A stretch of 64,000 nucleotides of DNA, taken from Squalus acanthias (taxonomy: Eukaryota). This document shows, one piece after another, positions 1-64,000 of this stretch. The stretch spans positions 83,206,001-83,270,000 of the forward strand of contig CM059432.1 of NCBI GenBank assembly GCA_030390025.1. Reading direction: 5' to 3'. The translations under genes and the position numbers were made by a program. Numbering within the stretch: position 1 is the stretch's first letter; every line of letters starts with the position of its first letter. A model generated the notes under the pieces. The model was not told where the DNA came from. It was given only the letters and a program-made list of their open reading frames with translations, and did no database searches.

Positions 1-1128
1 CTCATTTTAAAATAATTAGTATGTGCTCCTAGCACAGCTTTGGCCTTGCACTGACAGCTAACTTAAATGGAGAAATTCCAAAACTCAGCCAGCAGCTCAA
101 ATTTAAGGGAATGTGCATACTTAAGGTAAATGTTGTTTCAGCCTTTGTAAAGATTTAAAATGGATTTGAAATATTTGTCACCCTTTGCCAAGGCTCGGGA
201 GTGGGCGAGAGGAAGTGGTGCCAGGCAGAAATGAAGTGACAGAAATTCCTCTCGAAGCATAAAACTGAGTCTATTGTTAAGTGACCACGCGGGCAACATT
301 CTTACTGGTTTGATAGCTAGCAAAGTGGATGTGCTGCATGAGGTGGGTGTGAGGGGCCCTACCCTGTTTGGCACTTCAGGGCACCCTCCCAGAGAACATC
401 AGTGGATATCGTCGGTCAGATGGCAGCCAGACTCAACGGTGTGTACTATACATGGGTCAGCAATACAGCAACCTGTACTCCCAGAAACCCCAGCACTCAG
501 CAAATGTTCTGTGCCATCAAGCTGATGCCTCTTTTCCAGAGGGAAAGTGATGAATGTGTTGTCTCTTGAAAACAAGGCTTCCATCACTTGCTTGATGCAT
601 CTGGGAGAATGACTGACTGATTTAGTGCAAGTCACTGGAGATAGCTTGGAAGGATCCGGTGCCATGGAAATGTAATTCACGCTCACAAGAGCTGTTTCTA
701 AGGTGTAAGTTGTCTGCAGGTAGCTTCCAAGAGGCAGCATAACTATATGGCAGCACTCATATCAAGTAAAGGCACCAAAAATAGGTCTCTTCTGTCTAGG
801 CCAGTAAATGCAGGTATTGGACTAAGGACAGGTGTATACATAAGTACTATCACAACATTTATTGTGCTCACCACGGAATTACTGTTTATCGAAGATTTTC
901 TGTAAATGTTTCTCCCTGCCTCTCCAAGAGGTATTGACACTGGCTATGATATAGTTACACAGTCATAGGCAGCCATCCAGTACCTTGTGCAACTAGTGGT
1001 TCTTCATGTGTATGCCTAAAAGAGAGTGTTGGTTGGCTATTTATGCACAGAGGACATTAGAACACAAGCCGGATTCTGTTCTCATCCAGCAGTCACACTT
1101 GCATTTTGCAGCAGGGGCCACTGGATAG

Positions 1129-1871
1129 TTTTTTTTATTCGTTTATGGGATGTGGGCGTCGCTAGCAAGGCCAGCATTTACTGCCCATCCCTAATTGCCC
1201 TCGAGAAGGTGGTGGTGAGCCGCCTTCTTGAACTGCTGCAGTCCATGTGGTGAAGGTTCTCCCCCAGTGCTGTTAGGGAGGGAGTTCCAGGATTTTGACC
1301 TAGCGACGATGAAGGATCGGCGATATACTTCTAAGTCAGGATGATGTGTGACTTGGAGGGGAACTTGGAGGTGGTAGTGTTCCCATGCGCCTGCTGCCCT
1401 TGTCCTTTTAGGTGGAAGAGATCGCAGGTTTGGGAGGTGCTGCCAAAGAAGCCTTGGCGAGTTGCTGCAGTGCATCTTGCAGATGGTACACACTGCAGCC
1501 ACGGTATGCCGGTGGTGGAGGGAGTGAATGTTTAAGGTGGTGGATGGGGTGCCAATCAAACGTGCTGCTTTGTCCTGGATGGTGTCGAGCTTCTTGAGTG
1601 TTGTTGGAGCTGCACTCATCCAGGCAAGTGGAGATTATTCCATCACACTCCTTACTTGTGCCTTGTAGATGGTGGAAAGGCTTTGGGGAGTCAGGAGGTG
1701 AGACACTCGCCGCAGAATACCCAGCCTCTGACCTGCTCTTGTTGCCACAGTATTTATGTGGCTGGTCCAGTTAAGTTTCTGGTCAATGGTGACCCCCAGG
1801 ATGTTGATGGTGGGGGATTCGGCGATGGTAATGCTGTTGAATGTCAAGGGGAGGTGGTTAGACTCTCCCTC
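1129..1871 (-). mobile_element. non-LTR retrotransposon 3' part (CR1/L2-group, distinct family with A-rich tail)
   Basis: ILGVTIDQKLNWTSHI...IYKAQVRSVMEY...LDTIQDKAARLI; two further copies in this window. Confidence 0.85.
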
Positions 1872-2474
1872 CTCCTTAGCCCAGGGGTGCTGAAACAAAT
1901 AGTATTATGCAAATGTCACACTGACCAAGATCAGCTTGTTCAGCACAGACCAGGAATTGAACCCAGGACCTTTTTGTCCATATGGCTTGACACCCCAACT
2001 AAAAATGCATTTATGCATAAAGCCACCAGGGAGCTATGGATGAAGGCAACATTTTTGGTGCAGTGGTCCCACCCTAACACTGAAAAATGCCCCAATGTTA
2101 AAAGCCACTTTATAATCAATATAATATAATCGATCTTGCTGCAATCAACCGTATTGCCGAAACCAGTCTCTGAAGTTGTAAATGCCCACCCCAGGCCCTT
2201 ACCAACACTGGACACCAGAGACACACAGGTGCCAATCACGGGAAATATGTCCTATGCTGTATTTCCCTCATTCGAATAGTGTGATAATACTCCCACGCTC
2301 ACTTCAAGCGGCCTTTTTGATGGGTGCAAAAAGAGTTTAGCTGTCCACCCACCCAAGGAATGCCAGTTTCCCTATGTAACCAGAAAGAAAAAGAAAAACC
2401 CTTTTCTGTATTGAAAATATAGATTAACAATTTGGAGGTGAATTGTGGATAATCTGAAAAGAATCCCTCCGTGG

Positions 2475-2708
2475 TGTAAAAGTCAGATAGCCAGGTGGTG
2501 AAAGATAGAATACTAGAGCCTAGTCTTCAGTTGCTTACAAGCCTTTATTTACAGAGACACACATTGCATACCATACACCCCAAGCTAAGCTCCTCTACTT
2601 CTCGAGCCTGCTCCTATATATATGAACACAAGAGAGTCCCTAATTAATACCCACCATCTGAATACAATGAACACCCAATTGATATACACCACCTGAAAAC
2701 AGTTAACA
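2475..2708 (-). mobile_element. small solo LTR (234 bp)
   Basis: TGTAA...TTAACA termini; 5-bp TSD CGTGG/TGTGG (CpG transition); on the minus strand a TATA-like run (about 2615-2623) precedes AATAAA (2544-2549). Confidence 0.6.
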
Positions 2709-3037
2709 TGTGGTGTTAAAGAATAGGAAGACAACTTTCTACCATCGAGAGGTCAGTTTTATTTTCCATGTTCCATCTGTGTGATGGACCATGATTGCCT
2801 TTTCTATTTATCCCCCTTGTTTGAAACAATTAAAGAGATAAAATGTTGAATGTTCATTGCAATCAAACTGAAGTCATTTTAGATGACACAAAGATCAGTT
2901 TCAGGATGTGTGTATTTGAAAATGATCCAGAAATGCAATGTCATTAGTGACTTACATACCCTTCTATGCTGACCAACAAAAGTTCAAGGAAACACTAATA
3001 GATTTAATGTCAGCACTAACAGATTTAAAATTTGTAC

Positions 3038-3181
3038 CTTACAGCCAGTATGTTAAAGTTTCCAGCAGCTAAATCGAGACTTTGATTTTGAGCTCCAGCA
3101 AGACCAAATCCAAATGTAAGGACAGACAGGGAGAGAGTAAGCAGTCGTGCCACTACGAACAAGAAGGCCCAAAGTGTAAAA
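3038..3181 (-). CDS. TRAM1: TRAM1 coding exon 9 (later exons lie outside the window)
   Basis: ttctag acceptor; [47 protein letters not shown](R); GTAC donor; 144 nt. Confidence 0.95.
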
Positions 3182-3458
3182 CTAGAATTAAAAAAACACA
3201 GATTAATAAGATATTGAATGCAATATATAGCTGAGAAAAACAGAGAGTAATGTCAGACGTCTGTAAAATTCATAAAAACAAGGGAATTTTAACTAGCTCT
3301 TTAGAAAGAGTTTCCTGCAACATTAAGTTCTTTTTGCTCTTCCTCATTACTCTGAGCTGGAGGAAGAAGTTTAAAGAAAGAACTTGTATTTATATAGCAC
3401 TTTTCATGACCTCAGGACATCGCAAAACGCTTTACAGCCAACAAAGTACTTTTAAAAT

Positions 3459-3574
3459 AATACAATAGCAAAATACTGCAGATGCTGGAAATCTGAAATA
3501 ACAACAGAAAATGCTGGAAACACTCAGCAGGTCAGGCAACATCCGTGGAGAGAGAAACGTTTCAGGTCTGTGAC
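3459..3574 (-). mobile_element. PLE 3'-end fragment (same family as 4233-4471)
   Basis: Reverse complement of the ...CTGCTGAGTRTTTCCAGCATTTTCTG...CATCTGCAGTATTTTGC end. Confidence 0.75.
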
Positions 3575-4232
3575 TGTGAAAACAGTCAGCCCCCAAACCA
3601 TATTAAGTATTTGCTTTACACGAGATGTGGACCACCTAACAGGAGGTGTGCCTCCATACACGTGGTAGAAGATTTCCCCATCAACATGTGACTTATTCGG
3701 TGGCTTCTTCCTAATCTTCAAAATAAAGGGACTAAATAGTAAACCTGTTAAATTCTGAAAGTATTATTTTAATTTAATAGTATTTCTTAAAGATTTACAT
3801 CCTCTACAGTTAGTGAATTTTATAGTCCAATTTATGTTGCTCCTGTCCTGTCTCAGTGGAGTGTTCTAACAGTGCTTTAAGCTGAATGTCAACCATGCTC
3901 TTTGCATTGTACTCAGCTTAATAAATGTTTTGGTGTTGTATATTAGGTGGCAAAAGAGAGTACAGGCTGAAGCAATTGCAATAAGGATTGATGTCTCATG
4001 AAACTAATCTCAAGTTGCACCGAGCCATATCAGTGTGCTATACAGACGCGGGAAATATCAGGTTGAATTGGTGGTCTCTGCTGCAGAGATGCTTCAAATA
4101 GCCTCATTGTACCTACACCAAGAATAAAAATAAGATCGTCCAGGGTTCTCATTCTGGATCTCAGTCCAGTCACCCTCGTGGCAAAACACGCATGTATGGA
4201 CGTTAGGTGAGGTCAGGATTAGGTTTAGCTGT

Positions 4233-4471
4233 AATAGAAACAGAAAATGCTGGAAATACTCAGCAGGTCAGGCAGCATTTGTGGAGAGAGAAACAGAGTT
4301 AACGTTTCAGGTCGATGACCCTTTGTCAGAACAGTTCTGACGAAAAGTCATCGACCTGAAACATTAACTCTGTTCCTCTCCACAAATGCTGCCTGGCCTG
4401 ACCTGCTGAGTATTTCCAGCATTTTCTGTTTCTATTTCAGATTTCCAGCATCTGCAGTACTTTGCTTTTGT
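4233..4471. mobile_element. miniature non-autonomous PLE: inverted pLTR pair + tail, 15-bp TSD
   Basis: Arms 4233-4332 and 4334-4436; tail 4437-4471; TSD ATTAGGTTTAGCTGT at 4218-4232 and 4472-4486; hammerhead-like motifs at 4298-4332 (-) and 4334-4368 (+). Confidence 0.85.
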
Positions 4472-4621
4472 ATTAGGTTTAGCTGTGCTGCCCCCAAAAT
4501 GCACCGCTTTTGCTACCACCTGAGAATGGCCATTTTGACAAAAGTATTGGAGAGCTGTCAGTATCCCAGTATAAGTGACCACATTAAGGGGGTGGGGGGA
4601 GAGGGGAAATCAGGAGCAAAG

Positions 4622-7208
4622 AAAGACCCACAAATAGGAACATAAAAGCGGATTGTAAAAGCTTCTACAAGTATGTAAAAAGAAAAAGATTAATGAAAAC
4701 AAATGTAGGTCCATTACAGTCAGAAACGGGAGAATTTATAATGGGGAACAAGGAAATGGCAGAGCAATTAAACACATAGGCCCGTATTTTCCGATCGCAG
4801 GCCTCCCGCGGGCGGAGGCCTGCGATCTGGAAAAATCTGCCCCCTTACCCGAGGGCTCCCCAGACGTGCACAGTTCTGATGCTGGGCCTCACCAAACTCC
4901 AAGTGCGCAGGGCCCACATATCCCAGAGGCGCATGTAGTTCGCAGCGTCCCTGGGATCATGTGGGCCATGGGGAGCCAATCACAGAAGGGAATCTCCCTT
5001 CATACATTTGACAGGAAGACCTGTCAAATATATGAATGGAGATCAATGAAAAAATAGTAAAACTTTAAATAAATAAAAAAAAACCACCATCACATTTTTA
5101 AAATGACTTGAAATTACAATAAATTAAGTATTTTAAACAAAAATTTAATTTATTGAAAAAAATAATTAAAGTATATTCTGGGGCTAAAAATAAACTGTTT
5201 TTAAAAAAGTATTTTTAAATGATAAGTCAGTGAAAATTTAAAAAAAAAACTTTTTTTCTACTCTTATCCTGGTAAAAGCAGGCCTTACGCCTGCTTTTAC
5301 CAGGCGTAAGAATTGTAAGGGTTTTCTGCGGGCGGAGGGTCTCCAAAAAGCAGAACTATCCACCCACAGAGGCCCTTCTCCAGGGCAGCCGGAGGATCTG
5401 TCAAGAGGATTCCTGACAGATCAGAAATGCCGGTTTTCAGCGCATGCCTGAAACCGGCATTTCCGATGTTCCCACCCGTAGGGATCGGAATATCCGGCCC
5501 ATACTTTGGTTCTGTCTTCATGGAAGAAGACACAAATAACTTCCCAGAAATGCTAGGGAACCAAGGGTTTAGTGAGAAGGAGGAATTAAAGGAAATTAGT
5601 ATTAGTAAAAAAATAGCGATGGAGAAATTAATGGGACTGAAAGTCGATAAATCCCCAGGGTCTGATAATCTGCATCCCAGAGGTAGCCATGGAAATAGTG
5701 GATGCATTGGTTGTCATCTTCCAAAATTCTATAGATTATGGAACAGTTCCTGCAGATTGGAGGGTGGCAAATGTAACCCCACTATTTAAAAAAGGAGGGA
5801 GAGAGAAAACAGGGAACTACAGACCGGTTAGCCTAACATCAGTAGTAGGGAAAATGCTAGAGTCTATTATAAAGGATGTGATAACAGGACACTTAGAAAA
5901 TATCAACGGGATTAGACAAAGTCAACATGGATTTATGAAAGGGAAATCGTGTTTGACAAACCTACTGGAGTTTTTTGAGGATGTAACTGGTAGAATAGAT
6001 AAGGGAGAACCAGTGGATGTGGTGTGTTTGGATTTTCAGAAGGCCTTTGATAAAGTCCCACATAAGAGGTTAGTGTGCAAAATTAAAGCACGTGGGATTG
6101 GGGGTAATATACTGGCATGGATTGAAAATTGGTTAACAGATGGAAACAGAGAGTAGGAATAAATGGGACTTTTTCGGGGTGGCAGGCGGTGGCTCGTGGA
6201 GTACCGCAGGGATCAGTGCTTGGGCCCCAGCTATTCACAATATATATCAATGATTTGGATGAGGGAACCAAATGTAATATTTCCAAGTTTGCTGACGACA
6301 CAAAACTAGGTGGGATTGTGAGTTGTGAGGAGGATGCAAAGAGGCTTCAAGGCGATTTAGACAAGTTGAGTAAGTGGGCAAATACATGAGAGATGCAGTA
6401 TAACGTGGATAAATGTGAAGTTATCCACTTCGGTAGGAAAAACAGAAAGGCAGAGTATTATTTAAATGGTGATAGATTGGGAAATGCTGATGTACAAAGG
6501 GACCTGGGTGTCCTTGTACACCAGTCACTGAAAGCAAACATGCAGGTGCAGCAAGCAGTTAGGAAGGCAAATGGTATGTTGGCCTTCATTGCAAGAGGAT
6601 TTGAGTACAGGAGCAAGGATGTCTTACTACAGTTATACAGGGCCTTGGTGAGATCACACCTGGAGTAGTGTGCGCAGTTTTGGTCTCCTTACCCAAGAAA
6701 GGATATACTTGCCATAGAGGGCGTGCAGCGAAGGTTCACCAGACTGATTCCTGGGATGGCAGGACTGTCGTATGAGGAGAGATTGGGTCGACTAGGCCTG
6801 TATTCACTAGAGTTTAGAAGAATGAGAGGGGACCTCATTGAAATGTATAAAATTCTGACAGGGCTAGATAGACTGGATGCAGGGAGGATGTTTCCCCTGG
6901 CTGGGGGATCTAGAACGAGGGGTCACAGTCTCAGGATACAGGGTAGCACATTTAGGACTGAGATGAGGAGAAATGTCTTCACTCAGAGGGTGGTGAACCT
7001 GTGGAAATCTCTACCACAGAAGGCTGTGGAGGCCAAGTCACTGAATATGTTTAAGGAAGAGATAGATAGATTTCTAGACACAAAAGGCATCAAGGGGTAT
7101 GGGGAGAGAGCAGGAATATGGTATTGAGATAGAGGATCAGCCATGATCATATTGAATGGCGGAACAGGCTCGAATGGCCTACTCCTGCTCCGATTTTTCT
7201 ATGTTTCT
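4622..7208 (+). mobile_element. CR1 LINE, 5'-truncated, disrupted ORF2
   Basis: [49 protein letters not shown]; typical 3' UTR ending CTATGTTTCT. Confidence 0.95.
4779..5500. mobile_element. Harbinger-type MITE inserted in a CR1
   Basis: Imperfect 18-bp TIR GGCCCGTATTTTCCGATC / GATCGGAATATCCGGCCC; TSD ATA; the CR1 sequence rejoins across it. Confidence 0.8.
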
Positions 7209-7452
7209 AAATATTGTACTGGGGTATCAGTGAGGAAGTCAGAGATTTTCCACAATCTAATACATTTTCCAAAATAATGCTTCAGCAAGTAATGTCTAAC
7301 TCTGCATAAGAACTTCTCATACAAGGAACAGAGCTTCAAGATGTATTATTTTGAATATTTGGATAACATTGAATAATTAAGCTTGTAGTGGTCAGCACTT
7401 AGTGTTTCCATTAACCACTTACTTAAGCGATTGGAAATATTAGATGTACTCA

Positions 7453-7647
<195 letters not shown>

Positions 7648-8668
7648 TTACCCTACTCATAGTAACGGTATCAAAGACTAAAACATCAGCATTGAAGAGC
7701 CTGATTCTCAACAGTTAATTATAATATATACACAAGTGAAAGCAGTCCAAAAGTATAACTACTGGTGTACCAGCGTGCTCCATCTTCAGATTAGGGCCAA
7801 ATTCAGATACAATTCACAGTATACCAAATTCCTAATCTCAGTGACTGAGCAAGGCAAGACATGGAGGGATTTTTTTTTTTTGAAGTATGCAGATGGATAA
7901 AACCAGACTGCTGCACATAACTTCTAGAAGCTAAATACAGAGGGATGTTCGCAGGATGCCTGTCTGCTCTCATATGAGAAACAGGGTGAGGTTTGGGAAA
8001 TAAAAATAAGTAGCATATTTATGATTTCACTTACAATACACACATGTGAATGACATCTTGAAATTAAAAGATGAAGAAAACTAGAGCAGTCTGGAGAACA
8101 ATGTTCCCTTTAAGCCGCGCAGCTCTCTGGACCTCCTGTGCAGCTGGCTTGTCGGCTTTTCAATGGGAAGAACCGCGCAAGTGCAGTATTTTGAATGGGC
8201 CGCGCAGCCCCTTAAAGGGGCCGTGCACCCAAAAAAAAACATTAATGGGAACATTGCTGGAGAAACGAAAATGATGGGAGAGAACTTAGTGAGCACATTG
8301 TTAAAGACTGGCCTAAAAATGCCACTTGAACATTGAAGGACATGCAGATGAGGTTAGATGAAGTAGGGTGGGAGGAGGCTTGTGTGGAGCATAAACAAAA
8401 GCACAGATCAGTTGGGCCAAATGGCCTGTTTTTATGCTGTAAATTCTATGTAATCTCGCATCAAACCAGCTTGAGCATAGTGCTGACAGCGCTCTTACAG
8501 CTGGCATCACAGGGAATGAGCCACCCCTCTTCATTACCTCCTTCTAGTTGTCCCTCTCAGTCAAACAGTCTCCCAATACTCACTATCTAGCCTCAAACAG
8601 AAATGGCCATTTGGATCATCCCTGTATGAGGCTTCAGAAAGCGCGGAGAAAACATCTGATGTAGTAGT

Positions 8669-9353
8669 AGCCCAGATTCTGCGGCGGTAATGACGATGAA
8701 ACTGTCAGCATTCGCCATCATTACCTCTTTGAAACTGACAGCAAGTTCTGGAGAAAGCGCATGCGCACATAAACGTGGAATTCCAGAAGTTGCTGTCAGT
8801 GATTCTACGCTTCTCCATAGGATACGCTGTTGAACTCCCTGGAGCCGGCAATCTTTGGGAAATCACTGAACTAACGAGAACTTAAAGCTTTTATCCTGTA
8901 ATATTAATCTCATTAAATGGCGGAACAGGCTCGAGGGGCCAAATGGCCTACTCCTGCTCCTATCTTCTATGTTTCTATGCTCTTTAAAAAAAAACCCGAA
9001 AAAGTTAAGCCTTTTGAATGAGGTGTAACTGGATTTTTAAATGGTGTACTGATTCAAAATTACTGCTGAACAACCGTTTTGGCCCTGAAAAAACTAATTT
9101 TATATTTGTGGAATGTCAAATTTTTTTAATTCCATGGTTTTTAAATATAATTTTTCATTTATTTAAATTTAAAAAAAAGTTTATTTATGATATTTCAGCT
9201 GCTAACTTAATCCCATGTGTATGTCCCAATCTTTATTTCGCTCTCTAAAATTATTAAAAAGTGAAGGAAAATCAATGCATTTTACTTTCTGGTTTGCTGT
9301 GAGAATTCTTCAATGATCGTCGTCGCTTCACCGCTGACCGCAAATTCTGGCCC
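8669..9353. mobile_element. Harbinger-type MITE (same family as 58799-61197), containing a short CR1 3' tail at about 8906-8978
   Basis: Termini AGCCCAGATTCTGCGG / CCGCAAATTCTGGCCC; internal sequence is the reverse complement of parts of 60632-61197. Confidence 0.7.
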
Positions 9354-9476
9354 AATAAGTCTGACTTCTGGAGATTTGACTTATCAAGGTTTATTTCAGC
9401 TGTCTCATTCATGTTGCACAACAGCTTTTGAGGCCTGGCCTCTTATCCACACCGGTTTAAAATAAAAACCACTTAC

Positions 9477-9547
9477 TTTAACAGGTAAGCTCCAGCAATG
9501 TGAAAAACATACAAACTTGTGTACACAAGCTGCCGAGGAATATCCTC
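9477..9547 (-). CDS. TRAM1: TRAM1 coding exon 7
   Basis: ttttcag acceptor; EDIPRQLVYTSLYVFHIAGAYLL(N); GTAAG donor; 71 nt. Confidence 0.95.
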
Positions 9548-10616
9548 CTGAAAACAGAAAGGCATTCAAGTGATTACAAACCACTAACAGCAGAGTATAA
9601 TTCAAATGTTCACTTTAAAGGTCTTTGAATGCAAACAATCTTGGCTGGAATGCATAATACTATCACTACAAGGCACTGTTGCAGCCATATATTCAAAATG
9701 TTTAATCAACAATTTGCAATAAATTCTAACCTTCTACTTACTACCAGGCCATAGTGCAGCATTAGTACACCAACCATCTAGCTCTTTTAAATATCAATGA
9801 CAACCTAGCAAACTGTTAGTAAGCCCAACTCAAAATAATCACAAGGAAGCCAGTCTGCCCCTTCTGAAGGGTGCAAGGATCTGCACAAGGTGTTGCAAAG
9901 GTTTTTCTCTTTCATTAGACACAGTAGAAGTTGCTTCTGAAAGGACTGAGTTTTGCTGGGACATGGTTCCACAGGTGCTGATTCTGCTCTGGTACCTCTC
10001 CCAAGTGCCAAGTGACCACTCTGAGAGATAGCCTGGGCATTAAATGTTAGCAGGCTATTTAACCACAGGGGGATGGGGGGGGGGGGGGGGCAGGGGGTGG
10101 CGTGAGAGACGAGTCTGACCGTGTCCTCACCCAATGATCACACACACATGTGCCCACTTTCCAGTGCATCATTTGATGGAAATCAGGAGCGGAAACTCCA
10201 ATGGAGTTTCCTCCACTCCCCAACCCAGAGGCTCCAAGACTAACTTTACCTATACACTTGCTGCTTGGCTGTGAACAGCACAGACTGGCAACTTAAACCA
10301 GAACATTCTGGTCTGTATAGCTACACCAAGCAGTGGCTTTGTCCACTCAGCCATCAGGGAAACTCAGAACTGGTTTCCATAATGTAGGCTTAGTCATTCA
10401 AGGTAACTTTACAATGCCCCACCACAGAGCTTTGTTAGCCATTAGTGTGGGTCGGAAAATCAGGTCTACAACTTCTTTGCCATTGCATTCGCCACTAGTG
10501 AGACTCTCCACTGGGAGAGAAAAATCACCCCTTTTATCTTTACTTAACTTTCCTTGTTAATTGACTCATCCCTCCCAATATCTGGCACTGCAGCTGCGAA
10601 GGTATGCACAACATCA

Positions 10617-10883
<267 letters not shown>

Positions 10884-11689
10884 TTAAATACATACACTGC
10901 TAAATATTTTGAAAACGTTATCATTACTATAAGCAACACATGGAGTTCCAGACATCTATGATATCCTTTGCTGGCAGCTCTGAACTAAGTTACTGCACAA
11001 ATATCACAATTTTCTTCACCATGAGAAGACGTAACTTCTCTTTCCTACATTCATTCTGACAGGATGACATAACGGTGATTGATAGTGCTCTTCACCTGGG
11101 ATTGCTGTAATATGCGCTTATAGTGTTAAACTAAGTAGCTATCAGCAATCAAATACATAGCATATGTCAACTCTTGTATGCATGTTGTTACTGGTCAGCA
11201 AGATGCAGCCCTTTGGAAACTAATCTTCATTCCAATAATTTTCTTTAATGTCTTGAGCTCCTGGCATATGACATCTTAAGACTTATGTAGATTTAAATAA
11301 ACAGAAAATTTTACAATTAAAATTCAGGTTATAGCCAGATCCTTCACATCATGTAAAGGATCTGACATCGTGCCCAGTAAGTTTATCGCAATGCCCAGAT
11401 TTGAATTTGGCTCACCCTCAATTTCCTCGTACCCTTTCTGAAGGCAGTACAACCCTCCAGAGCCTCTCACTAGTTACAATTTTTTATTGCAATAGTCTGG
11501 ATAGCAAGTGTCAACATGGTATTAGATTGTGGGGAACATCACAGCTACGGTGTGAGATATTGATGCTCTGCAAAAGATTGCAAGGGGGAAAAAGAGGGGA
11601 GCATTCGTTTGATAACTAGTTTAAGGATGTGGCATTGCTGTTTTCCAATATTTGCTTCTTTCACTAGCAGGAATTCTTAAAGTACTCAC

Positions 11690-11748
11690 GGCATCAGTGT
11701 ATGGGGGTAGCTTTCCCATAAATTTGTAGGATTTGTTGCATAATTTTC
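11690..11748 (-). CDS. TRAM1: TRAM1 coding exon 5
   Basis: tttctatag acceptor; ENYATNPTNLWESYPHTLM(P); GTGAG donor; 59 nt. Confidence 0.94.
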
Positions 11749-11847
11749 CTATAGAAAAATTTAAAGAGAAAGTGTTTGCTTAGGCCATGTGGTAATGCAC
11801 TATATTTAGTGAAACCAATAACTATGCAAAATAAACTTTATACTTAC

Positions 11848-11964
11848 AGAGGTTAGAATACATGTTCCCCAGACAAAAGAAACCAGGTAAAAGGCACTGA
11901 GTTGTCCAGATTCATTGAATTTGCTGTGCTTTGTTTTTGAAAAGTGCATCCGCCTGTTGATTTT
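11848..11964 (-). CDS. TRAM1: TRAM1 coding exon 4
   Basis: tttcag acceptor; [39 protein letters not shown] (TRAM1-type [19 protein letters not shown]); GTAAG donor; 117 nt. Confidence 0.96.
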
Positions 11965-12012
11965 CTGAAATGAAAGTTCATGGTCATTTTATTTATAGCT
12001 GCAAAAATCCTA

Positions 12013-12198
<186 letters not shown>

Positions 12199-12259
12199 TT
12201 ATTGATACTCAGATTCAAATTTTATATGCAAAACAAAAGTACAAATAGGCCTATCGTAG

Positions 12260-14016
12260 GTGATCGTTTCCAGGAATTAATGCATGCAAATTGTGGGAAG
12301 GAAACAGAAGAGGAAATCTACAGTCAAATTAGAGAGATGAGCAGCAAAATTATATTCTGGGAGGTTTTAAATGATCAATTTATCAATTGTGACAGAGTGT
12401 AAGTAAGTGGAGAAAAGGGAATGCAATTCCTAATATGTATACAGAACTCCTTCCTCAAGCAGTATGTTTGTTGACTTTTAAAGGTGGAGGCGTTGCTAGA
12501 TCTCACAATGAGCAATGAAATAGCTCAAGTAGGTGAACTAAATGTGGGTGAGTAGTATCATGGGAGTATAACTGCAATGTAATAAGGTTTAAGATCCAAC
12601 TAGAAAGGGGAAAAAAAAATCAGTACACAAACTAGATCATATTGGATTAGCGCAGATTTTAGAAAGATGAGCTGCAAGCTAGCTCAGGTGAGGTAGGAGG
12701 AGAAATTGGCACACAGGACTGTAGAGCAAGAGTGGGATTTATTATAAAAAGGTGATTGCAAAGGTACAGGATACGTATATTCCATTAAAATAGAAATAAC
12801 TAGTAGTTTTAGGATGCCATGGATAAATAAAGAGGATAGAAACCAATTAAAATTGAATGAGAGCACCTATAAAAATAATGAAAAGCTAAAAGAGAATATG
12901 AGAAAATAAAAGGTTAAGTGCAGGATAAGGAAAGCGAAGAGGGAATATGAGAAAAATATTTCCAAAAACATCAAAAGAAATAAGTGTGTCAGTAGTAAGA
13001 GAATTGCTAAAAGTGAGGTGAGAGAAGAAGATTGTCAATTTGTAGAGGTTCATCAAAAAAAATGGCACAGGTAATTAGTAAGTACTTTGCATAAGTCTTT
13101 GCTTAAGAGAAAGATAACAACATCTTGCATTTATATAGCACCTTTAACGCAGTAAAACGACCCAAGGCACTTCACAGGAGCGTAATCAGACAAAATAATT
13201 GACACTGAGCCAAAGAAGGAGACATTAGGACAAGACGTAGGTTTTAAGGAGCGTTTTAAAGGAGGAGAGAAAAGTGGAGAGGTTTAGGGAGGGAATTCCA
13301 GAGCTTAGGGCCTAGACGGTTGAAGGGATAGCCGTCAATGGTGGGGCGAAGAAAGTCGGGGATGCGCAAGAGTCCAGAATTGGAGGAGCAGATATCTCGG
13401 AGGGTTGTAGAAGGTTATAGAGATAGGGAGGGGCGAGGCCATGGCGGAATCTGAAGACAAGGATGAGAATTTTTTAAATCGAGGCGTTGTTGGACTAGGA
13501 GGTCAGCAAGTACGGGGTGATGGGTGAACGGGACTTGGTGCGAGTTAGGATACGGGCAGCAGATTGTTGGATGAGCTCAAGTTTATGGAGGGCGGAAGAT
13601 GGGAAGCCGGCCAGAAGAGCATTAGAATAGTCAAGTCTAGAGATGACAAAAGCACGGATGAGGGCTGAGGCAGGGGTGGAGATGGGAGATATTGTGGAGG
13701 TGGAAGTAGATGGTCTTAGTTATGGGGAGGATTTGAGGTGGGAAGCTCAGCTCAGGCCAAATAAGACGCTGAGTTTACAAACAGTCTGGTTCAGCCTGAG
13801 ACAGTGGCCAGGGAGGGGGATGGATTGGTGGCTAGAGAACAGAGCTCGGAGAGGATGTGGATGCTGAGATGATTGAGAGCAAAAGGTGTGATATTATGAT
13901 GGATAAAAGGGAAATTTTAGATAAATTAGTTAGGCTAAAGGAAGACAAAGCACCAGGGCTGACCTGGTACATCCTAGGATCCTGAGGCAGAAAATTGTTA
14001 AAGCCTTGGAAATTAT
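12260..14016 (+). mobile_element. old degenerate CR1 (endonuclease/linker region), interrupted by an L2
   Basis: Decayed similarity to the CR1 segments seen at 26546-27652. Confidence 0.55.
13116..13835 (-). mobile_element. L2 LINE 3' fragment
   Basis: Reverse-complement similarity to 16308-16892; GCTATATAAATGCAAG tail. Confidence 0.85.
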
Positions 14017-14475
14017 GGGGGTAATTTTAACACCCCTGCCCCCCCCCAGGAAACTTGGCTCCAACCTGCCGTGAACGTTCCTACTTCCAGTTTAACCAGG
14101 TCGTGTTTGGGGTCGGACGAGTAACTCGATCTTGAGTGACAGGTCGGAAAACGGCCGCAGGCTGGGTTTCCTAGGGCACGGGAAACCCAGCAGCTGAAGG
14201 GAGACGGGAGCTGCCAGATCCAGCAGCTAAGTGCTTTTCCAGCACTGCTTGTGGGCTAGGAGGAGCAGGAGTGCTTCCTCTGGTCCCTCGAGGAAACCTG
14301 CCGCGATCTCTCCCCCAGCCCGCCACAATCTCTCCTCCCCCTCTCCCCACGATATCTCCTCACCCGCAACCTCTCCCCTATCCTGTTAATCTTTCGTACC
14401 ACGATCTCACCCTCCCTCTATGCCGAGCTCCCCCACACCGACCCCCCATCTACCCGGTTGCCAGGGACCGTCCCC

Positions 14476-15082
14476 CTGCCCTTTCCCCATAGCCCTACAA
14501 AATTTCCCCTGTTGAAAGTTATTATTGAATCTGTTTCCACCACCCCATCAGGCAGTGCATCCAGATCATAACTACTCGCCGCATTAAAAACAACTTCTCA
14601 TCTCGCCTCTGGTTCTTTTGTCAATTAGCTTAAATCTGTGCCCTCTGGTTACCGACTCTCCTGCCACTGGAAACAGTTTCTCCTTATTTATCATATCAAA
14701 ACCCTTCATGATTTTGAACACCTCCATCAAATCTCCTCTTAACCTTCTCTGCTCTCTGGAGAACAACCCCAGTTTCTCTAGTCTCTCCACATAACTGAAA
14801 TCCCGCATACCTGGTACCATTCTAATAAATCTCCTCTGCACCCTCTCTAAGGCCTTGACATCCTTCCTAAAGTGTGATGCCCAGAATTGAACACAATAGT
14901 CCAGCTGGGGTCTTACCAGCAATTTATAACTGTTTAGCATAACTTCCTTGCTTTTGTACTCTATACCTTTGTTTATAAAGCCAAGGATCCCATGTGCTTT
15001 AATAGCCTTCGCAACTTGTCCCACCACCTTCAAAGGTTTGTGTACGTACACCCCCAGGTCTCCCTGTTCCCCCTTTAAAATT
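14476..15082 (-). mobile_element. CR1 3' fragment
   Basis: VRPQLDYCVQFW...LERVQRRF...RLRGDLMEVFKI. Confidence 0.9.
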
Positions 15083-16307
15083 GAAAGGGGTTTAGAACAG
15101 AGAGCAGGAGAAACTTCTTTACAGTCTTCTGAAAATCCATATATACTACATCTATAGTATTCCCTTTACCTATCCAATTTGTCACTTCTTCAAAAATCTA
15201 CTACATTTGTCAAACACACCTTGCCTTGAACAAATCTCTGCTGGTACAATTTTGTCAAAGTGGAGACAGCCAGCCAGGATACATGCTCCTGATCACCATC
15301 CAGTGATCCCCCTACCTCAAGTATCTATGTGTGGATACCAGTGAGGACAGGACTGGCTTGGATGTGATGCATGCCACAATCAGTGTCAAGGCTCACACGT
15401 GAAGAAAGGCCATTTGAATGAAGTACAGGCGGGTGCCTCAGCAAAGAGCCAATGCCTTCAAGAGAGAAAAGTGACAGAAAAGGGAGAGAAAACGTAAACA
15501 AGTCAATTAGTCTAAAACCGACAAATATTTTTTTTGTGATTAAAATTAAACCCGGCGCTACTGGACACCGATTTTGCAATTCTCCATGGGAAACCTCTCC
15601 ATTAATATTGTACTCATAATAAATATCCACTAATCTGCAACACATTAACTACGATATAGTGGAAACACAAATCTATATCAATAATGTGCAATTTTCAATC
15701 CTATACTCATTTTTTTCTTGTTTTGGTGCAGGATCAGAAGAAAGAGAAATAGAAATGCATTAAATGAAGAATATAAAAATTGAACTTTATTTCAACGGAA
15801 ACTAACCTCCTAAAATAAGTTTGTTTAATTCTCAAAGACTAGAGACATTTTGCAACAATACTTGCCTCTTTTTAAGGTAACTTAGCACCTTTGAAAAATG
15901 TTAGAAAAAGTTCTGAGTTGCATCCATATTTAAAAAGTACCCAACGAATTGGCCGATCTTATTCACGGCAGCAATAAAGACACTAAAGTTGGTCTAAGGG
16001 AAAGGGACAATCAACCAAGACTCCCATTCCTGTTTGCTTTCAATCGCTGCTGCAGATGTACATGTGGCTGTCAGGATAAAGCTCAGCTCTGATTTACACC
16101 ACTCCCTAGGCCCAGTCAAATAACCTGCCAACACTCACCATCTAGGTTCATATGTATAAAATACAGGTGGGCAACCAATGCCCATATGCCAACAAGGAAT
16201 CAACAGCTTTAGGAGAGGACAGAGAAAGGAGAAAACTGGCAAGGAAACACCACCATCATTAAAGTGTATAACTCTGATATGAAGGCCAGTGGCCCACACG
16301 AGCAATT

Positions 16308-16892
16308 CTTCTCCTCAATGCCTTTGTTACCTCTAGACTTGACTATTTCAATGCTCTCCTGGCCAGCCTCCCACTTTGCACCCTCCGTAAACTTGAGCTC
16401 ATCCAAAACTCTGCTGCCTGTATCCTAACTCGCACCAAGTCCTGTTCACCCATCACCCCTGTGCTCGCTGACCTACATTGGCTCCAGGTCCGGCAACGCC
16501 TCGATTTTAAAATCCTCAGTTTTCTTTTCAAATTGCTCCTTGGCCTCACCCCTTCCTATCACTGTAATCTCCGCCAGACCCACAACCCTCCGAGATTTCT
16601 GCGCTCCGCCAATTCTGGCCTCTTGCGCATCTGCAATTTTAATCATTCCACCATTGGTGGCCGTGCCTTCAGCTGCCAAGGCCCTAAGCTCTGGAATTCC
16701 CTCCCTAAACCTCTGCGCCTCTCTTTCCTCCTTTAAGATGTTCCTAATAGCCTACCTCTTTGACCAAGCTTCAGGTCACCTGCCCTAATATCTCATGTGG
16801 CTCGGTGTCAAATTTTGTTTGACAACACTCCTGTGAAGCGCCTTGGGATGTTTTACTACGTTAAAGGTGCTATATAAATGCAAGTTGTTGTT
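16308..16892 (+). mobile_element. L2 LINE 3' fragment
   Basis: LADLHWLQVRQRLDFKIL...GGRAFS...PKLWNSLP, the L2 C-terminal signature; (GTT)n tail. Confidence 0.88.
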
Positions 16893-16927
16893 GTGAAAAA
16901 TCTTAAAAAGGCGGAGAGAAAACATAC

Positions 16928-16991
16928 CTGTTGCAGGAATTGTGACATTATATTGAAGAGTGACAAAAGAAACAGCTATCTTAGCTGTCAC
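16928..16991 (-). CDS. TRAM1: TRAM1 coding exon 2
   Basis: ttttgcag acceptor; VTAKIAVSFVTLQYNVTIPAT; GTATG donor; 64 nt, phase 0 to 1. Confidence 0.95.
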
Positions 16992-17784
16992 CTGCAAAAC
17001 AGGAAAGATAAAATATCAGCTCAGCTACCATAAATAAGTAATGATATTTTAACCATTAGAAAACCTACCCAATCTGCAACCACCAAACAGAATGTAAAAT
17101 GCATCACTCCACCTCCTGTTCAATGGCTGTCAACCAAGCCCAACAAGACGTACACACCGCAGCTCTTGATGCTGAAGTGCTCCAATGTTTGAGCATTTGC
17201 TGTTCTAACCTCTTCCTCCATACATTCCAATGAACAATGCAGCAACCAAATGATTCATGGGTTACATACACTACAACAGCTACAAAACAGTATTATTCTT
17301 TTACAAAAGATCATTTTTTATATATGCTGGTGTGTAAAAAAAAAAAAACTGTTTTGATCAGAATTAAGTCAGCACCGGAAGAAAGTATTTTAAAAGTTGC
17401 TCATCGTTCATCTTGATCTCATCAGGGCAGTACCCGAGGTGCTATAGAGAAAAAAAAATCATTCGCAGTTCACATGCTGATCACTATCTGCACATTGTAC
17501 ATGTATGGGCAGGGGAGGAAGTCAGAATTGGACTCTGCAGTCAAATGCTGATATGCACTGTTTAGACTCAAGTGAATAATGGTCACCTATGTGAAATACC
17601 AGAGGCTGCAAGGACCTGTGTGGAATCCTATCCAGCACCTTCAGGGGAAAAGCACTTTAAGGGACAAAATTTAAACTCGTCAAAACTTGAAATTTATCCA
17701 GAAAAAACCCCCCTTAAAAATCAAACATACATTTCTGATACAGTATCAACTTATATTTGTATAGCAGTTATTATCGCTGAGGAA

Positions 17785-19640
17785 CAGCAACAATCTGTAT
17801 TTATACACACCATTAACATAGAAAAATGTCCCAAGGTGGTTCATAGAGGCATAATCAGATTAAAATAGACACCGTATATTAGGAGCCGTGACCAAAAGCT
17901 TGGTCAAAGGGGTGAATTTTAGGGAGGGTCTTAAAGGAAAGAGGGAGCTGGCGAGGCAGAGGGGTTTAGGGAGGGAATTCCAGAGCATGATGCCTAGGTT
18001 ACTCCAGGCATGGCCGCCAATGATGGGGCAAAGGGTGCACAAAATGCAAGAATCAGAGGGATGGAGAGTTTGTGGGCGGGGTGGGGTGTTGTAGGACTGG
18101 AAAAGGTTACAGAGATAGGGAGTGGCAAGGTCATGAAGGGATATGAAGATGAGAATTTTAAAATTGAGGGACAGGGGACCATGACCACATCTAGGTCAGC
18201 GAGCACAGGGGTGATGCGTGAGTGGGACTTGGTATGGGACAGGATATGGGCAGCAGAGTTTTGAATGAGCTGTAGCTTTCAGAGGGTGGAAGGATGGGAT
18301 GCCAGCCAGGAGAGCATTGGAATGGTTGATTCCAGAGTCCAGAAAAGCATGGATGAGGGTTTCAGCAGCGGAAAGGCTGAGGAAGGGGCAGAGATCGGTG
18401 CTGTTATGGAAGAGGATGTAGGAAGAATTTGTGATGGAAAGAATATGGGATTGGATGTTCAGCTCGGGGTCAAAGAGGTTGCAAAATGTCTGATTCAACG
18501 TGAGACAATGGCTAGGGTGGGGAGGAAATTGTGGCTTATTCAAGACTGGATGTTGGACAAGTAGTCTGATAACACAGAGGCAGTGAAGAGGTTGAGAAGT
18601 GGTAGAGAAATAAAGCTGGGTGTCGGCAGCATACACGTAGAATTCGATCCACAACTATGGATGATAACATCATGGTTTCTAGCAAGTAGATAAGGAGGAG
18701 GAAGGAGACAAGGATAGATCTTTGGGGGACTTCAGATTAATGGTGTAGGGGCAGGAAGAGAAGCCATTGCTGGAGATGCTCTGTCTACATTGGATAGGCA
18801 AGAGTGGAATCAAGCGGGAACGGTTCCACTAAGCTGAACATTGGAAGAGAGGCGTAGGAGGGTGGTGGTGTAGAAAACCATATCAAATGCTTTAGAGAGG
18901 TCAAGGAGGGATAATAAGGCAGTCACAGAGGATGGCATGTGTGACTGAATGGGGCTGTTTCAATGCTGAGGCAGGGGCAGCAATCCTGGTTGAAGAGATT
19001 CAAATATAGGGTTGTGGGAAAGATGGGTATGGGTGGTGACTACATGTTCAAGGACTTGAGAGGAAAGGAAAGTAGGAGATGGGGCAATCGTCTGCAAGGA
19101 CAAATGGATTGGTGGTGGTTTTTTTTTGAGAAAGGGGGTGTCAATTCTCAGACAAGGGAAGCCAGTAAAGTTCAGTGAGGATAGGGGTGATGAGGGTGTG
19201 AACCTTTGTGTAAGTGAGTGCATCAGCTGCAACATTCTGGATGATTTGTAGTTCATAAATGGTAGAAGTGCGAAGGCTGACGAGGAGAACTGCCGAGAAG
19301 TCCAGTTGCAAGATTATAAAGTTAGGGTTTTAGTGGAGAGGGGTGAGAAGTAGGGGCGCAGCCTGTCAATGTTGCAGAGGTGAAGGACAGCATTGGAGGA
19401 TGATGGTGTGGACTTCCATGTCAAAGACTTTAGAGGTGTCGAGGAGCACAAGGACGAATAATGCTCCATGGTCACATTGGCGATAGACTGGATATGGTGG
19501 AGGAAGCTGAGCCCAAGTTCAAGCAATAAAAGTGAGGTTCCATACGTCTGATGTGGCAACTGAGGCAGGCAATGAATTTGAAGCTCGAGCCAGGAAAGTG
19601 TTTGTACAAGCTGGAAAAGATGACTTGGGTTTTTCTGACA
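17785..19640 (-). mobile_element. degenerate L2 fragments
   Basis: YAADTQLYFS, AETLIHAF and LWNSLPKPL remnants. Confidence 0.7.
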
Positions 19641-20391
19641 TTAAGTTAGCCAGGAGCTTATCAGTGGATAACAAATTCTACAACTGGGAAAAGAGCAAGT
19701 GCACTGACCAAACAGGGGAAGAAACTCAATGAAGGATTAGGGAAGAAGAGATTAAAAAATGATGTGAATTTTAACTCGAGTTGGAAAGTAACTTGCCCCT
19801 GCTTTGTGAAATTCTTCAAACGTGACATTTGAATTATGTTTGTATTCCTCTTTAATCAATCTCCTATGGCTTTGCACAGGGAGAGTCAAAACCAAATATA
19901 GTCTTCAGGTGAAGCAGAGTTAAACGGCAGAGGATAACTGGACCAGTGTACACATATGTAATTCAGTACCCATTTTAAAGCCAAAAATGTTGCCCTTATT
20001 TTTATAAATTTCTATGTCCACGTTGATAACGGAAACTGCCTATGTAAACTTGTCATGTTAGAATTACGCCCTTCCACCAATGTTGGCACTGCAGCACCTC
20101 CACCAGAGAGAGTATAATTACAGTGTGGTAAGTTTATGTAGGCAGTTTCCATTATAAATATGAACATAGAAAATTAAGAAAAAATATATATAGATATACA
20201 GAAGAGGTCAAATGCGGCAAGATACAGGGTTCACCTGTGATTCTACACACAGCAAATTCCCCACATCAGCCATGCCATTTAGGTCAGATAAACAGTAATG
20301 TCTGGAGGATGTCACCAGTCAAACTTCTCCAAGTAGAACACAGAGAAAGACAGAGAGACACGAAGTTATGATGAATACAAGGACATTGTAA

Positions 20392-21846
20392 CGCTAAAAG
20401 AAGTGGCTATAGAGATAGTGGATGCATTGGTTGTCATCTTCCAAAATTCCATAGATTCTAGAACGGTTCCCACGGATTGGAAGGTAGCAAATGTAACCCC
20501 ACTATTTAAGAAGGGATGGAGAGAGAAAACGTGGAACTGCAGACCAGTTAGCCTGACATCAGTAGTAGGGAAAATGCTATAATCTATTATTAAGGACATG
20601 GTAACAGGACACTTAGAAAATAATAATAGGATTGGGCAGAGTCAACTTGGGTTTATGAAAGGGAAATCATGTTTGACAAATCTGTTAGTTTTTTGAGGTT
20701 GTAACTAGCAGAATAGATAAGGGGGAACCCAGTGGATGTGGTGTAGTTGGATTTTCAGAAGGCATTCGATAAGGTGCCACACAAGAGGTTATTAAACAAA
20801 ATTAGGGCTCATGGGATTGGGGGTAATATACTAGCATGGATTGAGGATTGGTTAAAGGACAGAAAACAGAGAGTAGGAATAAATGGGACTTTTTCGGGTT
20901 GGCAGGCTGTAACTAGCGGGTACCGCAAGGATCAGTGCTTGGGCCTCAGCTATTTACAATCTATATTAATGACTTAGATGAGGGGACCAAATGCAATACA
21001 TCCAAGTTTGCTGATGAACTAGGTGGGAATGTAAGTTGTGAGGAGGATGCAAAGAGGATTCAAGGGGATATAGACAGGGATAAGTGAGTGGGCAAGAACA
21101 TGGCAAATGGAATATAATGTGGACAAATGTGAAGTTATCTACTTTGGTTATGGAAAGAGTATTTTTTAAATGGTGAGAGATTGGGAAATGTTGGTGTTCA
21201 GAGGGACCTGGATGTCCTTGTACATGAATCACTGAAAGTTAACATGCAGGTACAGCAAGCAATTAGGAAAGCAAATGGTATGTTGGTCTTTATTGCAAGA
21301 GGATTTGAGGAGAAGAGTAAAGATGTCTTACTGCAATTATATAGGGCCCTGGTGAGACCACACCTGGATATACTTGCCATAGAGGGAGCGCAACAAAGGT
21401 TCACCAGACTGATTCCTGGGATTATCCTATGAGGATTGAGTAGACTAGGCCTATATTCTCTAGCGTTTAGAAGAATGAAAGGTGATCTCATTGAAACATA
21501 CAAAATTCTTACAGGGCTTGACAGGGTAGATGCAAAGAGGATGTTTCCCCTAGCAGGGGTCACAGTCTCAGAATAAAGGGTCAGCCATTTAGGACTGAGA
21601 TGAAGAGAAATTTCTTCACTCAAGGGGTGGTGAATCTTTGGAATTCTCTACCCCAGAGGGCTGTGGAGACTCAGTTGTTGAGTATATTCAAGAAAGCGAT
21701 CAATAGAATTTTGGATATTAAGGGAATCAAGGGATATGGGGATAGTGCAGGAAAGTGGAGTTGAGGTAGATCATCAGCCATGATCTTACTGAATGGCAGA
21801 GCGGGGCCAAATGGCCTACTCCTGCTCCTATTTCTTATGTCTTATG
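20392..21846 (+). mobile_element. CR1, 5'-truncated, frameshifted
   Basis: RT motifs and a CR1 3' UTR ending TTCTTATGTCTTATG. Confidence 0.93.
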
Positions 21847-22069
21847 CATATGGATCAGATTGGTTTTGATTCTCGAATTGGATATTATCCTTTTAATACT
21901 TTTTGCTTGCATTTAAAACAAGTGCAGGATATCTAATAATTCATATAATCTACATATTAATGTTGGAAACTATCGGTAAACAGAAAGCAGAATGAGACAT
22001 CAGAAACTGTACAGTTCAGAATTGTACACGTCAACCCAAACTGATCCCTTGATCATTACCACCCACAAA

Positions 22070-22800
<731 letters not shown>

Positions 22801-24712
22801 TTATTTCAAGCTTTAGGGAAACTGCAAGGTCACAGTTGCTCCTGCTGTAAACATACAGAAGTGATGCCTCTAATATTTACAATAGAGAATTGTGTGCACT
22901 TACTGACCTTAGCTTGATCACTGTCAAAATTCTCCCCTGGAGTACCAATCAGGTTGTTGTCCTTGATAGTAGTTTGCAACCCTGTCCTTTTATACTAAAG
23001 AAGACAATGTGGGGTATAGCTTGCCTACACTCACTGTACAAGCTCACACATTTAACCAAGATACTAGAGGGCTGTTTGAGTCTGTGATGTAAAGGAGAGG
23101 GTCTCCAGATGGGAGTTGAAAAGGACTGGGGATTGGATTAAGAGAATGCTGGGACAAGAAGAAATAGAGTGTGCTAAGAGAGCACTGAGAAATTTGTGAC
23201 AAAACCACAAGGCAAAGTGCAGGAAGAACTAGCTGTGTGTTGTAGCACAAGGGTGGGGAGTGTCAGAAGGTCTGGGCAGATTGTTAATTGAGCATTTGGT
23301 TGGGTTTCAATGCAGGTTACAGGCAAGTTCTAAATGCTCGGTCAGCAAAAGAGTAGTGTCAGATGAGTACTGAGGTGAAGTGTTGAGTGGAAGAAGTTAA
23401 TGTCATGTTAACAACAGTCAAGGAAGGGTACTCAGGAAACATTAATGGCAACAATGAGGTTTGTTTAAAGGAGCCTTCCTACATCACAATGAAAAAGCCA
23501 AAACATAATATTGTTTTGCCATCATTGCATCTAACTGCCTCTTGAATGACTCCAGAATTTTGTCTCTACTATCCGACCTAGAACATCATTTCAGGTATTA
23601 ACCACACTTTGCATGAGAAATAAGAACATAAGGACCTAAGAAATAGGAGCTGGAGTAGGCCATTTGGCCCTTTGAGCTTGCTCCGCCATTCAACAAGATC
23701 ATGGCTGATCTTCTACCTCATCTCCACTTTCCCGCCTGATCTCCATATCCTTTGATTCCCCTAGAGTCCAAAAATTTATCGACTTCTGTCTTGAATATAC
23801 TCAACAACTGAGCATTCACAGCTCTCTGGGGTAGAGAATTCCAAAGAAATTTCTCCTCATCTCAGTCCTAAATGGCCGACCCCTTATTTTGAGGCTGTGA
23901 CCCCGTGTTCTAGATTCCACAACCAGGAGAAAGATTTTCTCAGCATTAACCCTGTCAAACCCCTTAAGAATTTTATATGTTTCAATTAGATCACCTCTCC
24001 TTCTAAACTCTAGGGAATATAGGCCTAGTCTACTCAATCTCTCCTCATAGGGCAATCCTCTCATCCCAGGAACCAGTCTAGTGAACCTTCATTGCACTCC
24101 CTCTAAGGCAAGTATATCTTTCCTCAGGTAAGGAGACCAGAACTGTACACAATACTCCAGGTGTGGTCTCACCAGGGCCCTGTATAATTGCAGTAAGACA
24201 TCTTTACTCTTGTACTCAAATCCTTTTGTAATAAAGGCCAACATACCATTTGCTTTCCTAATTGCTTGCTGTACCTGCATGTTAACTTTCAGTGATTCGT
24301 GCACAAGGACACCCAGGTCCCTCTGAATGCAAACATTTCCCAGTCTCTCACCATTCAAAAAATATTCTGCTTTTTTGTTTTTCCTACCAAAGTAGATAAC
24401 TTCATACTTCCCCACATTGTATTCCATTTGCCATGTTCTTGTCCACTCAGTCAACCTTTCCATATCTCTCTGCAGCCTCTTTGCGTCCTCCTCACAGCTT
24501 ACTTTCCCACCTAACTTTGTATCATCAGCAAACTTGGATACTTTACACTCAGTCCCTTCATCTAAGTCATTAATATAGATTGTAAATAGCTGAGGCCCAA
24601 GCACTGATCCTTGCGGTACCCCGCTAGTTACAGCCTGCCAACCCGAAAAAGTCCAGTTTATTCCTACTCTCTGTTTTCTGTCCATTAACCAAACCTCAAT
24701 CCATGCTAATAT

Positions 24713-25525
24713 TGTAGAAATATGAACTGGTGCCTTTAGAAAATGGTCGAGGACTGCGAAAACTGCAGCCAGTGAGATCTCAAATAAACAAAAACTTGAA
24801 GCTGGGGGCCGAGGGCTGCTCAAATAACATAGTTAACAGGCCTGCAAAAGATGACAAGCTTGCAGGATGATCAAGTCTACAACAATAATTAACTCAAGAT
24901 AAGGGTGACAATCTAGTCTAACGGTTGAGCAGTCGCAAATCACATAATGAGGGACCTCTGGAATTCCCTAAACGACCAAGGATACTGATTGGCTAAGGAT
25001 GAACACATCTCAGACAAAATGGCCGAATCTGCACACGGCACGCCTTGACCATTCTGTTGTGATGATCACAGAAGCTGTGAGCTAACTGTCAAGAGGTCTC
25101 ATGACTGATAAGAGCAACCTTGTGCAAACGGTCTTATTTGGGAGGGCGGCACATAGGTAGTAAAATATAGGTATAAAAGAAGGGAGCCAAGAGCTAGTTG
25201 AGCAGCGAGAACCTGGCAGCGAGAACCTAGGAATCACATTCAAGAAGGGAGATGCCACAAGTCCGGGACTTGTTGTAGGACACCAGCGCGAAGGCTGATC
25301 AACTTTCAAACGGGTAATATTGTTTTAAGCTAGCACACATGGGAAGTGAGCCCTGTGTCATTTTCCTTGTATGTTATTCAAACAACTTGTTAACCAATAA
25401 AGTACTGAATGTATGCAACTTATTGAGTCCGACCGACATTTGACACTAAGAACCATAATTGTTGAACTGTTGTTGAGCTGACTACTTATTACTAGCTCAA
25501 TAGATACAGTGAATTTGGGACAACA
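24713..25525 (+). mobile_element. solo LTR (813 bp) with 5-bp TSD
   Basis: TGTA...AACA termini; TSD AATAT at 24708-24712 and 25526-25530; ATTGG at about 24988, TATAAAA 25172-25178, AATAAA 25396-25401; interrupts a CR1. Confidence 0.85.
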
Positions 25526-25533
25526 AATATATT

Positions 25534-26273
25534 GGCCCAAAAATTAGTCCCGCGACGCGAGAGTACGCACTGTGTACTCTCGCGTATTCTGTCACCAATT
25601 GCCGGTTTTCTGCATGCACTGCGCATGCGCTGAAAACCGGCACTTGGTTTTTGGAAAAGGGGGCGGTTCCTCGGTGCACCGCGTGCGCGCTACAGGCTGC
25701 GCGCACGCTGTGCACTTAGTGCTTTGGACGCGCAGGTAAGGACGGAAGATTTTAGAAATGAAAAAAGGAGGAGTAAGACCCACTTTTAACAAGGTAAGTA
25801 GTGAATTAAGTATTATTTTGAATTTTTTTTAACAGGTATATCTTTTTTAGAGACTTTAAAGACAGGTAAGTTTATTTTTATAACTTTAAAAGATTTTAAA
25901 TTTTTTCAAAAATTTAATTTTTTATTTAAAATGGTTAATTTATTTAACTATACTTATTTTATTAATGTGATGTTTTTTTTTAAATTTAATTGAGGTTTAG
26001 CTGTTATTTTGGGGGTGTGTAAGATTCATAGCTTTCACAGCACGTATGTGAAAATTATGAATGGAAGATGGTGTGCTGCCATTGGCTCTAACTGAGTCAC
26101 GTGATCCCACAGCTCGCACGAATTCACTACGCCGGTGGGATACGCAAGCACTGCCCAGCTGATGTCTAGAACATCAAGTTCGTGCGAGCTGGATCTGAAA
26201 AAGCCAACGCGGAGTGAGAGATCGCGCCTGCTCCTTACCCCCGCGGGAACAGAGCGAGATCAATTTCTGGGCC
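25534..26273. mobile_element. Harbinger-type MITE inserted in a CR1
   Basis: TIR GGCCCAAAAATTAGTCCCGC / GCGAGATCAATTTCTGGGCC; TSD ATT. Confidence 0.8.
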
Positions 26274-28992
26274 ATTACCACCAATCCCATGAATCCTAAT
26301 TTTGTGTAATAACCTCTTGTGTGGCACCTTATAGAATGCTTTTTGAAAATCCAAATACACTACATCCACTGGTTCTCCCTTATCCATCCTACTAGTTACA
26401 TCTTCAGAAAACTGTAACAGATTTGTCAAGCATGAATTCCCTTTCATAAAACCATGTTGACTCTGCCTAATCATATTACGATTTTCTAAGTGCCTTGTTA
26501 CCACGTCCCTAATAATAGATTCTAGCATTTTGCCATCTACTGATGTCAGGCTAACTGGCCTATAGTTCCCTGTTTTTTTCTTCCTTCTTTCTTAAATAGC
26601 AGAGTTATGTTTGCTACCTTCCAATCCTTGGGGACTGTTATAGAATCTAGGGAATTTTGGAAGATTACTACCAGTGCATCCACTATCTCTGCAGCTACCT
26701 CTTTTAAAGCCCTAGGATGCAGGTCGTCCGGTCCAGGGGATTTGTCGCCACTTAGTCCCAATAATTTCTCCAGTGCTATGTCTTTACTTATACTGATTTC
26801 TTTAAGTTCCTCATTCTCTTGAGACCCTTGGTTCCCCATTATTTCCAGAATATTTTTTGTGTCTTCTACCATGAAGACAGATACAAAGTATTTGTTTAAT
26901 GTCTCTGCCATTTCCTTATTGCCCATTTAAATTTCTCCTGTCTCTGCCTCTAAAGGGCCCACCTTTACTTTCACCAATGTCTTCCTATTTACATACCTAT
27001 AGAAACGTTTACAATCTGTTTTTATGTCTCTTGCTAATTTACTCTCATATTCTTTTTTCTTTTTCCTTATCAATTTCTTGGTCCTCCTTTGTTGAGTTCT
27101 AAAATCCATCCAATCCTTAGGCTTGCTACCCTTTTTGGCAACATTATAAGCCTCTTCCTTTGATCTAATACTATCTTTAACTTCTCTTGTTAGCCACAGT
27201 TGGACGACTTTTCCTGTGGGGTTTTTGTGCCTTTAAGGAATGTAGATTTGTTGTAAATTATGTATTAATTCTTTAAATGCTAGCCATCGCTTCTCTACCG
27301 TCATACTTTTTAATGTAGTTTCCCAATCTACCTTAGTCAACTTGCCCCTCATACCTACGTAGTTTGCTTTGTTTAGATTTAAGACCCTAGTTTCGGATTT
27401 AACTAAATCGCTTTCAATCTCAATACAAAATTCTATATTATGGTCACTCTTCCCTAAAGGCCCCTTTACTACAAGGTTATTAATTAACCCTTTCTCGTTG
27501 CACAATACTCGATCTAAAATAGCCTGTTCCCTAGTTGGTTCCTCAACATACTGATCTAGAAAACTATTTTGTATACATTCCATGAACTCGACCTCCACAT
27601 TATTACTGCAAATTTGGTTTGCCCAGTCTATATGTAGATTAAAGTCCCCCATATTACTGTATTACCCTTGTTACATGTGCCTCTAATTTCCTAATTTATA
27701 CTCTGCCCTACATTACAACTACTGTTTGGGGGCCTATAAACAACTCCCACCAATGTCTGCCCCTTGATGTTTCTTAGCTCCACCCAAACTGATTCTACTT
27801 CTTGATTTTCCGAGCCAAGATCCTTTCTCTCTACTGTCTTTATCCCATCCTTTTATCAGGGCTACCCCTCCTCCTTTTCCATTTTGCCTGTCTCTTCTAA
27901 AAGTTAAGTATCCTGGAATATTTAGTTCCCAACCTTGGTCACTTTGTAACTACGTCTCCGTAATGGCTATTAGAACAAACCTATTAATTTCTAACTGCGC
28001 TATTAATTCATCTATTTTGTTGTGAATGCTTTGCGCATTCAGATATAGTGCCTTTAGCTTTGACTTATTTCTATTTTTCCCTGATGTCATCTTAGTCACT
28101 GATGCCTTATTACCTTTGTTACTCGCTCTGTCCCTTCCTGACCCACTCTGGTTATTTTTACCCAAAACTCTACTCTGCTCTAGAGCCTTGACATTTCTCT
28201 CACTGCTTTTAAATTTACTCTTTCCTGAATGCTCCCACCCCCCCCTTCATTAGCTTAAAGCCCTGTCTACTGCCCTAGTTATTCGATTCCGGCCCGATTT
28301 AAGTGGAGCCCGTCCCAACGGAACAGCTCCCTCTTTCCCCATTACTGGTGCCAGTGGCCCATGAAGCGAAACTCCTGCCTCCCACACCACTCTTTCAGCC
28401 ATGCATTAAACCTTCTAATCTGCGTCTCCCTATGCGAATTGGCATGTGGCTCAGGTAACAATCCAGAGATTATTACCTTTCAGGTTCTGCTTTTTAATAT
28501 GGACCCCAACTCCTCAAACTCTCTCAGTAGAACTTCATTCCTAGTTCTACCTATGTCGTTGGTTCCTACGTGGACCACGACAACTGGAACCTCCTCTTCC
28601 CACTCCAAGTTCTTCTCCAGCTGCAAGGAGATGTCCTTAACCCTGGCACCGGGCAGGCAACGCAGCCTTCGGTACTCCCTGTCGCAGCTGCAGAGAACAG
28701 TATCTATCCCCCTGACTAGGAAGTGCTTCCTGACAGTTGTCCTTAACTTCACTTTTACCAGTTTGTACATATGACCCATTATCCTACAATTATGGTTTAA
28801 CTTATAAATAGTGTTTTGGATTCACCTTTGCTATTCTACTTAGTTTCTTGCATACCTCTATAAGGTCCCCTCTCACTTGTCTCCTTTAAAGGCTGAAAAA
28901 TCTGAGTTTTTCTAACCTTTTCTCATAATTCAGTCCTCTGACATTATGGATGAGCCTCGTGGCCTTTGTTTGCATTGTTTCCACGACTTCTT

Positions 28993-29903
28993 GGGCTGGA
29001 TTTTGCCAATGGGGAGCTTTTGGAGGCGGGATTCCCACTTGTCGGGTTTCAGTCCCGCCTCATCAACTTCTGTCCAACCCACGCTAGTTTCCCTTGATTG
29101 ACCTTGTTAAGCCCGCCCAGTGGGCTTAGTAGGCCAATTAAGAGAAAGCCGGTTACAGAGAACGTCAACGTATGACGTTTCATCTGTCAAAAATTTTTGA
29201 CAGATGAATTGTCATCGTTTGACAGCTCTGTGAAGCGGTCAAACACTGACAGCTCTGTGAAGCTGTCAAACACTGACAGCTCTGTGAAGCTGTCAAACAC
29301 TGACAGCTCTGTGAAGCTGTCAAACACTGACATTCTCTGTAGTTTGATGAGTTCTTGAATTCAAGACCTCATCAAACCTCTTTCTTTTGCAGAAATTAGA
29401 TGGTTGTTGCATTGGAGAATGCAACGGCTATCTGTCATCTCTGCCACGGAGGTGCGAGACTCTCCGCATACCCACCGATTGAAGCCTGCAGGAAGAAACA
29501 AAGGTAAGTACACTTTTTCTAAGACTTTCCACTTACCTCAGATACTCACCTCTCCACACTTGCACTCATCACTTACCTCCACAGCACACTTTTGGACTCC
29601 TCCGACCCCCGCAGACCCACTACTCGCCTCGGTGACCCTGGCGGGTTTTGGAGCCTTTGGGACGCCCGCACTTGTGTGGGCAAAATGGTGATAATCCTAT
29701 TTTCTGCCTGTTAACTATCTGTTAACAGGCAGTTAAGTGGCTGTAATCCCTTCCTGCCTTCAAGGAGACGGGACCTGGCGCAGGACGGCTACCTGCCTCC
29801 TGGCAAGATGGCATGGAGGCGGGTTGGGGGGGGTTGGGCATTTCCCCAAATTCTGCCATTTTCCCGGCAGTCCCGCCTCCCCAGGGCTGGCAAAATCCAG
29901 CCC
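28993..29903. mobile_element. Harbinger-type MITE
   Basis: Perfect 16-bp TIR GGGCTGGATTTTGCCA; TSD CTT. Confidence 0.85.
29220..29332. repeat. 4.2 x 27-bp tandem repeat of a hairpin unit TGACAGCTCTGTGAAGCTGTCAAACAC
   Basis: Units start at 29220, 29247, 29274 and 29301; each has TGACAGC...GCTGTCA arms (one substitution in unit 1). Confidence 0.95.
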
Positions 29904-30797
29904 CTTGTTTCTCTTGTGCCTTGAATGTAGTACTCCGGTGAGACCCGGTCAGAGCACTATACAGCTTCAGCATAACTCTCAAACTTGCATTAACTGTTTT
30001 GATATTCTGATATATTTGATAACAGCTTTGTATTCTGTTTGCTTTATTGATTGATTCGAATATCACTCCAAGTCTCCCCTACTTAGTTCAACGCTAGCTG
30101 GGGGAGTAGTGAGTGAATGTGTCCTCCATTTTTTCATTCAGCATGTAACATCTTCCAACTATATTGCATTTTATCTGCTATAATTCTGCCCATTTGCAAA
30201 TTTTGTTTCAGTCCTAGAGTTTCTTGACTTCTCTCTTCCCCATACTCTCCCATTTAGTATCATCTGCAACTCACATTTAATTTTTGAATTCAGATTGTTT
30301 ATGTAGATTAGAAACAGTCGGGATTCCAGCACTGGTAACCAGCACATCATTCCCCTACTCATTAGTTCCATGCAGCCAGTTCCTTATCCACCACCAAGAT
30401 TTACAAAAAATATCCACTCCCTTAAGCTTGTATAGCAGAATTTCATCATGAGCTTTCTGGAATTCTAAGTAGAAATACAGCATAAAGCTTTCTGAAGTCC
30501 ATTTAGAATGTTGCTTTCTGAAAAATATCAAGGAGATTTATCACACAGGATCTCCTTCTCTGAAATCGTGTTGACTCCAGTTTACTAAATTATGTTCTTG
30601 CAGACAATGTTCAGATTTGTTCCTAATGAATAATTTCAGTAGTTTGCCAGTTATTGATGTAAGATTACATCCTCTAATGTGCAGTGTGGCACTACCACCA
30701 TGCTAAAGGTCACAGAATTTTCAAAAAACATCCGATAAGGTGCCACACAAGAGGTTATTACACAAAATTAGGGCTCATGGGATTGGGGGTAATATAT

Positions 30798-31360
30798 CTT
30801 GATTCCCCAAAGCCTTTCCACCATCTACGAGGCACAAGTAAGGAGTGTGATGGAATACTCTCCACTTGCCTGGATGAGTGCAGCTCCAACAACACTCAAG
30901 AAGCTCAACACCATCCAGGACAAAGCCTACTTATTGGTACCCCATCCACCACCTTAAACATTCACTCCCTCCACCACTGGTGCACCGTAGCTGCAGTGTG
31001 TACCATCTACAAGATGCACTGCAGCAACTCACCAAGGCTTTTTCGACAGCATCTCCCAAACCTGCGATCTCTACACCTAGAAGGACAAGGGCAGCAGGCA
31101 CTTGGGAACACCATCACCTCCAAGTTCCCCTCCAAGTCACACACCATCCTGACTTGGAAATATATCGCCGTTCCTCCATCGTCGCTGGGTCAAAATCCTG
31201 GAACTCCCTCCCCACCAGCCATATGGGAGTACCATCACTACACAGACTGCAGCGGTTCAGGAAGGCGGCTCACCACCACCTTCTCAAGGGCAATTAGGGA
31301 TGGGCAATAAATGCTGGCCTTGCCAGTGACGCCCAGATCCCAGAAATGAATTTAAAAAAA
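30798..31360 (+). mobile_element. same LINE family as 1129-1871, inserted in a CR1
   Basis: High similarity to 1129-1690 (reverse complement); A-rich end. Confidence 0.85.
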
Positions 31361-32098
31361 TCAGCATGGATTGAGGATTGGTTAATGGACAGAAAACAGA
31401 GAGTAGTAATAAACGGGTAATTTTTGGGTTGGCAGGCTGTAACTAGTGGGGTACCGCAAGGATCAGTGCTTGGGCTCAGCTATTCACAATCTATATCAAT
31501 GACTTAGATGAGGAGACCGAGTTTAATGTATCCATGTTTGCTGATGATACAAAGTTAGGTGGGAAAGTAAGCTACGCGGAGGATGCAAAGAGGCTGCAAA
31601 GGGATATAGACAGGTTAAGTGAGTGGGCAAGAACATGGCAGATGGAATATAATGTGGAGAAGTGCGAAGTTATCCACTTTGGTAGGAAAATTAGAAAGGC
31701 AGAATATTTTTTGAATGGTGAGAGACTGGGAAATGTTGGTATTCAGAGGGACCTGGTGTCCTTGCACACAAGTCACAGAAAGTTAACATGCAGGTACAGC
31801 AAGCAATTATGAAAGCAAATGGTATACTAGCCTTTATTACAAAGCGATTGGAATATAAGAGTAAAGAAGTCTTACCTACAATTTTATAGGGCCTTGGTGA
31901 GACCATGGCTGGAATACTGTGTACAGATTTGGTCTCCTTCCCTAATGAAGGATATACTTCCCTTGGATGGAGTGCAACAAAGGTTCATCAGATTGATTCC
32001 TGGGATGGGGGAATTGTCCTATGAGGAGAGACTGAGTAGACTAGGTCTATATTCCCTAGAGTTTAGAAGAATGAGAGGTGGTCTCATCGAAACATATA

Positions 32099-34368
32099 GG
32101 CCTAGAAATTGGATGCTTTAAGGCCGGTTTTGTAGAAGAAATGGCTGCTGCCATTGACAGCGAAGGCTTCTCAAATTGAAATCAGCAGATTGTGACGTCA
32201 ATCAACGTGCAACGCCTGATTTGATGCCATGACTGCTAATTTGGACGTTCTCGCTCTCCATTACGCTATGTCCTGAATACGCATAGAAAAGCATGCGAAA
32301 CGCAGCCCTGCAGAGACACTGTCAGTGCTTCTTAAAGGGACACACACACCTTTCAGGTAAGTTTGGATTTCAGCTTTTGGACTGTTATTTTTTATACTTT
32401 ATTGAAGTAGTGGCTTGGTGCAATAGAGGTTAAAAGTTTTTGGAGTACAGGAGGTGCTGCTGGATGCTTGCAAGGCTTCGGATTGTGAAGGAAAGCCTCT
32501 GAGAAGACAGAAAATGCTGGAAATACTCAGCAAGTCAGGCAGCATCTGTGGAGAGAGAAACAGAGTTAATGTCTCAGGTCGAGATGCTGCCTGACCTGCT
32601 GAGTATTTCCAGCATTTTCAGCTTTTATTTCAGATTTCCAGCATCTGCAGTATTTGGCCTCTGAGAAGACCACTTGCTCACAGTCCTCGGGGGCACATGG
32701 AGATGAAGCAGAGGCAGCAAAGGAGACAAGCTGCTCTCAGAGGGACGAGGAAGAAGTAGGAGGAAGATGCAGAAGAGGAAGCAGAAGAGGAGGGAGCAGA
32801 AGATGAAGACGCAGAAGAGGGAGAAGCAGAAGGAAGGATGCAACCCAGACAGTCCATTTCTGACTGCGATATCCAGGATGGATTCATCCGCTTGCGGTAC
32901 CAGTGAACACACCCCCAATTCCCCTTTCAACATTTGTCCCACACCTTACCTTCCCTCTGTTACTGACCATCACAGCATCCTCTTGGCCACAATGCTGAAA
33001 TAAAAGCCACCACAAAGCAAACTTTCCAATCCAGCTTTATACATCTATCCATCCAATATGACATCAAGAAATCAACTCATCAACAATATGCATTCCGTTA
33101 GTGACTGTCTTGTGTGTGGCTTTGCCTATCTTAGTGATGTAACGCAGTGCTACCCCAGTGGCTGCAGCATGGCTGGTGGAAGGCTGCTGACTTTCAGTGG
33201 GGGACACTGCAGATGGCCTTGCAGGACGACCTTGAGGAGCTGCTGGCTGGGAGTGTCAAATCGAGTTTCTTCTTCTTCTTCTTCACTCTCCTCCTCCTCT
33301 TCTTGGTGAACCATTGGCTGGGCAGGCTGGATTTCTTGGGTGTCTGAAATGAGGAAGGCACAAGGGTAGGGTTGTGGTGAGGGGAATGTGGGAAAGCAAG
33401 AGCTGCACGCTTACAAGGGATGTAAGAAGGACGATAACTTATGAGGATACCATCATCCTGTATCCTTTTAGCCCCGCCATTGGCCAAGGGCTCAGCCATA
33501 CCCTTGCCAAGAATGGCCAGCACTGTTTCCTCCAAGGGGGTGAGCTGAAGCTAGGAATGTGAGGCGTGCCTCGTGTTTGGTACAGATTGTTGGTAGATGA
33601 GTGATGGTTGCGGGGGGGGTGAGGTGGGGAGGTGTCGTGCAATGAACAGTGTGTGAGGCTAGTGGTGCAGTTGGTAGGAAACAGCTTTTGAACCTTCACT
33701 GACCTTGACCACTGGTCTTAGGTCATGAAACTTCTTTGGGCACTGGAGCCAGGTGGTGGGGGCAACACTGCTGGCAGTGATGGCTTTGGTGATCTGGTCC
33801 TATATCGTTCTTTCTGGGCCCCTGTGGGTCGAGGGCCTGTCTTGCAATGTTGACCCCCTGCACAAAGCTGGAGTGCTGCGATGAGACCCTGGGTGCCCCA
33901 CCTGGCTTGTTGAGTCATTAATGCTAGCGCTGAAGCACGTTTACCATTTTTTTTATGTGCAGGAGGCAGTTCAGCTTTAAGAGCTAAAGACTACCATTTT
34001 GGAATTATTTGTATTTTTTTTCAGTAAGCAGTTGAGCTCTAAGGGTAAACACTGCCTATTTTTAAATTATTTTTATTTATTTCATTTTAGAAGGCAGTTC
34101 CCCTTTAACAGCTCAACACTGCTTTCTAAAATGACAGGCTAGCTTTAAGACAATGCTGCCTCGCTCCAGGGATGCTACGGCCACGCTACATTGGGCCTCC
34201 TGCTGAGACTTCCGCCTGAAACAGCGTGTTACGCAGTAGGTTTTGCATTCGGATCATTTAAGTCAGTAGGCAGCACCAAAATACTGCCTGCGCTCTTTTT
34301 GAGGGTGGCCGTTAACCTCGGCCCATGGAGGCACTGGCCGTTTCCGGGCCTAATCAAATTTCTAGGCC
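32099..34368. mobile_element. internally deleted PIF/Harbinger DNA transposon
   Basis: TIR GGCCTAGAAATT(G/T)GA; TSD ATA. Plus strand has an acidic transposase-like C-terminus (EEDAEEE...GFIRLRYQ*, stop 32904-32906). Minus strand has Myb/SANT-ORF-like remnants (KKFHDLRPVVK about 33705-33737; LTPLEETVLAILG about 33505-33545). Confidence 0.75.
32509..32656. mobile_element. miniature non-autonomous PLE (inverted arms + tail), 14-bp TSD
   Basis: Same family as 4233-4471, with the centre missing; TSD GCCTCTGAGAAGAC at 32495-32508 and 32657-32670. Confidence 0.82.
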
Positions 34369-34611
34369 ATAAAATTCTTAAAGGGCTTGACAGGGTAGAT
34401 GCTGAGAGGTTGTTTATAGAACTAGGGATCTCAGTCTCAGAATAAGGGGTCGGCCATTTAGGACTGAGATGAGGAGTAATTTCTTCACTCAAAGGGTTGT
34501 GAATCTTTGGAATTCTCTACCCCAGAGAGCTGTGGATGCTCTGTTGTTGAGTATATTCAAAAATGAGAAGTCGCACAACACCAGGTTATAGTCCAACAGA
34601 TTTATTTAATT

Positions 34612-34650
34612 TTACAAGCTTTCGAAGCAGTTCGCTCCTTCGTCAGGTAA
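34612..34650 (-). ncRNA. minimal type I hammerhead ribozyme motif (inverted copy)
   Basis: Exact reverse complement of 37627-37665. Confidence 0.7.
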
Positions 34651-35461
34651 GTTAGCAATGAGAGAATCTCCCAGAATTCACAATTTAAACCCAGACAAAA
34701 TCTATTCACATTATTCCCTGCAACAAGGAGCACAGTCAAGACAATGAGATGTGTCCCAGGGGGTCCAACGTGTCAAACCACCTGCTGGCTGCATATCCTG
34801 TCAATTTGTGTTCTTGTGTTAGCCTTTTTAAAAAAAAAAAACACCTGGGAAGACCGGCCATGATGTCAAGTCACGTTCTGTATCGTGACATGAACCCGAT
34901 ATCGCGATTGAGGCCATCCTCATGAGTGCGGAACTTGGCTATCAGTTTCTGCTCTATGATTTTGCGCTGTCGTGTATCTCGAAGGCCGCCTTGGAGAACG
35001 CTTACCCGCAGATCCGAGGCTGAATGCCCCTGGCTGCTGAAGTGTTCCCCGACTGGGAGGCAACCCTCCTGCCTGGCGATTGTTGCGCGGTGTCCGTTCA
35101 TACGTTGTCTCAGTGTCTGCATGGTCTCGCCGATGTACCATGCTCTGGAGCATCCTTTACTGCAACGTATCAGGTAGACAACGTTGGCCGAGTCACATGA
35201 GTATGTACCGTGTACCTGGTGGGTAGTGTCCTCACGTGTAATGATGGTATCTGTGTCCATGATTTGGCATGTCTTGCAGAGGTTGCCGTGGCAGGGTTGT
35301 GTGGTGTCTTGGTTGCTGTTCTCCTGAAAGATGGGTAATCTGCTGCGAACGATGGTACTTTTGAGGTTAGGCGGCTGCTTGAAGGCGAGTAGTGGAGGCG
35401 TGGGGATGGCCTTAGCAAGGTGTTCGTCGTCATCGATGACATGTTGAAGGCTGCGAAGAAC

Positions 35462-37408
35462 CCTAAGCTTGACATGTATGCTCAAGCTGTCAGGAAATGC
35501 ATCAACGCCAGATTCATCAGCCGTACTCACAAGACAGTCCAGAATGTCACCCGAGCACAACGCAACGCCATCCACGCACTCAAGACCAACCGCAACATCG
35601 TCATCAAACCAGCGGACAAAGGAGGAGCCATCGTCATACAGAACAGAACGGACTATTGCAAAGAAGCATGCCGACAACTGGACAACCAGGAACACTACAG
35701 ACAGCTACCCGCAGATCCGACCAAAGAACACACCCGCCAACTCAATAGACTGATCAAGACCTTCGATCCAGACCTTCAAAACATCCTACGCGCTCTCATC
35801 CCACGTACTCCCCGCGTAGGAGACTTTTACTGCCTCCCAAAGATACACAAAGCCAACACACCCGGACGTCCTATCGTATCAGGCAACGGAACCCTGTGTG
35901 AGAACCTCTCTGGGTACGTCGAGGGCATCCTGAAACCCATCGTACAGGGAACCCCCAGCTTCTGTCGCAACACTACAGACTTCTTGCAGAAACTCAGCAC
36001 CCATGGACCAGTTGAACCAGGAACACTCCTCGTCACAATGGACGTATCGGCACTCTACACCAATATCCCCCACAATGACGGCATCGCTGCGACAGCCTCA
36101 GTACTCAACACCAACAACAGCCAATCTCCGGACGCCATCTTACAACTCATCCGCTTCATCCTTGACCACAATGTCTTCACCTTCGACAACCATTTTTTCA
36201 CCCAAACACACGGAACAGCCATGGGGACCAAATTCGCACCCCAATACGCCAACATCTTCATGCACAAGTTCGAGCAAGACTTCTTCGCTGCACAGGACCT
36301 CCAACCAACGCTGTACACCAGATACATCGACGACATCTTCTTCCTTTGGACCCACGGCGAAGGATCACTGAAAGGACTACACGATAGCATCAACAGGTTC
36401 CATCCCACCATCAAACTCACCATGGACTACTCCTCAGAATCGGTTTCATTCTTGGACACACGAATCTCCATCAAAGACGGACGCCTCAGCACTTCACTCT
36501 ACCGCAAGCCCACGGACAACCTCACGATGCTCCACTTCTCCAGCTTCCACCCTAACCACGTTAAAGAAGCCATCCCCTATGGACAAGCCCTGCGAATACA
36601 CAGGATCTGCTCAGACGAGGAGGAACGCGATGGACACCTACGGACACTGAAAGACGCTCTCGTAAGAACGGGATATGACGCTCGACTCGTCGATCAACAG
36701 TTCCGACGGGCCACAGCGAAAAACCGCATAGACCTCCTCAGAAGACGAACACGGGACACAACCAACAGAGTACCCTACGTCGTCCAGTACTTCCCCGGAG
36801 CGGAAAAACTACGCCATGTTCTTCGCAGCCTTCAACATGTCATCGATGACGACGAACACCTTGCTAAGGCCATCCCCACGCCTCCACTACTCGCCTTCAA
36901 GCAGCCGCCTAACCTCAAAAGTACCATCGTTCGCAGCAGATTACCCATCTTTCAGGAGAACAGCAACCAAGACACCACACAACCCTGCCACGGCAACCTC
37001 TGCAAGACATGCCAAATCATGGACACAGATACCATCATTACACGTGAGGACACTACCCACCAGGTACACGGTACATACTCATGTGACTCGGCCAACGTTG
37101 TCTACCTGATACGTTGCAGTAAAGGATGCTTCAGAGCATGGTACATCGGCGAGACCATGCAGACACTGAGACAACGTATGAACGGACACCGCGCAACAAT
37201 CGCCAGGCAGGAGGGTTGCCTCCCAGTCGGGGAACACTTCAGCAGCCAGGGGCATTCAGCCTCGGATCTGCGGGTAAGCGTTCTCCAAGGCGGCCTTCGA
37301 GATACACGACAGCGCAAAATCATAGAGCAGAAACTGATAGCCAAGTTCCGCACTCATGAGGATGGCCTCAATCGCGATATCGGGTTCATGTCACGATACA
37401 GAACGTGA
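35462..37408 (+). CDS. PLE polyprotein: reverse transcriptase + GIY-YIG endonuclease (N-terminally truncated, uninterrupted)
   Basis: IKPADKGG, GRPIVSG, TMDVSALYTNIP, GTAMGTKFAPQYANIFM, YIDDIFFLW, Cys linker CHGNLCKTC, and VVYLIRC...WYIGET...R...H...E...GLN. The first 14 codons of the ORF-track entry (35420) come from the inverted arm. Confidence 0.93.
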   Translation, partial: PKLDMYAQAVRKCINARFISRTHKTVQNVTRAQRNAIHALKTNRNIVIKPADKGGAIVIQNRTDYCKEACRQLDNQEHYRQLPADPTKEHTRQLNRLIKTFDPDLQNILRALIPRTPRVGDFYCLPKIHKANTPGRPIVSGNGTLCENLSGYVEGILKPIVQGTPSFCRNTTDFLQKLSTHGPVEPGTLLVTMDVSALYTNIPHNDGIAATASVLNTNNSQSPDAILQLIRFILDHNVFTFDNHFFTQTHGTAMGTKFAPQYANIFMHKFEQDFFAAQDLQPTLYTRYIDDIFFLWTHGEGSLKGLHDSINRFHPTIKLTMDYSSESVSFLDTRISIKDGRLSTSLYRKPTDNLTMLHFSSFHPNHVKEAIPYGQALRIHRICSDEEERDGHLRTLKDALVRTGYDARLVDQQFRRATAKNRIDLLRRRTRDTTNRVPYVVQYFPGAEKLRHVLRSLQHVIDDDEHLAKAIPTPPLLAFKQPPNLKSTIVRSRLPIFQENSNQDTTQPCHGNLCKTCQIMDTDTIITREDTTHQVHGTYSCDSANVVYLIRCSKGCFRAWYIGETMQTLRQRMNGHRATIARQEGCLPVGEHFSSQGHSASDLRVSVLQGGLRDTRQRKIIEQKLIAKFRTHEDGLNRDIGFMSRYRT

Positions 37409-37626
37409 CTTGACATCATGGCCGGTCTTCCCAGGTGTTTTTTTTTTAAAAAGGCTAACACAAGAACACAAATTGACAGGATATGCAGCCAGCAGGTGGT
37501 TTGACACGTTGGACCCCCTGGGACACATCTCATTGTCTTGACTGTGCTCCTTGTTGCAGGGAATAATGTGAATAGATTTTGTCTGGGTTTAAATTGTGAA
37601 TTCTGGGAGATTCTCTCATTGCTAAC

Positions 37627-37665
37627 TTACCTGACGAAGGAGCGAACTGCTTCGAAAGCTTGTAA
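37627..37665 (+). ncRNA. minimal type I hammerhead ribozyme motif (PLE pLTR)
   Basis: TTAC CTGACGA A GGAGC-gaact-GCTTC GAAA GC TT GTAA: stem I TTAC/GTAA, CUGANGA and GAAA cores, 5-bp stem II, palindromic AAGCTT in place of stem III. Confidence 0.7.
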
Positions 37666-38816
37666 AATTAAATAAATCTGTTGGACTATAACCTGGTGTT
37701 GTGCGACTTCTCATTTTTGTCCACCCCAGTCCAACGCCGGCATCTCCACATCATGACGGAGTATATTCAAGACAGAGATTGATAGACTTTTGGATACTAA
37801 AGGAACCAAGGGATATGGGGATAGTGCGGGAAGGTGGAGTTCAGGTATATCAGCCATGATCTTATTGAATGGCGGAGCAGACTCGAAGGGCCAAATGGCC
37901 TACTCCTGCTCCTATTTTTTATGTTCTGATTTAGCAGCAGAACTGTTTACCATTACAATCTGTAGCCTCATGGTGTAGCGCATTCTTCACTCCTCGATCA
38001 CCGTAAAGGCAGGAGACCAATCCTGGTTCAATGCAGGGTGTAGAAAGGTGTGGCAGAAGCAGCATTAGGCATACATTAGAACAAGGTAAAACCATAGTAA
38101 AGCTACTACACAGGACTACATCAGTGCTAAACACTAAAAGCAGAAGGCTATAGACAGAACATAGTACAACAAACAGATCCAATCAAGAATGGTGGTGGAC
38201 ACTTAGGGAACAGGAGGAGGAAGCTCCATGAGCATGTTCTTGCTGAACCATTGTGAAGCCCAGCATGTGAGTGCCAGAGATAAAGCTGAAGCATTTGCAA
38301 GTGGAACAAAAATCGGGTGGGTTCTACAACGGGCAGGTGATCCACTCTTCCAGGTTACTGCCCAGGCGGCGAAGTGGAAAATGACCCCTATTATTTCTAA
38401 GTTATTTTTTAAATATTCAAAATGTATATTCATGCTTGGCCAGTTTTCCAAACTGTATGTGATGCAGCTGCAGTACCATGTTTCATTGCACTACCATTGA
38501 TCCTATCAGTAGCTTCCCTCCATGATTAACCACATTGGCACACTGAATTGAATTATTTAAACATTTTGCTCTGTAAATAAAAAGCCTTTCTAACTTGCAT
38601 ATTTTTTCCATCCAGTTGTTTTTTTGATCTAACATAGTGGTAAAGTAGACAGTTCATAAAAGTAGACAGAAATTTATACTGAATTATCTTTCAATCGAAC
38701 ACAAACCACATTTAAAGTGCTTTTTCATAAACTCCTTATGGAGGAGATTCAGTTCATGGTCAGGACCCATCTCTAAAAAATATGAAACTGCCATCATGCT
38801 GGGTGATGGTTGAAAA

Positions 38817-39336
38817 GAGTGATGGAATACTCTCCACTTGCCTGGATGCGTGCAGCTCCAACAACACTCAAGAAGCTCGACACCATCCAGGACAAAGCAG
38901 CCCGCTTGATTGGCACCCCATCCACCACCTTAAACATTCACTCCCTCCACCACCGGTGTACCGTGGCTGCAGTGTGTACCATCTACAAGATGCACTGCAG
39001 CAACTCGCCAAGGCTTCTTCGGCAGCACCTCCCAAACCCGCGACCTCTTCCACCTAGAAGGACAAGGGCAACAGGCGCATGGGAACACTACCACCTCCAA
39101 GTTCATCTCCAAGTCACACACCATCCTGCCTTAGAAGTATATCGCCAATCCTTCATTGTCGCTGGGTCAAAATCCTAGAACTCCCTCCCCAACAGCACTG
39201 TGGGAGTACCATCACCACACAGACTGCAGAGGTTCAAGGTGGCGGCTCACCACCACCTTCTCAAGGGCAATTAGGGATGGGCAATAAATGCTGGCCTTGC
39301 AAGCGATGCCCACATCCCATAAACGAATTAAAAAAA
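38817..39336 (+). mobile_element. same LINE family as 1129-1871
   Basis: MEYSPLAWMRAAPTTLKKLDTIQDKAARLI...; A-rich end. Confidence 0.85.
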
Positions 39337-39975
39337 GTACAATCTTACACAATCTGGTTTTGTATTTTTTGTACTTTTTTAAAACTAAAAATAGACACAA
39401 ACACATTCTCAGCACCACACACATGAAATGTTGTCATTTTGTTTCAGATCAGGTGGTTGCACCCTCCTCTCTTTATTAACAGGATAAAGTACTTTGCAAA
39501 CATCTGATCATAACTGCAGTTTTCCTTTAGGTTTGAATATATGGTGCCCTTTATGTTAAATTATATTTCTCTCTGCAATGCTTTTTAATTCAGTCTGTGT
39601 GGTATTACATGAGTGAACAATAATAGGAAAATATTAATTATTAACAGACTCAATATTTGAAACTGAAGAATAACAAGAGCATGGTACCAACTGGGGCATT
39701 TTTGAGTTGATGCCAAGACATTCAATCATCTTGATAAACTGAAACTTTGTCAAGTTACAATCAAGAAAGCAGTAACAAATTATACAGATTATTTACATAA
39801 GAGGTATATTCGAAACATTAATTTGAGTACAAGTAAGTGAAAGTTCAAAAGGTCAAAATAAATAACCGAAGACACTGCAATATAATTAAAAATGAACAGA
39901 AAAGAGAATATAAGGAAAGCATTATTGAAAGGAAATTTGTATTAATTTCTGTCACTGGTGTTTCTAATTAGAAGT

Positions 39976-40352
39976 ATTACATAGGATTACATAGGATATA
40001 CGGCACAGAATCAGGCCATTTGGCCCAACCAGTCCATGCCAGCATTTATGCTCCTCTCGAACCTCCTCCCGTCTTTCTTCATCTAATTTTGTCAGCATAA
40101 CCCTCTATTCCCTTCTCCCTCATATGCTTATCTAGCCTCCCCTTAAATGCATCTATATGATTTGCCTCAACTACTCCCTGTGTGTGTCCACATTCTCACC
40201 ACTCTTTGGGTAAAGATGTTTCTTCTGAATTCACTATTGGATTTCTTGGTGACTATCTTATATTGATGGCCTCCAGTTAGGCTCTTCCCCACATTCTCTC
40301 TGTATCCACTCTATCAAAACCTTTCATAATTTTAAAGACCTCTATTAGGTCA
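39976..40352 (-). mobile_element. CR1 3' fragment
   Basis: Same subfamily as 61233-61697 (TACATAGGATTACATAGG tail). Confidence 0.85.
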
Positions 40353-42650
40353 TAGGATTTTACTCCTGATCTATCTTTGTCCTTTTCCATAACTACACTA
40401 AATCTAACTGAATTATGAATGCAATTTTAAGCCTCTAGACCTGTAATCAAGTGCAATCCCCAAATTTTAATCCCCAAAACTGGGTAAGTTGGGGTCTGAT
40501 GGGAAATTAAAGTGTTAAAAAACGGAATCCCAACCACTTCCGGTTTTAATGAAGGCGGCACGGGGAGCGGGAAGCCAACCCACTCCCAGGACACGGGTCA
40601 TCCATTTAAATATTATGATGAGGCTGGCATGCCTCAGATTTAAGCAGCATTTCAAATTTAACTGTGGCTGGTCAGGTTTTGCAGGCCTCGGTGAACCTGC
40701 CAGCTAAAGTAAGGCGAGGACTGCTGCATCCAGGAGGTAAGTACCTTTACACTTACATTCTGGATCCAGCGTCCCTGCCTAACCCAACCTCCGTGATCGG
40801 AGAACCCCCATGAGGTCTCCAATCGCCTTCCCGGACTCCCCCCCCATCAAGATGATCCTCAAGCCCCGATGCTTCCCCCCCTTACCGATGATGCTCAGGC
40901 CGGCCCTGTACCTCTCTCCCCCCCTCACCGACTATCCTCAGGCTGGCCCCGTACCTCTCTTGCCCTCCCACCGATGATCCTCAGGCCGGCCCTGATGCTT
41001 CCCCCACCACCTCCGAACTCCTCTGGCCTGATTGTTGCTTCTCTCTCTCCCCCCGCCCCCCCCACCCACCACCACACCGAACCTCTTCTGGCCCTGATCG
41101 TTGCTTCCCTCCCCCCCGACCAACCCCGGCCCCCACCTGATCCCTCCCTCCCTCCTCTCTGTGGCCTAGTGCCGCAGGCCTACCCGCCCGCAGCCAGCCA
41201 GCCTCTCCATCTGGCCGGTTGCATGTGGGAAACAGACTTTTGAAATGCAAATCAGACCCTGCCGTTAAATTTGGCAGTGCCTGCGGGAAACCCGTTCTCC
41301 CGGGTTCCCTGAGCGCTTCTGAGCACCTACGCTCCCAACCCGCCTCCTAAATAAAATTCCAGCCAATGTGTACACTATGGGCTGAAGGAAAACTGGGGCA
41401 CTCTGTCTAATGACATCCTGTTGAGACAACAATCAAATGTTATGTTCCTAGAGCAGTTCATTAGGAAATGAATTATAAATAATGTAATTTAATATTCCTG
41501 TTTAAAATCTACCAGTGTACTGATAGGCTTCCCATAGTGCTGCTGATGTAGAAAAAATATAATAACTGTTCTGTGCTTCTATCCCACTCTAATTCTTTCA
41601 GTCTCATTCTGTTTCTCTTTCTTTATATGGTTGTCACACACTTTCCTATTGGTCTGTATCAGAATATTTTTCTCACACCTTTCTATCATTCTTTCTGTAA
41701 GCCTCTCCTCTGTTTTCTCTCTTGTATCTCTTTCCCTAGTCAATTAGACTTAAAATTGTCAAAGTCCAGGGTATGCAGAAAGATGGCAGCCAAAATGCAC
41801 CAGGTTGCATGTAGGTACCAGGATTGGCTGCAGACAGACTGTTTGGGTGCTGGTGCGTGAAAGAGAATCTGGGGAGTTGGGTTTGAGTGCTCAGGGTGAG
41901 AATGGGAGGCCTTGCTTTGACACATAGGAGAGAGGAGATAGGGGTGAGAAATCAATAAGGCTTGAGCCTAGAGTACTCAGCAGTGGGGTGAGGGAGTCTA
42001 AGGCGTGGGAATACTTGACTCGGTGGAGTCTGGGAGAACTTGGGGTGGGTGCTTGGACGTATTGGAGTAGCAGCCCAAGAGAATTTAGGGGAGCTGTAGT
42101 TTGAAATGAGAGAACATTTCGAGGAGTGCAGAAAGTACTTGGGATCTGTGGGCACTGGGTAGTGTTGGTTGGTGTCTATAAGCAGTTGGGACTGTGCACC
42201 TGGCGAGGCTGGGAGAAGGAAGATGTACCATACTGCAGGATCAGATATAGAACCAGAACACAGGCCGAGGCAGGGGGGACAGAGCAGAGCACAGACCTGA
42301 GCAGAAGAGCACATCAGAGGGCAGGGCGAAGAGTACCAGAGGCTACTGAGAAGAGGGGGGCGGGGGGGGGGGGGGTTGGTGGGAAGGGTAGGTGCATCCA
42401 CAGGGAGCAGAGCGGCAAAATCTGGGCTTGGGGTTTTCTTACACATATATAGGTTGCAAAAGTGTATTTAACACTAATACCTTTAGATTTTAGTAGGACG
42501 AGGTGGCCTGATTTCAAGGTATTTAATCTGTAAGTCTCAATCTTTTGCTTTATCTTTCCTGTTGAGGTATCAGTTTATATCACTAGCCTCTCATCTGGCT
42601 CCCACTCTGTGCAGAGACCCATCAGGCCACAGTTGAGAGAAGAGAACCTC

Positions 42651-45600
42651 TCATAGAATCATAGAATAGTACAGCACAGAAGGAGGCCATTCGGCCCATC
42701 GAGTCTGCGCCGGCTCTTTTGAAGAGCAATCCAGTTAGTTCCACTCCCCCGCTTTTTCTCCATATCCCTGCATTTTTTGCTCCTTCAAGTATTTATCCAA
42801 ATGCCTTTTGAAGGCTACTATTGAATCTGTATCCACCACCCTATCAGGCAGTGCATTCCAAATCCTAACCATTCGTTGCGTAAAAAATGATTTTCCATAT
42901 GTCGCCTCTGGTTCTTTTGCCAATTACCTTAAATTTGTGCCCTCTTGTTATTGACCCTTCAGCCATTGGAAACAGTTTCTCTTTATTTACTCTATCTAAA
43001 CAGTTCATGATTTTAAACACCTCTATCAAATCTCCTCTTACCCTTCTCTGCTCCAAGGAGGACAACCCCAGCTTCTCTAGTCTATCCACGTAATTGTAAT
43101 CCCTCATTCCTGGAACCATTCTAGTAAATCTCTTCTGTACACTCTCCAAAGCCTTCACGTCCATCCTAAAGTGTGGTGCCCAGAATTGGACACAATACTC
43201 CAGCTGGGGCCAAACTAGTGTTTTATAAAGGTTTAGCACAACTTCCTGGCTTTTGTACTCTGTGTCTCTATTTATAAAGCCCAGGATCCCATATGCTTTA
43301 TTAACTGCTTTGTTAACCTGTCCTGCCACCTTCAACGATGTGTGAACAAGCACCCCCAGGTCTCTCTGTTCTTGCACCCCCTTTAAATTGTAACATTTAT
43401 TGTGTATGGTCTCTCCTCATTCTTCCGAGCAAAATGTCTCACCTCACACTTCTCTGCGTTGAATTTCATCTGCCATGTGTCCACCCATTCCACCAGCCTG
43501 TCTATGTCTTCTTGAAGTCTATTACTATCTTCCTCACTATTTACTATACTTCCAAGTTTTGTGTCATTGGCAAATTTCCAAATTGTGCCCTGTACCCCCA
43601 AGTCCAAGTCATTAATGTGTATCAAAAATAGCAGTGGTCCTGGTACTGAACCTTGGGGAACTGTACTGTATACCTCCCTCCAGTCTGAAAACAGCCATTC
43701 ACCACAACTCTGTTTTCTATCCCTTAGCCAATTTTGTATCCATGCTGCTACTGCCCCTTTTATCCCATGGGCTTCAAGTTTGCTAACAAGCCTACTATGT
43801 GGTACTTTATCAAACGCCTTTTGAAAGTCCATGTATGCAACATCAACTACACTGCCCTCATCCACCTTCTCTGTTACCTCATCAAAACACGATTTGCCCT
43901 TAACAAATTTGTGCTGGCTCTCCTTTGTTATTCCATGCTTGTCCAAAGTGGTGGTTAATTTTCTCCCGAATTATTGTTGCTAAACTGACTGGCCTGTAAT
44001 TTCTAGGTTTATCTTTCTCCCCTTTTTTGAACAAGCATGCAACATTTGCAATCCTCCAGTCCTTTGGCATCACCCCTGTATCTAACGAGGATTGGAATAT
44101 TGTGGCCAGCACCTCTGCAATTTCTACTCTTACTTCCCTCAGCAACCTAAGGTGCATCCCATCCGGACCGGGTGACTTACCTACTATAATTACTGCCAGC
44201 CTGTCTAGTACCTTGTCTTTATTTTTAACACATCCAGTATCCCAGCAACCTCCTCGTTTACCATAGCTTTGGCAAAGTCTTCTTCCTTGGTAAACACCGA
44301 TGCAAGTACTCATTTAGTACCTCAGCCATGCCTTCTGCCTCCACAAATTGTTCTCCATTTTGGTCCCTAATCGGCCCCACTGCTCCTCTGACAACCCTTT
44401 TATTGTTAATATGCCTATAGAAGACCTTTGGATTCCCTTTTATGTTAGCTGACAATCTATTCTTGTACTGTCTCTTTGCCCCTCTTAACTCCTTTTTCAC
44501 TTCTCCTCTGTACTCTTTATATTCATTATGATTCTCCCTTGTATAGGAAGCTGACATCTATTCTGACGATACCACCAGTGCTTCCGATATGTCTTTCTTT
44601 TTCTTCAACCGAGGATTCCCCTTCACCGTGGTTGGCAGGGCCCTCGACCGTGTCTGTTCCATTTCCCGCACTTCTGCTCTCACCCCTTCCCCTCCCTCCC
44701 AGAACCACAATAGGGTTCCCTTGTCCTCACCTTTCACCCCACCAGTCTCCACATTCAACGGATCATCCTCCGCCATTTCTGCCATCTCCAGCGTGATCCC
44801 ACCACCAAACACATCTTCCCCTCCCCTTTCAGCATTCTGAAGGGACCGTTCCCTCCGTGACACCCTGGTCCACTCCTCAATCACCCCTTCCCTGTCCCAC
44901 GGCACCTTCCCGTGCAAGGGCAGGAGATGCAACACCTGCCCTTTTACCTCCTCCCTTTGCATTGTCCAGGGCCCCAAACACTCCTTCCAGGTGAAACAGC
45001 GATTTACTTGTGCTTCATCCAATTTAGTATATTGTATTCACTGCTCATGATGCGGTCTTCTCTACATTGGGGACACCAAATGCAGATTGGGTGACCACTT
45101 TGCAGAACACCTCCATTCAGTCTGCAAGCGTGACACCGAGCTTCTGGTCACCTGTCACTTTAATTCTCCGCTCTACTCCCACTCTGATCTCTTTGTCCTC
45201 GGCCTCCTACTCTGTTCCAATGAAACTCAACGTAAGCTCGAGGAACAGCACCTCATCTTTCGATTAGGCACTTTACAGCCTTCCGGACTCAACATCGAGT
45301 TCAACAATTTCAGATCATAACCTCTGCCCTCATTTTTTCCAGACAGCCGCTGTTGATGATTCTGCTATTCCCATTTACACCTCTTCTAGAACCATCTTTT
45401 GTTTCTTTACTTGTCCCATTACCATCTCCTTTTGCCTTGCACCATCATCCCTTTTGTCATTTAATCTCTCCTACCTTCCACCCTATCACAGACCTTCCCT
45501 TTTGTTCTTTCCTCTCCTCCCCCCTTTCCCTGCCTCTGCACTTGCTTAAAACCTGTTATATCTCTAACTTTTTCCAGGTCTGTTGAAAGGTCATCGACCT

Positions 45601-46258
45601 GTGATGTTAACTCTGTTTCTCTCTCCACAGATGCTGCCTGGCCTGTTGAGTATTTCCAGCATTCTCTGTTTTTATTTCAAATTTCCAGCAGCCGCAGTAT
45701 TTTGCTTTTGTATCTGTCATACGTCCCCTTTTTCTGCTTCATCCTACTCTCCAACTCCTTCGTCATCCAGAGAGCTCTGGCTTTGGTTGCCCTCCCTTTC
45801 CCCCTTGTAGTAATGTATCTAAACTGTACCCGAACTATCTCCTCTTTAAAGTCCGCCCAATGCTCCATCACATTTTTGCTTGCCAGTCTTTGACTACAAT
45901 TTACCCGGGCAGATCCCTCCTCAATTCACTGAAATTAGCCCTCCTCCAGTTAGGTATTTTTATTCTAGATTGCCCCTTGTCCTTCTCCATAACTAATCTA
46001 AACCTTACGATACTATGATCATTATTCCCGAGATGCTCTCCAACTGTGACATTCTCCACTTGACCCACTTCATTCCCCAGAACTAGATCCAGCAATGCCC
46101 CCTTTCTCATTGGGCAGGAAACATACTGAACAAAAAAATTCTCCTGAACACACTTCAGAAATTCCTCCCCTTCTCTGCCCTTAACACAATCACTGTCCCA
46201 TTCAATATTGGGGTAGTTAAAGTCTCCCAGTACCACTACTCTATAGTTCTTGCATCTG
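42651..46258 (-). mobile_element. CR1, degenerate, interrupted by a PLE fragment
   Basis: [40 protein letters not shown] tail. Confidence 0.92.
44560..45711 (+). mobile_element. degenerate PLE 3' fragment (RT C-terminus/linker/GIY-YIG + pLTR) inserted in a CR1
   Basis: FFNRGFP...RVPL, PCKGRRCNTCPF, NLVYCIHCS*CGLLYIGDT, HFAEHL...LEEQHLIFRLGTLQPSGLN; ends in the same terminal sequence as the mini-PLEs. Confidence 0.85.
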
Positions 46259-49200
46259 TAGCCAGGGACAGAAGAATCGGAGGATGAAGAACAGGTCCTG
46301 AACCAAGTTGATGATGAGTACATGATGAAAAGAGGCCAGAGAGGAGACAAGTCCAGGGTGCAGGTAGGTGCTTAAAGTAATCAAGCCTCCTCTATTTGGG
46401 TGGTTAAATGTAGCCGATTGGCATCTTTCAGAGACAATGATGAAGGAAGTCTGCAATAGGGAGTGGAGTGGGCCCATATCAAATCTAGCCAGTTCTAATC
46501 ATGTGCCCTCTGAAATATTCCTGCGTACCACACCAGCAATAATACTATGCAGTTCCGAGGGACAAATCAGCTTTCTGAAAAGGGATGGATCTAGAAAAGG
46601 AGAGCTAGATGCTGGTAAATTCTTGGAAGCTAAGTAAAATATAATACTTATATATACATACTTAGGAGAACTTGATTTACTGAAATGGAGTGAAACATCA
46701 AAAATGAATTATGTCCAAAAAACTACTTTAAATATCAGGTATGAAAGTAAATATTTATTGATAGGTAACTTTCTTAAGCAGACTGGGTGATGCAATGTGG
46801 TTTTACACAGTGCAGTGCATTTTCTCCTTCATAGCCTGGGCTTGGCAGATCACCCGCCTGTTGTAGTAGATTCACGTGACTTTCATCCAATTGATTTGAA
46901 TGGAATAAAAATAGCTGGATTCTACAATAGGTGGGCAATCCACTCTGCCAGATTCCTGCCCTTGTGGTGAAAATTGCCCCAATGTCTTATCAATGGGACC
47001 TGGAAGGGATAAATATTTTCTCTCTATGCTGACTGCAAGGATCCTATGTGAAATGACTCTGGGAATCCTAAATCTAGTTTTTAGTGAACAGTTAGCATAA
47101 ATTTGGACAAAATTGCAATCTCATTCAGAAAGAGGCTGGATGCTTGGCTTCGGGGCACTGGACCATTCAGTACAAGGTTCCTTTTTGATGTTGGCATTAG
47201 GCACATTATTGGGGTAGAAGAGAGGGAGCTTTAGCCAACGTCTGACTGTGCTATACCTAATTGCGGAATGTTTGATGTTGTCACTAGGTACACAGTGTTC
47301 CATTCTCCAATATTAACAGTCACTTTGATGATCATAAAATATTACAAAAACTATTATTTTGCAAGATGCAGTTTTTAATTATTGAAACACAGATGTGATT
47401 TGTTGTAGCTCAAAGAAAGACTCATAACTAATATTTATAAGAAATAATTTTTCTAATAAAACCTGCAATTTATTGTCATTAATCCAAAATCTACCCACAA
47501 TTATTTAATGAAAAAAAAGAAAAAAGTTACTTGAAAGTGTCAAATACGAATAAATACAAGAAACAAATAGAAGGAACAACACAAAATGTTCATTAAAATA
47601 GTTAGCGAGAATAGAAATATTTTATTGAGAGACTAATAATACAATTTCCGTCGAGCTTTCTCAGATTAATTTACTGCATAAGAGCATACTTATTAATTGA
47701 GTAATCTTAATTTCTCAATGATCTGCATGATGTGGTTACTTTATAATAATACTTTACAATCAATGGACTACAAAGTGATGCATTTCTATTATTTTTCTTA
47801 CTAGGTTTCTCACCTCCTCTGCTGAATGTGCTAGCTCCTTCATGGGATATGTTTCAATGGACATTGAATGCCTTCTGGTACCACGCCCAAGTGGGCATTC
47901 TCCATGCATGAGCCTGTAGATTGGTGTCACTGAATCGACTGCTGAGGGCCTTCACAAGCAAGCATGATCCTGCCCTCACCTGATATTCACACATGCACAC
48001 TTCCAGCATGTGTTGTTAGGGGGCGATCAGGAGCAGGAACTCTGTCCAACTTTCCTCTTCCTAGCCTGGATTCTGAGGCCAATTGTAATGCCCCGACTGC
48101 TGATTTAACAGATCAGCTAATCCAGTACAAACCAGGGATCAAGCCTGGGATCTTTCTGGGTTGTGTAGCTCAACTACTTATTGGATAAATCCAATGAGCT
48201 ATCAAGGCATCACTAAAGATGAGTGTCTAATATAATTCCTCTGCATATTTGAGTCATTGGATTAGCCATTTTCTTGGTTGCATTAAATCTGGGTTTTATT
48301 GGTACTTTCCAATTTTTGCTTAAAAAGTAAAATCAGAGTTAAATTGGGTACAAAAAATGTAGAATATTGTTGCTTTAACCCTGATTAGTCAATTTCAGCA
48401 TTATTTAATGGTCAGAATGAACACTTCCTCTGTTCCTGTAGCACTGTTGAGATAAACATTCTTATTTTAGAACAAGCATTATTATCATAACTTTAATATG
48501 CAAAACTAGGCAAATACATGGCAGAGACTTTTCTTAACATCTTTTTATTTTTGTTCTTTTATCATTTTACCTAAATAAAAACCAACTTCAGAGTTTCCAT
48601 TTGAGGCAGAGGGGAGGGTTTAACACTGGAAATGTAATAGATTGAGACCCTGAAATTCCACGGGGGTGTTACTGGTTTCCCACTGGAACTCCAACAGGAA
48701 ACCAATGGGACTCCCAGGGAAATAACATACATGGCCGTATTCAGCTATTTACGCTGTTTCTCTGGAGGGGTTCCGCTAGTCTCCCGCCAGAGTTACGGCA
48801 GGAGACCAGTAGAACCCTTGCTGAATTTAAGGGCCTAGATTTATTATTTATTTTATTAGTCTTGAATTTGCTTTGTACTTTATTTCATACATTACAAGGG
48901 AACATTCGTGCAGGTGCAAATTTACATAAGTGTTTTCTTTTGGAGTTGTTCTGTGGAGCCCTATATATCCTTTATTTCAGTTATGGAACAGGAACCAACA
49001 TATCAAATTCTTTGAGAATATTTTTTTCAAACTGTTTGCAGATGCCTTTATTGTTTACATCCTCTCAATTAATTTAGACGTTTTAATACCTGGGACTCAA
49101 CTAAGTGTAAGTACATACATTTATATTACTCCTGTGAAAATAACAAGTATCCTTATAAACTTTAACAAACCTTTTTTACTGGGTTACTGGGTGGTGTGGT

Positions 49201-49273
49201 GGGTAACACAAAGTTCTTTTACCTCTAGTACTTGGGCTTGAATCCAACCCAGAGTTATGGCATCAAGGGAATC

Positions 49274-51074
49274 GGCCTAGAAATTCAGGGGTTTAGTGCC
49301 AGCTGTTAAGGCCGGTTTTGTGGAAAAAATGGCATCGGATGCCATATTGGTGAGGGCAAAAAAGTGGCATTGTTTCGCTTCGTCTGACGCAGTCGTTAGG
49401 CCATTAACATATTCAAATAAAGAGCCGAATGCCTGCTTCTGCTCCTCTTGCAAACTTGGCTTGCGTCTGAGGCAGCCAACGCCAGCTTGTTCACTCCTGG
49501 GAAAACAAACGTTAAACAGCGCCGAACGAAAATAAGGTAAGTACTTACCATTATCATCTGACTCCTGACTCCGACCTCCAGGCCCGCTCCAATCCCCCCA
49601 AACCCCGATCCCGACCTCCCCCACCTATCCTGGCCCCAACCTTCCCCTCCCCACCCCCCATCCTGGACCCGACCTCCCCCCCCCCCATCCTGGCCCTGAC
49701 CTCCCCCTCCCCACCCCCCATCCTGGCCCCGACCTCCCCCTCCTCCCCCCACACCCTCCCCCCATCCTGGCCCCGACCTCCCCCCCCCCCCCCCCCCCAT
49801 CCTGGCCCCAACCTCCCCCCAGACCCTCCCCCCATCCTGGACCCGACCTCCCCCCCACCCCCCCCATCCTGGCCCCGACCTCCCCCTCCCCACCCCCCAT
49901 CCTGGCCCCGACCTCCCCCTCCTCCCCCCACACCCTCCCCCCATCCTGGCCCCGACCTCCCCCCACCCCCCCCCCCCCCCATCCTGGCCCCAACCTCCCC
50001 CCAGACCCTCCCCCCATCCTGGCCCCGACCTCCCCACACCCTCCCCACATCCTGGCCCCGACCTCCCCCTCCCCACCCCCCATCCTGGCCCCGACCTCCC
50101 CCTCCTCCCTCCACACCCTCCCCCCATCCTGGCCCCGACCTCCCCCTCCTCCCCCCACACCCTCCCCCCATCCTGGCCCCGACCTCCCCACACTCTCCCC
50201 CCATCCTGGCCCCGACCTCCCCACACTCTCCCCCCATCCTGGCCCCGACCTCCCCACACTCTCCCCCCATCCTGGCCCCGACCTCCCCCCACCCCCCCCA
50301 TCCTGGCCCCAACCTTCCCCCTCCTCCCCCCATCCTGGCCCCGACCTCCCCCTCCTCCCCCCACCCTGGCACCCCCCTCTCCCCCCCTCCTTCCTCCCCC
50401 CTCCTGGCCCCGACCTCCCCCCCCCCCCCCCCACAACCTGGCCCCGACCTCCCCCGCCCGCCCCCCCCCATCCTGGCCCCGACCTCCCCCTCCCCCCCAT
50501 CCTGGCCCCAACCTCCCCCTCCCACCCATCCTGGCCCCAACCTCCTCCTCCCCCCATCCTGGCCCCTCCCTCCCCCTCCTCCCCCCTCCCTCCCCATCCT
50601 GGCCCCCCCTCCCTCCCCATCCTGGCCCCGACCTCCCCCTCCTCCCCCCACCCTGGCACCCCCCTCTCCCCCCCTCCTCCCCCCTCCTGGCCCCGACCTC
50701 CCCCCCCCCCCCCCCCCACAATCTGGCCCCGACCTCCCCCGCCCGCCCCCCCCCATCCTGGCCCCGACCTCCCCCTCCTCCCCCCATCCTGGCCCCGTCC
50801 TCCCCCTCCCCCCCATCCTGGCCCCAACCTCCCCCTCCTCCCATCCTGGCCCCAACCTCCCCCTCCCACCCAACCTGGCCCCGACCTCCCCCTCCCACCC
50901 AACCTGGCCCCGACCTCCCCCGCCCGCCCCCCCCCATCCTGGCCCCGACCTCCCCCTCCCCCCCATCCTGGCCCCAACCTCCCCCTCCCACCCATCCTGG
51001 CCCCGACCTCCCCTCCCCCCCCAACCTTCCCCCATATCCTGACCCCGACCTCCCCCTCCCCCCCTTTCTAGGCC
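49274..51074. mobile_element. Harbinger-type element (GGCCTAGAAA TIR) carrying an expanded minisatellite
   Basis: TIR GGCCTAGAAA / TTTCTAGGCC; TSD ATC/CTC; 5' end resembles 32099-32145. Confidence 0.72.
49600..51064. repeat. C-rich (G-rich on minus strand) minisatellite, unit about 22-37 nt with core CCATCCTGGCCCCGACCTCCCC
   Basis: Dozens of tandem variant copies with variable C-runs. Confidence 0.95.
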
Positions 51075-52820
51075 CTCCTCTCTCTGCTGGCCTTAAGTCT
51101 GAAATGAGTTTAGACGGTCTCGATTCAGATTTTAGCAGATGTGAGCCCATAGCACAGAACAGCCCACAAGTTAGCCTTAAATGTGCAGTCTGATTTGAGA
51201 GTTCACTTGCATGGGTAGTGTGGGAAATTGAAATGGAATAGATGGTGCTCTCCTGAGGCTGGAGTTAAGGCACATTGCTGAAGTAATGTAGGGGAGCTTT
51301 AGGGGATACGTTATACCTTCCCTTGAGACTGGATGCCCAAAATGGAAAAATGTTTGATTTCTAGCATTGTGCTACCATGCAGAGCACACTTAAAAAAAAA
51401 AAAGTTTTCAACTGTGTTCCCAGGTTAGGGGGCAGAGGGGGAAACAAATAACCAGGACTCTTGAGCTTGCTGGCTATCCAGTGAGCTCCAGCAGAAAGCG
51501 CTGGTCTGTGGATGTTGTGCGAGGGCAGGTTTGGACTTGGCTGTGATACCCTCATGGGTAAATAGCTTGCCAACACTCACTATTTGGGCACACACATGAC
51601 CACTTGGGTGCTGTATAAGCTGTGGAACCGTACATCTACAAGACAGGAGGAGAAAATTGAAGGTAAAGAAAGAAGTTTTCATTAATAAAATCTGAGTTGA
51701 CTGGGTGGCACAGAGGGATCAGAATCTAGGCCAGACTGATGGAATGAAAGTCTCTTGCTGGCTATAACAGTCCAAGTGAAATAAATTTAGATAATCTGTA
51801 CCCAGTTCTTAGTTGGGTCAGATATATATTTATCCAATGAACATTTTTTCAAACAAATCAATTAGTTAAACTCACTCTGTTGAGGCTCACCTGATTGCTC
51901 TGTGAGTAAACATACTGTGTGGAATGAATTTCAGGAAGTTCGCTCGTTCAATCCCTGATCTGTGCTGAATTAGTTTATGTCAGCAGTAGGGACATTACCA
52001 TTGACCTCTTTGTCCCTGTGTGGGGGAGAGAAAACCTGGGTCAGGAGTTCCCAAAAGTGTGCAAGTGTGGAGCAAGGTGAGAACCGAATTGGGCTTGGCT
52101 TTGACATCCCACAATATAGGTTCTGATCTGGGGCCACTTCTGTTCACTTTACACGTCAATGAAATTTGAGATGATACTAAAATGGGAGGCATAATGAATA
52201 ATTCTGAGGATCAAAGGAAGCTACAAGTGTATATTGATAAGATGGTGGACTGAGCAAAAAATGTATCAGATGGAATTCAATGTCACTAAATGTGAGGTGG
52301 TAAAAAAAACAACAGTTATAATTATACTTTGAGTGGGAGACTGCTGGATACTGTGGAAGAGAAGACAGATTTGGGAGTTCAGGTTCACAAGGCATGAAAA
52401 GCAGCAGCTCAAGTGATAAGGCCATAAAGAAAGCTAATGTAATCCTGGGTTTGATGGGAAAGAAGTATAGAATATTAAAGTCAAGATGGAATAGTGAATC
52501 TATATAAAACCGTTGAAGTTGGAGTACTGTGTATAGTTTTGAAAGGGTGGGCATAGAAGGTGTACAGCACAGATTCACTAGGATACTGCCATGTATGAGG
52601 AAATACAAATACAAAGAAAGTTTTCAAAAATGGGGCTGTTTTTGTTACAGAACATTGGAGATTAAGGGGTGATTTGATAGAGGTGTTTAAAATTATGAAG
52701 GAATGAGCCAGAGTAGATAGAAACAAACTGTTTCCAGTGATACAGATAAGATTAAATGTAAGAGGTTTAGGACAGAGAGCAGGAGAAACTTTTTTACACA
52801 GAGGGTTGTGAGTCTGCACT

Positions 52821-53273
52821 AAAAGAAAGACTTGCATTTATATAGCACCTTTCACGACCACCGGTCGTCTCAAAGCGCTTTACAGCCAATGAAGTACTTT
52901 TGAAGTGGAGTCACTGTTGTAATGTAGGAAATGCGGCAGCCAATTTGCGCTCAGCAAGGTCCCACAAACAGCAATGTGATAATGATCAGATAATCTGTTT
53001 TTGTTATGTTGGTTGAGGGATAAATATTGGCCAGTCCCCTGCTCTTCTTCGAAAATAGTGCCACGGGATCTTTTAAGTCCACCTGAGAGAGCAGACGGAG
53101 CCTCGATTTAATGTCTCATCCGTAAGACGGCACCTCCGACAATGCAGCACTCCCTCAGCACTGCACTGGAGTGTCAGCCTAGCTTTATGTGCTCAAGTTC
53201 CTGGAGTGGGACTTGAACCCACAACCTTCTGACTCCAGAGGCAAGTGTGCTACCAACTGAGCCACAGCTGACA
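52821..53273 (-). mobile_element. tRNA-derived SINE, DeuSINE/SacSINE1-like, full length
   Basis: Pol III A box TGGCTCAGTTGG and B box GGTTCAAGTCC at the head; 3' tail GGTGCTATATAAATGCAAGT shared with the L2 copies here; CACT duplicated at both flanks. Family name recalled from memory, not searched. Confidence 0.75.
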
Positions 53274-53304
53274 CTACCAGAGTTAGTGCTTGAATCAGAG
53301 ACAA

Positions 53305-56251
53305 GGGCCAGGATTTTGTGAATGAAGATGTGCTGGAGGCGGGACTGCTGGTTGTCAGGTTTCAGTCCCGCCCCCAGCGACGTCTGACGAACGCACGCTA
53401 TTTTCCCTTGATTGGCCTTGTTAAGCCCGCCTTGCAGGTTTAGCCGGCCAATTAAGGGAAAGCTGGTGACAGAGGACGTCAGTGTATGACGTTTCATCTG
53501 TCGAAAATTATTTGACAGATGAATTGTCAGCGTTTGGCAGCTTTGAGAAGCTGTCAAACACTGACAATCTCTGTTCTAAGGTGAGCCCTTGCACAAAGAT
53601 TCACCAAAACCTCTCTCCTCAGCAGAAAGCAGATGGCTGCTGCATCTGAGAATGCAGCAGCCATTCTGTCATCTCTGCTGTTGAAATGAGGCACCTCCGG
53701 ATCCCCAAGGGTTGAAGCCTGCAGGAAGAAGCAAAGGTAAGTAAATCATAGAATCATAGAAAGTTACAGCACGGAAGGAGGCCATTTCGGCCCATCGTGT
53801 CCACGCCGGCCAACAAAGAGCTATCCAGCCTAATCCCAGCTCTTGGTCCGTAGCCCTGCAGGTTACAGCATCCCAAGTGCACATCCAAGTACTTTTTAAA
53901 AGTGGTTAGTGTTCCTGCCTCTACCACCCTTTCAGGCAGCGAGTTCCAGACCCCCACAACCCTCTGGGTGAAGAAATTTCCCCTCAAATCCCCTCTAAAC
54001 CTTCCACCAATTACTTTAAATCTGTGCCCCCTGGTTTTTGACCCCTCTGCTAAGGGAAATAGGTCCTTTCTATCCACTTTATCTATGCCCCTCATAATTT
54101 TATACACCTCAATAAGGTCTCCCCTCAGCTTCCTCTGTTCCAAGGAAAACAGACCCAGCCTATCCAGTCTTTCCTCATAGCTAAGATTCTCTACTCCCGG
54201 CAACATCCTTGTAAATCTCCTCTGTACCCTCTCCAGTGCAATCACATCTTTCCTGTAATGTGGTGACCAGAACTGCACGCAGTACTCTAGCTGAGGCCTA
54301 ACTACTGTTTTATACAGTTGAAGCATAACCCCTCTGCTCTTGTATTCTATGCCACGGCTAATAAAGGCAAGCATTCCGTATGCCTTCTTAACCACCTTAT
54401 CTACTTGGCCTGCTACCTTCAGGGATCTGTGGACATGCACTCCAAGGTCCCTTTGTTCCTCTACACTACTCAGTGTCCTACTGTTTAATGTGTATTCCCT
54501 TTCCTTGTTAGCCCTCCCCAAACGCATTACCTCACACTTCTCCAGATTGAATTCCATTTGCAACTGTTCTGCCCACCTGACCAATTTATTGATATCTTCC
54601 TGCAGTCCACAGCTTCCTTCTTCAGTATCAACCACACAGCCGATTTTAGTATCATCTGCAAACTTCTTAATCATACCCCCTATATTCAAGTCAAGATCGT
54701 TAATATATACCACAAAAAGCAAGGGACCTAGTACTGAGCCCTGCGGAACCCCACTGGAAACAGCCTTCCAGTCACAAAAACACCCATCAACCATTACCCT
54801 CTGCTTCCTGCCTCCGAGCCAGTTTTGAATCCAACTTGACACTTTGCCCTGGATCCCATGGGCTTTCAACTTCGTGACCAGTCTGCCATGTGGAACCTTA
54901 TCAAAAGCCTTGCTAAAGTCCATATACACTACATCAAACGCACTACCCTCATCTACCCTCCTTGTTACCTCCTCAAAAAATTCAATCAAGTTTTTCAGAC
55001 ACGACCTTCCCTTAACAAATCCGTGCTGACTATCCTTGATTAATCCGTGTCTTTCTAAATGAAGATTTATCCTGTCCTTCAGAATTCTTTCCAATAATTT
55101 TCCCACCACTGAGGTTAGGCTGACTGGCCTGTAATTACTCGGTCTATCCTTTTTTCCCTTTTTAAACAAGGGTACCACATTAGCAGTCCTCCAGTCCTCC
55201 GGCACCACACCTGAAGCCAGAGAGGATTGAAAAATGATGGTCAGGGCCTCTGTTATTTCCTCTTTTGCTTCACTTAACAGTCTGGGATACATTTCATCCG
55301 GGCCTGGGGATTTATCCACTTTTAAAGCTGCTAAACCCCTTAATACTTCCTCTCTCACTATGTTTATTTCATCTAATATTTCACACTCCTCCACCCCGAT
55401 AGCAATGTCTGCTTTGCCCCTCTCCTTTGTGAAAACAGATGCAAAGTATTCATTAAGAACCCTACCGACATCTCCCGCCTCCACACACAGATTACCCTCA
55501 TGATCTCTAATAGGCCCTATCCTTTCTTTAGTTATCCTCTTACTCTTAATATATTTAAAGAACATCTTTGGGTTTTCCTTGATTTTACTTGCCAAGAATT
55601 TGTCATGCTCTCTCTTTGCTTTCCTAATATCATTTTTAATTGCACTCCTGCACTTTCTGTACTCCTCTAAAGATTCTGGAGTATTTAGCCCTCGGTATCT
55701 GTCATATGCCTCCCTTTTTTTCTTTATCCTACTCTGTATGTCTCTAGGCATCCGGGGGCTCTAGATTTGTTAGCCCCACCTTTTTTCTTTAAGGGCACAT
55801 GTTTGGTCTGAACCCTCCGGATCTCCTCCTTGAATGCCTCCCACTGCTCTGACATTTTTTCTAACACTTTATACTCACCTCTCATACTTACCTGTCCACA
55901 CTTGCACCCATCACTCACCTCTACAGCTGACATCTGGACCCCTCTCACCCCTGCAGACCCACTGCTCGCCTCGCTGACACTAGCGGGGTTTCCCGATGTC
56001 GGGAAGCCTACACTTGCAGGGGTAAAATGGGGATAAGCCTCTTAACTGCCTGTTAACTACCTGTTAACAGGCAGTTAATTGGCTCTAATCCCTTCCCGCC
56101 TCGAGGAGATGGGTCCCTGCGTGAGTCGGGGACCCGCCTCCAGGGAAGATGGTTCGGAGGCGGGTTGGGAGCGGGGTTGGGACCCGCTCCCAATTTTTCC
56201 CACCAGTCCCGCCTCCAAACCTGCCTCCTCAGGGCTGGTAAAATCCAGCCC
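53305..56251. mobile_element. Harbinger-type MITE (family of 28993-29903) split by a CR1 insertion
   Basis: Colinear with 28993-29903 on both sides of the CR1; ends GGGCCAGGATTTT / AAAATCCAGCCC; TSD CAA/CAT. Confidence 0.8.
53745..55852 (-). mobile_element. young CR1 with an uninterrupted 2-kb RT ORF (53754-55751), 5'-truncated
   Basis: 665 codons without a stop; all RT motifs present; TTCTATGA tail. Confidence 0.96.
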
Positions 56252-56921
56252 CATGTCCACATTTAACAATAGGTTAGATAGGTTGAAGAAAAAAAAAAGT
56301 AAAGGGATATGAGAACAGAGCAGCACGTGATTAGGACTACTGGAGGATAAACAGCAACATGGACAGTTTGAGCCAAATGGCCTGTTCCTGTGTTGTAATT
56401 ACTATGTAATTCTATCTAAAGTAGATTGCTGATGCTCGCTATCAATGATGGGGTGAGGTAGCAGAGGGCTTCTGCTTAGCATAATTTTCTATCTTTAAAA
56501 AAGGAGTAAGGGTTTGCATTGATTAATTTCAGTAGTAGATTAACTGGTGGGATTGGGCTGGATAGCTCTATTTCAACCGGCGCAGACACGATGGGCCAAA
56601 TGGCCTCCTTCTGTGCCATAAAATTCTATAATTTTATGGTGAATCAGATTTTGAAAAATATCCTATTGTGAAGCTAAAAGCACTCTGCTTTCCACAGCAG
56701 AAATGTTGACATTATAAAATAGTTATTTAATATTTAGCACAAGTAGAAAGCAGAAAGAAGACAGGAAAAGTGCAGTATTGATTTCTAATGTGTGCAGAAA
56801 TTGTACTGGAAATAAAAACCATATACTCCCTCTCATATGACATCACAGTGACAAACCAAAGGTTTCCTTTACATCGGTTACTGATGCACTTATCAGATTT
56901 TACTTGTAGCCATGACATATT

Positions 56922-57584
56922 GGGTTAGATTTTATCTCCCACCACTCAGCAGGGACAGAGCAATAGTGCCCACAAAATTGTGGGGATACACTTGCTGTTC
57001 CGTTCCCGCTCCATTCCTGCCCACCGCCATTTTCTCAGGGGCCTCCGCATGGCTGGCCTATACACCTGACTGGTTCAGGCAGGAGCCTAATTCTAAAATG
57101 CTAATCAGAGCCCTGTGGCTAATGTAGGATGCCAGGTACCCAGTAGAGAAGCAAGCTCCGTGCATGCTTTGCCCATATGTACCAAGCATTGAGCAGCCTA
57201 ACCAACGATTCTTAAAGGGACCATTGCAGGCTGCTCTAAAACTAGTTAAGTTTGTTTTAAAAAGATTTTTCTAGGGTCAAAAGGAGTGTGAATGTTCCTC
57301 CTGGCCCCACAAAAATCGTGACACCCACTGCTGGTCCATCTGTGCACCGCCCCTGCCCCCCCAACCAAGCAGAAAGAACCTCATGCTTGGCTTCTTGGAG
57401 GAACTGCCGGATTTCTCTCTCACTCTGATCAGCCAGTTACCTGTGAGCTCCAGTTCAGCACTCATAGCTCACCAATCAAATATAAATGAGGGCCTGCCTT
57501 CAAAATGGGTCGGACATCGTGCCAAGGCTATCTAGTGTGTGCTGCACTGCCCACCTGATGTCCGCTCGGGTTTAAATCGCCCCC
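56922..57584. mobile_element. degenerate Harbinger-type MITE
   Basis: Termini GGGTTAGATTTT / TAAATCGCCCCC; TSD ATT/ATC. Confidence 0.5.
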
Positions 57585-58798
57585 ATCCTCTATATCATAT
57601 ATCACAGAGAAACAAAAGGTGACAGATTCACAGGTATAATAACACCACATTTTAGAATGGAACTATTTTCACACAAGAAGGTAGATACTCTGAGTCTTTG
57701 CCAGTCACTAGCACATACAGGAAAATGGACAGTGAGTGAGAATTCAGAAAATCTACCCTTACGCGTCTACAGTGGTTAGTTTTAGAACATGACAATTATT
57801 CTCCTCTCATGGCTTAGTTGCTAAATGTAATGCCTGGTGTGATACAAAGTCACACAGATCAATTAGGTCACATTCAGTTCCTGGTCTATGCTGGGTTAGG
57901 TGAACTTAGTTGGGGCATTGTAATTGGTCTCAGACGTTCTGCTGTCAGGGAAAAATTAGACTGGGTTCATGCTTGGCTGTAATGGTCCCATATTCAAATT
58001 GTCTGTTGCTATTGTATAGGCTTACACATGAGCAAAAAAACCCCACTGAGCTGCTACAAGTTCTTAGAACTGCATAATGCAAATGATTCTAAAAATAACT
58101 ACTGCAGATATCCTGTGTACTGAATCTCCAACTCTACACTCTGACAGCTAACACGACAATTATACTGACATCCGGTAGCACCGTAACACATAGAATTACA
58201 TAGAATCTACAGCGCAGAAACAGGCCGTTTGTTCCAACTGGTTTATGCCAGTGTTTATACTCCACACCAGACTTTTCCTCCCACCCTGCCCCATATCCCT
58301 CTATTCGCTTTTCCTTCATGTACGCATTAAATCGCCCCTTAAACATGTCAATGCTGCACTACCAGTCATGCAAAAGCAAGAGGCTTTTCAGTAACTCTGT
58401 GAATAGTTATCCTTGGGGGCTTTAATATTGTACTTAACTAATCTTAATGCTTGCTATGGTGAGCAAATGTGCCTGAAGAAATATGAAACCACTTAAATGA
58501 AATATGGAGTATTTATGAATTGCTACCGCCAAAGTTAAATCTTGTATGTAAAACTCTTGGTCCATCAGAATACTTAGGGAATAACTTAACTGTTTTAACT
58601 CCAAGTGTGAATTCTTATAACAGTTTTCTTCATAAGTAGGATAAAATCACTTTACTATTACCCTCCAAGTAGTCTGTAAAAAGGTTATTTCTAATAACTT
58701 TACAATTATGCTCTCCAAGTTTTGTAAAGTGGGTACACTTTTGTGTTCTAGTGAAATCTAGATCTGCAAGGCATTAAATTGGTGCCACTGTACACTAT

Positions 58799-61197
58799 GG
58801 CCTGGATTTTGCGGTCAGCGGCAACGTGTTGGCGCTCGCCGCTGACCTTGAAGAAAGTTGCCCACAAACATCTAGCGGCCTCTGTGGCATCAATTTAATC
58901 TTTCCCAACATTAATTTCATTCTGCCGCCAACTCAAGGCGATCTCCAACATCCAGCAACAGTGATTGGCAAAGGAGGAACTGACGCAACTCAATATCTCT
59001 AAGGATATGGTGTTAAGGAAGCTAAAGGGATTGAAGGCGGACAAATCCCCAGGGCCTGATAACATACATCCTAGGGTACTGAGGGAGGTGGCCCTAGAGA
59101 TAGCGGATGCACTAAGTATGATTTTTCAGAATTCATTAGACTCGGGAACAGTGCCCATGGATTGGAGGGTAGCTAACGTTACCCCACTATTCAAAAAGGG
59201 GGGTAGGGAAAAAGCAGGTAATTACAGACCTGTAAGCCTTACATCAGTTGTGGGCAAAATGCTGGAGTCCATCATTAAGGATGAAATAGCGGAGCACTTA
59301 GCAAATGGGGACAGGATAGGACAGAGTCAACATGGATTTACAAAGGGTAAATCGTGCTTGACTAATCTATTGGAATTTTTTGAGGGAGTAACTGGTAAAA
59401 TAGATGGGGGAGAGCCAGTAGATGTGGTGTACCTGGACTTCCAAAAGGCCTTCGACAAGGTCCCACATAAAAGATTAGCATGGAAAATTGAAGCTCATGG
59501 GATAAAGGGGAAAGTATTGACGTGGATAGAGAACTGGCTGTCAGATAGAAAACAGAGAGTTGGAATAAACGGCTCATTTTCTGAATGGCAGGCAGTAACA
59601 AGTGGGGTACCACAGGGATCTGTCCTGGGTCCCCAGCTGTTCACAATTTACATTAATGACCTGGATCAGGGAGTCGGATGCAGCATTTCCAAATTTGCAG
59701 ACGACACTAAACTAGGAGGGGGGGTGGGCTCAGAGGAGGAGACCAGGAAGCTCCAGAGCGATTTGGACAGACTGGGTGATTGGGCGGATAAATGGCAGAT
59801 GCACTATAATGTGGACAAGTGCGAAGTTATCCACCTTGGGTGCAGGAACGGGAGGGCAAATTATTATTTAAATGGCAATAAATTGGGAGAGGGGGAAGTA
59901 CAGAGAGACCTGGGTGTTCTTGTACACCAGTCACTGAAGGCGAGCATGCAGGTGCAACAGGCGGTCAAGAAGGCAAACGGTATGCTGGCCTTCATAGCAA
60001 AAGGGTTGGAATACAGGAACAGGGATACCTTGCTGCAGCTGTACAGGGCACTGGTGAGACCACACCTCGAGTACTGTGTACAGTTTTGGTCGCCTCATCT
60101 GAGGAAAGATGTTCTTGCCATGGAGGGGGTGCAGCGGCGATTCACCAGGCTGATACCAGGAATGGCGGGATTGACCTATGAGGAGAGACTATGTAGTTTA
60201 GGGATGTACACACTGGAGTTTAGAAGATTGAGAGGGGACCTCATAGAAGTGTATAAAATTCTGACAGGTCTAGACAGACTAGATGCAGAAGGAATGTTTC
60301 CCTTGGCGGGTGAGAACAGAACTAGAGGACATAATTTAAGGATAAGGGCTAAACCATTTAGGACAGAAATGAGGGGGAATTTCTTCACTCAGAGGGTGGT
60401 GAACCTGTGGAACTCATTGCCACAGAGGGCAGTGTACGCCAGCTCATTAAATATATTTAAGAGGGAATTAGATATATTTCTACAGGCAAAAGGGGTTAAG
60501 GGTTACGGAGAGAAGGCGGGGACGGGATACTGAATTGGAGGATCAGCCATGATCTCATTAAATGGCGGAGCAGGCTCGAAGGGCCGGATGGCCTACTCCT
60601 GCTCCTATCTTCTATGTATCTATGTATCTATATGTCATCAAGCTGGCTAAGCAGCCAATCACATTGAAGAATTCTCACAGCCAGCAAACCAAGAAGTAAA
60701 ATACACTGATTCACCTCCATTTTTGATAACTATTACAAAGAGTGAAATAAAGATTGGGACATACACATGGGATTAAGGTAGAAGCTGTAATATCATAAAC
60801 GAACTTAAAAAAATATATATTAAAAACCATGGAATTTTTATCATAATGAAAAAATTTGACATTTCACAAATATAAGATTAGTTTTTCAGGGCCAGGATGG
60901 TTGTTCAGCAGTAGCTTTGACTCACTACACTGTTAAAAACCCAGTTGCACCTCATTGAACAAGGCTTAACTTTTGAGGGTTTTTAGAGCATAAAAACTGA
61001 TGTTCTCCTCAGTTCAGTGATTTCAATTGATTGCCGGCTGTGGGGAGTTCAACAGCAACTGTGATACTGACAGCAACTTCTGGATTTCTGCGTTTAACTG
61101 CGCATGTTCGGACACCAGAAGTTGCTGTCAGTGTCATAGTTGTAATGATAGCAAACGCTGACAGTTTTGCCGTCATTACAACCGCAAATTCTGGGCC
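58799..61197. mobile_element. Harbinger-type MITE split by a CR1 insertion
   Basis: TIR GGCCTGGATTTTGCGG / CCGCAAATTCTGGGCC; TSD TAT. Confidence 0.82.
58966..60631 (+). mobile_element. young CR1 with an uninterrupted RT ORF (to 60533), 5'-truncated
   Basis: 522 codons without a stop; CTATGTAT tandem tail. Confidence 0.96.
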
Positions 61198-61232
61198 TAT
61201 ATGTTTGGAATATCGCTGCTACATAGAAAGCT

Positions 61233-61697
61233 TACATAGGATTACATAGGATATATGGCACAGAAACAGGCCATTTGGCCCAACCAGTGTTTATGCTCCA
61301 TTCGAGCCTCCTCCCGTCTTTCCTCATCTAAATCTATCAGCATAACCCTCTATTCCCTTCTCCCTCAAATGTATGCCCAGCCTCCCCTTAAATGCATCTA
61401 TACTATTCGCTTCAACCACTCCCTGTGATAGTGAGTTCCACATTCTCACCACTCTTTGGGTAAAGAAGTTTCTTCTGAATTCCCTATTGGATTTCTTGGT
61501 GACTATCTTATATTGATGGCCTCTAGTTATGCTCTTCCCCACAAGTGGAAACATTCTCTCTGTATCCACTCTATCAAAACCTTTCATAATTTTATAGACC
61601 TCTATTAGGTCACCCCTCAGCCTTCTTTTTTCCAAGAGAAAAGAGACCCAGCCTGTTCATCCTTTCCTGATATGTATACCCTCGCATTTCTGGTATT
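61233..61697 (-). mobile_element. CR1 3' fragment
   Basis: LEKRRLRGDLIEVYKI...FFTQRVVRMWNSL. Confidence 0.9.
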
Positions 61698-63500
61698 AAT
61701 TTTGTTCAAATGCCAACTTCTTTAAACTGGGATTTGTAAATCTTCCTTTCACACCCAAGCATGGCACAAACATAGATTTATTTATCACTCCACAAATTTA
61801 TAACCAAGAGGTTTGCAGGCGCATAAAACACAACACCAGGAAATCCAATATAACTAAATACTGCGCAACTGAGTTTTTGTAATTTGTAAACACAAATGCA
61901 AAATATTTTCAGAAGGTCTAGTTTAGTAACCAAACACTACTCAACTTTCAAAGGCTAGTAGCTCACAGTAAAATTCTACTACATCCTGTATTATCTCAGG
62001 AGCTGATTTGTAAAACTATACCCCAAAAATCTATCCCTTGGGGAACACCAGATCCAACTCTTTTACATCCTTGTATGTTAGGCAGCAACAAGACTTGCAA
62101 GACAAATAAAGACCACGGTCCTCAATGTAAAAGCTCCTGTGCTCAGTTTAGTTTTCTGTGCTGCTTCAGTATTAAATATAATAGATATCTTTTAAAAAAT
62201 TGTGCGCACTGTAATATTGCTGTTTAAAACTCTCCAGTATTCTACCTTCACATCACTGGGCCTTGTACAACTAATTGAAGAGTCAATTCTAGATATTTGA
62301 GTGATTGACTGCCCATACTTAATTGAGACTTACTCTACCCACAGGTGATATTGAAGGAATCATGAATTTTTTTATATAAGTAGGTGTGTGATGAACTTTT
62401 ACAAGTTGCATCACAGGTATGAAACTTAATACAACCAATTCAAGTACTCAGAATGGTTTCCCCCAGCACTAGCTATGGTGGAATCAGAAATTTGCTTACA
62501 GTGAAGCCATTGATTGGCTCTGCAATATTCATCTTGCACTATGCAGAATACCAAGCAAGCAATAAGTCTCCATTCTCTGCACAGCACCAGTCAGTGGGCA
62601 GAAACCAAGTACTACAGCATTACTTATTTGGGTAAAAAGGGACAGTCACACTCTGTCCAGTGACAAAATGAGATACCACTTACATTATAAGACAGTCCAG
62701 TTCCTAAGCAGAATTTTCTTCTAATGGTATTGGGTAGAAATTGAGTTGCTGCTTAAAAAAAAAGCAGAGGAGAAAAAGCAGAAAAACTAATTATGAAACA
62801 TGTCAGAACATACAAGGGGATAGTTCAGACAGCCAAGAGTAAATTTCTGCTTTTAGAGTTTACAGCACAGGCAAACACCATTTGTCTGTGCCGGTGTTAG
62901 CTCTTCAACAGGAGCTGGTTGAAGAGCTGTAGCTCTTACCTGCCCTTTCCCCATATTTTTACATGCTTTCTTATTCACTCATTCAATTCCATAATAAATG
63001 ATGTTATAGTTGGTATCTTAATAGTCACTTGTAGTAAAGCATTCCACATTCTGACACCTTCTTCTTACAAATAAATATGAACCAATTACTATGAGGTTGG
63101 GATCAATATCTTGATCCTGGACTAACAATCCTTGTAAATAATTTTTGAACAAGTAAAATTAGAATAAAGTAATTTTAATGTAGCTGCATACATGGGAAAT
63201 CTTATCAAGGTGCAGTATAAGTGAGCTGGCAAAAAATGGGTTACTTCTGTGAGTTTTTCAAAATTTTAAGACTTGTGCTCTCACAGAACTACAATGCCAC
63301 TAGCCAGAACTATGTTAGTCAACCAGTGCATGCAAGTTAGTACTAATAATTAACTACAAGTTAACTGCTATTTTAGTAAACACTGATACAAAGTACTCAT
63401 TGAGTATTCTAGCCTTGCCCTGTGCCTCTAAGCATGTATCACCTTCTTTGTCCCTATTAGGCCCCACCCCGCCTCTTACTACCTGCTTACTGTTTACATG

Positions 63501-64000
63501 CCGGTTAGCCTAACATCAGTAGTAGGGAAAATGCTAGAGTCTATTATAAAGGATGTGATAACAGGACACTTCGAAAATATCAATGGGATTAGATAAAGTC
63601 AACATGGATTTATGAAAGGGAAATCGTGTTTGACAAACCTACTGGAGTTTTTTGAGGATGTAACTGGTAGAATAGATAAGGGAGAACCAGTGGATGTGCT
63701 GTATTTGGATTTTCAGAAGGCCTTTGATAAAGTCCCACATAAGAGGTTAGTGTGCAAAATTAAAGCACATGGGATTGGGGGTAATATACTGGCATGGATT
63801 GAAAATTGGTTAACAGACAGGAAACAGAGAGTAGGAATAAATGGGACTTTTTCAGGGTGGCAGGCGGTGGCTAGTGGGGTACCGCAGGGATCAGTGCTTG
63901 GGCCCCAGCTATTCACAATATATATCAATGATTTGGATGAGGGAACCTAATGTAATATTTCCAAGTTTGCTGACGACACAAAACTAGGTGGGATTGTGAG
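63501..64000 (+). mobile_element. CR1 fragment running off the window end
   Basis: Nearly identical to about 5824-6320. Confidence 0.93.

Follow-up and report, generated by a model that had tools for sequence, protein, structure and literature searches.

A probable single insertion of two head-to-head, 5'-truncated Penelope-like element copies in a LINE of Squalus acanthias

Endonuclease-positive Penelope-like elements (PLEs) are described as carrying an inverted, 5'-truncated copy adjoining their 5' end and a tail of 30-40 bp at one end (PMC8557442), and PLE copies flanked by inverted pseudo-LTRs (pLTRs) and duplications of 9-10 bp have been reported (PMC3846280). For the anole PLE, both target strands are cleaved and extended, AT-rich DNA with ATT is preferred, target homology is not needed, and two internal start sites are used whose spacing equals the tail; dimerisation is predicted through residues 27-173 (PMC11167929).

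The window analysed here is the whole stretch of 64,000 nt from S. acanthias (contig CM059432.1). A preliminary description had singled out a long inverted repeat in it. Self-comparison recovered both arms at the claimed positions (Table 1) with a spacer of 1356 nt, matching the claimed loop of 1.36 kb, and this repeat was the longest self-match of ≥ 88% identity in the window. A special status of the repeat was not borne out, the layout being the published insertion pattern of the class (PMC8557442, PMC3846280); on the reading favoured below it is a by-product of integration and no functional device. The locus is in all probability one insertion, composed of a 2.3-kb forward and a 0.9-kb inverted PLE copy, both 5'-truncated and placed head to head in a LINE, likely non-autonomous and likely primed from two nicks.

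Table 1. Positions of the features in the window.
Feature	Position	Strand	Basis
Target LINE 3' end, left part (abundant LINE)	34369..34548	+	empty-site colinearity; very high summed depth in 4/4 runs
Left target-site duplication, 12 nt	34549..34560	+	12-mer repeat
Inverted, 5'-truncated second copy, 904 nt	34558..35461	-	arm alignment
Mirror minimal hammerhead motif, core start 34646 (outer limits inferred from mirror)	34612..34650	-	motif scan
Head-to-head junction, 1-nt overlap	35461	.	family letters upstream in contigs
5'-truncated ORF, 648 codons plus stop, first Met at 35474	35462..37408	+	ORF scan, relative alignment
DKG; RT motifs A; B; C	35606; 36038; 36212; 36320	+	motif location
Cx2-5CxxC linker; VVY; YIG; conserved R/H/E/N	36986; 37097; 37142; to 37364	+	motif location
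Right arm of inverted repeat, 902 nt, belongs to forward copy	36818..37719	+	arm alignment
Minimal type I hammerhead motif, 3' UTR	37627..37665	+	motif scan, folding
One-sided tail, 39 nt (39-42 given left ambiguity)	37720..37758	+	translation vs P0143
Right target-site duplication	37759..37770	+	12-mer repeat
Target LINE 3' end, right part	37771..37930	+	empty-site alignment

As claimed, the arms differ by one substitution (T at 37131, C at the mirror position 35148; codon Phe or Ser) and by 2 nt in a homopolymer (T/A run near 37438). The letter at 34736 and its mirror are common to both arms and absent from 99.8% of the depth of the public run X1, so the arms derive from one source lineage. 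The inverted copy contains the end of the RT thumb region, the Cys linker, the GIY-YIG domain and the 3' UTR, and it has no tail. Other copies of the family were not found by blastn elsewhere in the window.

Assignment to the endonuclease-positive PLEs is made with high confidence. The DKG motif, RT motifs A, B and C and the C-terminal endonuclease motifs were all located, in agreement with the RT and GIY-YIG of the preliminary description. The RT was recognised by Pfam (RVT_1, E=1.1e-8, above cut-off). Pfam gave no match for GIY-YIG in the element protein, and the domain, with its CCHH motif and conserved R, H, E and N, was placed by alignment with relatives; PF01541 occurs in 52-77% of the members of the top Atlas clusters. 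A search for solved structures resembling the protein gave no match. Since the arms repeat the 3' part of the ORF and the protein combines RT with GIY-YIG, the locus was taken neither for a DNA transposon with terminal inverted repeats nor for a DIRS element. The Cys linker was likewise present, having been taken as a mark of Neptune, and it is a feature of Neptune or Nematis (PMC8557442). A similar motif was found in all 95 top relatives having a YIG motif, among 120 examined.

The closest proteins are from sharks. XP_067848012.1 of Heptranchias perlo (91% identity, in a cluster of 54) and XP_072357570.1 of Scyliorhinus torazame (84% identity) belong to the same protein family and share the start sequence found in the tail of the insertion; such shark PLE proteins at NCBI are annotated merely as uncharacterised. 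In a tree of 25 rows, comprising vertebrate and invertebrate relatives and no clade-labelled reference, the element protein falls within an all-shark clade (support 100/99). An abundant family with near-identical copies agrees with the high contig depth in public runs: in X1, the summed depth is 2.1e5-1.1e6 across 35440-37455 and 121 in a unique flank bin, which indicates abundance and not copy number. The public runs were analysed as contigs; X8, RNA by guess and perhaps DNA, was not used for expression. No published description of this abundant shark PLE family was found in a literature search. A metagenome scan returned 20 distant loci (24-56% identity), of which the 5 checked had no inverted pairs; it was uninformative for the shark family.

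As described, the ORF has zero stops in 648 codons (35462-37405); it is also free of frameshifts. The RT had been called intact, which is true of the RT, Cys linker and GIY-YIG motifs and not of the ORF, whose 5' part is missing. In a protein alignment its first residue falls 244-245 residues into P0143 and P0144, two shark relatives, and contigs of X1 carry the family sequence on upstream of 35461. The median number of upstream residues is 226 in 55 relatives of ≥ 800 aa, taken from the 108 of 142 proteins with an alignment that begins within query residues 1-60. The N-terminal part of P0004 (residues 1-240) gave no tblastn match within the window. A pseudo-LTR arrangement is present as the inverted second truncated copy, and the N-terminal domain and direct upstream pLTR of a full-length element are absent. 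Since about 245 N-terminal codons and the upstream direct pLTR are missing, the copy is, judging from the sequence, likely non-autonomous. The in-frame Met could still yield a product of 644 aa, presumably inactive.

The preliminary description had also placed the insertion 12 kb from the promoter of TRAM1. A gene which we take to be TRAM1-like has the start of its exon 1 at 22575 (minus strand), 12.0 kb from the insertion; the distance holds, and the gene is transcribed away from the site. Pfam gave no match for the 40-aa exon 1 piece, and seven short motifs of a gene expected upstream of TRAM1 gave no convincing exon. In 62 long ORFs at 24-64 kb, only RT and endonuclease matches were obtained and no host-gene domain at the curated cut-off, a search that short exons would escape. 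Effects of the repeat through dsRNA, ADAR or siRNA, a cruciform or TRAM1 are physically possible but speculative. The copy could be imagined as an intact, active source whose read-through 900-bp hairpin feeds siRNA or ADAR pathways or affects the TRAM1-like promoter. The arms are predicted to pair over 902 bp in RNA (-1906 kcal/mol), the catalytic motifs are unbroken, and any pLTR promoter in the left arm would face the TRAM1-like gene; Penelope pLTRs have a promoter (PMC8557442), and a rotifer is known to have small RNAs from PLEs (PMC3846280). This reading is very improbable nonetheless: besides the truncation, the orientation of the TRAM1-like gene and the lack of host-gene domains in those long ORFs, sense promoters in the two arms would both face outwards and not across both arms, and the runs consist of contigs with one guessed RNA.

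Both flanks belong to the 3' end of one LINE, presumably CR1-like. The empty site restored in silico aligns without gaps to 4/4 long paralogous LINE ends listed from the window, and 2/4 of these contain the same 12-mer once. The duplication had been described as perfect over 12 bp; the 12-mer does recur on the right, and the length is to be read as 9-12 bp because the last 3 nt of the left copy are also part of the arm. The target is AT-rich and nearly palindromic (at 12 of 14 nt), and a duplication of 10 bp, which falls inside this range, would be exactly symmetric. The bias of Neptune-style elements towards microsatellites, a reported tendency and not a defining feature, was not seen at this single target. 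Contig joints that skip the element were assigned to paralogous LINE copies and not to an empty allele, other letters lying in between.

The same flanks bear on the possibility of a fold-back artefact in the assembly. Structures of this kind cause difficulties in assembling genomes (PMC8557442), and no record spanning the central junction, a flank junction or an empty allele was present among the joints (15 of 398) and pieces (32 of about 150,300) listed. T at 37131 also has no listed depth in 4/4 runs, which is a weak point; contigs drop rare variants. An artefact is barely conceivable, however, given that the flanks make up one LINE in colinear order, carry the 12-mer in duplicate and are both matched by X1 and X3 contigs with 0-1 differing letters, and that the arms differ at two places and have as their asymmetry a biologically meaningful tail.

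The tail consists of the leader of the family ORF and its two initial codons, Met-Thr. Its translation matches the segment of P0143 before and including its start, and P0144 also begins with Met-Thr; in length and origin it agrees with the one-sided tail of 30-40 bp, from the pLTR-ORF junction, of the class. Microhomology at the right junction is predicted to be absent (third codon of the relatives, Thr; first letter of the target, G). The hammerhead motif of the terminal repeat has a 4-bp stem I, a CUGANGA core at 37631, a 5-bp stem II and GAAA, and helix III is absent. Cleavage is predicted after 37661 (folding z -2.06 for 57 nt), and in run X7 one G-U of stem II becomes G-C. Rfam gave no match for the hammerhead at E up to 5, and over 34000-38200 only a chance snoRNA match (E=5). 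Neither the tail nor the hammerhead motifs were mentioned in the preliminary description.

Priming from both target nicks is the route we favour, with some reserve. A full-length source copy elsewhere would have made a tandem or read-through RNA, as is suggested by the tail being the start of a next ORF. The GIY-YIG endonuclease would have nicked both strands of the near-palindrome 9-12 nt apart, consistent with the duplication. cDNA synthesis could then, as for the anole PLE in vitro, have begun from each 3'-OH at one of two internal sites with a spacing of 39-42 nt, leaving a tail at one end only. The cDNAs would have halted at about 2.3 and 0.9 kb and been joined almost blunt, with the 1-nt overlap. 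The comparison with the anole PLE is one of analogy, its start sites being 111-118 nt inside the ORF and those proposed here at and immediately ahead of the start codon. The asymmetry rule relating arm starts to tail end is drawn from this one locus and the literature. Whether the locus is even a clean in vivo footprint, with a PLE dimer cutting a preferred near-palindromic LINE site almost symmetrically and copying one RNA twice from two fixed starts, is a tentative and rather doubtful extension.

A single RT that started from the right nick, proceeded for 2.3 kb and jumped onto its own cDNA, with the tail trimmed by the endonuclease, would leave an identical final sequence; in a variant, self-priming on antisense RNA makes the inverted arm. 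Antisense self-priming and endonuclease-mediated resolution are published hypotheses (PMC3846280, PMC8557442), and fold-back accounts directly for near-identical arms. The sole perfect 12-bp palindrome of the element (36839-36850; 0.56 expected in 2.3 kb) sits 21 nt from the 5' end of the inverted arm, and a small predicted hairpin begins at the 5' end of the forward copy (z -1.4, 121-nt stretch). The published case, however, rests on junction palindromes, whereas a long spacer and a 1-nt overlap are seen here and no palindrome centred on the junction at 35461 was found. Two RT start sites explain the tail without trimming (PMC11167929). Jointly, the two fold-back variants are considered unlikely, and two-ended priming is retained.

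The insertion had been called very recent. This stands only in a relative sense (a young-looking family, one arm substitution), and the absolute age could still amount to 10^4 to 10^6 shark generations. The one difference between the arms corresponds to 5.5e-4 per arm (95% CI 1.4e-5 to 3.1e-3). Taking the mutation rate of another shark, 7e-10 per generation (PMC10587355), this divergence could mean about 8e5 generations (2e4 to 4e6, by hand division). CpGs, described as undecayed, have an observed/expected ratio of 0.93 in the ORF (0.38 in the window left of the insertion, 0.30 right), and at 3 of 24 checked element sites a CpG was lost in this copy. An older insertion kept uniform by gene conversion between the arms would fit this number of generations and at least five spacer sites (35670, 35969, 36140, 36658 and 36696, among 40 of 120 differences listed) that differ from ≥ 98% of the X1 family depth, two of them lost CpGs. 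It is nevertheless improbable in view of the undisturbed reading frame, the CpG ratio and the perfect duplication. The rare spacer letters may come from the source copy, and pieces that match the spacer exactly (99 and 158 nt) have depths of 1566 and 2041 in X8 (unique flank bins 2-7). That X1 lacks the letters at 35670, 35969 and 37131 is no proof of a polymorphic insertion, since contigs drop rare variants.

As a typical PLE integration by-product with a layout already well described for the class, the single locus carries little weight. Its value is that of a clear example: the target can be resolved, and both cDNA start points and the central junction are at hand. Abundant shark PLE families could serve to tell two-ended priming from fold-back; if the footprint reading is true, a count of arm starts, shared templates and target motifs could settle the long-standing question of the origin of inverted PLE copies. 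A long near-perfect inverted repeat persisting in a slow-mutating genome is also a usable marker of inverted-repeat stability.

An L1-type twin-primed inversion was rejected, the inverted arm duplicating the right arm of the forward copy. L1 twin priming yields an inverted part that does not repeat the forward one; the two cases are alike in second priming from the other nick and in a blunt or microhomology junction. With the PLE insertion unit described by Craig et al. 2021 (PMC8557442), the locus shares the RT followed by a C-terminal GIY-YIG, the hammerhead in the terminal region, the inverted 5'-truncated copy at the 5' end and the one-sided tail. Here, the main copy is also truncated and has no direct upstream pLTR, and the inverted arm, at 0.9 kb, is long and extends well into the ORF. 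Pen2/Pen2a of Adineta vaga (Arkhipova et al. 2013, PMC3846280) show the same head-to-head inverted repeats and insertion in another retroelement, and their 9-10 bp duplication and 31-bp tail into the ORF start are similar to those found here. Their arms measure about 180-220 bp and frequently meet at a palindrome, whereas ours are 0.9 kb and have no junction palindrome. PAc, a Poseidon element of Anolis carolinensis (Frangieh et al. 2024, PMC11167929), likewise starts RT internally, close to the pLTR-ORF junction, and has a tail between two start sites, an AT-rich target and a hammerhead motif. The Poseidon clade is without the Cys linker which the shark element has, and PAc starts about 110 nt into the ORF with a hammerhead overlapping the start codon, whereas the hammerhead at the present locus lies about 90 nt upstream of that codon.

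The element is correctly assigned to the Penelope-like elements (PLEs), its inverted repeat is real, the copy is truncated and the architecture is ordinary. The inverted repeat that the preliminary description placed at 34549..37770 is present, and the near-identity claimed for its arms holds: they differ by one substitution and by 2 nt in a homopolymer, across a gap of 1356 nt. The proposed 12-bp target site duplication is found as a repeated 12-mer, but its length is 9-12 bp, since the final three letters of the left 12-mer are also compatible with the arm. In-silico excision of the insertion rebuilds the 3' end of a LINE, which was aligned without gaps to the four long paralogues listed from the window; the same 12-mer is present once in two of these four. 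That the inversion is a fold-back artefact of the assembly is very improbable, because the LINE halves are colinear, the target is duplicated, the arms differ from each other and the tail carries meaningful sequence. No record spanning a junction or representing an empty allele was seen among the 15 of 398 joints and 32 of ~150,300 pieces listed.

Coordinates of the element and of neighbouring features in the window
Feature	Position	Strand	Remark
Left arm (inverted copy)	34558-35461	-	
Right arm (part of forward copy)	36818-37719	+	
Substitution between arms	37131		
12-mer repeat	34549-34560; 37759-37770		
Forward unit	35461-37758		648 codons
One-sided extension (tail)	37720-37758		39 nt; right end, absent from left arm
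Minimal hammerhead motif, right arm	core 37631	+	
Minimal hammerhead motif, left arm	core 34646	-	
Near-palindrome at target	34547-34560		12 of 14 positions
Degenerate tandem repeat	33952-34082		62-nt unit; immediately left of target LINE
Inverted repeat	34082-34134		17 nt
TRAM1-like exon 1 (first coding)	22456-22575	-	starts at 22575; GT donor
CpG island	~22000-23000		at TRAM1-like first coding exon
Fragment of another PLE family	44817-45293	+	old, stop-riddled; 34% identity over Cys linker and GIY-YIG region
C-rich minisatellite	49618-51022		period ~33, ~42 copies; extreme GC skew, opposite strand G-rich
Uninterrupted LINE RT frame	53757-55760	-	668 codons
Uninterrupted LINE RT frame	58965-60530	+	522 codons

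The stop-free ORF was confirmed in the forward unit. The encoded reverse transcriptase (RT) has an RVT_1 Pfam match, and DKG and motifs A-C were located. A Cx2-5CxxC linker separates it from a GIY-YIG domain that carries CCHH and conserved R, H, E and N; this domain was assigned from motifs and from neighbours in Atlas, and the element protein gave no Pfam match for GIY-YIG. The nearest proteins are from sharks (Heptranchias, 91%; Scyliorhinus, 84%), and the element protein falls inside an all-shark clade with support 100/99 in a tree of 25 rows, none of them clade-labelled; a shark is thus the likely host. The linker from which Neptune had been proposed is described as a mark of Neptune or Nematis, not of Neptune alone (PMC8557442); the element is a putative, and likely, Neptune member.

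The RT had been called intact. It is free of interruptions as far as it goes, but the ORF is cut at the 5' end: ahead of its first codon, P0143 has 244 and P0144 245 extra residues, both being shark relatives (median of 226 upstream residues among 55 relatives of at least 800 aa). The N-terminal 240 residues of another relative, P0004, had no match anywhere in the window. Family sequence extends upstream of 35461 in two contigs of sequencing run X1, and from this continuation the overlap at the central junction is 1 nt. The absent part includes the region corresponding to residues 27-173 of an anole PLE, which are predicted to dimerise (PMC11167929). Given the missing residues and the lack of a direct pseudo-LTR (pLTR) upstream of the ORF, the copy is likely non-autonomous; a 644-aa product could be made from the Met at 35474.

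CpGs described as undecayed have an observed/expected ratio of 0.93 in the ORF versus 0.30-0.38 in the remainder of the window, but at 3 of the 24 element sites that were checked a CpG has been lost. All four runs compared, from two coded organisms, show the family to be abundant. In X8, a run only guessed to be RNA, short pieces identical to the element copy reach a depth hundreds of times that of the unique flank, which does not equal copy number. The element copy is not of the family majority type: five sites in the spacer and one in an arm deviate from at least 98% of X1 depth (40 of 120 rows listed). One arm difference corresponds to 5.5e-4 per arm (95% CI 1.4e-5 to 3.1e-3), which at the epaulette shark rate of 7e-10 per generation (PMC10587355) gives ~8e5 generations (2e4 to 4e6, hand division). 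If the RT or the assembly introduced the difference by mistake, the age is near zero. "Young" is fair, "very recent" not demonstrated.

The tail and the hammerhead motifs had been overlooked. When translated, the tail matches P0143 just ahead of its start codon and at that codon itself, so the template RNA continued past the 3' UTR into the start of the next ORF. Minimal hammerheads that lack helix III are described as the usual form in PLEs (PMC6155905); Rfam gave no hammerhead match in the element, and in a variant from run X7 one stem II G-U is G-C. Around the motif (37645-37670, 34607), loose ends of X1, X3 and X7 contain subfamilies with other sequence.

The 3' ends of both copies face outward, toward the target nicks, and their starts on the RNA are 39-42 nt apart. 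The anole PLE protein cleaved and extended both strands in vitro, preferred AT-rich DNA and did not require target homology; it has two internal start sites, whose distance is the genomic tail (PMC11167929). Here, the target is AT-rich, and its near-palindrome may be a preferred insertion site. Consensus lines of X7 and X8 loose ends show a perfect palindrome at this position in other LINE copies. The simplest reading, which we somewhat favour, is that priming would have occurred twice, once per target nick, and that two truncated cDNAs would then have been joined almost bluntly. Alternatively, a single RT may have jumped onto its own cDNA or self-primed on antisense RNA, as was suggested from palindromes at inverted junctions (PMC3846280); the element's sole 12-bp palindrome lies 21 nt from the central junction (0.56 expected per element), but none is centred on it. 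Two primings and a single RT jump cannot be separated from the sequence alone.

The minus-strand exon left of the element belongs to what we take to be a TRAM1-like gene, transcribed leftwards, away from the element. Among 62 long ORFs at 24-64 kb, only RT and endonuclease matches were above the cut-off, in a scan that left out six low-complexity-repeat ORFs and one other long ORF and that short exons escape. The long LINE RT frames suggest further young retroelements nearby. A hypothetical transcript through both arms would be paired over 902 bp. Because the pLTR of Penelope has a promoter (PMC8557442), putative sense promoters in the arms would aim outwards, the left one toward the TRAM1-like gene.

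No description of this shark family was found in the literature, searched without Repbase and Dfam; in a 2026 preprint, both Neptune and Poseidon are reported from five vertebrate classes (10.64898/2026.07.22.740005). A distant PLE on metagenome contig L001 has 99% direct repeats of 300 nt (1507-1806, 4931-5230) on either side of the ORF, as is classic for elements with direct pLTRs. An inverted 5'-truncated copy with a one-sided tail is given as common in PLEs (PMC8557442; PMC8969392). The rotifer examples in PMC3846280 likewise have inverted terminal copies, there of pLTRs, with duplications of 9-10 bp as compared to 9-12 bp here.

Follow-up and report, generated by a model that had tools for sequence, protein, structure and literature searches.

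A minimal type I hammerhead motif in the pseudo-LTR of an inverted Penelope-like element insertion in Squalus acanthias

A 64,000-nt stretch of contig CM059432.1 of Squalus acanthias (hereafter, the window) contains two identical copies of a 39-nt hammerhead-like motif, which lie on opposite strands within a single insertion of a Penelope-like element (PLE). This arrangement raises the question of whether the motif is a ribozyme and, if it acts only as a dimer, what role it can have in an insertion where the two copies face each other.

The motif and the insertion that carries it

The features of the insertion are as follows (window coordinates).

34371..37924 (34371-34560 and 37759-37924), plus strand: LINE 3' fragment split by the PLE, from repeat-family comparison
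34549..34560, plus strand: left target-site duplication (TSD), 12 bp
34561..35461, minus strand: inverted arm, tail-less, reverse complement of 36818-37719
34612..34650, minus strand: mirror copy of the motif in the inverted arm, letter-identical; predicted cut between 34616 and 34615
35462..37758, plus strand: direct arm, 5'-truncated (ORF remnant, 3' UTR/pseudo-LTR and tail), 98.4-98.5% identity to both units of the tandem copy L038
35462..37408, plus strand: open ORF remnant with reverse transcriptase (RT), C-x4-C-x2-C linker and GIY-YIG-type endonuclease (EN)
37627..37665, plus strand: minimal type I hammerhead motif, 39 nt, descriptor match
37627-30/37662-65, plus strand: stem I, TTAC/GTAA
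37631-37637, plus strand: core C3-A9, CTGACGA
37638, plus strand: extra A, between 9 and 10.1
37639-44/37648-53, plus strand: stem II, GGAGC(G)/(T)GCTTC
37654-57, plus strand: G12-A15.1, GAAA
37657-60, plus strand: stem-III palindrome, AGCT
37661, plus strand: H17, end of the CUU triplet 37659-37661; predicted cut between 37661 and 37662
37720..37758, plus strand: 39-nt tail, on one arm only, containing an ATG at 37753-37755
37759..37770, plus strand: right TSD, 12 bp

On re-reading, the coordinates, parse, extra A, CUU triplet and cut after 37661 given in the initial annotation were all exact, and the mirrored motif is present on the minus strand with the identical 39 nt. The assignment to the minimal type I hammerheads of PLEs is supported by the core, the extra A, the G10.1-C11.1 pair (G37639-C37653) and the palindrome. 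A type I descriptor matched the window at these two sites only, which represent one observation because both belong to one inverted duplication. Simulation of 60 windows of 64 kb (order-3 Markov model, both strands searched) gave the descriptor a background of 0.17 (loose) or 0.017 (strict) hits per window, and no hit once the palindrome was required. None of the 6 matches at E<=1 in an Rfam covariance-model scan was a hammerhead, and folding of the 39-mer as a monomer was not unusually stable (z -1.44). Judged by its letters, the motif is the known tiny hammerhead sequence of PLEs and is ordinary for these elements.

The annotated stem-III palindrome is present, but the conserved unit is the 4-mer AGCT (15.1-16.1) and not the 6-mer AAGCTT. 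Position 17 is T in 74 and C in 17 of the loci tallied (two-base loci being counted under both bases), and neither A14 nor H17 is paired in the active hammerhead core; therefore, the 6-mer is not the palindrome that has been kept.

The inverted duplication (904/902 nt) is 99.7% identical and differs by 1 substitution and one 2-nt indel in a T run. The ORF remnant aligns to aa 242-892 of the 892-aa ORF of L038 with 99.1% identity, and because the N-terminal ~240 aa are absent, the window copy is a dead-end copy. The remnant contains an RVT_1 match (Pfam, E 1e-8), and the translation of its C-terminal part reads VVY...CSKGC...YIGET plus two His, which are GIY-YIG/CCHH-type motifs. Pfam detected nothing in the 151-aa C-terminus; relatives that aligned over nearly the whole query in the protein search carry PF01541. 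The nearest named protein relatives are from shark (91% and 84%). The RT-to-EN linker, CHGNLCKTC, fits the CX2-5CxxC linker that defines the Neptune and Nematis clades (PMC8557442), and its sequence points to a Neptune/Nematis type; none of the 120 protein matches listed was a clade-named reference. The layout of an endonuclease-bearing PLE was also found, with a pseudo-LTR (pLTR) tandem in L038, an inverted 5' copy, a tail within the 30-40-bp range of such elements and a TSD.

The interrupted LINE, which we take to be of CR1 type from its likeness, contains a recurrent target. The same site in the LINE 3' part was struck in separate events by PLEs of different subfamilies, and the 12-13-bp TSDs are nearly identical (the window copy, L017, L023, L024, L055 (= L115) and L169). 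The antisense of the stem I/C3 junction (37625-37633) is a perfect 5' splice-site consensus, CAG/GTAAGT, in the window's subfamily, and this sequence could serve as a cryptic donor in host introns. A hunt for host genes using short motifs found only a first coding exon at 22400-22620 on the minus strand, presumably TRAM1-like, which is ~12 kb away from the PLE insertion and for which Pfam gave no match. A long G/C-skewed tandem repeat (49550-51090; units of 11-33 nt) is adjoined by what may be an exon, whose splice donor would lie near 49535.

Abundance and conservation of the motif in two PLE families

A degenerate pattern of the motif's family (family 1) had 58,342 exact matches in the 3.7-Gb assembly, and the reversed-pattern control had 0. 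The window's own variant had 1,995 matches genome-wide and the PLE tail sequence 42,028. The hammerhead pattern of a second PLE family had 50,303 matches (control 0), and decayed motifs of this family lie back-to-back in the window.

4298..4368: family-2 motifs, 4298-4332 on the minus strand (G8 -> A) and 4334-4368 on the plus strand (altered stem II; ACAT in place of ACGT)

The initial annotation ascribed to this second family the same layout with different stems. Neither window copy holds the whole layout, which is a composite, yet it is right genome-wide. The end of a PLE ORF was found directly upstream of the family-2 motif in 4/20 fetched loci, and also at 44817-45293 of the window, with 30-37% identity to family 1. 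The proteins of the two families are about 30-40% identical, and family 2 has R10.1-U11.1 after the extra A, unlike the G10.1-C11.1 of family 1. Same-strand runs of family-2 motifs with ~1.6-1.7 kb spacing (G000:C1:6988689-6992103 and 7055870-7059142) are possibly tandem non-autonomous units or the result of segmental duplication.

Conservation was analysed in 138 arms that were chosen by their tail and not by the ribozyme. A recurrent second allele (an alternative base in at least 5 loci) was found at 1/11 core positions versus 26/48 other positions (Fisher p 0.007), and at 19/41 non-core positions when 7 junction-prone upstream positions were left out. All four bases occur at N7 in the same arms. 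In stem I, 96 of 98 arms keep the third pair, as C-G (58), T-A (36) or T-G (2), and 2 arms have it unpaired. Among 143 descriptor hits, the extra nucleotide is A in 142, and positions 15.2/16.2 are GC in 113, CG in 24 and other in 6; these covariation counts represent a few lineage changes repeated many times. Family 1 has GC at 15.2/16.2 and family 2 has CG, both of them self-complementary. The covariance check on family copies, which had been suggested with the motif, was run in this way, and it revealed a near-invariant core in the 138 arms and stem pairs that change compensatorily. The proposal that structure is kept while sequence changes is borne out by the third-pair swaps in stem I and by the GC versus CG difference between the families. 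Compensatory 15.2/16.2 variants within family 1 amounted to 6 double changes genome-wide and were treated as noise. The sequence 3' of the motif is likewise well conserved in the 138 arms, and conservation is therefore not limited to the ribozyme. The CTAAC shortly before stem I resembles a branch point but is absent from other subfamilies, and was therefore set aside.

At five loci, stem I or U16.1 is disrupted by a rare change that both arms, or both tandem units, have in common.

G000:C2:35065603/35065679
C2:122517930/122519371
C5:76982340/76982428
G000:C2:47204884/47205213
G000:C3:84049036/84052566

The common change would reflect the same source copy or arm-to-arm conversion, and loss of an intact motif may not have prevented mobilisation.

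Inverted pairs, tandem copies and arm ends

It had been concluded that dimerisation in cis is impossible in this insertion. The geometry stands, with one descriptor match per strand, but the arrangement is nothing special. An unselected sample, picked by the tail and covering the first 7.4 Mb of contig C1, comprised 99 insertions (leaving out tandem L038 and 2 segmental duplicates). Inverted pairs bounded by a TSD make up 64 of them, the direct arm is very short in 2, and 33 could not be parsed. Opposite-strand hammerhead pairs are already mentioned in PMC4209133, and impossibility in cis leaves room for dimers in trans. Cofolding of the motif with its own complement yielded -73 kcal/mol, and read-through RNA would likely pair both arms, burying the motif in a 900-bp hairpin. 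The TSD is 12-13 bp in 44/62 unselected pairs (L078-L176), forming a sharp peak, and is longer than the 8-10 bp given for rotifer PLEs. Among selected inverted pairs, a TSD is present in 44/45 and exactly one tail in 45/45, as predicted by the two RT start sites, equal to the tail, that are described in PMC11167929.

The tandem copy L038 (G000:C1:5492500-5500500, minus strand) consists of units that are 99.7% identical, with an uninterrupted ORF flanked by two same-strand motifs 3,046 nt apart. Its tail runs into the ORF; the ATG at 37753-37755 of the window corresponds to the start codon of the following unit's ORF, 91 nt downstream of the predicted cut. The location of the motif in the PLE 3' region, as annotated, is therefore correct for the window copy, but in L038 this repeat forms the 5' leader of the ORF that follows. 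L038 appears to be a young, source-like arrangement, and tandems of this kind would be where a cis dimer acts.

The ends of arms were compared with the predicted cut. A pattern for ends exactly at the cut had 362 matches, of which ~75 of the first 100 were truncations when sorted by eye, 13 of them joined via stem-I-type microhomology. Two neighbouring control positions had 382 and 276 matches (~54 and ~46 truncations in the first 100, also by eye). Extrapolation from the first 100 matches each yields ~270 copies ending at the cut versus ~206 and ~127 at the controls (1.3-2.1 times), which is no clear spike, and the bin containing the cut holds only 1/74 arm ends. Cut-site truncation was therefore rejected as in vivo proof of cleavage.

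By contrast with that bin, the bin 0-11 nt upstream of C3 holds 30 of the 74 arm ends that have a defined junction (mode 7), and the 12-nt bins on either side hold 11 and 5 (p 1e-5). These ends are mostly from one older subfamily (27/61), in which position 7 upstream of C3 is the A of TCACTT, a sequence resembling the initiator consensus. Among the first 100 arms of the window's variant, 14 stop no more than 27 nt upstream of C3, 12 of these no more than 12 nt (by eye). An initiator-like TCACT is present in a rotifer pLTR (PMC3846280), and the PLE promoter lies in the pLTR (PMC2377424). The ends just upstream of the motif fit run-off at an RNA start in the pLTR, and their templates were thus likely uncut.

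Nineteen runs were considered for expression. None of ~10 million raw polyA RNA reads in run X19 match the stretch, and hence none mark the cut or the start site; contigs of runs X1 and X2, whose RNA origin is a guess, cover the stretch with no ends visible, and run X9 yielded 1 piece.

Some inversion junctions join the cut site of one arm to C3 of the other via stem I complementarity (e.g. G000:C1:200198635), and others lie on stem II or AGCT palindromes (L131, L165).

Proposed pairing of the motif, its alternatives and known systems

Taken together, the motif is probably a minimal type I hammerhead of the pLTR that would cut after 37661 only when paired with a second copy via AGCU, and in this insertion it is likely an idle passenger. 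In PMC4209133, hammerheads with the same features were inactive as monomers and weakly active as dimers. When two copies were cofolded, they were predicted to join through a helix at the palindrome, at -22.3 kcal/mol against -17.2 kcal/mol for the two as separate monomers; the full double-hammerhead fold reached only -10.5 kcal/mol and is weaker than competing folds, under nearest-neighbour energies that ignore core contacts. Hammerhead cleavage needs protein, and is dispensable for insertion in vitro, in PMC11167929. By analogy with other PLEs, the transcript of a tandem source copy would carry two motifs, and these would form a slow, probably protein-assisted double hammerhead that releases unit-length RNA. 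The PLE protein would then nick both DNA strands 12-13 nt apart, and reverse transcription would begin at two sites bracketing the tail, leaving two head-to-head arms, one with and one without the tail. With the two start sites downstream of the cut, any arm that keeps the motif intact would have been copied from uncut or re-ligated RNA, and short arms may represent run-off at the 5' end of RNA started at the pLTR promoter.

A different reading holds that the palindrome mainly pairs two PLE RNAs in trans, like a retroviral dimer-initiation loop, with a protein dimer copying one arm from each and cutting being secondary or late. The cofold preference for the palindrome helix agrees with this, as does PMC11167929, where the protein is predicted to dimerise and both strands are shown to be extended. 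The most direct support comes from insertions in which the two arms within one TSD carry different recurring stem II/loop II haplotypes, namely 4/35 readable pairs (L100, L119, L132 and L159) and, with L129 read by eye, 5/36 single-TSD insertions. Half (5/10) of the arm-to-arm indels in 4,422 nt of overlap sit at a single position in loop II; for L129 and L132, this indel is linked to a second diagnostic base. A single cDNA that folds back and primes itself, the model of PMC3846280 for PLE inversion, would yield identical arms, and the different haplotypes thus argue against simple fold-back for those events. However, 31/35 pairs share a haplotype, whereas a fraction of 0.84 would differ by random draw from the pool. 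Three of the five mixed cases differ by the loop indel alone and could reflect RT slippage, and later gene conversion, or one tandem RNA with unlike repeats, could account for all of them. Moreover, a protein dimer could gather two RNAs without a palindrome, and Naiad PLEs make tailed inverted insertions without canonical hammerheads (PMC8557442). That some insertions used two RNA templates is quite possible, if somewhat doubtful; our literature search, in which most subscription papers lay outside coverage, found no report of two-template PLE insertions. That the palindrome mainly serves such pairing seems unlikely, and the same low probability applies to its strict form, in which each inverted insertion derives from two RNAs, one per DNA nick, that are paired by palindromic stem III as a kissing signal. 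If this were true, the mirror copy would be the footprint of a trans dimer and not of failed dimerisation.

It is less probable still that a single copy becomes active on its own when the PLE protein binds the RNA and refolds it, making a dimer unnecessary. The hammerhead of an Anolis PLE was cut only in the presence of protein, but the results and discussion of PMC11167929 do not separate monomer from dimer, and the loopless 15.2/16.2 positions, which a single copy could not close, are self-complementary in both families (GC, CG). Finally, the idea that the motif no longer cuts, being kept as a promoter or protein-binding element or riding along with the repeat end, draws on hammerhead mutants that insert in vitro nonetheless (PMC11167929), thriving PLE clades without the motif (PMC8557442), the lack of a spike at the cut and the conserved 3' flank, but is very improbable given the fixed catalytic positions alongside variation, in keeping with hammerhead rules, at N7, at H17 (U or C only), in loop II and in stem pairs, in two families with such divergent proteins.

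With >100,000 copies and a young family that includes a tandem source-like copy, this genome offers test material for the role of PLE hammerheads. The arm ends upstream of the motif and the mixed-haplotype arms are measurable signals on which RNA is copied and how the inversion arises.

The minimal hammerheads of metazoan PLE pLTRs (PMC4209133) share with the shark motif the type I core, the 4-bp helix I, the extra nucleotide, G10.1-C11.1, the loopless palindromic 15.2-16.2, the pLTR location, many solo copies and opposite-strand pairs. They differ in helix II (5-6 bp here versus 7-8 bp in Schistosoma) and in copy number (>100,000 for two families here versus ~4,000-9,000 in coelacanth and Xenopus); sharks are not named in the results and discussion of that paper, whose supplements may list cartilaginous-fish motifs. 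The animal non-LTR retrozymes (bioRxiv 10.64898/2026.07.22.740005), present in one sampled chondrichthyan, likewise have a type I hammerhead and PLE ancestry, but they are non-coding head-to-tail arrays, and the inverted arms and ORF remnant set the shark insertion apart from them. Endonuclease-bearing PLEs with inverted pLTRs (PMC3846280, PMC8557442) share the head-to-head arms, one-arm tail, 8-13-bp TSD and partial tandems; self-priming was proposed there, which the mixed-haplotype arms misfit for some events. Poseidon of Anolis carolinensis (PMC11167929) shares the tail with two end points, the hammerhead upstream of it and copies from unprocessed RNA. The Poseidon ORF has its start within stem II, and reverse transcription begins 111-118 nt into that ORF, whereas the shark PLE has its ATG 91 nt downstream of the cut, at the tail end, and a Neptune/Nematis-type linker.
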